Shown here: piece after piece, positions 1 to 55,482 of the stretch
Position numbering within the stretch: the first letter of the stretch is position 1
Layout: every line of letters begins with the position of its first letter
NCBI GenBank assembly: GCA_038211855.1
Contig: JBBQVE010000010.1
Coordinates: 1 to 55,482 of the forward strand
Direction: 5' to 3'
Length of the DNA stretch: 55,482 bases
From: Candidatus Saccharimonadales bacterium
Lineage (GTDB): Bacteria > Patescibacteriota > Saccharimonadia > Saccharimonadales > SZUA-47
Program-made: the position numbers and the translations under genes
Notes under the pieces: model-generated
Seen by the model: only the letters and a program-made list of their open reading frames with translations
The model's database searches: none
Told to the model about the DNA's origin: nothing

Positions 1-74
1 TGGCTGGGGATGAGGGATTCGAACCCCCGATCATGGAACCAGAATCCATTGCCTTACCACTTGGCCAATCCCCA
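1..74 (-). tRNA. tRNA-Gln (anticodon CTG)
   Basis: Reverse complement folds as a cloverleaf: acceptor stem TGGGGAT/ATCCCCA, anticodon arm ATGGA-TTCTGGT-TCCAT, T-loop GTTCGAATC, encoded 3' CCA. Confidence 0.97.
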
Positions 75-196
75 TTGGTTAGCTAGGGTATTTTAGCTTT
101 TACAGGGGTAAAAAGCAAGTTTGATCATTCATACATTTTGAAGTGGCCGCGGGTCACACTGACGGATAAAATGAGACTACTGATTATTCCGATCGT

Positions 197-1705
197 TCAA
201 TAGCCAGAGAAGTAATCGGTCTTGATGTGCCTGCGTCGTACTCCAGAGGAGGTCAGGATTTTGCGGGCCGCTATGACCATCTGATTGGGTCCTGATATGT
301 AGCACTGTCGATCCTTGTAATCGGGGACTGTGCGAGCCAGCAACTCTTGAGTGAGGTGGCCAGACTCCCATTGCCAGTTTGGAGGAACATTCGGTCCGCT
401 GAGAATATAAACTGTTTTTAGACCAAAGTGGGTTGCCGCTTGCAGTACGTCGGTATACACAAAAGCTTGGCTATTGGAAACAACATATAGCAATAAGATA
501 TCACGCCTTTGCTGAGTGTCGACGAGATACTTTAGCATGCTGCGGAAGGGGGTAATGCCAATGCCTCCGGCTATGAATAATAGCTTGGAGGTAGGATTTT
601 TAGGAAGTAAGAATTCGCCGGTAATCTGGCTTCCATAGAGGTAGCTACCTTCTGGCATTGTGGCTAACGAGGCCTTAAAGCTACTGGAAGGTGTGCTGAA
701 CTTCATTGCAAGGCGAACGGTTGGTTCGGTTGGTGATGAGGCAATCGTAAAACTACGGCGGTTGCCACGACTGTCGGGTCGTATATGTGGCACGGTAAGT
801 TCAGCGTACTGGCCGGCGTGGAAGTGAAACGGCCGTTCAGGTGCAAAGGTCAGCTCATAAACGCCACCACTCAGCTCCTGCCGACCGAGTAGGCGCAGGT
901 GCAATCGCTGACGCATAACGGTAGCGTACGAAAACACATTACCCAGCACCAAAGCAACTTCAGGCGTGCCATAGAGGCGGCCAATATGCAGGCCTGCCGC
1001 AAAAATAACGCCGACGATTGCTCCATAAATCAGCTGGAGGCGATATCGTGGTGGCATAGTGAGCGGCTCGGTTAGCATTATGGTGCCCATAAACATTAGT
1101 GGCCAGGAGAAAACGACGCTTTTTATGAGCACAAGGCTGAGATCGCCGTCTATGAAATGTTTAAAGAGAATGATGCCTATCGTTGTTACGAGGAACGACA
1201 TGAACATTCCGTAGCGCCGAACTTTATGAAGTACCAACAATCCCAAGATAATCACAAAGACTGTCATATATTGGCTGGCAATCCACCAGCTAGCGCTCCC
1301 AAGCCCCAACAAGCTGACGATAACTGCCGCACCAGCCGCCGGGTTGAAGATCAGTCGTTGCCGATAGGCAAGTAAATACTTAGAAGCCATAGCAATAGTG
1401 GCCACTACGGCGAGCTCGGCCACCTCCAGCCAAGTGGTCGGTGGCGAAAAGATGCAAAATAAAATAAGCCCGGTAATCAAACTGGACTCGGCGGTACTGA
1501 CAGCACCATAGATGGTTGCAAACAATTTTTGAGCAAGGTAACAACTGCCAACCAGGACCGCAGCACTGCCAAGCAGACCGTAAGGCGAAAACGACAGTTT
1601 GTGGGTAAATGCTCCGACGACCGCTGCTACCAGCAGAACCAACAGCCCATACAGCAACAAACGGTACATCGTGATATGGTTCAGGAATTTATCTATGTAC
1701 TTCAT
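197..1705 (-). CDS. NqrB/RnfD-like membrane domain fused to a ferredoxin-NADP reductase-type FAD/NAD-binding domain
   Basis: Multi-TM N-half with RnfD-like motifs (AMASKYLL..IFNPAA, MLTEPLTMP); C-half has FNR motifs RSFTIASSP, FIAGGIGITPFRSM, YISGP and a terminal DYFSGY. Confidence 0.85.
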   Translation of the reverse strand: MKYIDKFLNHITMYRLLLYGLLVLLVAAVVGAFTHKLSFSPYGLLGSAAVLVGSCYLAQKLFATIYGAVSTAESSLITGLILFCIFSPPTTWLEVAELAVVATIAMASKYLLAYRQRLIFNPAAGAAVIVSLLGLGSASWWIASQYMTVFVIILGLLVLHKVRRYGMFMSFLVTTIGIILFKHFIDGDLSLVLIKSVVFSWPLMFMGTIMLTEPLTMPPRYRLQLIYGAIVGVIFAAGLHIGRLYGTPEVALVLGNVFSYATVMRQRLHLRLLGRQELSGGVYELTFAPERPFHFHAGQYAELTVPHIRPDSRGNRRSFTIASSPTEPTVRLAMKFSTPSSSFKASLATMPEGSYLYGSQITGEFLLPKNPTSKLLFIAGGIGITPFRSMLKYLVDTQQRRDILLLYVVSNSQAFVYTDVLQAATHFGLKTVYILSGPNVPPNWQWESGHLTQELLARTVPDYKDRQCYISGPNQMVIAARKILTSSGVRRRHIKTDYFSGY

Positions 1706-2640
1706 GCTAGTGGGGTTTCGCTCGTGAATATCTCGCCAGGGAAATTTGGTGAGTAAGCATAACTGCTATCATCATACACAATCAAGTAATAAAAGCTGAA
1801 CTGCTTGAGGAGACGAGCCGGCTCGACGAAGAACAGGCAGGTCGCCATTCCGTCAGCCAGGAGTGTACTATCGGCGATGGTCCACACAGCTTTAATATGA
1901 CGCGGCGACTGAAGGCTACGTGGATCGAGAATATGGTGGTACTCACCCCACACCCGCTTGTTGCCAGCTGATCCGCAAATGGCTTGGTTCGCAAGATGAA
2001 CAACACCGAAGGCTTGGCTGGCATCATCCGGATTCTCTAGCCCAACCGCAATCACAGCCTGGTCTTGGTCGTGGTAATACATATCGCCACCAGCGTCGAC
2101 ACAGTATTCATCTGCACCGCTTGCGGTTAGTAGTTGGCTGACAATATCCACGAGGTATCCCTTACCGGCCGCGCCAAAATCCAGCAACGCCGGCTGGGTC
2201 AGCGTGAGTATCGGCTCTGTATAGCTCAGAACGTCTTCCCAAGTCGGGGGTTGGTGCATCGGCTGAGGTGTGAGCCGGTACTTTGCATCATAGCCAGCCT
2301 CGCTCAGCGGTTGACCGATTAATGGCGTGACGGCGCCGTCCGTCAGTGTATACATAGAAGTGTAGAGTTGTAATAGTTTTGCGGCGTCTGGTGGGAATTC
2401 GTAGCTTCCTGCCTTCTGACTCATTTCCCATACAAGTGAATCGTCGCGAAATCGAGAATAAACCTGGTCGAACTGCTCAATCCGGTCAGTGATTATATGC
2501 TGGAGCTGCATCCACTGTTTCACAGGCAGTGCAACATCAATCTGCCAATGAGTACCTATCGCCTCAAAATGCCAGCTCTGTACCGACCCGTTAGCTGTGG
2601 GCTGAAACGCGGATTTGGTCAAGTGCATCATTAAATCCAT
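1702..2640 (-). CDS. apbE: FAD:protein FMN transferase (ApbE family); start uncertain, overlaps upstream gene
   Basis: ApbE motifs FEAIGT, YSRFRDDS, LDFGAAGKGY, VDAGGD, HHILDPRS, ADGMATCLF. Confidence 0.92.
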   Translation of the reverse strand: MDLMMHLTKSAFQPTANGSVQSWHFEAIGTHWQIDVALPVKQWMQLQHIITDRIEQFDQVYSRFRDDSLVWEMSQKAGSYEFPPDAAKLLQLYTSMYTLTDGAVTPLIGQPLSEAGYDAKYRLTPQPMHQPPTWEDVLSYTEPILTLTQPALLDFGAAGKGYLVDIVSQLLTASGADEYCVDAGGDMYYHDQDQAVIAVGLENPDDASQAFGVVHLANQAICGSAGNKRVWGEYHHILDPRSLQSPRHIKAVWTIADSTLLADGMATCLFFVEPARLLKQFSFYYLIVYDDSSYAYSPNFPGEIFTSETPLA

Positions 2641-3268
2641 TCGGTGTTAAGGACGCAGACGATATTTTAGATAAGGTCAAGTTGGCCAGCGGCTTGCCGG
2701 TGACATAAGGCTTATAGTTTGCGATAAATTTATTGTCATAATTCTTAGAAGTCGGGTCAGTATTGGCTGGAACGGTGACCGTTGAGTCAGTGATCGCATC
2801 TTTAGAAACAGTAATGCTGACATTTAGATGATTGGTTACGCCCGGTGCGGTAAATGTGCCGACTGCCGAGTAAGTACCGTCTTTGTACGTGTAGCTTGGC
2901 GCCGGTGTGGGTGTTGGCATCGGTGTTGGCGCGGAGCTGGGAGTCGGCTGTACTACAGGGCTAGGCGAGACAGCTGTAGTCGTGTGAGAGGTTGAAGACG
3001 GTGATGTTGCGGTTGCCAGTATCGGAGCAGATGATGGTGTGGTCGTCGCGTTTGTTGCTGTTTGTTTGGAGGCGTTCGGCGCTTCGGTTGCTATTGTGGT
3101 CTGCGAAGGTTTTTGACTCACAACAATGTTAGATTGTTTAACCGCGGACTCTCGACTGTGGAGTGCGCGGACACTGCCGACCATAACAGCCAGCACGATC
3201 AAGGTCAGACATCCGGCGACTATCGGATTTGTTTGTTTTTTAAGCAAGATTTTCGTCGCGTTCGCCAT
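2591..3268 (-). CDS. Membrane-anchored FMN-binding domain protein with Ser/Thr/Pro-rich linker
   Basis: N-terminal TM helix, long PT/ST linker, C-terminal YKDGTY...ISSASLT..GFNDAL domain typical of FMN_bind flavinylation substrates; adjacent to apbE. Confidence 0.8.
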   Translation of the reverse strand: MANATKILLKKQTNPIVAGCLTLIVLAVMVGSVRALHSRESAVKQSNIVVSQKPSQTTIATEAPNASKQTATNATTTPSSAPILATATSPSSTSHTTTAVSPSPVVQPTPSSAPTPMPTPTPAPSYTYKDGTYSAVGTFTAPGVTNHLNVSITVSKDAITDSTVTVPANTDPTSKNYDNKFIANYKPYVTGKPLANLTLSKISSASLTPNGFNDALDQIRVSAHS

Positions 3269-3683
3269 CTAAATCAATGCTCTCGCTCTGGCCTTGGGGC
3301 GTCAAAATCTTATCGACGAGTTTGTCGATGTCGTCATCGCGAAGATCAATCTTCACCGTGTAACCTTCGATGCCGTACTCACGGAGTCCCGCTGGGGCGT
3401 CTTGTTCGTTTAAGTTTGAGATGATATATACACGTATGTCTTTGCCCCAATCGGTGGCGCGCATACGTCGTAGGACTTCATCGCCCGCAATACGCGGCAT
3501 CATAAGGTCCATCAGCACGAGTGCTGGTTTTTCGCGTTCGATGACTTCCAACGCTTCTTGACCGTCATAGGCGCAGAAACACTGGTAGCCGATTATCTCG
3601 AGGCGAGTTTTATATATATCGGCCAGCGCCGCGTTGTCCTCTGCTATAACAATTTTTTGTGGCACAGCTTGTTGATCATCCAT
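3240..3683 (-). CDS. Single-domain response regulator (receiver only)
   Basis: IAEDN, LMDLMMPRIAG (phospho-Asp), IISN and the conserved Lys; no output domain. Confidence 0.9.
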   Translation of the reverse strand: MDDQQAVPQKIVIAEDNAALADIYKTRLEIIGYQCFCAYDGQEALEVIEREKPALVLMDLMMPRIAGDEVLRRMRATDWGKDIRVYIISNLNEQDAPAGLREYGIEGYTVKIDLRDDDIDKLVDKILTPQGQSESIDLDGERDENLA

Positions 3684-3698
3684 ATATCTATCATACCA

Positions 3699-4148
3699 CT
3701 ATTCATTAAATTTTTTAACAAGTTCGAAGAAATCAGTGTGAAGTGAAGCACCGTCTTTGGTGGTCTCACAAATAAAGGACGTGCCATGCGGGTGAATACT
3801 ATCGCGGAGGATGCGCAATACAATCAAGAACATGGGAGTTTGCAGGTGATTGGCAATACGTTCTAGCTTGTCTACAAACTTTTTTACCAGTTCGTTTTGG
3901 TGTATCGTCATGTTCGGTCGCGCCATATCGATGAAGGACTTCGCAAACATACTAAGAACTAGTCCTATGGTGAGAATAATAATTAGCGGGGCAAGTAACA
4001 GCAGCCACCAAGAATTCATGGCAGTCAAGTCGATAGCGATTGCTAAACTTATAAGACTGATAAGTCCAATAGGAATAATCAAAGACTTGAACCTTCTCAA
4101 CACAAATTCCATACTAATCGCGCGAATTAGGGTAACTTTCGGCTTCAT
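3699..4148 (-). CDS. Hypothetical membrane protein (2 TM)
   Basis: Two hydrophobic segments; start moved to MKPK (4148) because TATACT lies 6 nt upstream of it. Confidence 0.65.
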   Translation of the reverse strand: MKPKVTLIRAISMEFVLRRFKSLIIPIGLISLISLAIAIDLTAMNSWWLLLLAPLIIILTIGLVLSMFAKSFIDMARPNMTIHQNELVKKFVDKLERIANHLQTPMFLIVLRILRDSIHPHGTSFICETTKDGASLHTDFFELVKKFNE

Positions 4149-4207
4149 GTGTCTAGTATAACCCGTGCAGGAAGTCACTGGCTGGATGCTAAGCTTAGTA
4201 CTAACAT

Positions 4208-5386
4208 ATGAAGATTTTTGATACTTCCCAAAAAGACTATGTGACGTTCGAGAAGAAGCCGATTATAAAGATATATATTTGCGGCATTACACCGTACGAT
4301 TCGGCGCATCTTGGTCATATTTTTACATTTATGACCTACGATATCTTACAGCGATATCTAGAAGATGAGGGTAGTGAAGTTCAGCTGGTACGAAATGTGA
4401 CGGATGTTGATGAGCCGATCTATACACGGGCCAAGTCACTGGGTATCAGCTATAAAGAACTCGCTAAAGCAGAAACAAACTCATTTCAATCAGTCATGGC
4501 GCGACTGAACTTTCGCACACCATATGCAGAACCACTGGCCAGCGAATACATACCAGAAATGGCTGAGGCGGTTGATAGACTCCTTAAAACGGGCTTCGGA
4601 TATAGGTTAGAAAGCGATATATATTTTGATACAAGTAAGGTTGCGGAGTTTGGTAAGTTCTCAGGATTTAGTGAACGCCTGAGACTCACATATATGCGTC
4701 TGCGTGGCGGTGATCCTGAGCGTGCTGGTAAGCGTCAGCCACTCGATTTCTTGTTATGGAAGGGGATTACTGATGAGCACGATCCGGCCCGCTGGGAGAC
4801 GGTAGTCGGTAGCGGACGCCCCGGGTGGCATATCGAATGTACGGTGATGTCTGATACGATTTTGGGCATACCTTTTGATCTGCACGGTGGTGGTACTGAT
4901 CTAATATTTCCGCATCACGAGAGCGAAATCGCGCAAAGTTTTGGGTTGCATGGTGAGGCGCCTGCCCGGCATTGGATGCATGTGTCACCCCTGTTTCATA
5001 ATGGTGAAAAGATGAGTAAATCGCTTGGTAATCTTGTATTTGCAAAAGACCTGTTAGAACATTTTGATGCCGATACGATTCGTTTAGCCCTGATGCATTA
5101 TCATCGGCGCATAGGCGGTGAGTGGCAGTCCGAACTGCTTGATGAGGCCAGTCGTGTGCTGGACTGTTGTACTCAAAAAGCCGCCGCTTGCTCGCCGAAC
5201 CAGGCTAAAAAACTATTGGTGCATATCAAAAATGCGATCGAAGACGATGTGAATACCCTCGAAGTCATTATCGGCCTTCATAATTTTATCGAATCTAAGA
5301 AATACAACGTAAAAACAAGCGAGGCTACGAAAACTGTTTTGAGCCGCGCATTCAACATCCTCGGCCTGACCAGCATCCAAAGCTAA
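4208..5386 (+). CDS. MshC-like cysteine ligase (CysRS paralogue lacking the anticodon-binding domain)
   Basis: CGITPYDSAHLGH, RGGDPERAGK, GRPGWHIEC, GGGTDLIFPHHE and KMSKS; 392 aa, shorter than a full CysRS. ITPY and RGGDP are MshC-type signatures. Confidence 0.8.
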   Translation: MKIFDTSQKDYVTFEKKPIIKIYICGITPYDSAHLGHIFTFMTYDILQRYLEDEGSEVQLVRNVTDVDEPIYTRAKSLGISYKELAKAETNSFQSVMARLNFRTPYAEPLASEYIPEMAEAVDRLLKTGFGYRLESDIYFDTSKVAEFGKFSGFSERLRLTYMRLRGGDPERAGKRQPLDFLLWKGITDEHDPARWETVVGSGRPGWHIECTVMSDTILGIPFDLHGGGTDLIFPHHESEIAQSFGLHGEAPARHWMHVSPLFHNGEKMSKSLGNLVFAKDLLEHFDADTIRLALMHYHRRIGGEWQSELLDEASRVLDCCTQKAAACSPNQAKKLLVHIKNAIEDDVNTLEVIIGLHNFIESKKYNVKTSEATKTVLSRAFNILGLTSIQS

Positions 5387-5408
5387 CACAGCAAAGTAAA
5401 TTCTACAA

Positions 5409-5438
5409 TTGCAAGTGCTACACATCGCACGGTATAGT
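5409..5438 (+). promoter_or_regulatory. Putative sigma70 promoter
   Basis: TTGCAA (5409-5414), 18-nt spacer, TATAGT (5433-5438). Confidence 0.55.
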
Positions 5439-5522
5439 CGAATCATAAATTAATGGTTCGCGGTATTTCTGTCACCTCGTGTTAGCCGCGATGAGGAGGT
5501 TCTATGTCAGACACTGTCTATT

Positions 5523-5553
5523 AATCAATCCATTATTTGGATTGATTTTTTTT
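5523..5553 (+). terminator. Intrinsic terminator directly upstream of ORF 5583
   Basis: AATCAATCCA-TTATT-TGGATTGATT perfect stem running into a T tract. Confidence 0.8.
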
Positions 5554-5582
5554 ATCATTTATTTTTTTGAAAGGCTACTAAT

Positions 5583-5939
5583 ATGACACCAACAGCAATT
5601 AAGACATTTCCTTGGGGTGGAGAACTTTACCTAGAAATCGCGCTCAATAAAAAATCGGCAAACAAATTTTACGCTCGTCACGGTAAGACGAACGAGGGCA
5701 GGGAATACATCGAATTTTCTAAATTTGGACCTATTCCAAATGGTGAAGGCGCCACCTACATTCAAAAACTTCGCCTCTTTACTGCAGTGCAGTGGGCGCA
5801 ACTGAAGCACTATGTCGAAAAAGAGTTAGCCTTTTCAATAGGCTGGGATATCAAAGCGGCCGAAAAAGAGTTTGAAAAGTCGCAAAAACAAGCTAGTAAG
5901 TCGCAAAAAGTTGTAGGCGAACTGGCTCCCGAGAACTAA
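5583..5939 (+). CDS. Hypothetical protein, possibly PC4/PUR-like single-stranded nucleic acid-binding fold
   Basis: 118-aa ORF with SD-like GAAAGG; four short aromatic/basic strands followed by an amphipathic helix. The fold is inferred only. Confidence 0.6.
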   Translation: MTPTAIKTFPWGGELYLEIALNKKSANKFYARHGKTNEGREYIEFSKFGPIPNGEGATYIQKLRLFTAVQWAQLKHYVEKELAFSIGWDIKAAEKEFEKSQKQASKSQKVVGELAPEN

Positions 5940-6112
5940 GATATGAACTGAGCTCTATGCTGGCGGCTTCCGCACCACGCAACATCAAGGTATTTTGGAC
6001 AAAGGTTTTCGCCACTTGGCGGGATTGAAGCCCGAATAATGCGAGAAATATGTAGTTGTAGTGTGGGCTCATTCGTTCCAGCTATGTACAGTGTAGGACA
6101 GTGTAAAATAGA

Positions 6113-7636
6113 CTATAAGCCTTTGTTATAGAAATCGAGCGACTTTATATAGTGGTTCAAAAATAGAGGTGTAATAACTTTTTTGGCTGCGTGATTAAGC
6201 ACTTGTATCTGTCTGTTATTGGGCCAATACCAGGCGTCGCTACTGTAATAAATGAAGCTGCTTGCTCCGCCGCCCTGGAGGAATAAAAGAAACGTGATGC
6301 CAAGCAGCACTGCCTTGGCTTTGACTCGTACGACCAGTAATCGTTTGTATGCTTGTGCGATAAAGACAAAGAAAAAGGGTAGAATTGGTATCAAGTATCG
6401 TCCGTTTATCGCGACTGCTTGACCAAGATGCAAGTAGTCATGATAATTGCGTCCCCACAGCGAAGCAACATACACCAGTGACACGAATAAAATGAGCCTT
6501 AGCACGGGATCGGCTTTTAAAATTTTCCTGCCATAGATACACGCCAAAACACTACCGAACGCGCCGACTAAGATGACAGTGATTCCAAGCAGTGGCGCCA
6601 CGAAGTTCTGATAGTTATTAACTGGCGCGTGGCCGTTAATCACAAAGTACAAACGGTTGAACATGCCGCCCACCCATTGCAAGGTATAGAGAATCGGATT
6701 TGGGTTGACGCCCTTATTGTGGATAGCAGCCTGATAGTTGCGATACCACGGTGAGTAGGCCCGACAGCGTGCATATCCTACCACCTGACCACATTGGGGC
6801 ACGGGATTATGATATTTAAAGATATTGATGCCATAGGTGTAAATAAAGAGTCCTACTGAAAGAACCAGTAAGGCCGCAAAAACGATCATTCTAATCTTAC
6901 TGATGGAATAAAGATTTTTGAGTAGTGATTTTTTAAATGACCTACGGTAGGCCAAATAAAAGCGTACAAGAGCGTAAATAAAGTAGAGAGTAAAAGCAGT
7001 GAGAAACGGTAAGAAGGTAAATTTTACTAGTGAGCCAACTAGACCGATGGTTACAAAAACGAGTGCGGAGGTAAGGTCAATCGACTTTTTGTGGAGACCT
7101 TCACGAAAACGGATCAGATACAGTAGCCCGACAGCGAGCAGAAGATTTTGCAAGTTGTCATAGTTGATGGTCGCTGCTAAAAACGGGACGACCGGCGTGA
7201 GTATAAAAAACAGGAACGTGGTGTTGATAACCGCTGGACTGGCTTTTGTTTTTAGTAGCACCCTTCGGATGATGATGATACTTGCGCCAAAAAGGGCGAT
7301 ATTTATGAGGCGGAGTATGGTAATGACGCTCATTTCACTCAGGTGCCATCTCATTAGTAAACGATAAGGAATACTCATCAACCAGTGATAGAGATAGGAT
7401 GGGTCGCGGGTCAGTGCGCCATACTGAGCGACACCAGCCGGCTGATGCGTAAAAATCGGGCTCCATTGCAAGGCATGCAATTTTATGAGACCAATATGAT
7501 ATTGTTCATCAAACGCCATTGGATAACGTGACGAGATTGCGAGCCATAGGGCACTCATTAGAAAGATTGTAAGAATCGCCGCAAAAAAAGTATTTGAGCC
7601 TATAAAAACGACAAGACGACGATAAGTGCTGGGCAT
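6113..7636 (-). CDS. Polytopic membrane protein, probable GT-C fold (PMT/ArnT-like) glycosyltransferase
   Basis: About 11 TM segments; FDEQYH loop after TM1, INYDNL, NGRYLIP. Start placed at MPST (TATTAT 7 nt upstream). Confidence 0.7.
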   Translation of the reverse strand: MPSTYRRLVVFIGSNTFFAAILTIFLMSALWLAISSRYPMAFDEQYHIGLIKLHALQWSPIFTHQPAGVAQYGALTRDPSYLYHWLMSIPYRLLMRWHLSEMSVITILRLINIALFGASIIIIRRVLLKTKASPAVINTTFLFFILTPVVPFLAATINYDNLQNLLLAVGLLYLIRFREGLHKKSIDLTSALVFVTIGLVGSLVKFTFLPFLTAFTLYFIYALVRFYLAYRRSFKKSLLKNLYSISKIRMIVFAALLVLSVGLFIYTYGINIFKYHNPVPQCGQVVGYARCRAYSPWYRNYQAAIHNKGVNPNPILYTLQWVGGMFNRLYFVINGHAPVNNYQNFVAPLLGITVILVGAFGSVLACIYGRKILKADPVLRLILFVSLVYVASLWGRNYHDYLHLGQAVAINGRYLIPILPFFFVFIAQAYKRLLVVRVKAKAVLLGITFLLFLQGGGASSFIYYSSDAWYWPNNRQIQVLNHAAKKVITPLFLNHYIKSLDFYNKGL

Positions 7637-7717
7637 TATCTTAATAATACTATTGTATTTAGAATAGGCATAAGCTTTTCTCAAGGACTATACTTAGAAT
7701 ATAAAAAGGAGTGTAGT

Positions 7718-8098
7718 ATGATTGACGCCAGCAAAGCATTTAGTGGTTTTTCGGTGAAAGATTTAGTCGAGGCCAAAAAGTTTTACGAAGATGTGCTTGG
7801 ATTAGAAGTAGAAGATACGGGGATGGGGCTTCAACTTAAAGTAGGTGCGGGTAACCCGGTATTCGTGTATAACAAGGATGATCACGAAGCAGCGAGTTTC
7901 ACGCTTCTAAATTTTCCCGTTGAGGACATTGACGAGGCGGTTGATGAGCTGACGACCAAGGGCGTCGTATTCATACAATATGCTGGCATGACCGACGAAA
8001 AGGGTATTGCTCGTGGTCGTTCCGCCAATCGTGGTCCGGATATCGCGTGGTTTAAAGATCCTTCAGGCAATTTCTTATCAGTAATGCAAAACGACTGA
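7718..8098 (+). CDS. VOC family (glyoxalase/bleomycin resistance) protein
   Basis: FSVKDLVEAKKFY, LNFPVEDID, AWFKDPSGN; SD AGGAG. Confidence 0.92.
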   Translation: MIDASKAFSGFSVKDLVEAKKFYEDVLGLEVEDTGMGLQLKVGAGNPVFVYNKDDHEAASFTLLNFPVEDIDEAVDELTTKGVVFIQYAGMTDEKGIARGRSANRGPDIAWFKDPSGNFLSVMQND

Positions 8099-8177
8099 TT
8101 CGGCTCTTGAAATAATTCGTGATTCCAAAACTTTTGGTATATCATAAGCGTAGTTAATTGAGGGTACAGTAGGAGCC

Positions 8178-9800
8178 ATGCTGCGACTAGTGCGCCACTA
8201 TAATAAATTGCCATTTGTACGACACTATTCGATGATGAAAGGTTCCTTTTTTGTCGGTATCTTTGGCCTCGTCGGCGTCGGTCTGCTGTTTGCCACCCAT
8301 GCAGCAACCCCCATTAGCAATGCGATTGAACCAGAATCTGGGAATGTGACGAGCGGAGCAGACATGCTAGGCGATACATCCGCAAGTGGCGGCGGGTATA
8401 TAGCATTTGCAGCTTCAGCTCCAGCGGCGGTCGGCGGCATACTAAGCACTTCTTGTAAGTATTATTCGACCACAAATGTCACACCTGCCTTCTGCGCTAC
8501 ATTTGACTCACCTTATACAGGTGCCAAAACGCAAACGGGTGATCTTGATCCTATTCTGTGGGGCGTGAGCCGAATGGGGACGCTTGGCACTCCGAACCTT
8601 GTTACGCCAACGCATAGTGCCTGTGATGGCGGCGGCACTACGGGGGATCCAATCACGGGTGATCCCAACAGCACCTATTTTGGTCCAGCAAAAGCACCGC
8701 CGGACGATGCGCGTATTTGTAACGCTCACTATGTTGAGTCACTGAACGACGGTGGTTCTATGGTCGATATTGACACCTATCCAAAACAACCATTTGATTT
8801 TACAAACCGAACTGGCCGCGTCGTATTCGATGTCACGAATGATGGCACGGGATCGCACGGCGCATGGCCAGAGTTTATTATTACGGACGAACCAGTTCCT
8901 GGAACGCGGAGCTGTGAAAGTTTTTGTCCGGCTAACACTGTCCACGCTACGAATATGGTCGGTTTTGCTATGGCGGATGGGCACGACAATACACCGAAGG
9001 ATCAAATCGGGGTCAACAAGATATTTTATGCTTCAAATGGTGGTAACACCGTTGAGATTCACAATTCCAACTTTAACGAGGGGTCAATTTCAAAAGGCTG
9101 TCTGGCTGGCCATTCATACCAGTGTCCAACGACCAAATTTAACCATTATGAGGTCGAGATTTCTAGAACGAGGATTGATATATATGGCACCGATGCAGGG
9201 TCGACCACGCTGAAGCATCTCGATGGTGCCGACCTAAATCTTGGTTTTACATCCGGACTTGTATGGATGAACGACATGCACTACAACGCCCGAAAAGCTG
9301 TAGAGCCTTGTGGCTGCGGTACTCAGTATGACCACAGCTTCGCATGGGATAACCTTGGCTTCGATGGCCCGAAGACCTATCGTGACCTTGGCTACGACGT
9401 ACCCTTAGCTAATATTCCTGGCTTCACTAACCAGAATGGAGACTCAAATGCTGTTGCAGAAGGCTATGACATTAGTGGCACTAAGTCATTCAGTATTCCA
9501 AACGTCTCCTGGCAAGCTGCTACTCCAAAAAGCGCAAAGGTTGTGCTGAATGCCGAAGCGAATAATGCAACTGCCACACTTAAAGTTGTCTTGAATGGGC
9601 ACACTGCCGATGCGGTCACCAAATCTATGCCGGCAGAAAACTACAATACGTTCGGTCCGGTGTGGGGTACTTTTTCATTCGTGTTTCCGGCTGCTGATGC
9701 AGTGCAGGGAACGAACAAGCTCGATATATCAAGCAGCGACGGCAGTATGCAAACTGCAAACATTTCACTGATTATAGTGGCGGGAGCACCTGTTCCATAA
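8178..9800 (+). CDS. Secreted Cys-rich hypothetical protein, possible ConA/laminin-G-like and CBM-like beta domains
   Basis: Signal/TM ending in THAA; Thr/Gly/Asn/Asp-rich beta content; multiple Cys pairs; N-terminal module shared with the next gene. Confidence 0.7.
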   Translation: MLRLVRHYNKLPFVRHYSMMKGSFFVGIFGLVGVGLLFATHAATPISNAIEPESGNVTSGADMLGDTSASGGGYIAFAASAPAAVGGILSTSCKYYSTTNVTPAFCATFDSPYTGAKTQTGDLDPILWGVSRMGTLGTPNLVTPTHSACDGGGTTGDPITGDPNSTYFGPAKAPPDDARICNAHYVESLNDGGSMVDIDTYPKQPFDFTNRTGRVVFDVTNDGTGSHGAWPEFIITDEPVPGTRSCESFCPANTVHATNMVGFAMADGHDNTPKDQIGVNKIFYASNGGNTVEIHNSNFNEGSISKGCLAGHSYQCPTTKFNHYEVEISRTRIDIYGTDAGSTTLKHLDGADLNLGFTSGLVWMNDMHYNARKAVEPCGCGTQYDHSFAWDNLGFDGPKTYRDLGYDVPLANIPGFTNQNGDSNAVAEGYDISGTKSFSIPNVSWQAATPKSAKVVLNAEANNATATLKVVLNGHTADAVTKSMPAENYNTFGPVWGTFSFVFPAADAVQGTNKLDISSSDGSMQTANISLIIVAGAPVP

Positions 9801-9805
9801 CCTTT

Positions 9806-11029
9806 ATGAAAAAAATCAGTAAAAAACTTTCTATACATAGATCCTTCAGTCTGCCAAGGTTGTCGTTGTTTATCGGTGTCTTTTCACTTGTGGGCGTGAC
9901 GCTTCTGCTGGCATCACATGCCGCGACACCTGTGAATAACGCCTTCGAAACAGAGATGGGTAGTGTAACCTTAGGTGCCGTCATAGGATCTGATACTGCA
10001 GCGAGCAGTGGTGGGTATATTGGCTTTACGGCTTCGACGGGTGGTGCAACACCACTGCCGAACCCAGGAACATGGACGAATGTTACGGGCAATTTAGCAG
10101 GAAAGGTTTCTGAATGCGGAAATCTCAGCGCCATGTTCGTTGGCCCCAGTAATTCTGCTAATTATATAATTGCCGGTATAGCAAAGCTTGGATTGTGGAC
10201 GAACGCGGACGGAAGTTCAACATGGACACAGGTGGCGGGCTCGTCGGTCATTGATACGCGCCCAAGCTCACTTACTTATGATCCTGCCAATCCCTCTATG
10301 TATTACATGTCAGGTATCTACGGTTCGTTCGGAGACGGTATCTTTAAAACCACCAATGGCGGTGTCACGTTTACGCAAGTAGGCAATATCGGACACAATG
10401 ACTCGGTAGCTGTTGACTTCACTGATGCCGCTCGCCAAACCATGTTAGCAGGCGGACATGAGGCAGTTCAGACGGTGTATAAGAGCACGAATGGCGGTTT
10501 GTCGTGGACTAACATTGGTGGAACTTTGCCAAGCGATGGTGGCTTTTCATCACAGGTTATTGTTATCAGTGCACAAACCTACCTTGTCGGCGTGAGCGCA
10601 GGGTATATTAATAAAACGTCCGGTATTTATCGCACCACCAACGGTGGATCGAGCTGGACAAAAGTCAGTAGCCTCGGTCCAAACAGTAATCCACTACGAG
10701 CATCCGACGGTACGATATATTGGACGACAGATAATGGGACAATCGCAAAATCTACTGATTCAGGTTCAAGCTGGAGTATAGTTGGTAGCGGTATGTCACT
10801 CACGCCAGTTCAACTGCCTGATGGCCGGATTGTCGTTGTGCACGGAAACACTCTGGCTGTTTCTGCAAATAGCGGTACGAACTGGACTGACTTCGGGGCA
10901 TCGCTTCCGTATTCTCCCAATAATCTTAGCTATGCTGGCGGCACTAATAACTTCTACGTCTCGCATTTCGACTGTTATTTTGATCACCCAGACACCGTTC
11001 CAGCGGATGCAATCGAAGAACTACGTTAA
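9806..11029 (+). CDS. Secreted BNR/Asp-box repeat beta-propeller protein (sialidase/GH74/YCF48-like)
   Basis: Repeated Asp-boxes KTTNGGVTF, KSTNGGLSW, RTTNGGSSW, KSTDSGSSW, VSANSGTNW; signal ending in SHAA. Confidence 0.85.
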   Translation: MKKISKKLSIHRSFSLPRLSLFIGVFSLVGVTLLLASHAATPVNNAFETEMGSVTLGAVIGSDTAASSGGYIGFTASTGGATPLPNPGTWTNVTGNLAGKVSECGNLSAMFVGPSNSANYIIAGIAKLGLWTNADGSSTWTQVAGSSVIDTRPSSLTYDPANPSMYYMSGIYGSFGDGIFKTTNGGVTFTQVGNIGHNDSVAVDFTDAARQTMLAGGHEAVQTVYKSTNGGLSWTNIGGTLPSDGGFSSQVIVISAQTYLVGVSAGYINKTSGIYRTTNGGSSWTKVSSLGPNSNPLRASDGTIYWTTDNGTIAKSTDSGSSWSIVGSGMSLTPVQLPDGRIVVVHGNTLAVSANSGTNWTDFGASLPYSPNNLSYAGGTNNFYVSHFDCYFDHPDTVPADAIEELR

Positions 11030-11605
11030 TAAGGTATTCAACTTGTAGGCGCCATCGCGGATAACCTCGATACGATCGCCTTCTATTCTGATGATTGTCG
11101 AGGGAGTTGCGTTGATGATTTTGTCGCCGTCGACATAAAAATCAACTTCGTCGTTAAAATAGTTGATTGCTTCTTTGATTGTCGTAGCCGGTGGCTGGCC
11201 GGGTAAGTTGGCGCTACTGGTGACGAGCGGGCCGGTTTGTTCTAAAAACTCACGTAGCTTATGATCGGCAGGTATTCGAAAAGCCAGACTTTTTACTCCT
11301 TGCGACAGGTAATCAAGCGTGTCTGGTGCAGTAAGAATGATACTGACGGGATTCGGCCAGAAATATGCGGCTTTTTGCAGCTCATTTGCTGTGATGCCTA
11401 GCTTAATAATCTGTTCAATACTCGCAGCAATGACTGTGCCAGGTTTATACTCGCGTTGCTTCAGCGCATAAAAACGTTTTACGGCCTTTTCGTCACTGGC
11501 GCGCGCCACAATACCATAGACTGTATCGGTGGCCATTACGCCGAATCCTCCGCTTCGCAGTATGGTAATCGCAGCGTTTCGAATTTCTAAAATTGGTGTC
11601 GGCAT
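11021..11605 (-). CDS. tsaC: L-threonylcarbamoyladenylate synthase (Sua5/YrdC)
   Basis: ATDTVYG, KQREYKP, WPNPVSII, TSSANLPG, PSTII, IRDGA. Confidence 0.92.
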   Translation of the reverse strand: MPTPILEIRNAAITILRSGGFGVMATDTVYGIVARASDEKAVKRFYALKQREYKPGTVIAASIEQIIKLGITANELQKAAYFWPNPVSIILTAPDTLDYLSQGVKSLAFRIPADHKLREFLEQTGPLVTSSANLPGQPPATTIKEAINYFNDEVDFYVDGDKIINATPSTIIRIEGDRIEVIRDGAYKLNTLLT

Positions 11606-11628
11606 ACCGGCTAGTGTAGCAAATATTT

Positions 11629-12708
11629 TTAGACGGGGAGTGGTTCGAGAGCACCAGCAAGTGTCGGCGACTCTGTGATATCGACTATGGCAGGTTGCAG
11701 TTTTGGAACATAACGATGACGCGTCAGAGCTAATCCAACAATCTTTAGGAGCATGGCACAGTAGTCGATGTCCATGTTAATGAGACAAGCTTTCGGAAAG
11801 TTGCCGTAGCCTTTAATAAGACTAGGAATTAAGTTTGCTTCAAGGAACTGCGGTTCGTTGTTTCGATCAAGACGAATATCAATGCGTCCAAAGTCACGTG
11901 CGCCAAGTGCAATAAAAACGCCTTCTGCTAGAATGGTGAGCTTATGCCGGAGCGCAGTATCCGTCACGAACAGCACTGTCTCATTATCAGATTTTTTTGC
12001 CTGTACACCCAGCACACGATTGCCGCGTTCATCAATTTCTGCGATTAGTTCGATTGGCATTGCCAGCAGTTGTTTTGTTGATGCATTTTGAAGCAATGCA
12101 ACGCTGAATTCTCGTCCTGGTAAATATTCTTCTACTAATGAATCAGCTCTAAAACGGGTACTAATTGAGCTGACTTTTGCTATGTATTCCTCGAAAGTCG
12201 TGACGACAGAATCGCTGTCTATGCCGGTACCACCACCTAAATTAAATGGTTTTATAAAGAGCGGCAAGGCGAGGGGAAGTTCACTTGGCGTCTTGTACGT
12301 GTCCTTACCGGCAATAAAGAATGGTGCTGTTGCAAGGCCAGCATCAAGCACTAGTTTTTTCGCAACATGCTTAAAACGCTGTGCTTCCATTGTTGTTTGA
12401 GCCGAGCCAGTGTAGAGAATATTGTGCGTATCAAAATAAGCTGATAACCATATTTTTAGAGGATCAGCTTCAGTTGGTGAGGATTCAAGATGCACAAACT
12501 CCATACCAAGAAAAACGAGGTCAGGTTTCATGGCAACAAGTTTTTTTAGGTCCTGAAGATTATTCACAGTGGTGATACCGACAGCTGAATAATAATCTTT
12601 CAAAGTTGTACAAATTGCTTCGGCTGAGACGAGGCTCATCGAACTCTGTGAAATAACTGTGCTGCGCACGATTTCAATATGTTTATTGATTTTCATAAGG
12701 TCTACCAA
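11629..12708 (-). CDS. D-Ala-D-Ala ligase-like ATP-grasp protein (divergent)
   Basis: PLFIKP..GGGTGI, LVEEYLPGREFSV, GRIDIR and FLEANLIPSL; lacks the canonical N-terminal GGxSxE and the YxxKY loop. Confidence 0.75.
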   Translation of the reverse strand: MVDLMKINKHIEIVRSTVISQSSMSLVSAEAICTTLKDYYSAVGITTVNNLQDLKKLVAMKPDLVFLGMEFVHLESSPTEADPLKIWLSAYFDTHNILYTGSAQTTMEAQRFKHVAKKLVLDAGLATAPFFIAGKDTYKTPSELPLALPLFIKPFNLGGGTGIDSDSVVTTFEEYIAKVSSISTRFRADSLVEEYLPGREFSVALLQNASTKQLLAMPIELIAEIDERGNRVLGVQAKKSDNETVLFVTDTALRHKLTILAEGVFIALGARDFGRIDIRLDRNNEPQFLEANLIPSLIKGYGNFPKACLINMDIDYCAMLLKIVGLALTRHRYVPKLQPAIVDITESPTLAGALEPLPV

Positions 12709-12780
12709 TTCATAGCCAGGCAGCCATAGCTACCTGGCACTTATCTAGTTCTTAAAGAGATTTAAGAAGTCTTCTTTCAA

Positions 12781-13062
12781 TTAACGACGGAAGCTGCCAC
12801 CGCTGTTGCGGTCTTCTTGTGGACGGGCTTGGTTGACCATGATGGCACGACCAGAAAGCTCTTTGCCGTTCAATTCCTTGATGGCGTTTTGACCTTCTTT
12901 GACATCAGCCATTTCAACAAAGCCAAAGCCTTTTGACTGGCCGCTGTCGCGGTCTTTAATAACGACTGCAGATACGACTGCACCCTGAGTTGCAAAAAAA
13001 TCTTCGAGTTCTTTGTCGCCGACACTGTAAGCGAGACCACCTACGTAAAGTTTCATTGCCAT
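12781..13062 (-). CDS. RRM-domain RNA-binding protein
   Basis: RNP2 LYVGGL, RNP1 KGFGFVEM, Gly/Arg-rich tail; start at MAMK after SD AGAAGGA. Confidence 0.95.
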   Translation of the reverse strand: MAMKLYVGGLAYSVGDKELEDFFATQGAVVSAVVIKDRDSGQSKGFGFVEMADVKEGQNAIKELNGKELSGRAIMVNQARPQEDRNSGGSFRR

Positions 13063-13286
13063 AATAATAGTTTCCTTCTTTTTAAGTAATATCACCCGCG
13101 TTTATTGTCATCTGACCGAGTGATAATAAGTCTCTAAAAACCAAACTATGACCACGGAGAGGTTGTAGTAACCACTTGCTTACGTTTAACTATAGCACAT
13201 TCAGTGCACATTTCATACTACTTAGTAGTTTTTGCAAGCAGTCCTAAGAAGTTAATGTCGCTTTTGTCATCGATTTAGCGTATACT

Positions 13287-13805
13287 ATGACCAAAGAGGA
13301 GCGCTTTATCCACCGATATGTGATCGCGGAAGTACCGACAGGCTATGACATCTATGTAGATCTCATAGGCTCTTCGGCGGGCCGTTACCTGAGCCGACAG
13401 CCATACGTGATTAATCTTATCCGTGAAGCACTCTTGCCTACAAAACTGGAAGGTCAGTCAGTAACGATTGAGCGCGACATGGGTCGAGTGATTGGTGCCA
13501 CCGATATCGTTGAGACCAGTGAAAAAGATACCATCGTTTATGCGCAGATCCAAAAGCAAACGGTCTTTTCTCGCTTTGCACCTAACCGTCACCCCTCACC
13601 AAGTACCACGCTCACGATGCTACTCGAGAAAGACCCAGAAGGACACTACGAGCTTGTGAATACCTGGATAGGCCCCTGCGCACCACCGTTTCCAGGTGAT
13701 GAAAAAGCTAACGGTAAGAGCAAAGACTACTGGCTAAACCACGCCTTTGCCCAGAATGCTCACGCCATTCAATCACGCACAATCACCAAAGACTGCCCAT
13801 ACTAA
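13287..13805 (+). CDS. Hypothetical protein
   Basis: 172-aa soluble ORF with PPFPGD...YWLNHA motif; function not recognised. Confidence 0.75.
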   Translation: MTKEERFIHRYVIAEVPTGYDIYVDLIGSSAGRYLSRQPYVINLIREALLPTKLEGQSVTIERDMGRVIGATDIVETSEKDTIVYAQIQKQTVFSRFAPNRHPSPSTTLTMLLEKDPEGHYELVNTWIGPCAPPFPGDEKANGKSKDYWLNHAFAQNAHAIQSRTITKDCPY

Positions 13806-13828
13806 GTTAGGCTTTTTACAATTCTCCC

Positions 13829-14164
13829 ATGGAAATAACATATGACGATTTTACGAAAATAGATATTCGTGTCGGCAGAATTCTAGCTGTCGAACACTTT
13901 CCTGAAGCACACAAACCCGCTTATAAATTGACAATTGATTTTGGATCAGAAATTGGCACCAAGCGTTCGTCAGCCCAGATCACTAAGCACTACACCAAAG
14001 ACGAACTACTAGATAGACTAGTCATGGGGGTGGTAAACTTCCCAACCAAACAGATCGGCCCGTTTATTTCAGAAGTATTGACACTCGGTATTGCTGATGA
14101 GAATGGCGATGTCATTTTGGCGCGACCTGATAAAGACGTACCACTCGGCAGTAAACTATTTTAA
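13829..14164 (+). CDS. csaA: tRNA-binding / secretion chaperone CsaA
   Basis: DIRVG, KPAYKLTIDFG, SSAQIT, VVNFPTKQIG..SEVLTLG. Confidence 0.92.
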   Translation: MEITYDDFTKIDIRVGRILAVEHFPEAHKPAYKLTIDFGSEIGTKRSSAQITKHYTKDELLDRLVMGVVNFPTKQIGPFISEVLTLGIADENGDVILARPDKDVPLGSKLF

Positions 14165-14197
14165 TAAAAAAGAGGGGTTTTGTGGCCCCTCTTTTTA
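14165..14197. terminator. Bidirectional intrinsic terminator
   Basis: AAAAAAGAGGGG...CCCCTCTTTTT between convergent genes. Confidence 0.9.
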
Positions 14198-14216
14198 GTT
14201 CCGAATGTGCTTGCGG

Positions 14217-15077
14217 CTAGTTGCTAATGTCAATAGACGTGCTGCTGTCCGACGTGTTTGAAGCGTCGCCGCTTTGGGCGCTGCCACCATTCGTATTATG
14301 GCTGACGGTCGCATTGCCGCTTTTAGCAGACTGCGTCGTGTTGTGAGACACGTTCACATTATTCGTGTTCGTCATCTTATAGCTATTGCTACTCGACATA
14401 TCGATACTGTTACGAGAACCAGGACCGGTGTCGCTAATTGATGCATCACTTGAACCCGTTGGTGCGCTCAAGCTCATTCCGCCGCCGTTATTCGTAACGG
14501 TAAGGTCGCTGCTAGTGCCATTCATATTTGACGCATCTCCAGATGACGCATCACCACCATGAGTGTTGCCGCTGACATTTGCACTACCTGTGTCAGCCAT
14601 CTGTGATGTGTGGTTCATTGAACTGACACTATTATTATTAGTTTCCTCGTAGCTGTTACGGCTTGATTCATTGATAGTGTTACGAGAACTTGGACCGGTG
14701 TCGCTGATTGATGCATCGTTGCCGCCACCAGAACTATCGCTCACGCTCATGTTGCCACCATCGCTGCCGTTCATAACCATGACATTTGAACTGTTGTCAT
14801 TGGAGTTAGAGGCGTCACCACTATAAGCGTCACCACCTCTTGTATTCCGGCTCACGCTCGTGTTGCCGGTACGGGCCGATTGTCGCGTACTATTTGATGA
14901 TCGCAACCAATTATAATTAGAAAGGCTGTAAGAGTTACTGTGTCTCATCGAGATCCAGTTTGTTGAATGTGGCCCCGTCATCGTAATGCTGCTGGCTGAT
15001 GCCAGACCACTAAATGCCAAACACCCAACGGTTGCTATACTTGCCCCGATTGTACTCAGTTGTATGATTTTTTTCAT
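14217..15077 (-). CDS. Secreted Ser/Asn/Gly-rich protein made of three imperfect ~75-aa repeats
   Basis: Signal peptide, then 3x SIxxTGPxSxNxI...Q(S/M)Ax(T/S)GxxxVSxNTxGGxAxSGDASN. Confidence 0.85.
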   Translation of the reverse strand: MKKIIQLSTIGASIATVGCLAFSGLASASSITMTGPHSTNWISMRHSNSYSLSNYNWLRSSNSTRQSARTGNTSVSRNTRGGDAYSGDASNSNDNSSNVMVMNGSDGGNMSVSDSSGGGNDASISDTGPSSRNTINESSRNSYEETNNNSVSSMNHTSQMADTGSANVSGNTHGGDASSGDASNMNGTSSDLTVTNNGGGMSLSAPTGSSDASISDTGPGSRNSIDMSSSNSYKMTNTNNVNVSHNTTQSAKSGNATVSHNTNGGSAQSGDASNTSDSSTSIDISN

Positions 15078-15194
15078 TTATTTAACCTTCCTCATTAACG
15101 CATAGTGTATCTATGCTTATAGTAGTACCTTTTTTGTGTACTCAATTAGTATATAGCGCTCATGCTAGCACGAACTATAACTTATCTTACTTAG

Positions 15195-15604
15195 TTAAGC
15201 ATCTAGGAACTCTTTTGTGAGGTGAGCCGTGCTGAGGTTTGACCAGGTGTCATGACTGCCATACACAAACAAACGACGCTTCGAATCGGTGGCCTTCAAT
15301 AAATCTTCGGTATGGACCTGCAATAAACAGTGAATGAGGCTACTCTTAAAGGCATAGTATGGGTTCAAGCATGATTCCTGTGCGACATCTGCAGTATAAA
15401 GCGGGCGCGAAAAATACATAGCAAAACTCTTGGAATGGCGGCCGAGCCACCAGCAGAAATCCATAAAAAGCCGTCCTGGATAACTATAATTGAGTGCAAT
15501 CCGCGGCCAAATACTGCGGTCAAGATGCTACTTGCCGCCACGCCGTGTACTAGTATAATTGGCCGGCCACTACCCGTGCGTCGAATGTGGAGTAACTCGG
15601 TCAT
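15195..15604 (-). pseudogene. Alpha/beta-hydrolase remnant (internal deletion + frameshift)
   Basis: N-terminus GSGRPIILVHG in one frame, C-terminal LFVYGSHD in another; the nucleophile GxSxG region is missing. Confidence 0.7.
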
Positions 15605-15625
15605 TTCATGAAGTATAGGCTAAAA

Positions 15626-17236
15626 CTAGTCGTGGTGCTTAACGCTTTTGTCTTTTGGAAGTTGAGTCGAGAACACAAAAGCGAGAAGAGGTGACAGCAT
15701 AGCGACTAAGAAAACGTTTCGGTTTGCATCAACGGTACTCTGGTTTGATAGCTTTTTTATCTCGGTGCGCTGTTCGGCCGTTAATTGGGCTGAACTGTGA
15801 ATCGGCACACCGAACTCAACTGCTGATGACTGGGCTGCGACTTCCTGCGAGATATGTACGCGCATATCGGCTGGCAGAACAGGACTCGTGCTCACGGAGC
15901 TTTTTAAGTTGTTAGCGAGGCCGGTCAGTAGGACGGTGCCAATAATCGCGGCGCCTAAAGACGAGGCAACTTGACGGATTGTATTGTTAAGGCCGGATGC
16001 TTCGCCAACTTCTTCCACGGGAACAGAAGATAGTGTGATATTTGTGAGCTGTGAAAAACAGAGCCCCATGCCGGCACCATAGAAAGAGAGTGGCAGTATG
16101 AGATCGCTCACTGTTGTCGAGATGCTGAGACTATAGCGCAGCACAATTATGCCGAACAAAGTCGTTATGAGTCCAACCTGCACAATATGTTTTGGTGTGC
16201 CAATTTTGCCGCTGAGGAAACCGCCGAGTGGAGCCATGATAAGTAACGCGATCGACATCGGTAGCAACGCATAGCCGGTGTGAAGCGCGTCGAGGCCTCG
16301 AACGCCTTGCAAAAAGACCGGCATGGCAAAGATAATCCCAGTCATGCCGATGACCTGACTGGCAAGCGTCAGGGAACCGGAAGTAAATTGTTTGTTTGCG
16401 AAAATCTTCATATCTACTAGTGGTCGTCGGCCGCGTTTCAAGACAAAATCTTCCCACCACACAAACAAACAGAGTAGGCCGACAGACAGCATAAAGGCGA
16501 GTGGAATTGCAGACAGTCCGCCGAAAGTCGGACCGCTCATGTGCTTCCACCAGCCATAAGAACCACCTTCAATGATAGCAAAGACACCGGCTAGCAAACC
16601 CCCGGACGATAAGAATACGCCGACCCAATCGAGCGAGATCTTATGTCGTGTGTCTTTTGATTCATTAATAATGACAGAGCCTGCTATTAAGAGCAAAGCA
16701 ATACCTACATTGATACGAAACCCCCAGCGCCAGCTGTAGTGGGTCGTCAGATAGCCGCCAAGAATTGGGCCGATGGCTGAACCGGCTGCCGCCATTGCTC
16801 CCCATAACCCAAGTGCCAAAGCCCTTTCCCGATTACGATATGTCGTGATGAGGAGCGACGCCGAAGCTGGCATCATCAACGCCGCACCAATACCCTCAAT
16901 GATTGATTCGCCCGCCAGAAGATACCCTACTGAGTGGCTGGCGCTCGCAATAAAAGAACCAATCGCAAATATCGTCGCGCCAAGCATGAACATCTTCTTG
17001 CGACCAAATAAATCGCCAAGTCGACCACCAACGATTGTAAGTGCTGCCAGTGTCAGCGCGTATGCCGCAATCACCCACTGCATGCTTTGGATATTGGTGT
17101 GCAGCTCGCGGATAATCGTGCCAAGCGACACATTTAAAAGCGTCGTATCAATAACGATTATAAGTACCGCCAAACCCATTACGGTCAGCGGCAGCCATTT
17201 ACGCAAGAACCCCTGCTTTTCTTGAACTTCTTCCAT
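15626..17236 (-). CDS. MFS drug:H+ antiporter, DHA2 (EmrB/QacA-like)
   Basis: DTTLLNVSL, GRLGDLFGRK, GPILGG..WRWGFRIN; 14-TM pattern. Confidence 0.93.
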   Translation of the reverse strand: MEEVQEKQGFLRKWLPLTVMGLAVLIIVIDTTLLNVSLGTIIRELHTNIQSMQWVIAAYALTLAALTIVGGRLGDLFGRKKMFMLGATIFAIGSFIASASHSVGYLLAGESIIEGIGAALMMPASASLLITTYRNRERALALGLWGAMAAAGSAIGPILGGYLTTHYSWRWGFRINVGIALLLIAGSVIINESKDTRHKISLDWVGVFLSSGGLLAGVFAIIEGGSYGWWKHMSGPTFGGLSAIPLAFMLSVGLLCLFVWWEDFVLKRGRRPLVDMKIFANKQFTSGSLTLASQVIGMTGIIFAMPVFLQGVRGLDALHTGYALLPMSIALLIMAPLGGFLSGKIGTPKHIVQVGLITTLFGIIVLRYSLSISTTVSDLILPLSFYGAGMGLCFSQLTNITLSSVPVEEVGEASGLNNTIRQVASSLGAAIIGTVLLTGLANNLKSSVSTSPVLPADMRVHISQEVAAQSSAVEFGVPIHSSAQLTAEQRTEIKKLSNQSTVDANRNVFLVAMLSPLLAFVFSTQLPKDKSVKHHD

Positions 17237-17337
17237 TAGCTTCCTAGTTTAGACACCAAACAATAGTTCGTCAACGCTGTTCACTTTTTAGCATAAACAG
17301 TATAAACTGCTGTCAGAACAAGAGGCGATGTGCAGAA

Positions 17338-18393
17338 ATGCAACCAAATGAACCAGTAAAACGATCAGCCGTGTTGAACGGTATTCTGTGCGGCTTGGCG
17401 CTTCTACTTGGTGTGATTATCTTCTTTGTGATTTTGCAGGTTCGTCGTAATAGCGCACCGCTACAGACAACAGCGACGCCCACATCGTCTCATACTCCTT
17501 CTAAACCTGCCACCGAGGCTCAAGTCAAGCCGGCCTCCCTTACCCTCGATACGACCAAAAACTATGGCAACAAATATGCCGATGGACTGCTGCCAGTGGG
17601 CGATGGCGACTATGTGACCGATGCCGCCAAAAAAGGCTCTATCTACGTGTGTCATGCAAACTTTGTGCCGGCTGGCCAAGCAGGCGCGCAAGTTCGCGGG
17701 TCATGGTTTACGACTAGCAATACGAAGTGGGATCTCAATAAAAAAGCGACAATTGCAGGCAGTGTCGCCTGGAAATCAAGTTTCAGTAACAGTGTGAGTG
17801 GCGATACGCGAACGATTTTGACCAATGATCTTCCCAGTCACCACACGGGTGTTTTTCCGGTCGCAGCCAGCGATCCGGCACGCAAATACGACGCCAACCC
17901 CAACACGATTATGGCACAAGCTTTGACTTACGCGCTGAACGTCGCTCCAACTTATGGCAATCCGCAATGCGAAAGCGGTGAAGTCGGTGTGATGCTCAGT
18001 GGCGTGGCGCTGTTTAACGGCTTTGACGCCGGCGGTCGGGATGCTGGTGCGTGGGAAGTGCAAGATAGTTGTGACGGGCACCCTCAAAATAAAGGAGAAT
18101 ACCATTATCACACTTTGAGCCGCTGCATTACTAATACAGGCGTTGAGAGCATTATTGGCTATGCGCTTGATGGATTTCCAATTACTGGACCAAAAGTAGG
18201 TACTGAAAATATCCTTACGACCGATGATCTGGATGTATGTCATGGGATTACAAGCGAGATAACAGTCGATGGCAAAAAAGTCACCACTTATCACTATGTG
18301 ATGACACAGGATTTTCCGTATTCAGTCAGCTGCTTCCGGTCACCACCAACAGAACTGCCCAGTCAGCCCGAAGCACCGTCCAAGCATCCATAA
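17338..18393 (+). CDS. YHYH domain protein, membrane anchored
   Basis: N-terminal TM; D.CDGHP..GEYHYH, GYALDGFPI, LDVCHG, YHYV..FPY. Confidence 0.88.
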   Translation: MQPNEPVKRSAVLNGILCGLALLLGVIIFFVILQVRRNSAPLQTTATPTSSHTPSKPATEAQVKPASLTLDTTKNYGNKYADGLLPVGDGDYVTDAAKKGSIYVCHANFVPAGQAGAQVRGSWFTTSNTKWDLNKKATIAGSVAWKSSFSNSVSGDTRTILTNDLPSHHTGVFPVAASDPARKYDANPNTIMAQALTYALNVAPTYGNPQCESGEVGVMLSGVALFNGFDAGGRDAGAWEVQDSCDGHPQNKGEYHYHTLSRCITNTGVESIIGYALDGFPITGPKVGTENILTTDDLDVCHGITSEITVDGKKVTTYHYVMTQDFPYSVSCFRSPPTELPSQPEAPSKHP

Positions 18394-18422
18394 AAAAACC
18401 GCTGATTTTCACAGCGGTTTTT
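18394..18422. terminator. Bidirectional intrinsic terminator
   Basis: AAAAACCGCTG...CAGCGGTTTTT. Confidence 0.88.
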
Positions 18423-18425
18423 CGC

Positions 18426-18482
18426 CTAAACCTTCGGCTTTTTCGGCTTTTTGACTTCTTTTCGTCCCTTGTCTTTCGACAT
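18426..18482 (-). CDS. 18-aa lysine-rich micropeptide MSKDKGRKEVKKPKKPKV
   Basis: Own promoter-like TTGTAG-17-CATACT, SD-like GAGGGTG, and a terminator immediately after the stop; not in the ORF track. Confidence 0.6.
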   Translation of the reverse strand: MSKDKGRKEVKKPKKPKV

Positions 18483-18680
18483 AGTATGCACCCTCTTTTA
18501 TAAGCATAAGTATGCGCTTTCGCTTTCGTTCCTACAAGGATGTTTTGAAGGGAGTATTAGCTTTCCTGAGAAGACACTGTAGCCTACAGGCTATTCTCAT
18601 GCAGGCACGATAAAGTTGTGTTGTGAGCCGGATACGGTTTACGTCAGAAACGAACTAACAAACGTAAATGAGGTACTACA

Positions 18681-19181
18681 ATGAAAAAATCACTTTTAAT
18701 CGGGCTCAGCACAACAGCTGTCACTATTGGCATTGTTGGGCTGGCCGGCATTGCCTCTGCTGCGACGAGCAGTACGAGCGGCACAAGTTTAGTCGACAAA
18801 ATTGCAACAAAGTTCCACCTCAGTAAGACGGATGTTCAGGCGGTCTTTGACGCCGACCGCACAGATCATGTGGCGGCACGAACGGCGAAGCAAAAGACGA
18901 AGCTTGATGCGGATGTAAAAACTGGCATGATCACACAAGCCCAAGAAGATGCATTGATTGCCAAGCGGGCTGAACTGAAAACATCGATGCAGGCGCTCAA
19001 GGATAAGACGAGCACCGAAAAACACACGGCCATGAAGACGCAAATGGATAACTTCAAGCAGTGGCTGACGGATAATAAGATTCCGGACACCGTCGCACAT
19101 GAGCATCACGTCGGCCCTGAAGGCCCTGAAGGCCACGAAGGCCCTGAAGGCCTTGATGGCGGCATGCCGATGACAAACTAA
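18681..19181 (+). CDS. Secreted helical hypothetical protein with His/Gly-Pro-Glu C-terminal tail
   Basis: Signal peptide, helical core, tail HEHHVGPEGPEGHEGPEG; SD GAGG. Confidence 0.8.
   Translation: MKKSLLIGLSTTAVTIGIVGLAGIASAATSSTSGTSLVDKIATKFHLSKTDVQAVFDADRTDHVAARTAKQKTKLDADVKTGMITQAQEDALIAKRAELKTSMQALKDKTSTEKHTAMKTQMDNFKQWLTDNKIPDTVAHEHHVGPEGPEGHEGPEGLDGGMPMTN
19113..19157 (+). repeat. 9-bp coding tandem repeat (GGCCCTGAA-like x5)
   Basis: ggccctgaa ggccctgaa ggccacgaa ggccctgaa ggccttgat. Confidence 0.9.
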
Positions 19182-19216
19182 GCTGTCTCTCAGCTTGCAA
19201 GGGCTACACTCATACT

Positions 19217-19906
19217 ATGAGACTACTAATAGCGGAAGACGAACACAAAATAGCCAACGCCCTTAAGACGGGGCTCGAACAGCATACGTACGCTGTCGAT
19301 GTTGCATATAATGGTGACGACGCGCTGGCTTTGGCCACCAGTGAACCGTATGACCTCCTCATTCTGGACATAATGATGCCTGGTAAAGTTGACGGCCTCG
19401 GCATCGTTCGCGAAGTCCGTGCAGCAGGTAATAATGTGCCGATTCTGCTTTTGACAGCTCGTGACAAAGTACTCGACCGTGCCTTTGGTTTGAATACAGG
19501 CGCCGATGATTATCTCGTGAAGCCTTTTGCGTTTGTCGAACTGATTGCACGTGTTCGGGCTCTGCTACGTCGTCCGCGAGAAACGCTCGAAACCGAACTT
19601 AAACACGATAATCTGACGCTAGATACCGAAGCCTTTACGGCCCGCCGCAACGGCAAAGAAATCATCCTGACTCAAAAAGAATTCGCACTTCTCGAATACT
19701 TCATGCGCCATACAGGCAAAGTCTTAAGCAAAGAGACCCTCACCCAACATGTGTGGGACTACGACGCTGATATTCTGCCAAACACAGTGGAAGTCTACGT
19801 CGGCTATTTGCGCAACAAGATTGACAAGCCTTTCCGTAATAATTCCCCATTGATTCACACCAAACGTGGATTCGGCTATATTTTTAGCAACAACAAGATA
19901 TCCTAG
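19217..19906 (+). CDS. OmpR/PhoB family response regulator
   Basis: AEDE, LDIMMP, LLTAR, GADDYLVKPF, winged-helix VEVYVGYLRNKID..TKRGFGY. Confidence 0.96.
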   Translation: MRLLIAEDEHKIANALKTGLEQHTYAVDVAYNGDDALALATSEPYDLLILDIMMPGKVDGLGIVREVRAAGNNVPILLLTARDKVLDRAFGLNTGADDYLVKPFAFVELIARVRALLRRPRETLETELKHDNLTLDTEAFTARRNGKEIILTQKEFALLEYFMRHTGKVLSKETLTQHVWDYDADILPNTVEVYVGYLRNKIDKPFRNNSPLIHTKRGFGYIFSNNKIS

Positions 19907-19911
19907 GGAGT

Positions 19912-20943
19912 ATGAAGCAGCAATTATTCCAGAAAACGACCATCCGTTTAACGGGCGTCTACTTGGCGATTCTGATGCTGCTGACGGCTGTCTTTAGTGT
20001 TGCGCTCTTTCGGGTGTCGGTGACGGAGCTTGATCGCAACTATTCCCACGCTGTTGATTTTGCCAATCATTTTGGTGGCTTTCAGTTGGATCCACAGCAA
20101 GGAAACCTCTATGTTGCTGACCGAACCGCTGAACGTGACGAGGGCCACCAACATCTTGTGAAACAGCTCATTTTTTTGAATGCCGTTATCTTGCTCAGCG
20201 GTGGCTTTTTCAGTTATGCTTTAGCTCGGCGAACCCTCGAACCGATCGAGGAAGCGCACCTGTCACTGGAGCGTTTTACGGCTGATGCCAGTCATGAACT
20301 GCGCACTCCCTTGACAACAATGCGCACAGAGATAGAGGTGGCTTTACTGAACCCCAAATTCAACCTTAAGGACAGTCGTAAGCTGCTCGAAAGTAACCTC
20401 GAAGAAGTCGATCGTTTATCGACATTATCGGAGAGGTTATTGACGCTGGCTCGAATTGATGAGCATGAGCTACCCAAGGAAAACATCGTGGTTGTCGGTC
20501 TGGTCGCCAAAAGTATTGAGGCGGTACAGGCGCGGGCTGCCATCAAAAAGATTTCCCTAAAAAACAAAATGACGAGTGCGTCCGGGGGATTACTCGTCCA
20601 TGGCGATGAAGCTTCACTCACTGAAGCGCTAATTATTCTACTCGATAACGCCATCAAATATTCAGAAAAAGGTACTATGGTGACGGTCGAGGTCGCCGGT
20701 CGTCATAAGTCAGTACTCATAAGTGTGAAGGATAGAGGCATCGGCATCGAAGCCGCTGACGCGCCAAAGATCTTCGACCGCTTTTACCGCGCTGATCAGT
20801 CGCGCACTAAAAATGCCGAACATGGCTATGGGCTCGGCTTGGCGCTGGCTCATAAAATCATTGATCTGCACGATGGCAAAATCGAAGTTGCCAGCACACC
20901 AGGTAAAGGCAGTACCTTCACCGTCTCATTACCGCTTGCCTAA
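19912..20943 (+). CDS. Sensor histidine kinase
   Basis: Two TMs, H-box ASHELRTPLT, N-box LLDNAIKYS, G1 DRGIGI, F-box IFDRFYR, G2 GYGLGL. Confidence 0.96.
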   Translation: MKQQLFQKTTIRLTGVYLAILMLLTAVFSVALFRVSVTELDRNYSHAVDFANHFGGFQLDPQQGNLYVADRTAERDEGHQHLVKQLIFLNAVILLSGGFFSYALARRTLEPIEEAHLSLERFTADASHELRTPLTTMRTEIEVALLNPKFNLKDSRKLLESNLEEVDRLSTLSERLLTLARIDEHELPKENIVVVGLVAKSIEAVQARAAIKKISLKNKMTSASGGLLVHGDEASLTEALIILLDNAIKYSEKGTMVTVEVAGRHKSVLISVKDRGIGIEAADAPKIFDRFYRADQSRTKNAEHGYGLGLALAHKIIDLHDGKIEVASTPGKGSTFTVSLPLA

Positions 20944-21168
20944 GACCTGCCTTCTATCTGTGTGAACCAAAAAATGAAAAAATGTGCATCACCCGACACT
21001 ACCCTCACGGTGCTATACTAAAGGCAGCCTATGGGAGAGCTTTTGCTCTGCAATCTCTTTCTTCCAAGACTTTCATAGCCGACCTCGGTCGCCTACAACA
21101 ACAATCCGTCTGGTAAGCGTGTTCGTAAGCTTCCAACACTTCTCAAACGTAAAGAGGATTATTTGTTT

Positions 21169-21456
21169 ATGCGTGAAGGTCTCAACGAGCCAGTATCGGT
21201 TATCTTTTATTACGACGCCGTACACCGGCATGTCCAACCGTATCAGCTGACGTGGCAGGGGCGCGAATATCGCCTCGGCAAAGTGGATTTTTGGCACAAG
21301 ACGCGCCGCGGCGATACGCTGACGCACCATTTTTCGATAGTCGATAAAGCCGGCACGGCGTACTTCAAGCTGGGGTTAGACAGCAGTACGTTGCACTGGG
21401 TGATTGAAGAATACATGACCGCCGACGAAATGGAGGTGACCTATGGCCGGTGTTGA
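21169..21456 (+). CDS. Small beta-rich hypothetical protein coupled to the Y-family polymerase (DUF6504-like, tentative)
   Basis: P..LTWQGREYR...W...HHFSI......FKL......W.I pattern; overlaps the polymerase start; SD GAGGA. Confidence 0.65.
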   Translation: MREGLNEPVSVIFYYDAVHRHVQPYQLTWQGREYRLGKVDFWHKTRRGDTLTHHFSIVDKAGTAYFKLGLDSSTLHWVIEEYMTADEMEVTYGRC

Positions 21457-22750
21457 ACTGCCTATCAACAAAGCCAAAGCCGATGTCATGCACATCGACT
21501 TAAACTCTTGCTTCGCGATTATCGAACAGCAGGCCAACCGACTGTTGCGGGGGAGGCCCGTAGGGGTGGCCGCTTACGACACGCCGCGTGGCTTTGTGGT
21601 AGCGGCCAGCTATGAAGCCAAGGCTTGCGGCGTCAAATTGGGCGTCAATGTGCAGCAGGCTCGTCAGATGTGCCCTACTATCGTGATTATGACGCCTGAC
21701 CCCAGTAAATATCGCGAAGCGCACGTGCGCTTTAAGGCACTTCTGCTGGAGTACACCGATGATGTGACGCCGAAGTCGATTGATGAGTTCGTGTTGCATT
21801 TAGACAACGCGCCGGCCTTCAAGAATGGCACATCAGCGGTAGTGATAGGCGCCGAGATCAAGCAGAAGATTTATGAGCGTCTCGGCGAAGCGGTGACCGT
21901 GAACGTTGGCATTGGCCCGAACCGTTTTTTGGCAAAGCTCGCGGCCAGCCTTCATAAGCCGAACGGGTTAGATGTCATCAGCCATGAAAACCTGCTCGAC
22001 GTGTATAAAGGCCTGGAGTTGATGGATTTACCAGGCATCAACACACGTTACGATGCCCGTCTGCGGGCGCATGGTATCAATAGCGTCATAGAGTTCTTCA
22101 CTACGCCCGAAGAATACCTTCGTAAGGGGGTATTTAAGAGTATTGTCGGCCACCACTGGTATTTACGGTTGCGTGGTTACGAGCCTGATCGGCGCGAATT
22201 TGCCCGCAAGAACATCGGGCATCAGCATGCCATGAGCAAAAGTACGGCCGACTCTGACGAACTCAAGAAAATTCTGATAAAATTGTGCGAGAAGACTGGC
22301 CGCCGGCTGCGCAAAAACGAGCTCTACGCCGGCGGGATTGCGCTGTGGGTCAGTTTTGCCAATAGCCGCCAGCATTGGCAGATCAGTGGCGGTACCATGG
22401 CAGAAGGGCGGCAGGGGTGGCACCATTCCGAGAAAGTCGGTGCTCGGCTCTACGCCACCCATGATATCTACGCGCACGCTTGTCGGTTGTTGACGCAAGC
22501 CGAGGTCGTCGAGCCGGTCCGCCTGATGGCCGTCAGTACGTTCGACCTACACGAGTGGGACCCAGAACAGCTTGATCTGTTTGAACAGGGGAGGGGCTTT
22601 CTAGCGGCACGGCGCATCAGTGACGCCCTCGATGCCGTCAATAACAGATACGGGGAGTTCGTGGTGACGCCCGCCAGCATGATGGACATGAACGGCACGA
22701 TCCTCGACAGAATTGCCTTTGGAAGCGTCCGTGATCTATATCCCATATAA
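21443..22750 (+). CDS. dinB: Y-family (Pol IV/UmuC-like) translesion DNA polymerase
   Basis: HIDLNSCFA, AASYEAK..GVK.G, SIDE, LAKLA..HKPNG; clamp-binding QLDLF; C-terminal LDAVNNRYG. Confidence 0.9.
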   Translation: MAGVELPINKAKADVMHIDLNSCFAIIEQQANRLLRGRPVGVAAYDTPRGFVVAASYEAKACGVKLGVNVQQARQMCPTIVIMTPDPSKYREAHVRFKALLLEYTDDVTPKSIDEFVLHLDNAPAFKNGTSAVVIGAEIKQKIYERLGEAVTVNVGIGPNRFLAKLAASLHKPNGLDVISHENLLDVYKGLELMDLPGINTRYDARLRAHGINSVIEFFTTPEEYLRKGVFKSIVGHHWYLRLRGYEPDRREFARKNIGHQHAMSKSTADSDELKKILIKLCEKTGRRLRKNELYAGGIALWVSFANSRQHWQISGGTMAEGRQGWHHSEKVGARLYATHDIYAHACRLLTQAEVVEPVRLMAVSTFDLHEWDPEQLDLFEQGRGFLAARRISDALDAVNNRYGEFVVTPASMMDMNGTILDRIAFGSVRDLYPI

Positions 22751-22792
22751 AAACACTGGCCAAACCGACGCGGAGTCGCTATACTTTGTAAA

Positions 22793-23179
22793 GTGACTAT
22801 ACAAGAAGATCAATTCAATGCAATGATAAGCAGGGCGATGGACGAATTGCCGCAGGAATATATCCGTGGGCTCAAGAACGTCGTGATTATTTTTGAAGAC
22901 TATCCAAGCGAGGAGCAGCGCCGCAAACAAAACCTGCAGGCCTACCAAACATTATTCGGTCTGTACGAAGGCGTGCCGCTGACTCAGCGGGGCAGTGGCT
23001 ATAATCTGGTCTTACCAGACAGAATAACCCTCTTCAAAGGCCCGCTCGAACATGCCAGCGACACAGTGGAACAACTCCAGGAGCGCGTCAAGCGTACGTT
23101 GTGGCACGAAATCGCCCACTATTACGGCCTTGGCCATGACCGCATCCACACCCTCGAACGCAAGTCTAAAACAGAGTGA
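22793..23179 (+). CDS. Zincin-like metallopeptidase (DUF1025/Zincin_1)
   Basis: LFGLYEGVPLT, LPDRITLFK.P, HEIAHYYG. Confidence 0.9.
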   Translation: MTIQEDQFNAMISRAMDELPQEYIRGLKNVVIIFEDYPSEEQRRKQNLQAYQTLFGLYEGVPLTQRGSGYNLVLPDRITLFKGPLEHASDTVEQLQERVKRTLWHEIAHYYGLGHDRIHTLERKSKTE

Positions 23180-24341
23180 GGTCGGCGATTTCTGGGGGTA
23201 AAAAACTATCAGGGTGCTTGAAGTCGGCTTGCCATTTGTAGCCTTTACCGTATTTTAAGTCTTTCATGAGTTTCGTGGGCGCGTTTCTTAAATGGATTGG
23301 AACGGCCAAGTTGCCGTTTTCGGTGACGGCTTTTTTGACGGCCATCATGGCGTCGGCCACGGCACGCGATTTTTTGGAACCAGCCAGCACTGTCACGCAG
23401 TGGTAGATGTTGTACTCGCATTCCGGCATGCCGATTCGTTCAACCGCCAAGAAGGTACTGACCGCTAGGTTTAGTGCGGGGCTTGCCGCAATGCCGATAT
23501 CTTCACTCGCAAAAATAATCATTCTCCGTGCTAAAAATTTTGGATCTTCGCCACCCGCCAAAATCCGTGCTGCATAGTAAAGCGCCGCATTCACGTCACT
23601 GCCGCGCATACTTTTGATAAACGCACTGATCAGGTCATAGTGCATCTCGCCATTTTTATCGAAAGCTACCAGTGGTTTTTGGGCAGCTTCCGAAGCAATT
23701 TCGGGAGTAATAACTCCTGTCGACAAAGTGTTGGCGAGCTCTAATACGCCAAGTGCCCGCCGAGCATCGCCATCGGCAAGTGTTGCAATTGCTTGTATAG
23801 TTTTTTCTGGGAGAATTTTCGTCGATACTTTGAGTGTTTTGCGGGCATTCTTCAGTATTGTGACAATCGCTCCGGTCGTTAACTTCTGCAAAACGACTAC
23901 CCGCGTACGCGATAACAGCGGTCCGATCACTTCAAAGCTTGGATTTTCGGTTGTGGCACCGATCAAAGTAATCGTGCCGTTTTCGACATGGGGCAAAAAA
24001 GCGTCCTGCTGGGCTTTGTTAAAGCGATGGATTTCATCTACAAACAGCACCGTATCTTGAGCAAGCCGCTTATTAGCTTCGGCGCGCTCAATAACTTTAC
24101 GAACATCGGCTAAGCCAGAGGTCACGGCAGAAAGTTCAATGAAATCAGCACTGCAATTTTCTGCCAAGATTCGCGCCAAAGTCGTCTTGCCGCTGCCGGG
24201 CGGTCCCCATAGAATTAAAGAGGTTATTTTTTGATTTTTATAAAGTTCGCCAAGCAGGTTATTTTCTCCCAGCAAAGCTTCCTGACCTATTACTTCAGTC
24301 AGTTTACTTGGACGAAGTCGTTCAGCAAGCGGTGCATCCAT
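23166..24341 (-). CDS. rarA: Replication-associated recombination protein A (MgsA)
   Basis: PLAERLRP, WGPPGSGKTT, VDEIHRFNKAQQD, ATTENPSF, HYDLISAFIKSMRGSD; start MDAP (TATAAT 6 nt upstream). Confidence 0.95.
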   Translation of the reverse strand: MDAPLAERLRPSKLTEVIGQEALLGENNLLGELYKNQKITSLILWGPPGSGKTTLARILAENCSADFIELSAVTSGLADVRKVIERAEANKRLAQDTVLFVDEIHRFNKAQQDAFLPHVENGTITLIGATTENPSFEVIGPLLSRTRVVVLQKLTTGAIVTILKNARKTLKVSTKILPEKTIQAIATLADGDARRALGVLELANTLSTGVITPEIASEAAQKPLVAFDKNGEMHYDLISAFIKSMRGSDVNAALYYAARILAGGEDPKFLARRMIIFASEDIGIAASPALNLAVSTFLAVERIGMPECEYNIYHCVTVLAGSKKSRAVADAMMAVKKAVTENGNLAVPIHLRNAPTKLMKDLKYGKGYKWQADFKHPDSFLPPEIADLTLF

Positions 24342-24348
24342 GTCCTCA

Positions 24349-24780
24349 TTATAGGGGTTGTCCCTGGCACTTTTCACAGAGTCCCTGAATTTCGAGCTGG
24401 TGAGATGTCATGGCAAAGCCTTGAGTAGTCGCAAAGCTTGCTAAGTATGCTTCTATGGCCGAATCTTCTGGAATATCGAGTAGTGCGCTGCAGTTTGTGC
24501 ACGAGAGGTGATGATGGTGTTCATGAAAGGCGTCGGTCAGTTCTAACTTAAATTTCCAACCGATTTGCACGCGCTGTACGATTTGCAGGTTTTCAAATAA
24601 TTCGACGATGCGATAGACACTGGCGCGATCAACCGATTCATTAACGCGCAGGCATAATTCATGCATACCGATCGGACTCGCGTCAGATAGTGCTTCAAAA
24701 ACTGCGCTCCTCGCTTTCGTGATACTTGAGCCGGCCCCTTTGAGCCTACCTACAAACTGATCTTTTATATCCGTTGACAT
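24349..24780 (-). CDS. Fur-family metalloregulator (Zur-like)
   Basis: TKAR..V, RASVYR, HHHHLSCTNC and GLCEKC; divergent from a ZIP transporter. Confidence 0.9.
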   Translation of the reverse strand: MSTDIKDQFVGRLKGAGSSITKARSAVFEALSDASPIGMHELCLRVNESVDRASVYRIVELFENLQIVQRVQIGWKFKLELTDAFHEHHHHLSCTNCSALLDIPEDSAIEAYLASFATTQGFAMTSHQLEIQGLCEKCQGQPL

Positions 24781-24798
24781 GTTGCAAATTATAACAAA

Positions 24799-24817
24799 AT
24801 TGCGACATAGTTGCAAT
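24799..24817. promoter_or_regulatory. Putative Fur/Zur operator palindrome
   Basis: ATTGCGAC-ATA-GTTGCAAT (8-3-8, one mismatch) between the divergent regulator and ZIP genes. Confidence 0.65.
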
Positions 24818-24846
24818 AAAATACGTATCCGTGGTTTGATAAATAC

Positions 24847-25572
24847 ATGAATGCAATCCTCGTTAGCTTTTTTACCCTCATCTCCACCACTCTCGGTGGA
24901 CTATTTGCGCTCAGATATAAAGACCGTTTACACCGAATCCTCGGTTTTACCGCTGGTGTTATTTTGGGTGTCATCGCCTTTGATGTCCTACCGGAGATTT
25001 TCAAGCAGGTGCAAGATATGCATGTAAAACCAGAGTTGCCAATGCTTGGACTGGTTTTTGGATATCTAGCCTTCCATATCATTGAGAAAAACATCATTTT
25101 ACACAGTGCCCACGAAGGCGAATATCATCGCCATGCTCATCCGAACGTTGGTGTTTTTTCGGCAATTATGCTGGTTGGCCATAGTTTTTTAGACGGTGTT
25201 GGCATCGGGTTGGCGTTTCAGGTAAGTCCAACGACTGGCGTTCTAGTGGCAATAGCCGTAGTAGCGCATGATTTTGCTGATGGCATGAACACGGTAGGGC
25301 TTCTACTGAGTCATGGTAATACGACTCGGCGTTCGCGCTACTTTTTGGCGGTCGATGCTTTGGCTCCCGTCGTCGGTGTGTTGAGTACAAAGCTGTTTAC
25401 ACTTGGTGGGACAGGGCTGACTATTTATCTTGGTGTGTTTTGCGGAGTTCTCTTGTACATCTGCTCAGCTGACATCCTCCCAGAAGCGCACGCTGATCAT
25501 TCTTCGCGTTTTACGATGTTTTTGACGGTGCTTGGTGTGGCCGTTATTTTCTTGGCAACCCGCGTCATTTAG
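24847..25572 (+). CDS. ZIP family metal transporter
   Basis: His-rich loop HSAHEGEYHRHAH, HSFLDG, AHDFADG, DILPEAH. Confidence 0.93.
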   Translation: MNAILVSFFTLISTTLGGLFALRYKDRLHRILGFTAGVILGVIAFDVLPEIFKQVQDMHVKPELPMLGLVFGYLAFHIIEKNIILHSAHEGEYHRHAHPNVGVFSAIMLVGHSFLDGVGIGLAFQVSPTTGVLVAIAVVAHDFADGMNTVGLLLSHGNTTRRSRYFLAVDALAPVVGVLSTKLFTLGGTGLTIYLGVFCGVLLYICSADILPEAHADHSSRFTMFLTVLGVAVIFLATRVI

Positions 25573-25599
25573 CACCCCGTATCTGGTATAGTTAGAGGC

Positions 25600-26664
25600 A
25601 TGATGGTGGCTATTTTTGTGCTTCTGCTGGTAATCGCTGGTTTACTCGTCTATTTACTGACAAAAAAGCAGCTTCCACAAGGTAACCCCGAAGCGACTAT
25701 GATGCTCAAAAGTGACTTACAACAGATGAGCACGCAAGTTGAAAGACTGCAAGAAAAGCTCACAGGCCAGCTCGATGTCAAGCTTGATAAAAACCAAGAG
25801 AGCATGGCCCGGCAGTTAGCCGAAAGTGCCAAACTTATAACCAACGTCACCGAACGGCTGACGAAGCTCGATGACACCAATAAACGCGTTGTTGATGTCG
25901 CCGACGAGCTCCGTTCCTTGCAAAGTGTGCTGCAAAATCCAAAACAGCGCGGTGTGCTCGGTGAATTTTATTTAGCACAGATTCTGCAAAATATTCTACC
26001 TGAAAGCTCTTACAAACTACAGCACAAACTTGGCGAAGGCACGATCGTTGATGCAGTGATTATCATCGACGGTATGTTGCTACCTGTTGACAGTAAATTC
26101 TCACTCGAAAATTATAATCGACTGCTTGACTGTACACCAGAAGAACGTCCCGCACTTGAAAGAGTCTTCAAAGAAGACCTGAAACGCCGCATCGACGAAA
26201 CCGCCAAATACATCCAACCCAGCAAGAATACACTCGAACAGGCGCTGATGTTCATCCCGAGTGAAGCGATTTATTACGACCTACTTGCGAATAAAGTTGG
26301 TGCCGCTGGCGTTTCTGGACGCGACCTGATGCAGTACGCAGCCATTGATAAACACGTAACAATTGTTGGTCCGAGTACGCTGAGCGCTATGCTGCAGGTC
26401 ATTATGCAGAGCCTACGAAGTTTTGAAATACAAAAGGACACCGAGGTGATTCGTAAGAATGTTGAGCAATTGACGCGACACCTGACAGCCTACGATGGGT
26501 ACTTCAAAAAGGTTGGTAATTCGCTTGGAGCGACAGTCGGACATTATAATAATGCCTACAGAGAGCTTGGCAAGATCGACAAAGACATGATCAAAATCGC
26601 TGGCAGCGAAAGCGCCATCGACCCTGTCTATTTAGACAGACCGAATCTCGACGAAGAAGAGTAA
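25600..26664 (+). CDS. rmuC: DNA recombination protein RmuC
   Basis: N-terminal TM and coiled coil, NPKQRGVLGE, VDSKFS, MFIPSEAIY. Confidence 0.92.
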   Translation: MMVAIFVLLLVIAGLLVYLLTKKQLPQGNPEATMMLKSDLQQMSTQVERLQEKLTGQLDVKLDKNQESMARQLAESAKLITNVTERLTKLDDTNKRVVDVADELRSLQSVLQNPKQRGVLGEFYLAQILQNILPESSYKLQHKLGEGTIVDAVIIIDGMLLPVDSKFSLENYNRLLDCTPEERPALERVFKEDLKRRIDETAKYIQPSKNTLEQALMFIPSEAIYYDLLANKVGAAGVSGRDLMQYAAIDKHVTIVGPSTLSAMLQVIMQSLRSFEIQKDTEVIRKNVEQLTRHLTAYDGYFKKVGNSLGATVGHYNNAYRELGKIDKDMIKIAGSESAIDPVYLDRPNLDEEE

Positions 26665-27992
26665 GCAGATTTTTTGAGCAGATCGAGTGCCAGTGCGGCT
26701 GTCCAGCTGAAGTTTTTGGCGCCGGCAGGTCGCCCGTCTTTGGCCGAGAAATATTCGTATGCACCATGTTTCACTACTAGCTCCAGACTTTGCGTAGCAA
26801 TATAGGCAGCTTCTTTAGCATATCCAGCGCGCTCCAGACCGTCGATCACTAACCAATTGGTGTTGAGCCAAGTTGGACCCTGCCAGTATTTGAGTTCACT
26901 GTACCAGCTGTAACTGACTGGTACGCTCGGCAATGGAAACGCTGTGCCGAAATTATCTTTGCTACCGATAAGTTTGACGATTGCCTCAATCTGCGCGTCG
27001 TTGCCAACACCAGCATAGAGAGGCATGAGTGTGGCGATGCTTGGCTCTTTGATGAGTTTGTGGGTAACAAAATTTCGGCTGTAGAACTGGCCAGTGAAGG
27101 CATCCCATAGTTTTTCGCTGACGGCATGACGGCCGATGCGGGCGCGCTCATTCAGCCAATCAGGAATCTCATAGCCAATTGCCTTGGCGATGGTTTGCAA
27201 ATGGCGATGGCCGCGTAAAAGAATACAGTTAAACGTCAAATCCTGAACAGCGAAGTGACTGCGGTTCAAAATCCCATCAATATCCCAATTTTTGCGCTTC
27301 AAGCGTTGTTCGACATCGTAATAAAGTAAGGCTTCAATATTGCTGATACGTTGGCCTGGCGAGACATGCAGTGTATCGCGGCGAAAAATATTCGCAACCA
27401 TATCGGCATGGCTTTTTTCAACGATCCACACCCACCACGGTTTATGATGCATCAACAACTGGTTGACCCAAGGTGGTGAATTATCGAGCCCAGATTCCCA
27501 GGGGTGAATAAGCAAAACAAGACCTTCCTCATGAGGGTCGCGCTCACGGTACAGCCATTCATGATATGCCAAACAAGCCGGATAAGCTGTCTGATACCAT
27601 TTACGACGTTCTTCCTTCCTCATGTGCGCACCTATGCTGACAATCGCTTCTGCTAACATCGGTGGTTGCGTAATACCGCTGGTAGATACATGATCAGGCG
27701 CGTAGGGGCTGCGCCAACTCTGCCACATATTGCGGTCGCGTTTATGGGCGTCACCTTCAGCGAAAATCATGTTCGGAATCATACCGTTAGCCCACTGGCC
27801 GCGCAGCAAACTGAGTATTTCTTTTTTGGCGCGCTCAATATCGTAGTGCGCCAGACCAATGGCTATAAAACAACTGTCCCATAACCATTGGTGAGGGTAA
27901 AGGCCACCGGCAGGAATTGTGTAATCTCCGCGCTGGTTGTCGTCCAAAACTTTTCGGCAGACCGCTTCTAATGTCGGTTTTGGCTGGTCCAT
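26628..27992 (-). CDS. (alpha/alpha)6 glycoside hydrolase, GH63/mannosylglycerate hydrolase-like
   Basis: YPHQWLWDSCF, SGITQPP, HPWESGLDNSP, YWQGPTW, EYF...FSWTAA. Confidence 0.88.
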   Translation of the reverse strand: MDQPKPTLEAVCRKVLDDNQRGDYTIPAGGLYPHQWLWDSCFIAIGLAHYDIERAKKEILSLLRGQWANGMIPNMIFAEGDAHKRDRNMWQSWRSPYAPDHVSTSGITQPPMLAEAIVSIGAHMRKEERRKWYQTAYPACLAYHEWLYRERDPHEEGLVLLIHPWESGLDNSPPWVNQLLMHHKPWWVWIVEKSHADMVANIFRRDTLHVSPGQRISNIEALLYYDVEQRLKRKNWDIDGILNRSHFAVQDLTFNCILLRGHRHLQTIAKAIGYEIPDWLNERARIGRHAVSEKLWDAFTGQFYSRNFVTHKLIKEPSIATLMPLYAGVGNDAQIEAIVKLIGSKDNFGTAFPLPSVPVSYSWYSELKYWQGPTWLNTNWLVIDGLERAGYAKEAAYIATQSLELVVKHGAYEYFSAKDGRPAGAKNFSWTAALALDLLKKSAYSSSSRFGLSK

Positions 27993-28009
27993 ACTAGTAA
28001 GTATAAGCG

Positions 28010-28363
28010 CTATTCAAGGATATCGGTAGTAATAACATCAAATGGCTGGTCAAGCATAGCATCGGTAGGCTGCAGACCGTGAATATCCCATTTCTCAAGG
28101 GTACTTGCATCTCGAGATTGACGTCTGGTGCGGACACGCTCAACAAAGTCTCCGACACTAGTTTCGGCGTTTTGTAGCGCCAGAGCAGCGCACCGTTTTA
28201 GCGTATGCATTTTTTGTATTGTCCACTCCATCCGAGGATGTAATTGCACAAAGTCTAGCTCTGATCCTGGACAAGGTGCGCCACCAAACGTCACATTTTG
28301 ATAGGTTTCAGCTTCCGTCATAAGCTCGTGATTATCGAGGTAAGTATCTGTTATTCCACTCAT
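28010..28363 (-). CDS. Hypothetical protein
   Basis: ORF fills the intergenic space between co-oriented genes; no recognisable motif; start uncertain. Confidence 0.5.
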   Translation of the reverse strand: MSGITDTYLDNHELMTEAETYQNVTFGGAPCPGSELDFVQLHPRMEWTIQKMHTLKRCAALALQNAETSVGDFVERVRTRRQSRDASTLEKWDIHGLQPTDAMLDQPFDVITTDILE

Positions 28364-28408
28364 ATCTGACAATCATGCACCCAAACGTCAAAAAAGTAAA
28401 TACTATGT

Positions 28409-28909
28409 TTAGCGGAAGTTTGTGAAGTTAACGGGGAAGTCGAACTCGGTTGTACGTATGAGCTGCATGGCATCTTGTAGCTCATCTTTTTTGGGGCTCA
28501 TGACACGGACTTCAGCCCCCTGTATTTGTGTTTTTACTTTCGGTAATTTGTCGCGAACGAGTGAGGTTATTTTCTTGGCTTTTTCTTGATCTAAGCCTTG
28601 GCGGAATGGCACTTCTTTGGTGGTCTGGAAGTTATTGGTAGTGCTGTCTTTGCTTTCATCGAGCACTTTTTGGCTGATGCCACGGGTCGCCAGTTTTTTT
28701 CGGATAATCTCAATAATCGAATCAATTTGGAAGTCGCTGTTGCCAGTGATTTTAAAGCCAGACTTATCAGGACTCAGCCATTCCAACGCCGCCGGAGTGC
28801 CCTTAAAGTCATAACGACTATCGAGTTCGCGGTTTGATTGGTCGAGTACGTTGTTCATCTCGGCTTTATCGAAATCACTCACTACATCAAAAGAATAATT
28901 GCCTGCCAT
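28409..28909 (-). CDS. yajQ: YajQ family nucleotide-binding protein
   Basis: SFDVVS, RYDFKG, KVKTQIQG..VRV..KKDELQ, FTNFR. Confidence 0.95.
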   Translation of the reverse strand: MAGNYSFDVVSDFDKAEMNNVLDQSNRELDSRYDFKGTPAALEWLSPDKSGFKITGNSDFQIDSIIEIIRKKLATRGISQKVLDESKDSTTNNFQTTKEVPFRQGLDQEKAKKITSLVRDKLPKVKTQIQGAEVRVMSPKKDELQDAMQLIRTTEFDFPVNFTNFR

Positions 28910-28998
28910 ATGTAGGTAGTATAGCACTCAGAGTAATATTTACATTATTGTCTTAAAAAACGTTGTATTTATGTAAAAGAAAGAGTATTATTGATCGT

Positions 28999-29055
28999 AT
29001 GACAATAATTCAGACGCACATCTTCAACAATCCCACTGCAGCGACTGTTTTATAA
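28999..29055 (+). CDS. Putative leaderless leader peptide MTIIQTHIFNNPTAATVL upstream of ABC exporter
   Basis: ATG lies 7 nt after TATTAT of a TTGTAT-17-TATTAT promoter; embedded in alternative hairpins. Confidence 0.5.
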   Translation: MTIIQTHIFNNPTAATVL

Positions 29056-29151
29056 CTCTCTTCTAAAACTAAGAATCCGCTTACAAGTTATAGCAGACGC
29101 CGCGACTGACAAATTTCTTATGACTTAAAAATAACCGATAGGATACGTACA

Positions 29152-30906
29152 ATGACTGAATTACCAAAACATGCCAAGGGCTTACTAAAAGAGATGACTC
29201 GGCCGTATAAACGACGTATTACCCTCTTTTTTGTGCTTTCATTTATTGGAATTATTTCTTGGGCCGCCTCACCGTTTGCTATTAGAGATCTCATAAACGA
29301 GCTTTCCAAAAATCAAGGAATCCATGCTTACGCGTGGTGGCTCGTCGGTATTTTTGTGGTGCTACGCCTCTTTGATGAGTGGTTCTGGCGTATCGCTGAG
29401 GCCATAATGAAGGAAATTAAAAACCCTATGCTGGAGCGCATGCGGACGATTTTGTTCGACTATGCCATCCAGAAACCTTATAACTTCTTCGTGAATTCGA
29501 GTAGCGGTCAGCTGGGCCATTGGATCAATCAGACGGTAAAAACACTCGACGAAACCATTGATACGACGATTTGGAGCGTCTGGCCGCGTGTGACGTCGAT
29601 CATTCTTTCAGCGGTTTTCCTTATTTTTGCGCACTGGTTACTGGCGCTGATCTTTATAACTTGGGCCGCCGGACTCATGCTGTTTACTGTCCGACGTGGA
29701 CGGACTTTCACGAAACTAGTCGAGAAAGAGAGCGATGCAAAGAGTGCCGCAACCGGTCAAGTAGTCGACTCGCTCAGTAATCACCTTAGCGTACGTGTTT
29801 TTAATGCACGCGGCAGGGAGTCGATATCGCTACGCAAACGGCAGGAATTGATTTTGAAGCGACAAGCGATATCGTGGAATTTTTCGATCCGTACGAATAT
29901 GGTGAAAGGTCACAGCGTGGCACTCGTTGCCGGCGTATCGCTGGCGGCTGTCTTGTGGTTATTTGGCCGTCATCAGCTGACTGTTGGCGACGTAGCCCTT
30001 TTCATCGCCTATTTTACAGATGCAACCAGTAGTATCTGGGAGCTTTCATGGCAAATGGACACTTATTACCGTAGTTTTGGGGCGATTAATAACGCTATTG
30101 CCGGATTACGTGCGGGTGGTGAAGAACGAATTGTTCGTGATTTACGACCGTTACCGGAAACAGCTAGTATTGAACTTAAAGATCTTACCTTCAGCTACCC
30201 TGACCAAACAGATCTAACTGTATTGAAAAACGTTAATTTACAGATTAAAGCCGGTGAGCGAATAGGCCTGGTCGGCCATAGCGGCGCAGGCAAAACTACT
30301 CTGGTTGGCTTGTTGCTCGGCTTTTATGAACTTACAGGTGGAGAGTTCAAAATCGGTGAAGCTGTTGTGAGCGAATTGAGCCCGGATCAGTTGCGTGAAC
30401 TCATTTCTTTCGTGCCGCAAGATACGAACCTGTTTAACCGCACGATAGCTGAGAACATAGCTTATGCACGACCGGAAGCGACAAAAGATGAGATTCATCA
30501 GGCAGCGGCCGATGCGCAGGCGCTAGATTTCATAGAGAAACTGCCACTTGGTTTCGATACGATGATTGGCGAACGAGGTGTTAAGCTGTCCGGCGGCCAG
30601 CGCCAACGTATTGCAATTGCCAGGGCACTTCTTAAAAACGCACCGATTTTGCTACTCGACGAAGCAACCAGTGCTCTCGACAGCGTAAGCGAACAAGCAA
30701 TCCAGAAGGCTTTTAATATAGCTATGAAAGACAGGACTGCCGTCGTAGTTGCCCACCGACTGAGCACACTTCGTCACCTTGACCGGATTGTTGTTTTTGA
30801 GGGCGGTACCATCGTCGAACAAGGGTCGCATGACGACCTCGTCGACGGTGGTGGAGTCTATGCAGATTTATGGCGACGACAAAAAGACGGTTTCATAGCA
30901 GAATAA
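29152..30906 (+). CDS. ABC exporter, fused permease/ATPase
   Basis: TM domain plus Walker A GHSGAGKT, signature LSGGQRQR, Walker B LLLDEATS, AHRLST. Confidence 0.95.
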   Translation: MTELPKHAKGLLKEMTRPYKRRITLFFVLSFIGIISWAASPFAIRDLINELSKNQGIHAYAWWLVGIFVVLRLFDEWFWRIAEAIMKEIKNPMLERMRTILFDYAIQKPYNFFVNSSSGQLGHWINQTVKTLDETIDTTIWSVWPRVTSIILSAVFLIFAHWLLALIFITWAAGLMLFTVRRGRTFTKLVEKESDAKSAATGQVVDSLSNHLSVRVFNARGRESISLRKRQELILKRQAISWNFSIRTNMVKGHSVALVAGVSLAAVLWLFGRHQLTVGDVALFIAYFTDATSSIWELSWQMDTYYRSFGAINNAIAGLRAGGEERIVRDLRPLPETASIELKDLTFSYPDQTDLTVLKNVNLQIKAGERIGLVGHSGAGKTTLVGLLLGFYELTGGEFKIGEAVVSELSPDQLRELISFVPQDTNLFNRTIAENIAYARPEATKDEIHQAAADAQALDFIEKLPLGFDTMIGERGVKLSGGQRQRIAIARALLKNAPILLLDEATSALDSVSEQAIQKAFNIAMKDRTAVVVAHRLSTLRHLDRIVVFEGGTIVEQGSHDDLVDGGGVYADLWRRQKDGFIAE

Positions 30907-30937
30907 AGCTTAAGTTCTTGCTACAATAGGAGATAAG

Positions 30938-31969
30938 ATGAGTTATTCGAGCGTTGATATTCAGGCAGCTGCAGATGTTCTTTTGCCACGGGCACAAGGT
31001 GGAGACAAAAGTGTCCTGCGCTCACCAGAGTTGAAGGGGTTGTTTGATCTGCTTAAAACGCTTCCGCCAGAAGATCGTGGCACGTTCGGACAAGAAGTAA
31101 ACGCTTTGCGCCAAGAACTCGAGTCCGTTGCCAAAGGTGCGGCTGAACCGCAGGAACAGCTGGCGCCGATTGATGTCACGGCGCCGTGGGACGTCAATAT
31201 GCTCGTAACGTTGCGTCCAAGCGTGTTACCAGCGCTCCACGGTAGCGTGCATCCACTGATGGCCGAGCTCGACTATATATCTGACATTTTTTACCGCATG
31301 GGCTTTACGGTGGTTGAATCACGAGAGATTGACGATGACTATCACATGTTTGAGAGCCTCAACTTTCCAGCCGATCACCCAGCCCGCGATGACTATGATA
31401 CGTTTATGACTGATGAAGGTTTGATTGCTCCCGCTCACACGAGTACGATGCAGAACCGGATAATTAGAGAAGGACTGGCCGAGCTCGAAAAAGGCCTGCC
31501 AATTGCCGCCGTGATTCCCGGACGAGTTTTTCGCAACGAAGATGTTGATGCGCGCCACGAGCACACGTTTTATCAGCTGGAAGGCGTCTATGTGAGCAAG
31601 AATGTGACAGTCGGCAATCTGATTGCAACTATCCAGATGTGGCTGAGCACCTATTTCCAGAAGGATATAAAGACCAAGATTCAGCCTTTTTACTTCCCGT
31701 TCACCGAGCCAAGTTTTGAATTCGCAGCTACTTGTATCTTCTGTGACGGCAAGGGCTGCACTATCTGTAGTCAGAGCGGCTGGATTGAACTTGGCGGCTG
31801 TGGCATGATCCACCCGAATGTTTTAAAAGAGGCTGGCGCCGACCCTCAAGTCTATACGGGGTTTGCGTGGGGTTTCGGCATTGATCGACTCGTTATGCTC
31901 AAACACGATATCGAAGACGTTCGTCATTTTGAATCTGGCAAACTAGACTTTTTAAGGCAGTTTTCATGA
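30938..31969 (+). CDS. pheS: Phenylalanine--tRNA ligase alpha subunit
   Basis: LNFPADHPAR, GRVFRNE..DARH, FYFPFTEPS, GCGMIHP, GFGIDRL. Confidence 0.97.
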   Translation: MSYSSVDIQAAADVLLPRAQGGDKSVLRSPELKGLFDLLKTLPPEDRGTFGQEVNALRQELESVAKGAAEPQEQLAPIDVTAPWDVNMLVTLRPSVLPALHGSVHPLMAELDYISDIFYRMGFTVVESREIDDDYHMFESLNFPADHPARDDYDTFMTDEGLIAPAHTSTMQNRIIREGLAELEKGLPIAAVIPGRVFRNEDVDARHEHTFYQLEGVYVSKNVTVGNLIATIQMWLSTYFQKDIKTKIQPFYFPFTEPSFEFAATCIFCDGKGCTICSQSGWIELGGCGMIHPNVLKEAGADPQVYTGFAWGFGIDRLVMLKHDIEDVRHFESGKLDFLRQFS

Positions 31970-32310
31970 AAATCACTAAACGACCCTCAAATACAATTCG
32001 CAAAGAAGAAGCGCACGGTGGCAATGGCACACGCAAAGTCTATGCCAACGCTGATTTTTTGAAGAGTCAGAATCTCGATGCAATGACCTATGGTTTTTTG
32101 CCAGCTGGTAAGACCTTCGATTGGCACGACCATACCGACATTGAAGAGATTATGGTGGTGGTAAAAGGAGAGGGGTTTGTCAGCGATCGAGATGGCGACT
32201 ATGACTACGCTCCGGGCGACGTCTTTATTTTCCCTGCCAACACCGAGCACAAAATCCACAACCCATCACATGAAGAACACGAAATGATCTACGTAAGGGT
32301 AAAAGTATGA
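31966..32310 (+). CDS. Cupin domain protein inserted between pheS and pheT
   Basis: WHDH...EEIMVVVKGEG and PGDVFIFPANTEH; ATGA overlaps with both neighbours. Confidence 0.9.
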   Translation: MKITKRPSNTIRKEEAHGGNGTRKVYANADFLKSQNLDAMTYGFLPAGKTFDWHDHTDIEEIMVVVKGEGFVSDRDGDYDYAPGDVFIFPANTEHKIHNPSHEEHEMIYVRVKV

Positions 32311-35219
32311 AAGTAAGTCTTAACTGGGCGCAGCTCTACAGTAACGTTGACTTAAAAGCGATTCCAAAAGATGAGCTGATTGAGAGAATCGGCCGGCAAC
32401 TGGCGGGCATTGATGAAGTGATTGAATGGGGCCCGCGTTACGATGGGATTGTCGTTGTAAAAGTGGTGAATTGCGAACAACACCCCAACGCCGATAAGCT
32501 ACATGTCTGTAAGGTTGATGATGGCGGTGTCGTTGAAGGTGCCGAACGCGACGAAAACGGCTACGTGCAGGTTGTCTGTGGTGCCCCGAATGTGGCTGCA
32601 GGCCTGACGGTTGCGTGGCTACCGGTTGGTAGTACTGTGCCAAGTACGCTTGAAAAGGATCCATTTGTTTTGGAAGCTCGCGACCTGCGCGGTGTCATGA
32701 GCAACGGCATGTTAGCGAGTGCCACTGAGCTTGGACTGAGCGATAATCATGACGGGATTCTCATCATCGACCCGACTGAAGTTGGCGAAGCACTTGCCGT
32801 CCCAGGTACGCCTTTTAAACAGCTCTATGGTCTCGACGATATTGTCATTGACTGCGAAAACAAGATGTTCACCCATCGCCCTGACTGCTTTGGTATTTTG
32901 GGCGTTGCACGCGAACTGGCTGGCATCACACATCAAAAGTTCGTTAGTCCTGAGTGGTATTTGCACGCCCCGACCTTTAAAAACGCTCATGATCTCACAA
33001 TCAAAGTCGAGGTATCAACCGAACTGGTCCCACGTTTTATGGCGGTCGCCATGAATGGCATCACGATCGCACCAAGCCCGATGTATATACAAGCTGGCCT
33101 CACTCGCGTCGGCATTCGTCCAATCAATAACATTGTTGATATCACCAACTGGATGATGCAGCTCACTGGCCAGCCACTACATGCCTATGATTACGATAAA
33201 CTGCTGGCACTATGCGGCAGCGATGCAACATTGCAGGCACGACTTAGCAAAAAAGGTGAAATTGTGTCGATCATTGGTGGAAAATCAGTCGAACTTGACG
33301 ACAAGACAATCGTTATAGCTACAGACAAACAAATTATTGGCATCGGCGGTGTGATGGGCGGGGCTGATACTGAAGTCGACGAACATACCAAAAATATCAT
33401 CATCGAAGCCGCAACTTTTGATATGTATTCTATTCGTAAGACAGCCATGAAGTACGGCCTATTTACCGATGCAGTCACGCGCTTTAATAAAGGTCAAAGT
33501 CCACTCCAAAACGACCGAGTTTTGGTTGAGGCGATGCGTATGGTGGCGGAATATTCAAAAGGCAGTCAGGCGAGCAGCGTCGTAGATTACAAGTCTGATA
33601 GCGTGCAAATTATGCCACTTGTCAGTGCCAGCGCCGACTTTATTAATGCACGACTTGGTAGTCAGCTGACCGTAGAACAAATGGAAACTTTGCTTGAAAA
33701 TGTAGAGTGTGCCGCACTGTCTGGTGGAGCGAGCGACTCACGGAGCGTCCTGAAGGGTGTTGGTGCGATAGATGAAAAACTTACTCGTGTTGGTATCAAG
33801 ATTGTCGAAAAAACTCCTGAAGGCTACTTCAAACTATTGATTCCCGCTGGCCTCGAAAGTGAGTACGAGAAGATTGTCTCCTGGGAAATGCAACCCGGTT
33901 TCTGGAATGAATACATCGGCGCTAAAAACGTTTTCTTGTTTAAAGACCCCGATACTAAAGTTGTTCGCTACGAGGTCAGCGACGACAACGAGCATGAGAT
34001 TATCGAAATGTGCCGCACGTATGCCAATGATTATTACACCAGCCTTGAGGCAATGCTCGCGAATAACGACTGGTACAAACCGTTGCTACCGCTTCACAAA
34101 ATTGTCGTCAGTGATGCACCAGACGCCAATAACATTTCGATTACGCCACCTTTTTGGCGCCGTGATATTGAACTGCCAGAAGATCTTGTTGAGGAAGTAG
34201 GTCGACTCTACGGCTTTGAAAAGTTACCAGTGATTCTGCCGAGCCGTTCAGCCGCCCCCACCAAAAAGAATGAAGCGCTTGAACTGGCTCAGACACTGCG
34301 TGAGCTTCTGGCGTCTGCCGGCGCAAACGAGGTTTTGACGTACAGCTTTGTGCATAGCAAGCTAATCGAAAATGTCGGCCAAGACCCGAAAGATGCCTAT
34401 CATATCCGTAATGCAATTAGTCCAGAGTTGCAATATTACCGCCTCAGCCTCACACCGAGTCTTCTTGATAAGGTTCACATGAATAGTAAAGCAGGCTATG
34501 ACCGCTTTGCGCTTTTTGAAATCGGCATAGGCCACCGCAAAGAGAAACTAGTTGAAAACTTAGTCCCCGAGGAACTTAAAACGCTGGCGTTGGTGTTTGC
34601 CGGCAAAGCTAAAAAAGAAGAAGGTGCGGCATTCTATCAGGCCTGCGCCTATCTCGATTTTATAGCTACCAAGCTTAATTTGCAGTTTAGGTATGTACCA
34701 ATCGAAGTGGCCCCGGATGATGCCGTGCTCAAACCATTTGCAGTCAATCGTTCGGCATTCGTATATGCTGATGGTGTTGAAGAGCCGCTCGGGATTGTCG
34801 GCGAATATCGCAGCGAGGTTCGTTCTAAGTTCAAATTACCTCTTTTTTCGGCCGGTTTTGAAATAGGCACTGTAGAACTCCAAAGGGCGCTCGCACATGC
34901 CCAAAAGCATTATTCCAGCCTACCGCGCTACCCAACATCCCAGCAGGATGCTACATTTGATGTCGCCGCCACTGTTACGTATAGCATGATGCTATCAAGT
35001 ATCGTGAAGGCTGCAGCCACAGAGCAAGCTGAGCATGGCTATAATTACGACATTACGCCGGGCACAATTTTTGTCCCAGAAGAAGGCAACAGAAAGAGAC
35101 TTAGCTTCAAGTTCACGCTGTCTCATCCAGAGCGTACTTTAACGACCGAAGAGGTCAACAAATTTCTCGATGAGATTTCTAAGAACGCTGCGGTTGACTG
35201 CGCCGCAAAACGGATATAG
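32307..35219 (+). CDS. pheT: Phenylalanine--tRNA ligase beta subunit with ~140-aa insertion
   Basis: HPNADKL, VCGAPN, HRPDC, INNIVDITN, PFWRRD...DLVEEVGRLYG, C-terminal ERTLT.EEV; 970 aa. Confidence 0.96.
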   Translation: MKVSLNWAQLYSNVDLKAIPKDELIERIGRQLAGIDEVIEWGPRYDGIVVVKVVNCEQHPNADKLHVCKVDDGGVVEGAERDENGYVQVVCGAPNVAAGLTVAWLPVGSTVPSTLEKDPFVLEARDLRGVMSNGMLASATELGLSDNHDGILIIDPTEVGEALAVPGTPFKQLYGLDDIVIDCENKMFTHRPDCFGILGVARELAGITHQKFVSPEWYLHAPTFKNAHDLTIKVEVSTELVPRFMAVAMNGITIAPSPMYIQAGLTRVGIRPINNIVDITNWMMQLTGQPLHAYDYDKLLALCGSDATLQARLSKKGEIVSIIGGKSVELDDKTIVIATDKQIIGIGGVMGGADTEVDEHTKNIIIEAATFDMYSIRKTAMKYGLFTDAVTRFNKGQSPLQNDRVLVEAMRMVAEYSKGSQASSVVDYKSDSVQIMPLVSASADFINARLGSQLTVEQMETLLENVECAALSGGASDSRSVLKGVGAIDEKLTRVGIKIVEKTPEGYFKLLIPAGLESEYEKIVSWEMQPGFWNEYIGAKNVFLFKDPDTKVVRYEVSDDNEHEIIEMCRTYANDYYTSLEAMLANNDWYKPLLPLHKIVVSDAPDANNISITPPFWRRDIELPEDLVEEVGRLYGFEKLPVILPSRSAAPTKKNEALELAQTLRELLASAGANEVLTYSFVHSKLIENVGQDPKDAYHIRNAISPELQYYRLSLTPSLLDKVHMNSKAGYDRFALFEIGIGHRKEKLVENLVPEELKTLALVFAGKAKKEEGAAFYQACAYLDFIATKLNLQFRYVPIEVAPDDAVLKPFAVNRSAFVYADGVEEPLGIVGEYRSEVRSKFKLPLFSAGFEIGTVELQRALAHAQKHYSSLPRYPTSQQDATFDVAATVTYSMMLSSIVKAAATEQAEHGYNYDITPGTIFVPEEGNRKRLSFKFTLSHPERTLTTEEVNKFLDEISKNAAVDCAAKRI

Positions 35220-36998
35220 ATGAAAAAACTCTCACTGCTTACAGTCAGTGTGCTGGCAACAGTAAATATTGTGCTGCTTTGTGCGCCAATGGCGCATGCC
35301 GCTACGAGCGATTTTGTCATTCATAACTTTGTGGCTGACTACACGCTCACGAACGCCGACAAACAAGGCAGACTTCATGTCATGGAAAACATCAATCTGA
35401 CATTCAGTGATTATAACCACGGTATTCTGCGAGCGATTCCACAGCGCTATAAGAATCACTCATTGCAGTTGAAGATTGATAGCGTGACTTCCAGTACAGG
35501 TGCAGCGACAAGCTTCACAACGTACGTCTCGAATGGCAATACGGTGCTCAAGATTGGTGACGCCAATCGCACATTTACCGGTGCTCAAAACTACAAGATT
35601 ACCTATGATTTGAATAATGTCATCGGCTTTTATCCGGATCACGATGAGTTTTATTGGAATGTTAACGGTCCCGGTTGGGATCAACCTTTTGAACACACCA
35701 GTGTTACCTTGCATCTGCCGGTTGGATTGGCTATTTCACAAGATGCGCCACGCTGTTTTACGGGCGCAGTAGGTAGTACGACTGCAGATTGCATGGTGAA
35801 CATCGCAGATACTCTACCACCAACAGTTGATGCAACAACAACCAAACTACTTGGTTATCATGAGAATCTATCAATCGTTGTTGGCTTTCAAAAAGGCTTC
35901 TTTGCACCTAGCACTAAACTCGATACTTTCAAAGATTTCCTTCCAGGTCTGTTGAAACTAGTCGTACCAATCATTTTATTTGGTGGGTATGCTTTTTTGC
36001 GTTGGCGCAAGTTAGGACGCGACGCTAAGGGCAGGGGAGTGATCGTTCCGGAGTATGATCCACCATTTAAACTGACGCCTATTGAGATCGGAACGATCCT
36101 TGATTTTAAGACCGATCAAAAAGATATTACAGCCACGATTATAGATCTTGCGGTGCGCGGCTATATCATCATTCATGAGGAAAAAGTTGAACATTGGATA
36201 GGCAAGGACGGTGCGAAGTACTCCTTGGAACTAAGTAATAACGACGTGACAGAGCTACGTGACTTTGAGCAAACAACACTTGAAGGTCTCTTTAAAAGTA
36301 CTAATTTTGAAAAAGGTAGCACTATTAATCTCTCAGATCTTAAAAATGAGTTCTATACCTCCGTCTCGACGATTAGCAAACAAACAAAAGCAGCCGTTAT
36401 AGGTGGTCAATACTTTAAGGCTGATCCAGTTAAGGCTGGCGGCCGTTTATGGGTTCTTTCTGGCATTTTGCTCTTTACTATATTCTTTGCTGGCTTTTTG
36501 GGAACGGCGCTGATAGTCGGTCTCATAATCGGCCTACTCATAACAATCATTTTCGCTGCCAGTATGGCCGCCCGAACCAGCCTTGGCAGCGAAGCGCGCG
36601 AAAAAGCCCTTGGCCTCAAACTCTATATATCAACCGCTGAAGCCGATCGCATCAAGTTGATGCAAAGTCCAAATGCGCCGTATGCAGACAAGAGTGACGG
36701 TCCAAAAAGAACAGTCGAACTGTTCGAGAAACTCTTGCCATATGCAATGATTTTCGGCGTTGAAAATGAGTGGGCCAAACAGTTTAGTGATATTTATAAG
36801 AGTGCTCCAGGCTGGTATAACGGCAATATGACGGCTTTTAACGCGGCATACTTAGTCAGCTCGCTCGGCGGCAGCGGTTTCGGCACGGCGATAGGCACAT
36901 CGTTTGCCAGTCCATCAAGCTCGAATTCAAGTGGCTTTAGCGGCGGCGGTGGCTTTTCTGGCGGCGGTGGTGGTGGCGGCGGCGGTGGTGGCTGGTAA
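35220..36998 (+). CDS. DUF2207 family membrane protein
   Basis: HGILRAIP, DEFYWN, ATIIDLAVRG, LPYAMIFG, and terminal GGGGFSGGGGGGGGGGGW. Confidence 0.92.
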   Translation: MKKLSLLTVSVLATVNIVLLCAPMAHAATSDFVIHNFVADYTLTNADKQGRLHVMENINLTFSDYNHGILRAIPQRYKNHSLQLKIDSVTSSTGAATSFTTYVSNGNTVLKIGDANRTFTGAQNYKITYDLNNVIGFYPDHDEFYWNVNGPGWDQPFEHTSVTLHLPVGLAISQDAPRCFTGAVGSTTADCMVNIADTLPPTVDATTTKLLGYHENLSIVVGFQKGFFAPSTKLDTFKDFLPGLLKLVVPIILFGGYAFLRWRKLGRDAKGRGVIVPEYDPPFKLTPIEIGTILDFKTDQKDITATIIDLAVRGYIIIHEEKVEHWIGKDGAKYSLELSNNDVTELRDFEQTTLEGLFKSTNFEKGSTINLSDLKNEFYTSVSTISKQTKAAVIGGQYFKADPVKAGGRLWVLSGILLFTIFFAGFLGTALIVGLIIGLLITIIFAASMAARTSLGSEAREKALGLKLYISTAEADRIKLMQSPNAPYADKSDGPKRTVELFEKLLPYAMIFGVENEWAKQFSDIYKSAPGWYNGNMTAFNAAYLVSSLGGSGFGTAIGTSFASPSSSNSSGFSGGGGFSGGGGGGGGGGGW

Positions 36999-37059
36999 AT
37001 TTATGATCTCCAGCCAGAAGGCTTGTATCGACAAGTCTTGACGTGTTAAGCTTTAACAG

Positions 37060-38838
37060 ATGAAACATTTGTGGCGAATTATTAAATTTACGCGTGAGCT
37101 ATGGCCACTGTATATCTGGATTTCGATTTTTACAATTGTGCTGGCTGTCATGAGCCAGTTACAACCGCTGTTTACCAAGGGGGCAGTCGATCAGATTACC
37201 AAACTTGCCGGTGGGGGGCATGCTAACGTCAAACTCGTCGCCCTCTTTGCGGTTTTAATATTCTTATCGGATATTGGTCAGACGCTGCTCAGTAACATTG
37301 GTGGTTACTTCGGCGACATCATGTCAGCTCGTCTTATGAACATACTTTCTGACCGCTATTATAAGCATCTACTCAGTCTGCCGCAGCACTATTTTGATAC
37401 CGAACTTACGGGCAAAATTATCAATCAAATGAGCCGCGGTATAGGTCAGATCGGTGACTTCTTGCAGACTCTTAGTAATAACTTTCTGCAGTTCGTTTTC
37501 AGCACGATTCTATCGTTGATTATAGTTTTTCATTATTCGTGGCAAGTTGGTCTCATGCTCATGCTGCTGTATCCGATCTTTGTGTACATGACAACTCGCA
37601 CCAGCTCTACATGGCAGAAGTATCAGACACGCATCAACAAGAACCTTGATATAGCCAGTGGTCGATTTGCCGAGAGCATTGGCCAGATTCGAGTCGTCAA
37701 AAGCTTTATTCAAGAAACGCGCGAGCTAAACTTCTTCAACCGTCACATGAAAAAGACAATTGAAATCACACATCCTCAGAGTAAGTACTGGCATTGGCAA
37801 GACGTCCGTCGTCGGCTTGTACTCAACGTTATTTTCCTAGGGATTTACGCCTATATCTTCATCGAGACAGCTCATGGCATCTATACGCTCGGTGAGATGG
37901 TGCTGCTAATTCAGTATGCAGCTTTAATCCGGATTCCAATATTTAGTATCAGCTTTATTGTTGACCGCTTCCAGCGGGCAATTGCCAACACCAAAGATTA
38001 CTTCAAGGCGATGGACGAAAAGCCAGAGTTTACCGACAGTCCCAATGCCACTACGCTAAAGGTAGAAAAAGGCAGCATCCTATTTGATAAAGTCGTCTTT
38101 TCATATGGCGACAAAACGGTTCTAAAATCACTAAGCTTCGCGGTTGAGCCCGATACAAAAGTCGCGTTGGTTGGTGAGTCGGGCGAAGGTAAGACGACGA
38201 TCACGAGTCTGTTGCTGCGGTTGTATGAGGCGCAGGAAGGCGTGATTTCGATTGACGGTCAGAATATAACTGATGTGACGCAAAAGTCTCTGCGCGACAA
38301 TATCGGAGTTGTTTTTCAGGATCCAGCTCTTTTTAGTGGCACAATCCGCGAAAACATCGGCTATTCAAATGAAGCTGCATCCGTGAAACAAGTCGTTGCG
38401 GCCGCCAAAGCTGCCAACGCTCATGAATTTATCGAGAAGTTTGAGAAGGGGTACGACACCGAAATAGGCGAGCGCGGTTTGAAATTGTCGGGTGGCCAAA
38501 AACAGCGCATTGCCATTGCCAGGGCTTTACTAAAGGATGCTCCGATTCTGATCCTCGATGAGGCAACAAGCTCGCTAGACAGTAAGAGTGAAGCCATGGT
38601 CCAGGAAGCCTTGCAGTATCTAATGAAAAACAGAACGACGATTATCATTGCACACCGACTATCTACTATCCAGCATGTCGACTGCATCATCACGATTCAG
38701 GGCGGCAAAGTTGGCGAGATTGGCTCTCCAGCTCAATTGGCTACATCTGGTGGTATCTATGCAGAGCTACTCGCCCTCCAACAGGGTAAAACTGAGAAAG
38801 ACAAAAAGAAGCTGCAGAAATTCGACATATCATCATAG
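37060..38838 (+). CDS. ABC exporter, fused permease/ATPase
   Basis: TM domain plus GESGEGKT, LSGGQKQR, ILDEATS, AHRLST. Confidence 0.95.
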   Translation: MKHLWRIIKFTRELWPLYIWISIFTIVLAVMSQLQPLFTKGAVDQITKLAGGGHANVKLVALFAVLIFLSDIGQTLLSNIGGYFGDIMSARLMNILSDRYYKHLLSLPQHYFDTELTGKIINQMSRGIGQIGDFLQTLSNNFLQFVFSTILSLIIVFHYSWQVGLMLMLLYPIFVYMTTRTSSTWQKYQTRINKNLDIASGRFAESIGQIRVVKSFIQETRELNFFNRHMKKTIEITHPQSKYWHWQDVRRRLVLNVIFLGIYAYIFIETAHGIYTLGEMVLLIQYAALIRIPIFSISFIVDRFQRAIANTKDYFKAMDEKPEFTDSPNATTLKVEKGSILFDKVVFSYGDKTVLKSLSFAVEPDTKVALVGESGEGKTTITSLLLRLYEAQEGVISIDGQNITDVTQKSLRDNIGVVFQDPALFSGTIRENIGYSNEAASVKQVVAAAKAANAHEFIEKFEKGYDTEIGERGLKLSGGQKQRIAIARALLKDAPILILDEATSSLDSKSEAMVQEALQYLMKNRTTIIIAHRLSTIQHVDCIITIQGGKVGEIGSPAQLATSGGIYAELLALQQGKTEKDKKKLQKFDISS

Positions 38839-38864
38839 TTGTGCTGATATACTAAGCGAAAGTC

Positions 38865-41576
38865 ATGGGGAATGAAGTGAACCAGCCAACTGAAAAACTG
38901 ACTCATCTGCAACGTTTCGGCATATTCTTTTTCCGCAAACGCGAGACAACCATTGTTTTTTGGGCGGCCATCGTCATTTTTGGTATTACTTGCTATACGA
39001 CACTGATGCAGCGTCAGGGGTTTCCGAATGTTGATGTGCCAATCAGTATAGTCAGCGGCACATATTTCGTAAACGACAAACAAAAAGTCGACAGCGAGGC
39101 AGCTGGACCGGCTGGTCGCATTATCAAAGCCCTACCAGAGGTTAAGACAGTCTCTTCACAAGCATCGGCGAACTTTTTCTTGCTGACCATCGAATATAAA
39201 GATGGCACCAGCTCGGCGCAGGGCAACGCACTCGTATCCAACGCCTTAACAACTGCAAACGCACTGCCGAAAACCGCAACCTTGGTGTTTAAAGCGATTG
39301 ATGCCGGTCGCTTTGCCGAGCAGTCTGATCTTTTACTGAGTGTTTCAAGCAAGAATGATCTCTCGCCGCAGCAACTGCAGTTCCGAGCTCAGGCGGTGGC
39401 ACTGAAAATGCAGGAACTAGCGGGTGTCAAGAATGTCACGACACTCACGCAGATTGAGCAGGGCGTGAATCCTGTCAATGGCAGTGTCGCAACCGAACAG
39501 CGAAGCTTTGACCGGATTGGCTACCACGATGCCAGTGGCGCTATCGAATTTCATAACTCAGCGACGGTCGGTTTACAGGCTAACCCATCTACCGATGCAC
39601 TCAAGCTCTATGATGAGGTCGTTGCAAAGATTGACGCACTAAAAAATGACAGTAATTTTTCTGATGTTCGTGTGACGATTTCGGCTGATTTTGCCGAAAA
39701 TATCCGTAGTCAGATTAGTAACTTGCAGATAAATCTTCTTGAAGGACTCCTGGTTGTCATCGTAGTCAGCTGCCTGCTTATTTCATGGCGAGCAGGCCTG
39801 GCGACCGCCCTCAGCATGGCGACAGTACTTTTAATGACCGTTGCAGCTCTGTGGGCTAGCGGCACCAGCCTCAATACGATTACTCTGTTTGCCCTCATTT
39901 TGAGTCTCGGTTTGATCGTTGATGACACGACGATCATGGTGGAAGCGATTGATGCGGCCAGTGGGACAGCTAGCAGTAAGGCCGAAATCGTTTCAAGGGC
40001 AATAAAGCGCGTGGCGCGAGCCTCTCTGTCGGGTACACTTGTCACTATGCTTGCCTTTGCGCCGATGATTTTTGTCAGTGGCATCCTCGGCAGCTTTATT
40101 CGTATTTTACCCATTAGCATTATTCTTGCGCTCTTCGTTTCGCTCCTCGTTTCGCTCACATTAGTGCCTTTCTTTGGCCACTTCCTGGTACGTACTGGTA
40201 CGCCTAAGAAGACACGTAATCCTGTTGCCATTGCCGAAAAGTGGCTGGCTCGCAAGTTAGCAGCGCATGTCCGTGCTGGGCGAGAAAGCCGCAGCAAACG
40301 CTTCTTGTACGGCGGGAGCGCACTCTTGTTCAGCCTCTTGCTCTTTCTTGGTAGTGTGCCGTACTTTGGCAAACTTAAATTTGATATCTTCCCAAATACG
40401 AAGGATAGTAACCAGCTGAACGTCATGCTAACATTTCCTGACGGTGAAACGATTGAGCAGGCGGAAGCTATTTCTGATAAAGCGGATATAATTATCGGTG
40501 ATACGCTAGGCAAAAATCTTCGCCGCCTGGCATATGAAAGTAGTGGAAGTACCACATCCGCGACTGCTGATATTCAACTCCTCAGTTTTAAACTTCGTTC
40601 CATCAAGTCGCCCGAGCTTGTTGCTAGCCTTCAGACGGCATTCAATAATTTTGAAGGTGCTCGCATCAAAGTCAACCAAGTTGATGCTGGCCCGCCAAAA
40701 GATGACTATCCGTTTGCTATTCGTATTTTTGATCCTGATAGTGTCAAGGCAGACAAGCTCGCACAGAGTATGAAGAGCTTCCTTGATGGTCTGCAGGTCA
40801 AACGAGTCAACGGGACAAGCGCCAAGATCAATCGAGTCCAGATTTCGAACAACGCCCGCTTGCTACGTAACCAAGGCGACAGCTATGTGCAGGTGAGTGC
40901 TGGCTTCGATGCCACCGACACCTCTGCACTACTTGATCCGGCTCAAAAACTCGTTGAAGCGCACTATAGTGAGAGTGCCGTGAGTCCCTACGGAATAAGT
41001 AAAGAAAAAATAGTTTTTAACTTTGGTAGTGAAGCCAATAATCAAGACTCATTCAAATCAATGCTGTTCGCTTTTCCGGTGCTGCTAGTGATAATGTTCC
41101 TCCTGCTTTTATTTCAGTTCCGATCACTACTGCAGCCACTCCTGATTTTCATAGCGATTCCATTCAGTTTCTTCGGCGTGGCTGCCGGCCTTTACTACAC
41201 CAATAATCCCCTTAGCTTCTTTGTGCTGGTTGGCTTCTTTGCGCTGATTGGCATTGCCGTCAACAACACCATTCTGCTGACTGACTTTGCTAATCAAGCT
41301 CATGAGGCTGGTGCTGATAAATACGAGGCGATGGCTCAAGCCGTCAGAGCACGTTTCCGCCCACTTATTACTACTAGCCTCACGAGTGTGGTGGCGTTGA
41401 TTCCGCTGGCGCTGTCTGATCCATTCTGGCAGTCGTTGGCAGTCACGCTCATATTTGGGCTATTGTCGAGCACATTACTCGTCGTCGTCGCCTTCCCGTA
41501 TCTTTACCTTATCGTCGAGTGGCTGCGCGCGTTCGGTCGACGTAGTACGAGGCGTTTGCGCGGCAGATCGTCTTGA
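38865..41576 (+). CDS. RND-family (AcrB-like) transporter, compact
   Basis: FPNVDVP, LNTITLF..LGLIVDD, GIAVNNTILL, RFRPLITTS; two-fold internal repeat. Confidence 0.9.
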   Translation: MGNEVNQPTEKLTHLQRFGIFFFRKRETTIVFWAAIVIFGITCYTTLMQRQGFPNVDVPISIVSGTYFVNDKQKVDSEAAGPAGRIIKALPEVKTVSSQASANFFLLTIEYKDGTSSAQGNALVSNALTTANALPKTATLVFKAIDAGRFAEQSDLLLSVSSKNDLSPQQLQFRAQAVALKMQELAGVKNVTTLTQIEQGVNPVNGSVATEQRSFDRIGYHDASGAIEFHNSATVGLQANPSTDALKLYDEVVAKIDALKNDSNFSDVRVTISADFAENIRSQISNLQINLLEGLLVVIVVSCLLISWRAGLATALSMATVLLMTVAALWASGTSLNTITLFALILSLGLIVDDTTIMVEAIDAASGTASSKAEIVSRAIKRVARASLSGTLVTMLAFAPMIFVSGILGSFIRILPISIILALFVSLLVSLTLVPFFGHFLVRTGTPKKTRNPVAIAEKWLARKLAAHVRAGRESRSKRFLYGGSALLFSLLLFLGSVPYFGKLKFDIFPNTKDSNQLNVMLTFPDGETIEQAEAISDKADIIIGDTLGKNLRRLAYESSGSTTSATADIQLLSFKLRSIKSPELVASLQTAFNNFEGARIKVNQVDAGPPKDDYPFAIRIFDPDSVKADKLAQSMKSFLDGLQVKRVNGTSAKINRVQISNNARLLRNQGDSYVQVSAGFDATDTSALLDPAQKLVEAHYSESAVSPYGISKEKIVFNFGSEANNQDSFKSMLFAFPVLLVIMFLLLLFQFRSLLQPLLIFIAIPFSFFGVAAGLYYTNNPLSFFVLVGFFALIGIAVNNTILLTDFANQAHEAGADKYEAMAQAVRARFRPLITTSLTSVVALIPLALSDPFWQSLAVTLIFGLLSSTLLVVVAFPYLYLIVEWLRAFGRRSTRRLRGRSS

Positions 41577-41655
41577 TAAAAGATAGGGCCAGAGGCTATA
41601 CTGAAATAACTAGTTAAACGTCCGCAGTAATGGGACAAAGAGAGGGTAAACACTC

Positions 41656-42240
41656 ATGGCGGATCGTCCAGCCCAGCGCGCTGGTGCACTCATTCTGACG
41701 GCAGTATTTCTGTTCAGCACGATAGCTTTGACGGGATATGTCATCTGGCAAGTCAAACAAGGCAACGACGACAAGAAGATCCAAGCCGGTGCACAGGATG
41801 CATTAAAGAAGGCCCAAGCGAGCACTAACACAACTAATACAGCAAAGGATACAACCAAATTGGAAGGCACAAAACTAGCAGATTTTACACCGATCGCAAC
41901 AGTTGACACGCTACAATCTACGGATACAGTCGCAGGCACGGGTGAGGTCGTGCAGGCTGGCGATACGGTCACTGCACATTACACCGGTGCAGTTGCGGCA
42001 ACTGGCATAATTTTTCAGAGCTCACACGATGGAGCAAATAAGCCGATTCCGTTCAGTTTGAGTGGTGTCATCAAGGGCTGGACAGATGGTGTTCCAGGTA
42101 TGAAGGTCGGTGGCAAACGTCGTCTCGTGATTCCTGCCGAACAAGCCTATGGTGCAAACCCACCAGGTGGCTCAGGTATTCCTGCCAACGCGCCATTGGT
42201 CTTCGACATCGAAGTTACGGCGACTGCTAGAGCGAAATAA
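41656..42240 (+). CDS. FKBP-type peptidyl-prolyl isomerase, membrane anchored
   Basis: VTAHYTG, VIKGWTDG..GMKVGGKRRLVIP..AYG, IPANAPLVFDIE. Confidence 0.95.
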   Translation: MADRPAQRAGALILTAVFLFSTIALTGYVIWQVKQGNDDKKIQAGAQDALKKAQASTNTTNTAKDTTKLEGTKLADFTPIATVDTLQSTDTVAGTGEVVQAGDTVTAHYTGAVAATGIIFQSSHDGANKPIPFSLSGVIKGWTDGVPGMKVGGKRRLVIPAEQAYGANPPGGSGIPANAPLVFDIEVTATARAK

Positions 42241-42291
42241 CCGCTTCAAAAAAGCAAAGCGCAAGCGTAATAAACACAACATATAGCGGTC

Positions 42292-42320
42292 TTGCAATCA
42301 AGCATGACACCATATATACT
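42292..42320 (+). promoter_or_regulatory. Sigma70 promoter of the glutaredoxin gene
   Basis: TTGCAA-17 nt-TATACT. Confidence 0.65.
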
Positions 42321-42358
42321 TTTCTAAAGGTAATACACAAATTAAGAGGGTTTAAACA

Positions 42359-42613
42359 ATGGGCAAAAAAATCACTATCTTTACTACCAACACCTGCGCA
42401 TATTGCGTCATGGTAAAGCGTTTTCTGGACAGTAAAGGCCAAACCTATGAAGTCGTGAACCTCGATGATAACCCTGAACGACAGGCCGAAGTGCTCGCCA
42501 AAAGCGGTGCGCTTACGGTGCCTATTACACTCATAGAAAACGAAGATAGCTCTGAAGATGTCGTGATCGGTTACAACCTTTCACGCTTGGCACCTCTCGT
42601 CGCAGCATTTTAA
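42359..42613 (+). CDS. Glutaredoxin/NrdH-like redoxin
   Basis: CAYC active site, TVP, VIGYN. Confidence 0.92.
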   Translation: MGKKITIFTTNTCAYCVMVKRFLDSKGQTYEVVNLDDNPERQAEVLAKSGALTVPITLIENEDSSEDVVIGYNLSRLAPLVAAF

Positions 42614-42632
42614 CTGATACAATAGAGGATAT

Positions 42633-43565
42633 ATGGCAGAAGACTCCAAGATTCATGACGTGATAATGATTGGCGCTGGACCGGCGGCCTTAGCTGCTGC
42701 TTTGTATACGTCGCGCGAAGATGTTGAGACCTTATTGTTCGAGAAAGGCGTTGTAGGCGGTCTGGCAGCCATCACTGACAAAGTTGATAACTACCCTGGC
42801 TTCCCGCAAGGCATTGAAGGCTTGACGCTGGCTGACAATCTGCGCTTGCAGGCCGAACGTTTTGGAGCCGTCATTGAACTCGGTGAAGTTACGACCGTCA
42901 AAAAAGACGGCGATCTCATCAAGCTCGAAACCACTAGCGGCGACATGTTTGCACGGGCTGTCTTGGTAGCCACTGGCAGCGAATACATCAAGTTAGGCGT
43001 GCCCGGTGAGTCAGAATACTATGGCCGCGGTGTTCATAACTGTGCGACCTGTGATGGGGCATTTTATCGTGACAAAAAGCTGGTCGTCGTTGGGAGTGGT
43101 AACTCTGCTGCCCAAGAAGCGCTCTTTTTGACGCGCTATGCCACCGAAATTGATATCCTGATTCGTGGCGACCATTGGAAGGCCAGCGATGTCCTTATAA
43201 AAGAGGTCGAACAGAACCCAAAACTGCGTGTTCATTTCAATACCTCGACAGAAGAAATCGTGGGGGAAGATAAGAAGGTAGTCAAAGTTGTCGGCAAAGA
43301 CTCTAAAACTGGTGAGTTGAGAGACTTTATAACAGATGGCGTCTTCGTTTTTATCGGCCTGAGGCCAGTCACTTATTTCTTGAAGGATTCTGGCGTCGAA
43401 ATTGACGATGCTGGTTTTATAAAAACCGATCTCAAGCTACAAACTGCCGTGCCAGGCATTTTTGCAGCCGGTGACGTCCGTTCTGGCGCAACGCTACAAA
43501 TCGCCAGCGCCGTTGGTGAAGGTGCCAGCGCCGCCCTCGCCATACGTGAGTATTTAGAAGCCTAA
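42633..43565 (+). CDS. trxB: Thioredoxin reductase
   Basis: IGAGPA, NYPGF, CATCDG, VGSGNSA, FAAGDV. Confidence 0.95.
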   Translation: MAEDSKIHDVIMIGAGPAALAAALYTSREDVETLLFEKGVVGGLAAITDKVDNYPGFPQGIEGLTLADNLRLQAERFGAVIELGEVTTVKKDGDLIKLETTSGDMFARAVLVATGSEYIKLGVPGESEYYGRGVHNCATCDGAFYRDKKLVVVGSGNSAAQEALFLTRYATEIDILIRGDHWKASDVLIKEVEQNPKLRVHFNTSTEEIVGEDKKVVKVVGKDSKTGELRDFITDGVFVFIGLRPVTYFLKDSGVEIDDAGFIKTDLKLQTAVPGIFAAGDVRSGATLQIASAVGEGASAALAIREYLEA

Positions 43566-43570
43566 GGAAG

Positions 43571-44125
43571 ATGAAACAATACAAACTTGTGCAAGTCGGA
43601 AATCCAACCCTCAGGCAACCTTGTGTTGCCTATGCAGCCAAAGATATTCTTAGTGTAAAGGTGCACGACACCGTAGAACGTATGAAATACACCATGCGCG
43701 TATTTCATGGCGTCGGTTTGGCTGCACCGCAAATCGGCCTGCAAAAACAGCTGTTCGTCCTGCGGCTCGCACCGAACAAATTCCGCCCCGGCCTCAAACA
43801 AGTTCGTCCGTACGCAGTTTTTAATCCCGAAATTACATCTTACGACAGGCATACGGAAGAAGATTGGGAAGGCTGTTTTAGTGTAGCCGAAGCCAATTTG
43901 TTCGCCAAGGTCCATCGGTCTGACAAAATTACCGTCAAATACATCGATCTATCAGGCAGGGAAATAACCAAAGATCTCGACGGCCTCGAAGCGCGAGTCT
44001 TTCAACACGAGTATGACCATCTTCAGGGGCTAGTGTTTTTAGACAGGAAGCCAGATGCCGCAACATTCATGAGCGCCAACGAATACAAGGCCATGCGTCA
44101 ACAAGAATCTCTTAATTATGCTTAA
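43571..44125 (+). CDS. def: Peptide deformylase
   Basis: GVGLAAPQIG, EGCFS, QHEYDHLQG. Confidence 0.95.
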   Translation: MKQYKLVQVGNPTLRQPCVAYAAKDILSVKVHDTVERMKYTMRVFHGVGLAAPQIGLQKQLFVLRLAPNKFRPGLKQVRPYAVFNPEITSYDRHTEEDWEGCFSVAEANLFAKVHRSDKITVKYIDLSGREITKDLDGLEARVFQHEYDHLQGLVFLDRKPDAATFMSANEYKAMRQQESLNYA

Positions 44126-44480
44126 GGGATTCTCTAAGGTGGTCGGCAGATAAAACCAGTACAAGGCTTTCTCTCCCAAAAATCTGACTGATGAGAGTTT
44201 TAGCGTCATCAATAGCTCTCGTAAGTTCGGACTCATCAGTCGCTTCGTAAGAGTTGGGTGACCGGCCGGAACAAGGTATTTAAGGCTCACTGTAGTACCA
44301 ATATCCACTATCGGGCTGATACTGCCGAGTGGCTTGTCATTCAGAATACGTCGTACGAGGGCATCAATCGAGGGCCTGAAATCTCGCCCTTTTATAGCAA
44401 TTGTCGAGAAAGACTTGTCGATATCCTGGAAAAATGTTTAGGATTTGTTTATCTATGCTGAATTCGATGTTTCGAATCAT
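44112..44480 (-). pseudogene. Free-standing B3/B4 (PheRS-type editing) domain gene remnant
   Basis: Three fragments in two frames: MIRNIEFSIDKQILNIFPGY / FRPSIDALVRRILNDKPLGSISPIVDIGTTVSLKYLVPAG / ELTRAIDDAKTLISQIFG. Its ATG overlaps the phhA stop (TAATG). Confidence 0.75.
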
Positions 44481-45277
44481 TATTTTCTCCTTTTGAATTC
44501 GTGCGTTAGTTTGACGACCTCTGCATCTGTGACCTCCCTGAAGAAGCCACCAACTACCTTCAGTATTTGCTTGATCGAGGTTCCAGCAAAGAAGATTTTT
44601 TGAAACTCATCGATGCGGTATGGCGTGAGCCCCATAGCCGTAATATCCAATTGTCGAATGTTCGCTGTTCGAAAGTTGTTAAGCTCTCCAACAGATGACA
44701 GTAAGCCTGCACCGAAGGCCTTAACTCCATTTTTTGTTTGCAATACACCAAACTCGCCAGAAAACCACCAGACATTGGCAATAAAGCTTTTTGCTTCTTC
44801 GGTTTCAACTCGCACCAAAGCCAACCCGGCTAAACGATGTAGTTCGGCGAGTTCAGGTATTGATAAAAGTGTACCGTGACCAATGACTTCGTGGATAATA
44901 TCAGGTTCATCTGTGTAAAACGGGCTACTTGGATGACGGAGGTATTGGGTAGAAAGGAAGAGGCCGTCTCCTAGAGCTCTAAAAAAAGTATCACGTTCTG
45001 CGAGGCCTCCAACTGATCGGAATCGAAAGCCAGATAACTGATTGAGGCGCTTTGTCACCTGAGAAAGCTGCGGCACTTGATTTTTAGGCAGTGCTAATTT
45101 GTCGCGTGCTTCAAGAATCCGGGTAGCAACGCACTCATCCCACAAGGGAACGAGGGCGTGTGAAACAGCCGACCATACTTGGTTTTCGGCCGTCGAGTAT
45201 TTGATATCCTTCGGCTGTCCTAAAGGTCCAGCCGCGAGTGAAACTATTTCCTGCCGTCGTTTTGTAAAATTACTCAT
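44480..45277 (-). CDS. phhA: Pterin-dependent aromatic amino acid hydroxylase (phenylalanine 4-monooxygenase-like)
   Basis: VPQL..V...L..LSGF, STQYLRH, YTDEPDIIHEVIGH (Fe ligands), EFG, FGAGLLSS.GE; SD AAGGAG. Confidence 0.9.
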   Translation of the reverse strand: MSNFTKRRQEIVSLAAGPLGQPKDIKYSTAENQVWSAVSHALVPLWDECVATRILEARDKLALPKNQVPQLSQVTKRLNQLSGFRFRSVGGLAERDTFFRALGDGLFLSTQYLRHPSSPFYTDEPDIIHEVIGHGTLLSIPELAELHRLAGLALVRVETEEAKSFIANVWWFSGEFGVLQTKNGVKAFGAGLLSSVGELNNFRTANIRQLDITAMGLTPYRIDEFQKIFFAGTSIKQILKVVGGFFREVTDAEVVKLTHEFKRRK

Positions 45278-45294
45278 AAATAACTCCTTAAAAT

Positions 45295-45322
45295 AAAAAA
45301 AGTACCGTTCTTTAGGCGGTAC
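45295..45322 (-). terminator. Attenuator terminator in the phhA leader
   Basis: Minus strand GTACCG-CCTAAAGAA-CGGTAC-TTTTTTT, ending just before the phhA SD. Confidence 0.85.
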
Positions 45323-45346
45323 ACAGCTGCGTATAAAGGTTATTAT

Positions 45347-45418
45347 TTACGAACGAACAGCAGATACCGCCAAAATATAGTCGGTATATGTATAAAGGAA
45401 GTTTGTTATAGTTTTCAC
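45347..45418 (-). CDS. Tyr/Phe-rich leader peptide MKTITNFLYTYTDYILAVSAVRS of the phhA attenuator
   Basis: GTG start 6 nt after the extended -10 TGTTAAAAT; F-L-Y-T-Y-T-D-Y codons overlap pairing segment 1. Confidence 0.8.
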   Translation of the reverse strand: MKTITNFLYTYTDYILAVSAVRS

Positions 45419-45441
45419 ATACTTATTTTAACATAGCATAA

Positions 45442-46116
45442 CTACTTTTGCAATGGAAAGTTCTGGCGGTAGCGGTTCGGAAAGTTCGTACAAAGCATAA
45501 TATCCGGAAAAAATGTCTGAGCAGCCCACTGCCAAATGCGGTTATCGATCGTATAAACCATGAGTTGTTTCTTATAGCGTTTACAAAGCAGGTAGGGAAG
45601 CGGCCCGAGCCACCATTTATTAAGGCTGATGCCGCTAAAACCTTGATCGCGGGCATATTCAATCGCCTTGATTGGTCCCTCCTGGTAGGGTTGTGAGATA
45701 AGGGTTATAGCGTGCGGGAACGCTTTCTTTAATTCATAAAGTGCCACTGCATGCGGACTCGTAAAGCCGACGCTACTAGGGATGCCTTGCTGTTTAAGGT
45801 AAGCGACAAGGTCATTTATGACATCAGCACACTTGATGTCAAACATGAAGGCAGTGTTTATATCTTTTCGCTCCAAGAGTGTCTCTAGTTTCAGAAGCGT
45901 TGGCACGCGCTTTTTAAGCTCTGCATAGGTCGCTGGAATGTTGTTGCCAGTCAGTGTCTGTTTTAAATCACCGTGGTACATCACAAACACCTTGTCAGAC
46001 GTACAGTGAATATCCGTCTCGATATATATCGGTTTAAAAGTCTGGGCGAGCTTCATTGCTTCCAGACTATTTTCGTGTACAAGACCGCCAGCTCCACGGT
46101 GGCTCACTAAACTCAT
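45442..46116 (-). CDS. Glycerophosphodiester phosphodiesterase (GDPD family)
   Basis: SHRGA...ENSL.A, IETDIH.T.D...V.YH, FDIK, VYTID. Confidence 0.9.
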   Translation of the reverse strand: MSLVSHRGAGGLVHENSLEAMKLAQTFKPIYIETDIHCTSDKVFVMYHGDLKQTLTGNNIPATYAELKKRVPTLLKLETLLERKDINTAFMFDIKCADVINDLVAYLKQQGIPSSVGFTSPHAVALYELKKAFPHAITLISQPYQEGPIKAIEYARDQGFSGISLNKWWLGPLPYLLCKRYKKQLMVYTIDNRIWQWAAQTFFPDIMLCTNFPNRYRQNFPLQK

Positions 46117-46163
46117 ATGCTGTAGTGTACAATATATCTAGAAATAACGGAGAAAAACACGAC

Positions 46164-46700
46164 ATGGGTTACCCATTCAACAAGATTCCTTTTGGTAAAG
46201 ATGGTGAGTTTGTCACCACGGTTATAGAGATTCCTAAAGGCTCAACGCACAAGGTTGAGTGGCGCCGCGACCAAGAATTTTTTGCGCTCGACCGTGTCGA
46301 ACCAGGCATCTTCCAGAAACCAGTTAATTATGGTTTTATCCCACAGACGCTTGATGAAGACGGTGATGAACTCGACACGTTGTTGGTAACCGATGAGCCA
46401 GTTATGACAGGTGTCGTGATCGAAGAGTGCCGCGTGATTGGCATGGTTGATTTTGAAGATGACGGCGAAAACGACCACAAGATTATCCTTGTCCCGATGG
46501 ACGATCGCCACTCTGGCCCGATCATGCACGTAAATGAACTCGGCGATAAGTGGAAGCAGCAGATAACGCACCACTTCACGCACTACAAAGATCTCAAGAA
46601 GCCAGGTTCTACGGTTGTCCGCAGTATCGTCGGTCCGGAAGAAGCCTGGAAGGTCATCCGCGAGTGCTCAGAACGAGCTCAAGCCGATAAGTGGTGGTAA
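46164..46700 (+). CDS. ppa: Inorganic pyrophosphatase (family I)
   Basis: VIEIPKGS, LDR, NYGFIPQTL.EDGDELD, DDGENDHKI, FTHYKDL; start MGYP. Confidence 0.95.
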   Translation: MGYPFNKIPFGKDGEFVTTVIEIPKGSTHKVEWRRDQEFFALDRVEPGIFQKPVNYGFIPQTLDEDGDELDTLLVTDEPVMTGVVIEECRVIGMVDFEDDGENDHKIILVPMDDRHSGPIMHVNELGDKWKQQITHHFTHYKDLKKPGSTVVRSIVGPEEAWKVIRECSERAQADKWW

Positions 46701-46706
46701 TCGTCT

Positions 46707-47279
46707 ATGAACTGGGAAAAAGTCTGGAGCGGTAAGATGTGGGTGGCTGAGCAATCAACTCAGTCTGATGGACGGATATTTGAGAGAGTTTTGCGTGCAC
46801 CTGGCAGCCGAATTTTGATCGTTAAAAACGGTAAATTACTTCTAACTCGCGAAAAGCGTGGTGAACTCGACGGAGCAGTTGATTATCGTTTGCCAGGCGG
46901 AAAAGTCTTTGATACCAACGAGGCTTTCCAAGCGTATGTAGAGTCTAGTAAAGATATTGTTGACGCTAGTCGTGATTCGATTTCCAAAGAAGCCGTCGAA
47001 GAAGCTGGCATCATCGTAGAATCATCTAAGCTCAGCTATCTCGGTGTGGATGTGCTAGGCGCGACGGTGTCGTGGGACTTGCATTACTGGTTGGCCACTG
47101 AGTTTGAAATGCACGAAGCTGGTGCGCAGTTTCATGAATCAGAAGCCGACGAAATTGAAGGCAGTATTTGGTTAGCTCTCGGTGAGGTGGCTACGCTCGT
47201 TTTGAATCAAAAACAGTTTTCGGAAAGCCGCTCGGCCATGATGATTACGCGCTACATAAATGGTAGTCTAGGAGTATGA
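46707..47279 (+). CDS. NUDIX hydrolase
   Basis: YRLPGGKV followed by an insertion and KEAVEEAG. Confidence 0.8.
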   Translation: MNWEKVWSGKMWVAEQSTQSDGRIFERVLRAPGSRILIVKNGKLLLTREKRGELDGAVDYRLPGGKVFDTNEAFQAYVESSKDIVDASRDSISKEAVEEAGIIVESSKLSYLGVDVLGATVSWDLHYWLATEFEMHEAGAQFHESEADEIEGSIWLALGEVATLVLNQKQFSESRSAMMITRYINGSLGV

Positions 47280-48052
47280 CACAGGATGAGCTCATTGCTG
47301 CCAAAGATGCTGCCATCGCAGCCGTCTTGCCACTGCGTAAAAAACTAATGGCGAGCTATGGCAGCATCGCTAACGGCATGAAAGAAGACCACACGGTTGT
47401 CACCGAACTTGATCGTTGGGCCGAAGAACGCATCAAAGAATCTCTGCTCACTTTTAACGCGAACATCGGCTTCTTGGGCGAGGAAGAAGGTGCGGCAGGT
47501 AATCAGCAGCTACGCTGGATTATCGACCCAATTGATGGCACAGAACAGTATATTCGGGGCATCCCGTTCTGTGCCAATATGCTCTGCCTTGCTGACGGGA
47601 ATGAACTTCTTGCATCAGTTATTTATAACTTTGTCACCGATGAGATGTATTGGGCGGTCAAAGACGGCGGCGCGTGGTGCAATAACCAGCCGATACATGT
47701 CAGCAATCGGTCGATTGAGCGCTCTTTTGTAGAACTACGTCCCGAAGTTACGACACTGCGTGGCATCGAACTCTACGTAAAAGTCGAAGAACGCATCAAA
47801 ACAATTACACGGTTTAACTGCTCAGCTTTTGTCTCCGTCATGATTGCTAGTGGTAAAATTGAAGGTCGTGTCAGTACTCACAGTAAAGGTGGCCCCTGGG
47901 ACTATGCACCGGGTAGTCTGTTGATTCGAGAAGCTGGCGGTATCGTTGAACATTACGGCGGTGCACTGTATGAATTTATGAATCTGGATAGCTATGTTGC
48001 CGGTACGCAAGCCGTTATAGATATGGCTAGGGAGCTATACGATGAGGACTGA
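47276..48052 (+). CDS. Inositol monophosphatase family protein
   Basis: VTELD, LGEE, WIIDPIDGT, PWDYAPG.LLIREAGG. Confidence 0.92.
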   Translation: MTQDELIAAKDAAIAAVLPLRKKLMASYGSIANGMKEDHTVVTELDRWAEERIKESLLTFNANIGFLGEEEGAAGNQQLRWIIDPIDGTEQYIRGIPFCANMLCLADGNELLASVIYNFVTDEMYWAVKDGGAWCNNQPIHVSNRSIERSFVELRPEVTTLRGIELYVKVEERIKTITRFNCSAFVSVMIASGKIEGRVSTHSKGGPWDYAPGSLLIREAGGIVEHYGGALYEFMNLDSYVAGTQAVIDMARELYDED

Positions 48053-48461
48053 TGTCGTCTTAAAAGCCCTCGTTGTAAATGAAAAAGACGAAATTCTTAT
48101 CCTACGACGCAGTGATACGGATGTACGTCGACCGCTGCAATGGGATTTACCAGGTGGCCATCTAGATGACAGCGAAGAAATGTATGCCGGCATTGAGCGC
48201 GAAATACTTGAAGAGACAGGTCTCTTAGTGACAGGAACGCACGCTATTTACTCGAAGACTGAAGTACGACGTTGGGAGAATAATGAAGCGAATCTAGTCT
48301 TTGTCCTTTATGCATCACATGCCATAGGAACAGACGTGAAGATAAGCACTGAGCATACCGAATATGCCTGGAAAACCGTTGAAGAGGCGCTCAAACTGTA
48401 TGATTATCCGACGCACATCGAGTTTCTCACCTACGTACTCGAGCATAAGCTTGTTCTGTAA
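48042..48461 (+). CDS. NUDIX hydrolase
   Basis: WDLPGGHLD..E......REILEETGL. Confidence 0.92.
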   Translation: MRTDVVLKALVVNEKDEILILRRSDTDVRRPLQWDLPGGHLDDSEEMYAGIEREILEETGLLVTGTHAIYSKTEVRRWENNEANLVFVLYASHAIGTDVKISTEHTEYAWKTVEEALKLYDYPTHIEFLTYVLEHKLVL

Positions 48462-48520
48462 GCCTCTAGCGTTATACAATACCCTCTGAACACTATAAAA
48501 ACGAACTCGGAGGGTGAAAA

Positions 48521-49534
48521 GTGAAAACACGCGTTGCTATTAACGGCTTTGGCCGCATCGGTCGGATGGCATTCCGCATTATGTCGGACCGTACCGACAT
48601 TGAAGTCGTCGGCATTAATGACTTAACAGATACGCGAACGCTTGCACACTTGCTCAGGCACGACACGAATTATGGTAAATTTCAGCACGAAGTAACGAAT
48701 GACGACACTGCGATTATTGTCGATGGCGTACGTATCCCAATTAGTGCCGAAAAAGATCCAACCGCCCTGCCATGGGGCGATCTCAAGGTAGATGTCGTCA
48801 TTGAATCGACAGGTCGTTTTGTAACGAGCGAGGCCGCCAGCGCCCACATCAAGGCAGGTGCCAAGAAAGTCGTCATTTCTGCTCCTGCCAAAGATGAAGA
48901 CACCAAAACACTTGTGATTGGTGCCAACGAAGATGAGCTGTCTGAAGCGGGCGATGTTATTAGTAATGCCAGCTGTACCACTAACAGCATTGCCGCGGTC
49001 ATGGATATTATGGAGCGCGAGTTTGGCATCGAAAAGGCTATGCTCACTACTGTTCACAGCTATACTGCCAGCCAAGATTTGCAAGATGGACCGAACAAGG
49101 ACCTCCGCGAGGCCCGCGCTGCCAGTGAAAATATCGTTCCTGCTACAACTGGTGCTGCGAAAGCAGTGGCCTTGACCGTTCCTGCACTAAAGGGCAAATT
49201 CGATGGTATGAGTGTTCGTGTTCCAACCTCTGTTGTTTCACTGAGTGATGTGACGATGGTACTCAAAAAGCAGACTACCAAAGAAGAAATTAACGAAGTC
49301 CTCAAAAAAGCTGCCAGCGAGCCATATTACCAAGGGATTGTTGACGTGTCTGACGAACCGCTCGTCAGTCGAGACTACGTTGGCAACAGTCATTCCGGTA
49401 CGGTCGACCTGCTACTCACAAACGTTGTCGCTGGAGATCTTGCTAAAGTCGTCGTCTGGTATGACAACGAATGGGGTTACAGCAATCGCCTCGTCGAAAT
49501 GGTCGCTGATGTAGGTAAAGCGCTACACGCCTAA
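48521..49534 (+). CDS. gap: Glyceraldehyde-3-phosphate dehydrogenase, type I
   Basis: INGFGRIGR, SNASCTTN, WYDNEWGY. Confidence 0.98.
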   Translation: MKTRVAINGFGRIGRMAFRIMSDRTDIEVVGINDLTDTRTLAHLLRHDTNYGKFQHEVTNDDTAIIVDGVRIPISAEKDPTALPWGDLKVDVVIESTGRFVTSEAASAHIKAGAKKVVISAPAKDEDTKTLVIGANEDELSEAGDVISNASCTTNSIAAVMDIMEREFGIEKAMLTTVHSYTASQDLQDGPNKDLREARAASENIVPATTGAAKAVALTVPALKGKFDGMSVRVPTSVVSLSDVTMVLKKQTTKEEINEVLKKAASEPYYQGIVDVSDEPLVSRDYVGNSHSGTVDLLLTNVVAGDLAKVVVWYDNEWGYSNRLVEMVADVGKALHA

Positions 49535-49552
49535 TATTTTAAAGAAGGTATC

Positions 49553-50044
49553 ATGAAAATTGCACTCACTACCGACCATACCGGCTTCGAGCTGTTGCAG
49601 CAGTTGAAGCGCTATCTGGAAAGCAACGGTCATGAGTGTGTTGATTTTGGTCCGACCAGTTTTATTGCTGACGATGATTACCCTGGACTGATTAAACCGG
49701 CGGCAATTGCAGTCGCGAACGGTGACTGCGAGATGGGCGTTATCATGGGTGGCAGTGGTGAAGGCGAGGCAATGGCCGCCAACCGCATAAAAGGAGTGAG
49801 ATGTACTGTCTATTACGGTCCGGCTATTGCAGTTGCACCGATCGATGCCGAAGGTACGCCGGCTGAAGACGGTTTTGAGATTTTGCGACTTAGCCGTCAA
49901 CATAATAACGCCAATATCTTGAGCCTCGGCGCCCGCTTTTTGAGCCAGCAAGACATCGAGCAAGCAGTCGATCTTTGGTTGTCGGTACCATTTGGCGGAA
50001 TTTCTCGCCATGTCCGCCGCACAGAGCAACTTGATTCACTATGA
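49553..50044 (+). CDS. rpiB: Ribose-5-phosphate isomerase B family
   Basis: DHTG, DDYP, GGSGEGE..AANRIKGVR, RQHNNANILSLGAR, RHVRR. Confidence 0.93.
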   Translation: MKIALTTDHTGFELLQQLKRYLESNGHECVDFGPTSFIADDDYPGLIKPAAIAVANGDCEMGVIMGGSGEGEAMAANRIKGVRCTVYYGPAIAVAPIDAEGTPAEDGFEILRLSRQHNNANILSLGARFLSQQDIEQAVDLWLSVPFGGISRHVRRTEQLDSL

Positions 50045-50670
50045 GTGAGATTTGCCCAACAATTACGGCTTATAGTGTTGAGGAATACCGCACTCAGCTA
50101 CATAGTGTTGTTGCCTTTGCCAAGCGCATCCATATTGATCTGATGGATGGTGATTTTGCGCCGACGTTATCTCCTTCTGTGAATGAATCCAGGTGGCCAA
50201 AATCGATGCTGGCTGATCTACACATCATGTATCGTCGCCCGATGAACGTCCTTCAAGACGTTATCGCACATCATCCGAATTTGGTAATCGTGCATGAAGA
50301 AGCCGAGAACGTAGCGAGTTTTGTGCACGAACTTCACGAAGAACGTATAAGAGTTGGCATTGCTCTGCTGCACGATACTCCTGTCGCCAAACTCAATCAG
50401 TATATAAATGTGATCGATCACGTGTTGGTGTTCTCCGGTAAGTTAGGTCATCACGGCGGCGTCGCCGATCTAGGTTTGCTCGAAAAAGTCCGTGAAATCC
50501 GCGCTTTGCGACCAGATATTGAAATCGGCTGGGACGGCGGCATTAATGCAGAAAATATTCGCGCGCTGGCTGATGGTGGTGTTGATGTCTTGAACACGGG
50601 TGGAGCTATCCATGGTTCATCTGATCCAGTCAATGCTTACAATAACCTGCTGCAGTTGCTACAATCATAA
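50041..50670 (+). CDS. rpe: Ribulose-phosphate 3-epimerase
   Basis: HIDLMDG.FAP, DLHIM, WDGGIN. Confidence 0.9.
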   Translation: MSEICPTITAYSVEEYRTQLHSVVAFAKRIHIDLMDGDFAPTLSPSVNESRWPKSMLADLHIMYRRPMNVLQDVIAHHPNLVIVHEEAENVASFVHELHEERIRVGIALLHDTPVAKLNQYINVIDHVLVFSGKLGHHGGVADLGLLEKVREIRALRPDIEIGWDGGINAENIRALADGGVDVLNTGGAIHGSSDPVNAYNNLLQLLQS

Positions 50671-50691
50671 GCAAGATAGGGGCTTCATTAC

Positions 50692-51594
50692 ATGGCAAAA
50701 AACTTCAATAGTAAAAAGCGCTCACTCGAAGACCTTGAAATTATGGCAACCAAAATCCGCGAGGATATTATTAAGAGTCTCGAAAAAGCTGGTAGCGGCC
50801 ACAGCGCCGGTCCACTAGGTTTGGCCGATATCTTTACTGCACTGTACTTTGATATTCTCAAGTTCGATCCAAAAGAGCCGGAGTGGGAACAACGCGACAT
50901 CCTACTGCTCAGCAACGGCCACTGCGTACCGGTGCAATACGCCACAATGGCACACGCTGGGTATTTTGATGTCTCGGAACTTTCAACGCTGCGTAAATTT
51001 GGTAGCCGGTTGCAGGGGCATCCCGAACGCGAACGCCTACCAGGCCTCGAAAACACCAGTGGTCCACTTGGCTGTGGTTTGAGTCAGGCGTGTGGTATGG
51101 CGCTTGCCATGAAAATCAATAAAGATTTCCACCGCTGGGTGTACGTTGTCATGGGCGATGGTGAACAGAACGAAGGTAATGTGTGGGAAGCTGCCATGCT
51201 GGCGAGCAAATATGATCTGCACAACGTGATAGCCATTACGGATCGAAATAATATTCAGATTGATGGTACGACCGAATATGTAATGCCACTCGAAGATTTG
51301 CGCGGCAAGTGGGAGATGTTCGGTTGGCACGTCATCGAAGTTGACGGCAATAACATTGATGCGTTTATTGACGCTGCTGCAATGGCGCGGGCCATCGTCG
51401 AAAAACCGGTCATGATTATCGCCCACACTGTACCTGGCAAAGGTGTTGATTTTATGGAATCTGATTATCACTGGCACGGTATCCCGGTTGGGTTAGCTGA
51501 TGTCGCAGGTGCCCCGCCAAAGAACGAACAGGCGAGAGTCGCGCTACATGAACTACGAACGCTTGAAGGAAGAATCAGGAGCGAACATGAGTAA
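50692..51594 (+). CDS. Transketolase, N-terminal subunit
   Basis: GSGH, LSNGH, LQGHP, TSGPLG.G, GDGEQNEG..WE, WHG. Confidence 0.95.
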   Translation: MAKNFNSKKRSLEDLEIMATKIREDIIKSLEKAGSGHSAGPLGLADIFTALYFDILKFDPKEPEWEQRDILLLSNGHCVPVQYATMAHAGYFDVSELSTLRKFGSRLQGHPERERLPGLENTSGPLGCGLSQACGMALAMKINKDFHRWVYVVMGDGEQNEGNVWEAAMLASKYDLHNVIAITDRNNIQIDGTTEYVMPLEDLRGKWEMFGWHVIEVDGNNIDAFIDAAAMARAIVEKPVMIIAHTVPGKGVDFMESDYHWHGIPVGLADVAGAPPKNEQARVALHELRTLEGRIRSEHE

Positions 51595-52561
51595 TATGCA
51601 TATTCTTGATATTTTGGGCGAAGATATTCAACAAGAGGCTATCCGTAAAGGCTTTGGCCGTGGACTGCTGCAAGCAGGTAAAGACGACGAAAATGTCGTG
51701 GCGCTCTGTGCTGATCTCACCGAATCTACCGTTATAAATGTGTTTGCCAAGGAATTCCCCGAACGGTACATTGAAGTCGGTATTGCCGAACAAAACTTGG
51801 TCACGGTTGCCAGTGGCATGGCTCGGATGGGCAAAATCCCATTTACGAGCAGCTACGCTGCTTTTAGTCCAGGCCGCAACTGGGAACAGTACAAAACAAC
51901 GGCTTGTCTCAACAATATGCCTGTGAAAATCGTTGGATCGCACGCCGGTTTGATGACAGGTCCTGATGGCGCGACCCATCAAATGCTTGAAGACATTGCT
52001 CTGATGCGCTGCCTGCCCAATAATGTGGTTTTGGTGCCGTGCGACAGTGTTGAGGCCGAAAAAGCCACGCTCGCACTCGCTAAAGACCCACGCCCAGGCT
52101 ATATCCGTATTGCGCGGGATGTTTCGGCGGTATTTACAACCAAAGAGACGCCATTTGAAATTGGTAAGGCACAAATCTTCTCTGAGGGCAAAGATGTGAC
52201 CATCTGTGCCTGTGGCACAATGGTCGCCCAAGCACTCTTAGCTGCTGAGATCCTCTTTAAAGACGGCATCGATGCCGAGGTGATCAACGTGAGTTCAATT
52301 AAGCCGTTTGACGGCTTAACGGTGGTCGAAAGCGCCAGCAAGACCGGCGCGGTTATTACTATCGAAGAAGCCCAGATAAATGGTGGTCTTGGTAGCGCCG
52401 TGGCTGAAGTTCTTGGAGAAGAGTGCCCAGTCCCCCTGAGGCGCATGGGCATGCGTGACCGCTTCGGCGAGTCCGGTACACCAAGTGAATTATTTGAGTT
52501 CTTCGGTCTGACAGGCAAACACATCGCCATGGCTGCCCACGAAATCATCAAGCGAAAATAA
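51587..52561 (+). CDS. Transketolase, C-terminal subunit
   Basis: ADL, GIAEQN, GPDGATHQ, IKP.D, D.FGESG; start MSNM. Confidence 0.95.
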   Translation: MSNMHILDILGEDIQQEAIRKGFGRGLLQAGKDDENVVALCADLTESTVINVFAKEFPERYIEVGIAEQNLVTVASGMARMGKIPFTSSYAAFSPGRNWEQYKTTACLNNMPVKIVGSHAGLMTGPDGATHQMLEDIALMRCLPNNVVLVPCDSVEAEKATLALAKDPRPGYIRIARDVSAVFTTKETPFEIGKAQIFSEGKDVTICACGTMVAQALLAAEILFKDGIDAEVINVSSIKPFDGLTVVESASKTGAVITIEEAQINGGLGSAVAEVLGEECPVPLRRMGMRDRFGESGTPSELFEFFGLTGKHIAMAAHEIIKRK

Positions 52562-52626
52562 TTTTCTTGTAAGCATAAGGTTTAACGGTTACACTTAAGA
52601 CAAATAAGTGGTGGGAAAAATTCTAG

Positions 52627-53538
52627 ATGCCTTTATCGCTGAGACAGATACGAGATAACTGTTACAAAGCGCGTGAGCTCATGGCTCGCGCTCGAACCGA
52701 AAGATTCGCGGTTGGTGCTTTTAACCTTGATAACCAGGAAACATTGATTGCGGTCATTAAGGCTGCCAAAGCCAAGAACTCGCCAGTGCTTGTAGAAGTC
52801 AGTAAGGGTGAAGTCGATGCACTTGGTCTCGACAATGTTCGCGATATGGTCGACAACTACAAACGTGAACATGGTGTTGAGATGTACATCAATCTTGATC
52901 ACAGTCCAACCGTAGCTGATGCAATTGATGGAATAGAGGCCGGTTTTGAATTCATCCACATCGATGTTTCCCAGGCTAATCACGACGCCAGCGAACAGGA
53001 TATAATTGACGCTACCAAACAAGTTGTTGAGTGGGCAAAGTTGACCGGCGCGCTGGTCGAAAGTGAGCCGCACTACTTTGGTGGCTCTTCAAATGTTCAC
53101 ACTGAAGATATTGATTTTGCAGAAATTAAGAAGACGTTCAGTACACCTGAAGGTTCTAAATCATTTGTTGAAGCGACAGGCATCGATACTTATGCAGCTG
53201 CCATTGGTAATCTGCACGGTGTCTACCCAACTCCGAAGGTGCTCGACATCGAACTGCTTAAGACAATTCGTGAATCGTTAGACTGCAATATCTCCCTCCA
53301 CGGCGGCAGTGGCACACCTGGCCACTACTTTGTAGAAGCTGTCAAAGTTGGCGTCCAGAAAATCAATATAAACAGTGATATGCGCAAAGCTTACCGCGAC
53401 ACCCTCGAAAAAGAACTTGCTGATAATAAGACTGAATATGCTGTCGTGAAACTCATGGGCAAAGTCGAAGACGCAGTCCAAGCCGTCGTTGAATCAAAAA
53501 TAGATCTGTTTAACAGTGCAGGAAAGGCCCGCCCGTAA
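52627..53538 (+). CDS. fba: Class II fructose-bisphosphate aldolase
   Basis: AVGAFN, NLDH, AIGNLHG.Y, LHGGSG, KININ. Confidence 0.93.
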   Translation: MPLSLRQIRDNCYKARELMARARTERFAVGAFNLDNQETLIAVIKAAKAKNSPVLVEVSKGEVDALGLDNVRDMVDNYKREHGVEMYINLDHSPTVADAIDGIEAGFEFIHIDVSQANHDASEQDIIDATKQVVEWAKLTGALVESEPHYFGGSSNVHTEDIDFAEIKKTFSTPEGSKSFVEATGIDTYAAAIGNLHGVYPTPKVLDIELLKTIRESLDCNISLHGGSGTPGHYFVEAVKVGVQKININSDMRKAYRDTLEKELADNKTEYAVVKLMGKVEDAVQAVVESKIDLFNSAGKARP

Positions 53539-54545
53539 TGACTGAACATAAGATTGATGTACTCGCCATTGGTGATGTCGTCACCGATGCCTTCGTAAAA
53601 CTTTTAGATGATCAGGCTTGGACATACAAAGACGAACACGGCAACAAGGTGCTCGCAATGCCCTATGGTATGAAAGTGCCGTTTGACCATGCCGAAGTGA
53701 TTGAAGCCGTCGGCAATGCTGCCAACGCAGCTGTCGCCTTCGCTAAGCTCAACCTGCACGCCGGGCTAGTTGCCAATGTTGGCGCAGATGCTTGGGGTCG
53801 CGACATCATCAATTCGCTGCACGAAAAGAAGGTCGACAGCCGCTTCGTCCATATCAACCACGGCAAAGTTAGCAATTATCACTACGTCCTTTGGTACAAA
53901 GACGAGCGAACGATCCTTATTAAGCACGAAGAATATGAATATCACTGGCCACGCTTCCGCGTCCACGATATCCCAAAATGGGTCTACTTTAGCAGTGTCA
54001 GCGATAATGCCATCGAATATCATGATGAGGTCGCTGAGTGGCTCGAAGAGAATCCAGAGGTCAAGATGGCCTTCCAGCCTGGTACTTTCCAGATGAAAGC
54101 TGGTGTTGAACGACTTAAGCGAATCTACCAACGCACTGAAGTAATCATATTGAACCGTGAAGAAGCTGTGATTGTGACTGGCGGCGATTACAATGATCTG
54201 CATGATCTGATAAACCGGTTACACGGCTATGGGCCGAAAATCGTCGTGATTACTGATGGTCCAGACGGTGCATATGCCAGCGACGGCGAAAATCGCTTTA
54301 AAATGCCGAATTATCCCGACCCAGGACCACCGGTTGAGCGCACCGGGGCGGGCGACAGCTTTGCTGCAACTTTGGTTGCTGCCATAATCAAGGGCGCAAC
54401 TCTCGAAGCTGCACTTTTGTGGGCGCCAATCAACTCCATGAACGTCGTTCAGCACGTCGGCGCACAGGCCGGACTGCTGACTGCCGATGAAATCGACTAC
54501 TACTTACGCAAAGCACCGACCAACTACCACCCCGAACGATTTTAG
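53538..54545 (+). CDS. PfkB/ribokinase family carbohydrate kinase
   Basis: GNAANAAV, VGAD.WG, LNREEA, ITDGPDG, RTGAGDSF. Confidence 0.92.
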   Translation: MTEHKIDVLAIGDVVTDAFVKLLDDQAWTYKDEHGNKVLAMPYGMKVPFDHAEVIEAVGNAANAAVAFAKLNLHAGLVANVGADAWGRDIINSLHEKKVDSRFVHINHGKVSNYHYVLWYKDERTILIKHEEYEYHWPRFRVHDIPKWVYFSSVSDNAIEYHDEVAEWLEENPEVKMAFQPGTFQMKAGVERLKRIYQRTEVIILNREEAVIVTGGDYNDLHDLINRLHGYGPKIVVITDGPDGAYASDGENRFKMPNYPDPGPPVERTGAGDSFAATLVAAIIKGATLEAALLWAPINSMNVVQHVGAQAGLLTADEIDYYLRKAPTNYHPERF

Positions 54546-55294
54546 GAAACGACTCTCATAGCTTTTCGTCGAGCGTTAACATCTTTACCTTCGCGCACTT
54601 GTTTTTTGTATTTACTGAGGCCAATTTTCCCCAAACCAGTTCCGGCAGATACTATCCCGACGCCAATTGCTCGTCCAACAGGACTTTTAGCAACTGGTGA
54701 CATAAGAACGCCCATTCCTGAGCTATGAACGACAGTCTTCCATTGATTAATACGAATAGCGTTAGTCTTGAGACCATTTTCCTTTGCATCTTGACGCGTG
54801 AGGTGCATATCGATATCTCGTTCAACAGATGTTAACAAATTCGCTTCCAGTGCTTTGACGGTATGAGTGTGACCATTCTTTTTGGCTCGGATAATAAGTG
54901 CAGAGAGAACACTATGATAGTAGATTTTATCTATTGTGGCATCAAGGACGGGCCGATCGACGATTCCATATTCGTTTAGAGTCGCCCACATCTCTTTAGT
55001 GAGACCATTTTCTTTTACTTCATCAACTTGATCGGGGAATAAGATACCGACACCTAGTTTAACGGCTTTTCGTTTCAGTGTTCCATCAACTTTGTCGAGA
55101 ATACTACCAACAAATTGCACGCCAGTCTCAACCCAAGTTGGCTCCTCATTTTTAAAGATTAATGCGACGGCTGGTGCTGCCATAATGAGATGCCCGATTG
55201 TTGCAGCGTCGCCAGCTATTGCAATTTGTCGTGCCCGTTCCATCTCGAAATCTATGTCTATGAGTTGGGGGTCTTGTTCTATGATTAATGCCAT
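54542..55294 (-). CDS. Hypothetical membrane protein, divergent CDP-alcohol phosphatidyltransferase-like
   Basis: LDKVDGTLKR ... LDATIDK resembles DxxDGxxAR...DxxxD, with a long insertion between the halves. Confidence 0.55.
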   Translation of the reverse strand: MALIIEQDPQLIDIDFEMERARQIAIAGDAATIGHLIMAAPAVALIFKNEEPTWVETGVQFVGSILDKVDGTLKRKAVKLGVGILFPDQVDEVKENGLTKEMWATLNEYGIVDRPVLDATIDKIYYHSVLSALIIRAKKNGHTHTVKALEANLLTSVERDIDMHLTRQDAKENGLKTNAIRINQWKTVVHSSGMGVLMSPVAKSPVGRAIGVGIVSAGTGLGKIGLSKYKKQVREGKDVNARRKAMRVVS

Positions 55295-55385
55295 CTAGGA
55301 AAGTGTATCATTTATGTTATAAAATGCCTATTTATAAGCATCCTGTCCACAACCCTCAAGTGCGACAGGTAAGGTATTGCGAGAC

Positions 55386-55408
55386 AACGAGCCGTTAGGC
55401 TCGTTTTT
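55386..55408 (+). terminator. Intrinsic terminator
   Basis: AACGAGCC-GTTA-GGCTCGTT-TTT. Confidence 0.8.
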
Positions 55409-55482
55409 GTTTATGTAGCTATGCATTTAGTGCCTCCTGTTGGTTTGCTAGGTATACTTCTCGTGCTGTTTTGTAGTCTAGA

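Follow-up and report, generated by a model that had tools for sequence, protein, structure and literature searches.

The phhA gene of a Candidatus Saccharimonadales bacterium is very probably preceded by a ribosome-mediated (leader-peptide) transcription attenuator that is tuned to Tyr. The whole stretch of DNA analyzed here, called the window, is 55,482 nt long, and its phhA leader suggests a new Tyr-specific form of the classical leader-peptide attenuation. The promoter, the leader and phhA are all read from the minus strand, and leader nt 1 is window position 45418. Their elements are as follows.

45425..45453, minus strand: promoter, with -35 TTGCAA at 45453-45448, a 17-nt spacer, TG at 45433-45432 and -10 TAAAAT at 45430-45425.
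45347..45418, minus strand: leader frame MKTITNFLYTYTDYILAVSAVRS, 23 codons and a stop, with a GTG start.
45394-92, 45388-86 and 45379-77, minus strand: Tyr codons 9, 11 and 14 of the leader frame.
45387-45382, minus strand: segment 1, AUACCG, on codons Tyr11-Thr12-Asp13; its partner is CGGUAU of segment 2, and it is the putative anti-antiterminator.
45371-45364, minus strand: segment 2, GGCGGUAU, in the leader frame at codons 16-19, with segment 1 or segment 3 as alternative partners.
45322-45315, minus strand: segment 3, GUACCGCC, both the terminator 5′ arm and the antiterminator 3′ strand.
45307-45302, minus strand: segment 4, CGGUAC, which pairs with segment 3 as a predicted intrinsic terminator.
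45301-45295, minus strand: T7 run, directly after segment 4.
45289-45284, minus strand: Shine-Dalgarno AAGGAG of phhA, 6 nt before the ATG and outside both hairpins.
44480..45277, minus strand: phhA (ATG at 45277), the putatively regulated gene, encoding a biopterin-dependent aromatic amino acid hydroxylase of 265 aa.

The four segments, the T-run, the extended -10 and the 23-codon GTG frame had been located in a preliminary description of this DNA, and we recovered all of them base for base. The encoded PhhA matches Biopterin_H in Pfam (PF00351, 6e-47), and phenylalanine hydroxylases are the closest proteins of solved structure (6.5e-34). In NCBIfam it scores highest against phenylalanine 4-monooxygenase (NF008877), and the 222.6 bits fall short of the curated equivalog cut-off of 247, which is a point against the proposed explanation. 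The residues H129, H134 and E175, which we take to be the 2-His-1-Glu iron site, are invariant among 4 sequences.

Within positions 43500-47000, the leader promoter is the sole promoter-like site, and the shuffled sequences averaged 4.9. The GTG at 45418 is the 7th base past the -10. At all nine phhA loci compared below, the -10-like hexamer ends 6-7 nt before the leader start codon. This position of the -10 implies that the leader transcript is leaderless and would start at or beside the GTG in the window.

In the switch proposed here, transcription would begin at the GTG, and the ribosome would load at the 5′ end of the leaderless mRNA. When charged tRNA-Tyr is scarce, the ribosome would stall once Tyr codon 9 or 11 has entered the A site, and it would mask segment 1. 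The freed segment 2 would pair with segment 3 once the latter is made, no terminator hairpin would form, and the RNA polymerase would continue into phhA, whose product would turn Phe into Tyr. When Tyr is plentiful, the ribosome would proceed over segment 2 to the stop codon, the 3:4 terminator would form and transcription would end at the T-run. The sequences show the elements, their conservation and covariation, and the match of leader codons to downstream genes in a wider family; that the leader is translated, that transcription stops at the hairpin and that the switch answers to Tyr-tRNA is inferred.

The folding energies in the window are −6.1 kcal/mol for the 3:4 terminator, which has a 6-bp stem and a 9-nt loop, −9.2 kcal/mol for the local 1:2 hairpin and −14.4 kcal/mol for the 2:3 duplex, which is matched by 11/500 shuffled frames. 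The whole leader folds with a z-score of −2.08, and 6/200 shuffles fold equally well. The probability of at least 3 Tyr in 22 residues is 0.032 at the background of 3.19%, which is modest for a single sequence. Such single-locus statistics are nominal and would by themselves suit a chance arrangement in AT-rich intergenic DNA. That reading is scarcely credible, however, against the conservation with covariation in 9/9 loci and the related leaders matched in other genomes.

The nine phhA loci are the window (W) and eight others from Saccharibacteria MAGs and metagenomes, on three genome contigs and five metagenome contigs. The gene is rare, being present in 1/61 relatives, 2/401 in the class sample and 2/401 in the phylum sample. 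The PhhA proteins of the nine loci are 51-77% identical, and the flanking genes are different at each locus. All nine loci carry an apparently leaderless frame that is 23-25 codons long and contains 3-5 Tyr but no Trp, together with a predicted intrinsic terminator and antiterminator. This supports the earlier reading of the element as attenuation of the trp/phe/his type.

The promoter and the geometry are also kept. TGn occurs at the -10 in 8/9 loci, and the -35 scores at least 4/6 in 7/9. The first Tyr falls within codons 9-11 and segment 2 within leader nt 42-61; the stop codon begins at nt 70-76 and the terminator 5′ arm at nt 96-104. The terminator hairpins range from −6.1 to −16.9 kcal/mol, and a T-run of 6-7 was read by eye in 8/9 loci, the run of L008 being interrupted (UAAAUUUU). 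The start codon is ATG in 7/9 loci. GTG on leaderless mRNA is a poor initiator in E. coli, and the GTG of the window counts against the attenuator reading.

A tenth and distant candidate, L011, comes from a genome of the same phylum (G497; PhhA E 6e-49). Its frame, MMFNTYYASSGR, is 12 codons long and is accompanied by a hairpin and a terminator. It was left out, as no terminator-competing pairing was found in it.

Tyr makes up 33/203 non-start residues of the nine leaders and 26/63 codons at positions 9-15, with the background at 3.19%. The binomial tails are 2e-14 for all positions and 1e-22 for codons 9-15, both assuming that the loci are independent, which in fact they are not. Tyr is the sole residue enriched in 9/9 leaders, while Thr, Phe and others vary. 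Phe occurs 0-3 times per leader at no fixed position, and Trp is absent from all nine. Moreover, TAT and TAC are synonymously exchanged at the Tyr positions.

The frame might instead encode a functional micro-protein or stay untranslated, with the hairpin being a plain terminator or insulator and phhA being driven by another promoter. In favour of this, W, L008 and L010 share an almost identical C-terminal peptide half, YTDYILAVSAVRS, though their PhhA proteins are only 59-60% identical, and the GDPD gene upstream in the window runs in the same direction and stops 23 nt short of the leader. When the four leader types are compared, however, the peptide is unconserved but for Tyr, and the conserved leader stretches are the pairing segments. 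Nothing promoter-like was seen from the terminator to phhA. The gene upstream is divergent in L004 and seems by eye to own a hairpin in L008, so the leader terminator is not merely that of the upstream gene. A plain terminator would need no antiterminator, yet the antiterminator covaries. We therefore regard this explanation as very improbable and retain the attenuator.

The best duplex between the frame and segment 3 maps to leader nt 42-61 in 9/9 loci. With each locus paired to its own frame, these duplexes have −13.3 to −17.4 kcal/mol versus shuffled means of −6.3 to −8.1, and 0-11 of 500 shuffled frames per locus match the observed one. In L006 and L007, GGCGG:CCGCC is replaced by GGAGG:CCUCC with GGGAG as segment 4, which is compensatory in both helices. 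When leaders of this type are paired with those of the other type, the duplexes are weak (−4.7 to −10.9).

Covariation was scored on a shorter MAFFT alignment (A3) that was not fitted to structure. It replaced a whole-leader MAFFT alignment (A2), where the terminators of W and L010 were out of register. In A3, segment 2 of L007 is off by 3 columns and the terminators of L006 and L007 are off by 1, which lowers rather than raises the pair counts. The 2:3 antiterminator is 84.1% paired versus 32-60% with the partner slid, and its covariation score is 0.194. The 3:4 terminator is 86.1% paired versus 29-60% when slid, and its score is 0.313. Neither score was reached in any of 500 shuffles (0/500 each). 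A check on related phhA upstream regions had been proposed in the preliminary description, and in these regions the Tyr codons are thus conserved and both helices covary. As judged from this comparison of sequences, the antiterminator of the phhA leaders is real.

The 1:2 partner of segment 2 (6-7 bp at leader nt ~28-44) is present in 8/9 loci, and shuffles match it in 12/300 to 141/300 (4-47%), which is not significant per locus. In the predicted folds, the 1:2 pairing holds segment 2 in L002-L004 unless it is masked, and the 2:3 pairing wins at equilibrium in the other six loci.

The leaders were also folded with a ribosome footprint in place, and the outcome partly fits the proposed switch. 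In W, L008, L010 and L006, the terminator probability is 0.00-0.04 with the footprint at Tyr9 or Tyr11 and 0.52-0.98 with it at the stop codon. With the stall at the first Tyr and segment 4 not yet transcribed, 6.1-14.1 pairs of the 2:3 helix are expected in 9/9 loci. Two results count against the switch. In L007, the antiterminator persists with the ribosome on the stop codon, and the terminator probability is 0.00. In L009 and L002-L004, the terminator dominates nearly every footprint state. Since equilibrium folding gives no clean switch in L007, L009 and L002-L004, the switch model would need co-transcriptional kinetics there.

The earlier proposal that a stall at the Tyr codons frees segment 2 needs correcting, since only Tyr9 and Tyr11 are positioned for read-through; the other conserved Tyr codons are a point against the switch. 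A ribosome stalled at Tyr14 (W, L008 and L010) or at Tyr14/15/19 (L002-L004) would cover segment 2 and favour termination.

The window's own genome (1.06 Mb) yielded no match above cut-off for PDH_N, PDT, DAHP_synth_1 or Chorismate_synt. Because it has no matches to DAHP synthase, chorismate synthase and prephenate dehydrogenase, PhhA is the likely tyrosine source of this genome, as predicted from gene content. The phhA hydroxylase is usually catabolic, and phenylalanine hydroxylase is the anabolic Tyr route in animals. Being on when Tyr-tRNA is short, the proposed switch would argue that the bacterial phenylalanine hydroxylase here is biosynthetic, not catabolic. With no shikimate-pathway or prephenate dehydrogenase genes seen in this genome, the switch may also point to how an episymbiont copes with Tyr shortage.

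The same genome has one tRNA-Tyr gene. Neither Pterin_4a nor GTP cyclohydrolase I was found in it, which leaves the cofactor supply of PhhA unexplained and counts against the attenuator reading. Its chorismate mutase gene (C4) and tyrS (C9) show no such leader by eye.

Several known systems resemble the phhA leader. Like E. coli trpL (RF00513) and the pheA/pheST, his, leu, thr and ilv leaders, it has a short frame with clustered regulatory codons. As in the trpL-type attenuators, it has four segments with 1:2 (putative here), 2:3 and 3:4 pairings and a predicted terminator just before the structural gene, and the ribosome on the stop codon would reach into segment 2. It differs from them in the regulatory residue Tyr, the target phhA, the apparently leaderless start without a leader Shine-Dalgarno and the Saccharibacteria (CPR) host.

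The sole Rfam signal on the leader is a sub-threshold Trp_leader (RF00513) with 18.2 bits (E 0.97) in the window and 29.1 in L004, the gathering value being 41. The searches took the leader region to an E limit of 10, the whole window to the gathering score and 16 related loci to an E limit of 0.1; none of them reached an Rfam family on a leader or matched a T-box. The Bacillus subtilis tyrS leader is a Tyr-specific T-box riboswitch, in which antitermination is triggered by uncharged tRNA-Tyr and the gene so controlled replenishes Tyr-tRNA; the logic would be the same for phhA. A T-box binds the tRNA directly, whereas in the phhA leader of ~125 nt the ribosome would be the sensor.

Textbook cases of leader-peptide attenuation cover Trp, Phe, His, Leu, Thr and Ile/Val, and the aromatic leaders of Corynebacterium glutamicum are on leaderless transcripts. 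The aroR-aroF attenuator of this species (Neshat et al. 2014, as summarised in PMC11802643) has a Phe-Tyr-Phe leader peptide and controls an aromatic amino acid gene by ribosome stalling. According to that summary, aroR responds to Phe and is unaffected by Tyr availability (PMC11802643). Both are aromatic-codon leaders, whereas the phhA leaders have Tyr as the putative regulatory codon (3-5 Tyr and 0 Trp) and stand before Tyr-producing genes. A Tyr-specific attenuator would thus fill a missing class, as the one aromatic example found with a Tyr codon is reported there as unresponsive to Tyr (PMC11802643).

The protein regulators of phhA described in PMC1173090 and PMC3223726 are PhhR (a sigma-54 activator), TyrR and AsnC/Lrp-type neighbours. 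They are DNA-binding and induce phhA for Phe/Tyr catabolism. On the same gene family, the phhA leader would be in contrast a cis-acting RNA that is on when Tyr is short, implying an anabolic role.

The preliminary description knew of no Tyr attenuator, whether on phhA or in a CPR-like organism, and the literature search agrees. In the full-text literature, with subscription journals outside its scope, we found nothing on leader peptides for Tyr, on attenuation of phhA or on attenuators of the leader-peptide kind in Saccharibacteria, Patescibacteria or CPR, and the supplement of PMC3223726 or the database cited by PMC1173090 may hold predicted attenuators. If borne out, the phhA leader would mean that even the ultra-small genomes of CPR bacteria retain elaborate RNA regulation in cis.

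The phhA leader was presented earlier as an attenuator, which is supported, with a further correction: the element is not unique and belongs to a class-wide family of related leaders. A covariance model was built from the phhA leaders, and 151 genomes per model were scanned with the models R1 and R2. Related leaders were found across the class in genomes without phhA, and their clustered codons track the downstream gene, which makes them a natural control for specificity. Trp-containing leaders with an aromatic cluster precede trpS operons, with TrpRS downstream in 11/16. Among the Ile-rich leaders (4-5 Ile), one is before ileS; a leader with 3 Pro is before proS; and one with 4 Tyr and 0 Trp is before a CM_2+PDH_N gene (tyrA-type; chorismate mutase-prephenate dehydrogenase).

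One Tyr-type leader, L020 of genome G036, lies before a Peptidase_M15/VanY gene instead of phhA, which counts against the attenuator reading. The trpS-type leaders mix Tyr, Phe and Trp, so single-residue specificity is no rule in the family. Altogether, the matches suggest that the phhA leader is one member of an undescribed class-wide attenuator family.

Among 34 inspected R1 matches outside the phhA loci, 11 were without a convincing leader (L037, L039-L041, L045-L049, L051 and L052) and appeared to be ordinary gene ends or noise. Two crude scans of the window's own genome were made. The first one, by the commonest residue, missed an aromatic leader on C1. The second and stricter one left three frames (the phhA leader, the C1 aromatic leader and a C5 frame with no downstream gene found) and missed a degenerate second C1 element matched by R2.

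The mixed leaders bear on another explanation, that the terminator/antiterminator switch is real and its signal is not Tyr-tRNA specifically but translation rate, starvation for multiple amino acids, an RNA-binding protein or a small molecule, with the Tyr codons incidental or contributory. Besides the trpS-type mixtures, the window leader holds 4 Thr in addition to Tyr, and some Tyr codons are badly positioned for antitermination. Against this, Tyr alone is enriched in all nine phhA leaders, the TAT/TAC swaps preserve Tyr, and Tyr-only leaders precede both Tyr-producing enzymes, PhhA and CM-PDH. Moreover, the searches gave no riboswitch or T-box match, and little sequence is conserved for a ligand pocket beyond the pairing segments and the Tyr codons. 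Hence, a signal other than Tyr-tRNA seems improbable, and Tyr-tuned attenuation remains the preferred reading.

Like the T-boxes, the wider family sits before aminoacyl-tRNA synthetase genes (trpS, ileS and proS). We lean towards a broader picture where the Saccharimonadia, a CPR class with ~1-Mb genomes, run a T-box-like regulon by ribosome stalling, not tRNA binding. One leaderless scaffold would have been repeatedly re-coded for Tyr (phhA and tyrA), Trp with Tyr/Phe (trpS operons, DAHP synthase and prephenate dehydratase), Ile (ileS) and Pro (proS). The phhA member would then be the first Tyr-specific attenuator, and PhhA the anabolic route of this organism to Tyr.

The recurrence of this scaffold before trpS, ileS and proS suggests a regulon overlooked by standard annotation and Rfam. 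If the regulon reading is true, the codon content of a leader would report what the gene behind it does physiologically and could help annotate uncharacterised genes of these uncultured organisms, such as those for a 106-aa protein behind the Ile-rich leader and a 354-aa protein behind an aromatic leader.

By itself, the window is only suggestive of an attenuator. The preliminary description had proposed a tyrosine-sensing ribosome-mediated attenuator before phhA, the gene of phenylalanine hydroxylase, and its coordinates of the four pairing segments, the T7 run, the AAGGAG and the phhA ATG are all confirmed in the window sequence. Segments 1:2 would form an anti-antiterminator, 2:3 an antiterminator and 3:4 a terminator. 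The features around the leader are as follows.

45442..46116, minus strand: GDPD-family gene (Pfam), upstream of the leader
45453-45425, minus strand: sigma-70-type promoter, TTGCAA, 17 nt, TG-n-TAAAAT, overlapping the GDPD gene end
45418 (GTG), minus strand: leader frame of 23 codons with GTG start, opening 23 nt after the GDPD gene end, with the predicted peptide MKTITNFLYTYTDYILAVSAVRS

A promoter scan found no other promoter-like site in 43500-47000, where the shuffle mean is 4.9. With 6 nt between the -10 element and the GTG, transcription is expected to start on the start codon or beside it. The gene behind the leader encodes a Biopterin_H protein (Pfam, 6e-47), whose closest solved structures are phenylalanine hydroxylases and whose best curated match is phenylalanine 4-monooxygenase with 222.6 bits, short of the equivalog cut-off of 247. 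The leader has a fold z-score of -2.08 and a P(>=3 Tyr) of 0.032, and its top Rfam match is Trp_leader (18.2 bits, E 0.97), with nothing better.

The phhA gene is rare in these bacteria. It is present in 1/61 nearest genomes, the own genome (the one holding the window) only, in 2/401 genomes each of the class and phylum samples, and in 1/60 genomes from the order of the second carrier. Scanning public contigs added three loci in Saccharibacteria MAGs and five in metagenomes, with PhhA identities of 51-77% to the window protein. The neighbour genes of phhA differ at every locus, so the leader and the gene travel as a unit.

In all eight loci, a frame 23-25 codons long that contains 3-5 Tyr lies directly upstream of phhA, and a hairpin with a T-run comes after it. 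Their Tyr codons are conserved and their pairing segments covary, the two features that the proposal had named as its test in related leaders. The peptides, listed here by locus, are unlike one another outside the Tyr and RNA-pairing stretches.

L008: MKSFNGNTYLYTDYILAVFAVRS
L010: (GTG) KATKFNSYFYTDYTQAVFSVRS
L006: MRKALSQAYLYSISFRGGVSLMSY
L007: MQLVSLQSYSYTYPETRCLFSMY
L009: MTTFIQVMTKYYGYLKSGGLLCYTL
L002: MSNMISVQTYLVPYYPADYLTVS
L003: MSHINTVQTYLVPYYSADYFTVS
L004: MNISFGKRYYEVPHYSADYLRMSYI

In the nine phhA leaders together, Tyr accounts for 33/203 non-start residues and for 26/63 codons at positions 9-15. The respective tail probabilities are 2e-14 and 1e-22 on a background of 3.19% (the genome's long frames) or 7e-9 and 2e-17 on one of 5.2% (the leaders' own base composition), all treating the loci as independent though they are kin. 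About four distinct leader types account for all nine loci, which keeps the effective sample small. TAT and TAC are synonymously swapped at the Tyr positions, Trp is absent from 9/9 leaders, and Phe occurs 0-3 times without a fixed position.

The leaderless start is shared as well. A -10-like hexamer ends 6-7 nt upstream of the leader start codon (ATG in seven loci, GTG in two) at 9/9 loci, preceded by TGn in 8/9, and a -35 with at least 4/6 matches lies at 16-17 nt in 7/9. By eye, no Shine-Dalgarno sequence stands before the leader frame in the phhA loci.

The antiterminator was searched by pairing the terminator 5' arm, together with its loop and the preceding 4 nt, against the leader frame and taking the best duplex per locus. 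The best partner is leader nt 42-61 in 9/9 loci with -13.3 to -17.4 kcal/mol, whereas shuffled frames average -6.3 to -8.1 kcal/mol and get as low as the observed duplex in 0-11 of 500 trials. The core is GGCGG:CCGCC in seven loci and GGAGG:CCUCC with a segment 4 of GGGAG in L006 and L007, and cross-pairing of the two types is poor (-4.7 to -10.9 kcal/mol). Extra pairs lengthen the helix on one side in the window locus, L008 and L010 (GGCGGUA:UACCGCC) and on the opposite side in L009 (UCAGGCGG:CCGCCUGA) and in L003 and L004 (UUCGGCGG:CCGCCGAA). In the PhhA tree, the window protein groups with L006 and L007 (support 85/96) and L008 with L010, so the leader type of the window, L008 and L010 is the older one and three segments changed together in the L006/L007 lineage.

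Both helices were scored on a MAFFT alignment unfitted to any structure. The antiterminator core of 7 pairs is 84.1% paired vs 32-60% with the partner slid by 1-3 columns, and the terminator of 8 pairs 86.1% vs 29-60%. The covariation scores are 0.194 vs 0.052 in shuffles for the antiterminator and 0.313 vs 0.112 for the terminator, each reached by 0/500 shuffles, although nine related sequences may exceed such shuffles without any structure. Better evidence for the predicted pairing comes from the slid controls and from the compensatory switch between types. Segment 1 is short, and a segment 2 partner at nt ~28-44 is seen in 8/9 loci, not significantly at any one locus.

A ribosome was modelled as a footprint forcing A-site nt -18 to +12 unpaired, with energies as equilibrium estimates. 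In the window locus, L008, L010 and L006, the terminator probability is 0.00-0.04 with the footprint at Tyr9 or Tyr11 and 0.84, 0.94, 0.98 and 0.52, respectively, at the stop codon. In L007 it is 0.00 at Tyr9, 0.26 at Tyr11 and 0.00 at the stop codon, where the antiterminator persists. In L009 and L002-L004, the terminator dominates in almost every state including the stop codon footprint.

A second folding omitted segment 4, mimicking a polymerase still upstream. Stalling at the first Tyr then yields 6.1-14.1 expected 2:3 pairs in 9/9 loci, while segment 2 of L002-L004 is held by segment 1 (0.0-2.7 2:3 pairs) unless the latter is masked. Thus, for about half of the loci the attenuation model calls for co-transcriptional kinetics, as the classical trp attenuator likewise does. 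At Tyr14 of the window locus, L008 and L010 and at Tyr14/15/19 of L002-L004, the stalled ribosome covers segment 2 and the terminator probability is 0.94-0.99. In this model, the placement of the later Tyr codons counts against a simple attenuation reading, and read-through would come from the first Tyr codons only.

A covariance model, R1, built from the alignment with the terminator as its structure, was searched in the own genome and 151 class genomes (the survey size for each model). The own genome has one further match at E<0.001, on contig C1, and three weak ones at E 0.1-1. In the class sample 37/151 genomes match at E<=0.1, and only two of the 37 hold phhA. We inspected 34 matches, 11 of which lack a convincing leader. 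A second model, R2, built from 16 aromatic leaders, matches 25/151 class genomes at E<=0.001. The leaders concerned are listed here.

L021-L043: class-wide leaders, genomes G147, G203, G058, G132, G066, G120, G158, G186, G135, G015, G161 and others
L028 (G098), leader 1462-1534, gene 1612-2628: leader MIQFLQSSVTKYSYRAYGGIFCYR, 4 Tyr, 0 Trp, before a CM_2+PDH_N protein
L020 (G036:C5), leader 421-499, gene 568-1632: leader MHFQNCIPSTNYYTVPYYPAAVLDMQ, before a Peptidase_M15/VanY-like gene
L015 (own genome), C1:147741-147815, minus strand: outside the window, R1 37.6 bits, R2 92.4 bits
Leader MRRVILAIILKAVIVKRREFVV: before ileS
Leader MK(S/A)FV(T/A)KNIIVSIIKITHSEAV(S/K), 5 Ile: before an uncharacterised 106-aa protein
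Leader MVIETLLVLVTPPAPVSHRRLS, 3 Pro: before proS

Sixteen of the 34 are leaderless frames with an aromatic cluster including Trp, typically ...NYFWFTD..., ...QYWFTG... or ...NWFFFTDTF..., and continue with a GGCGG segment and an ACCGCC-loop-GGCGGTTTTTT terminator. A TrpRS gene lies in the downstream operon for 11/16 (the reference is trpS TIGR00233 at 296.7 bits, above cut-off, the others being called by 63-72% identity to it), with DAHP synthase also behind one of the 11; one of the 16, with 4 Phe, precedes prephenate dehydratase. The group shares a highly conserved motif, UGGUUUACCG...GGCGGUUUGUUC...ACCGCC-loop-GGCGGUUUUUU, with a Y(F)WF codon cluster. The same layout occurs with non-aromatic codons (L036 in G064, L031 in G080, L035 in G110, L042 in G195): three leaders have 4-5 Ile, one of them before ileS (TIGR00392, 844 bits), and one has 3 Pro, before proS (TIGR00409, 417.6 bits). 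One Phe/Tyr-rich leader precedes unknown genes.

Two of the inspected matches are Tyr-only. The gene behind L028 is, by its domains, a tyrA-type fusion of chorismate mutase and prephenate dehydrogenase, making this a second kind of predicted Tyr-type attenuator. L020, with 4 Tyr and 53.3 bits by R1, is close to the L002-L004 leaders and lies in a genome, G036, in which phhA was not found; it is an exception to the codon-gene match and may be an orphaned leader or mark an unrecognised link to tyrosine. On this scaffold, Trp codons go with the gene for making Trp-tRNA, Ile codons with ileS and Pro codons with proS, and Tyr-only leaders stand before two tyrosine-making enzymes, PhhA and the tyrA-type one. 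The predicted elements form a class-wide family of leaderless leader-peptide attenuators, and this match of leader codon and downstream gene, as read from sequence, is the best available stand-in for experiment.

The own-genome member, L015, has a leaderless frame MSNLNRYNSYFWFTESTPAVFVIQ and an ACCGCC-loop-GGCGGT terminator. Behind it lie a 276-aa ACT/prephenate-dehydratase-C-terminal-like protein, a 99-aa frame, then a degenerate second leader-like element (R2, C1:146409-146541, 39.4 bits) and, farther downstream, trpS (C1:144584-145468).

Leader-peptide attenuation is a textbook mechanism class. No Rfam family reaches threshold on any leader examined, including the class-wide family, and full-text searches turned up no paper on a Tyr leader peptide or attenuation at phhA, nor on leader-peptide attenuation in Saccharibacteria or CPR. 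Within the literature searched, four aspects are new: Tyr as the amino acid, phhA as the target, a leaderless form in this lineage and the family to which it belongs; transcription, leader translation and termination at phhA are predicted. PhhR, TyrR and AsnC-type proteins are named as phhA regulators in two reports (PMC1173090, PMC3223726). The C. glutamicum aroR leader (Phe-Tyr-Phe) is reported to be Phe-responsive, not Tyr-responsive (PMC11802643), and a Tyr-tRNA-sensing attenuator at E. coli aroF is an old suggestion, appearing as a table entry that cites Camakaris 1980 (PMC2659441).

Several minor observations concern the other loci. At L010:1415-1470, the terminator and Shine-Dalgarno are followed by a short frame starting MKEFTNRR, resembling the window PhhA N-terminus MSNFTKRR. 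This frame has 19 codons before its stop, and the long PhhA frame starts again at 1456, so this copy appears to have undergone an N-terminal rearrangement or a frameshift. SAM riboswitches above the Rfam gathering threshold are present at L002:1534-1645 (minus strand, 51.3 bits) and L010:3333-3439 (minus strand, 50.1 bits), the latter upstream of an S-adenosylmethionine synthetase gene, so such genomes also use classical riboswitches. Ahead of a distant PhhA from another class of the phylum (L011, G497:C18, minus strand, leader region at locus 2325-2432) lie a 12-codon frame with Tyr-Tyr (MMFNTYYASSGR), a hairpin including the frame's stop codon and a strong terminator; a pairing competing with that terminator was looked for and none was found.

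The own genome (1.06 Mb, 98% complete) has no match to DAHP synthase (DAHP_synth_1), chorismate synthase (Chorismate_synt) or prephenate dehydratase (PDT), and only a sub-threshold one to PDH_N (18.3 bits vs the cut-off of 26.5), so hydroxylation of imported Phe is the only visible Tyr route. A switch opening at falling Tyr-tRNA would fit PhhA as this route. There is one tRNA-Tyr, and the TyrRS-sized tRNA-synt_1b gene (a 424-aa frame) is without a leader of the phhA kind. Neither pterin-4a-carbinolamine dehydratase (Pterin_4a) nor GTP cyclohydrolase I (GTP_cyclohydroI) was found in the genome, which is a caveat to this fit. A stand-alone chorismate mutase is present at C4:15278-15526 (51 bits).

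Directly 3' of phhA in the window lies one more feature.

44042-44480, minus strand: B3/4-domain gene remnant

The B3/4 domain is the PheRS editing domain, which clears Tyr-tRNA-Phe. Here, a 38-codon frame overlaps the phhA stop and is followed, in another frame, by a stretch matching only positions 5-54 of 174 of the B3_4 profile (E 5e-4, 20.2 bits, below the cut-off of 29.3), which looks like a decayed gene.
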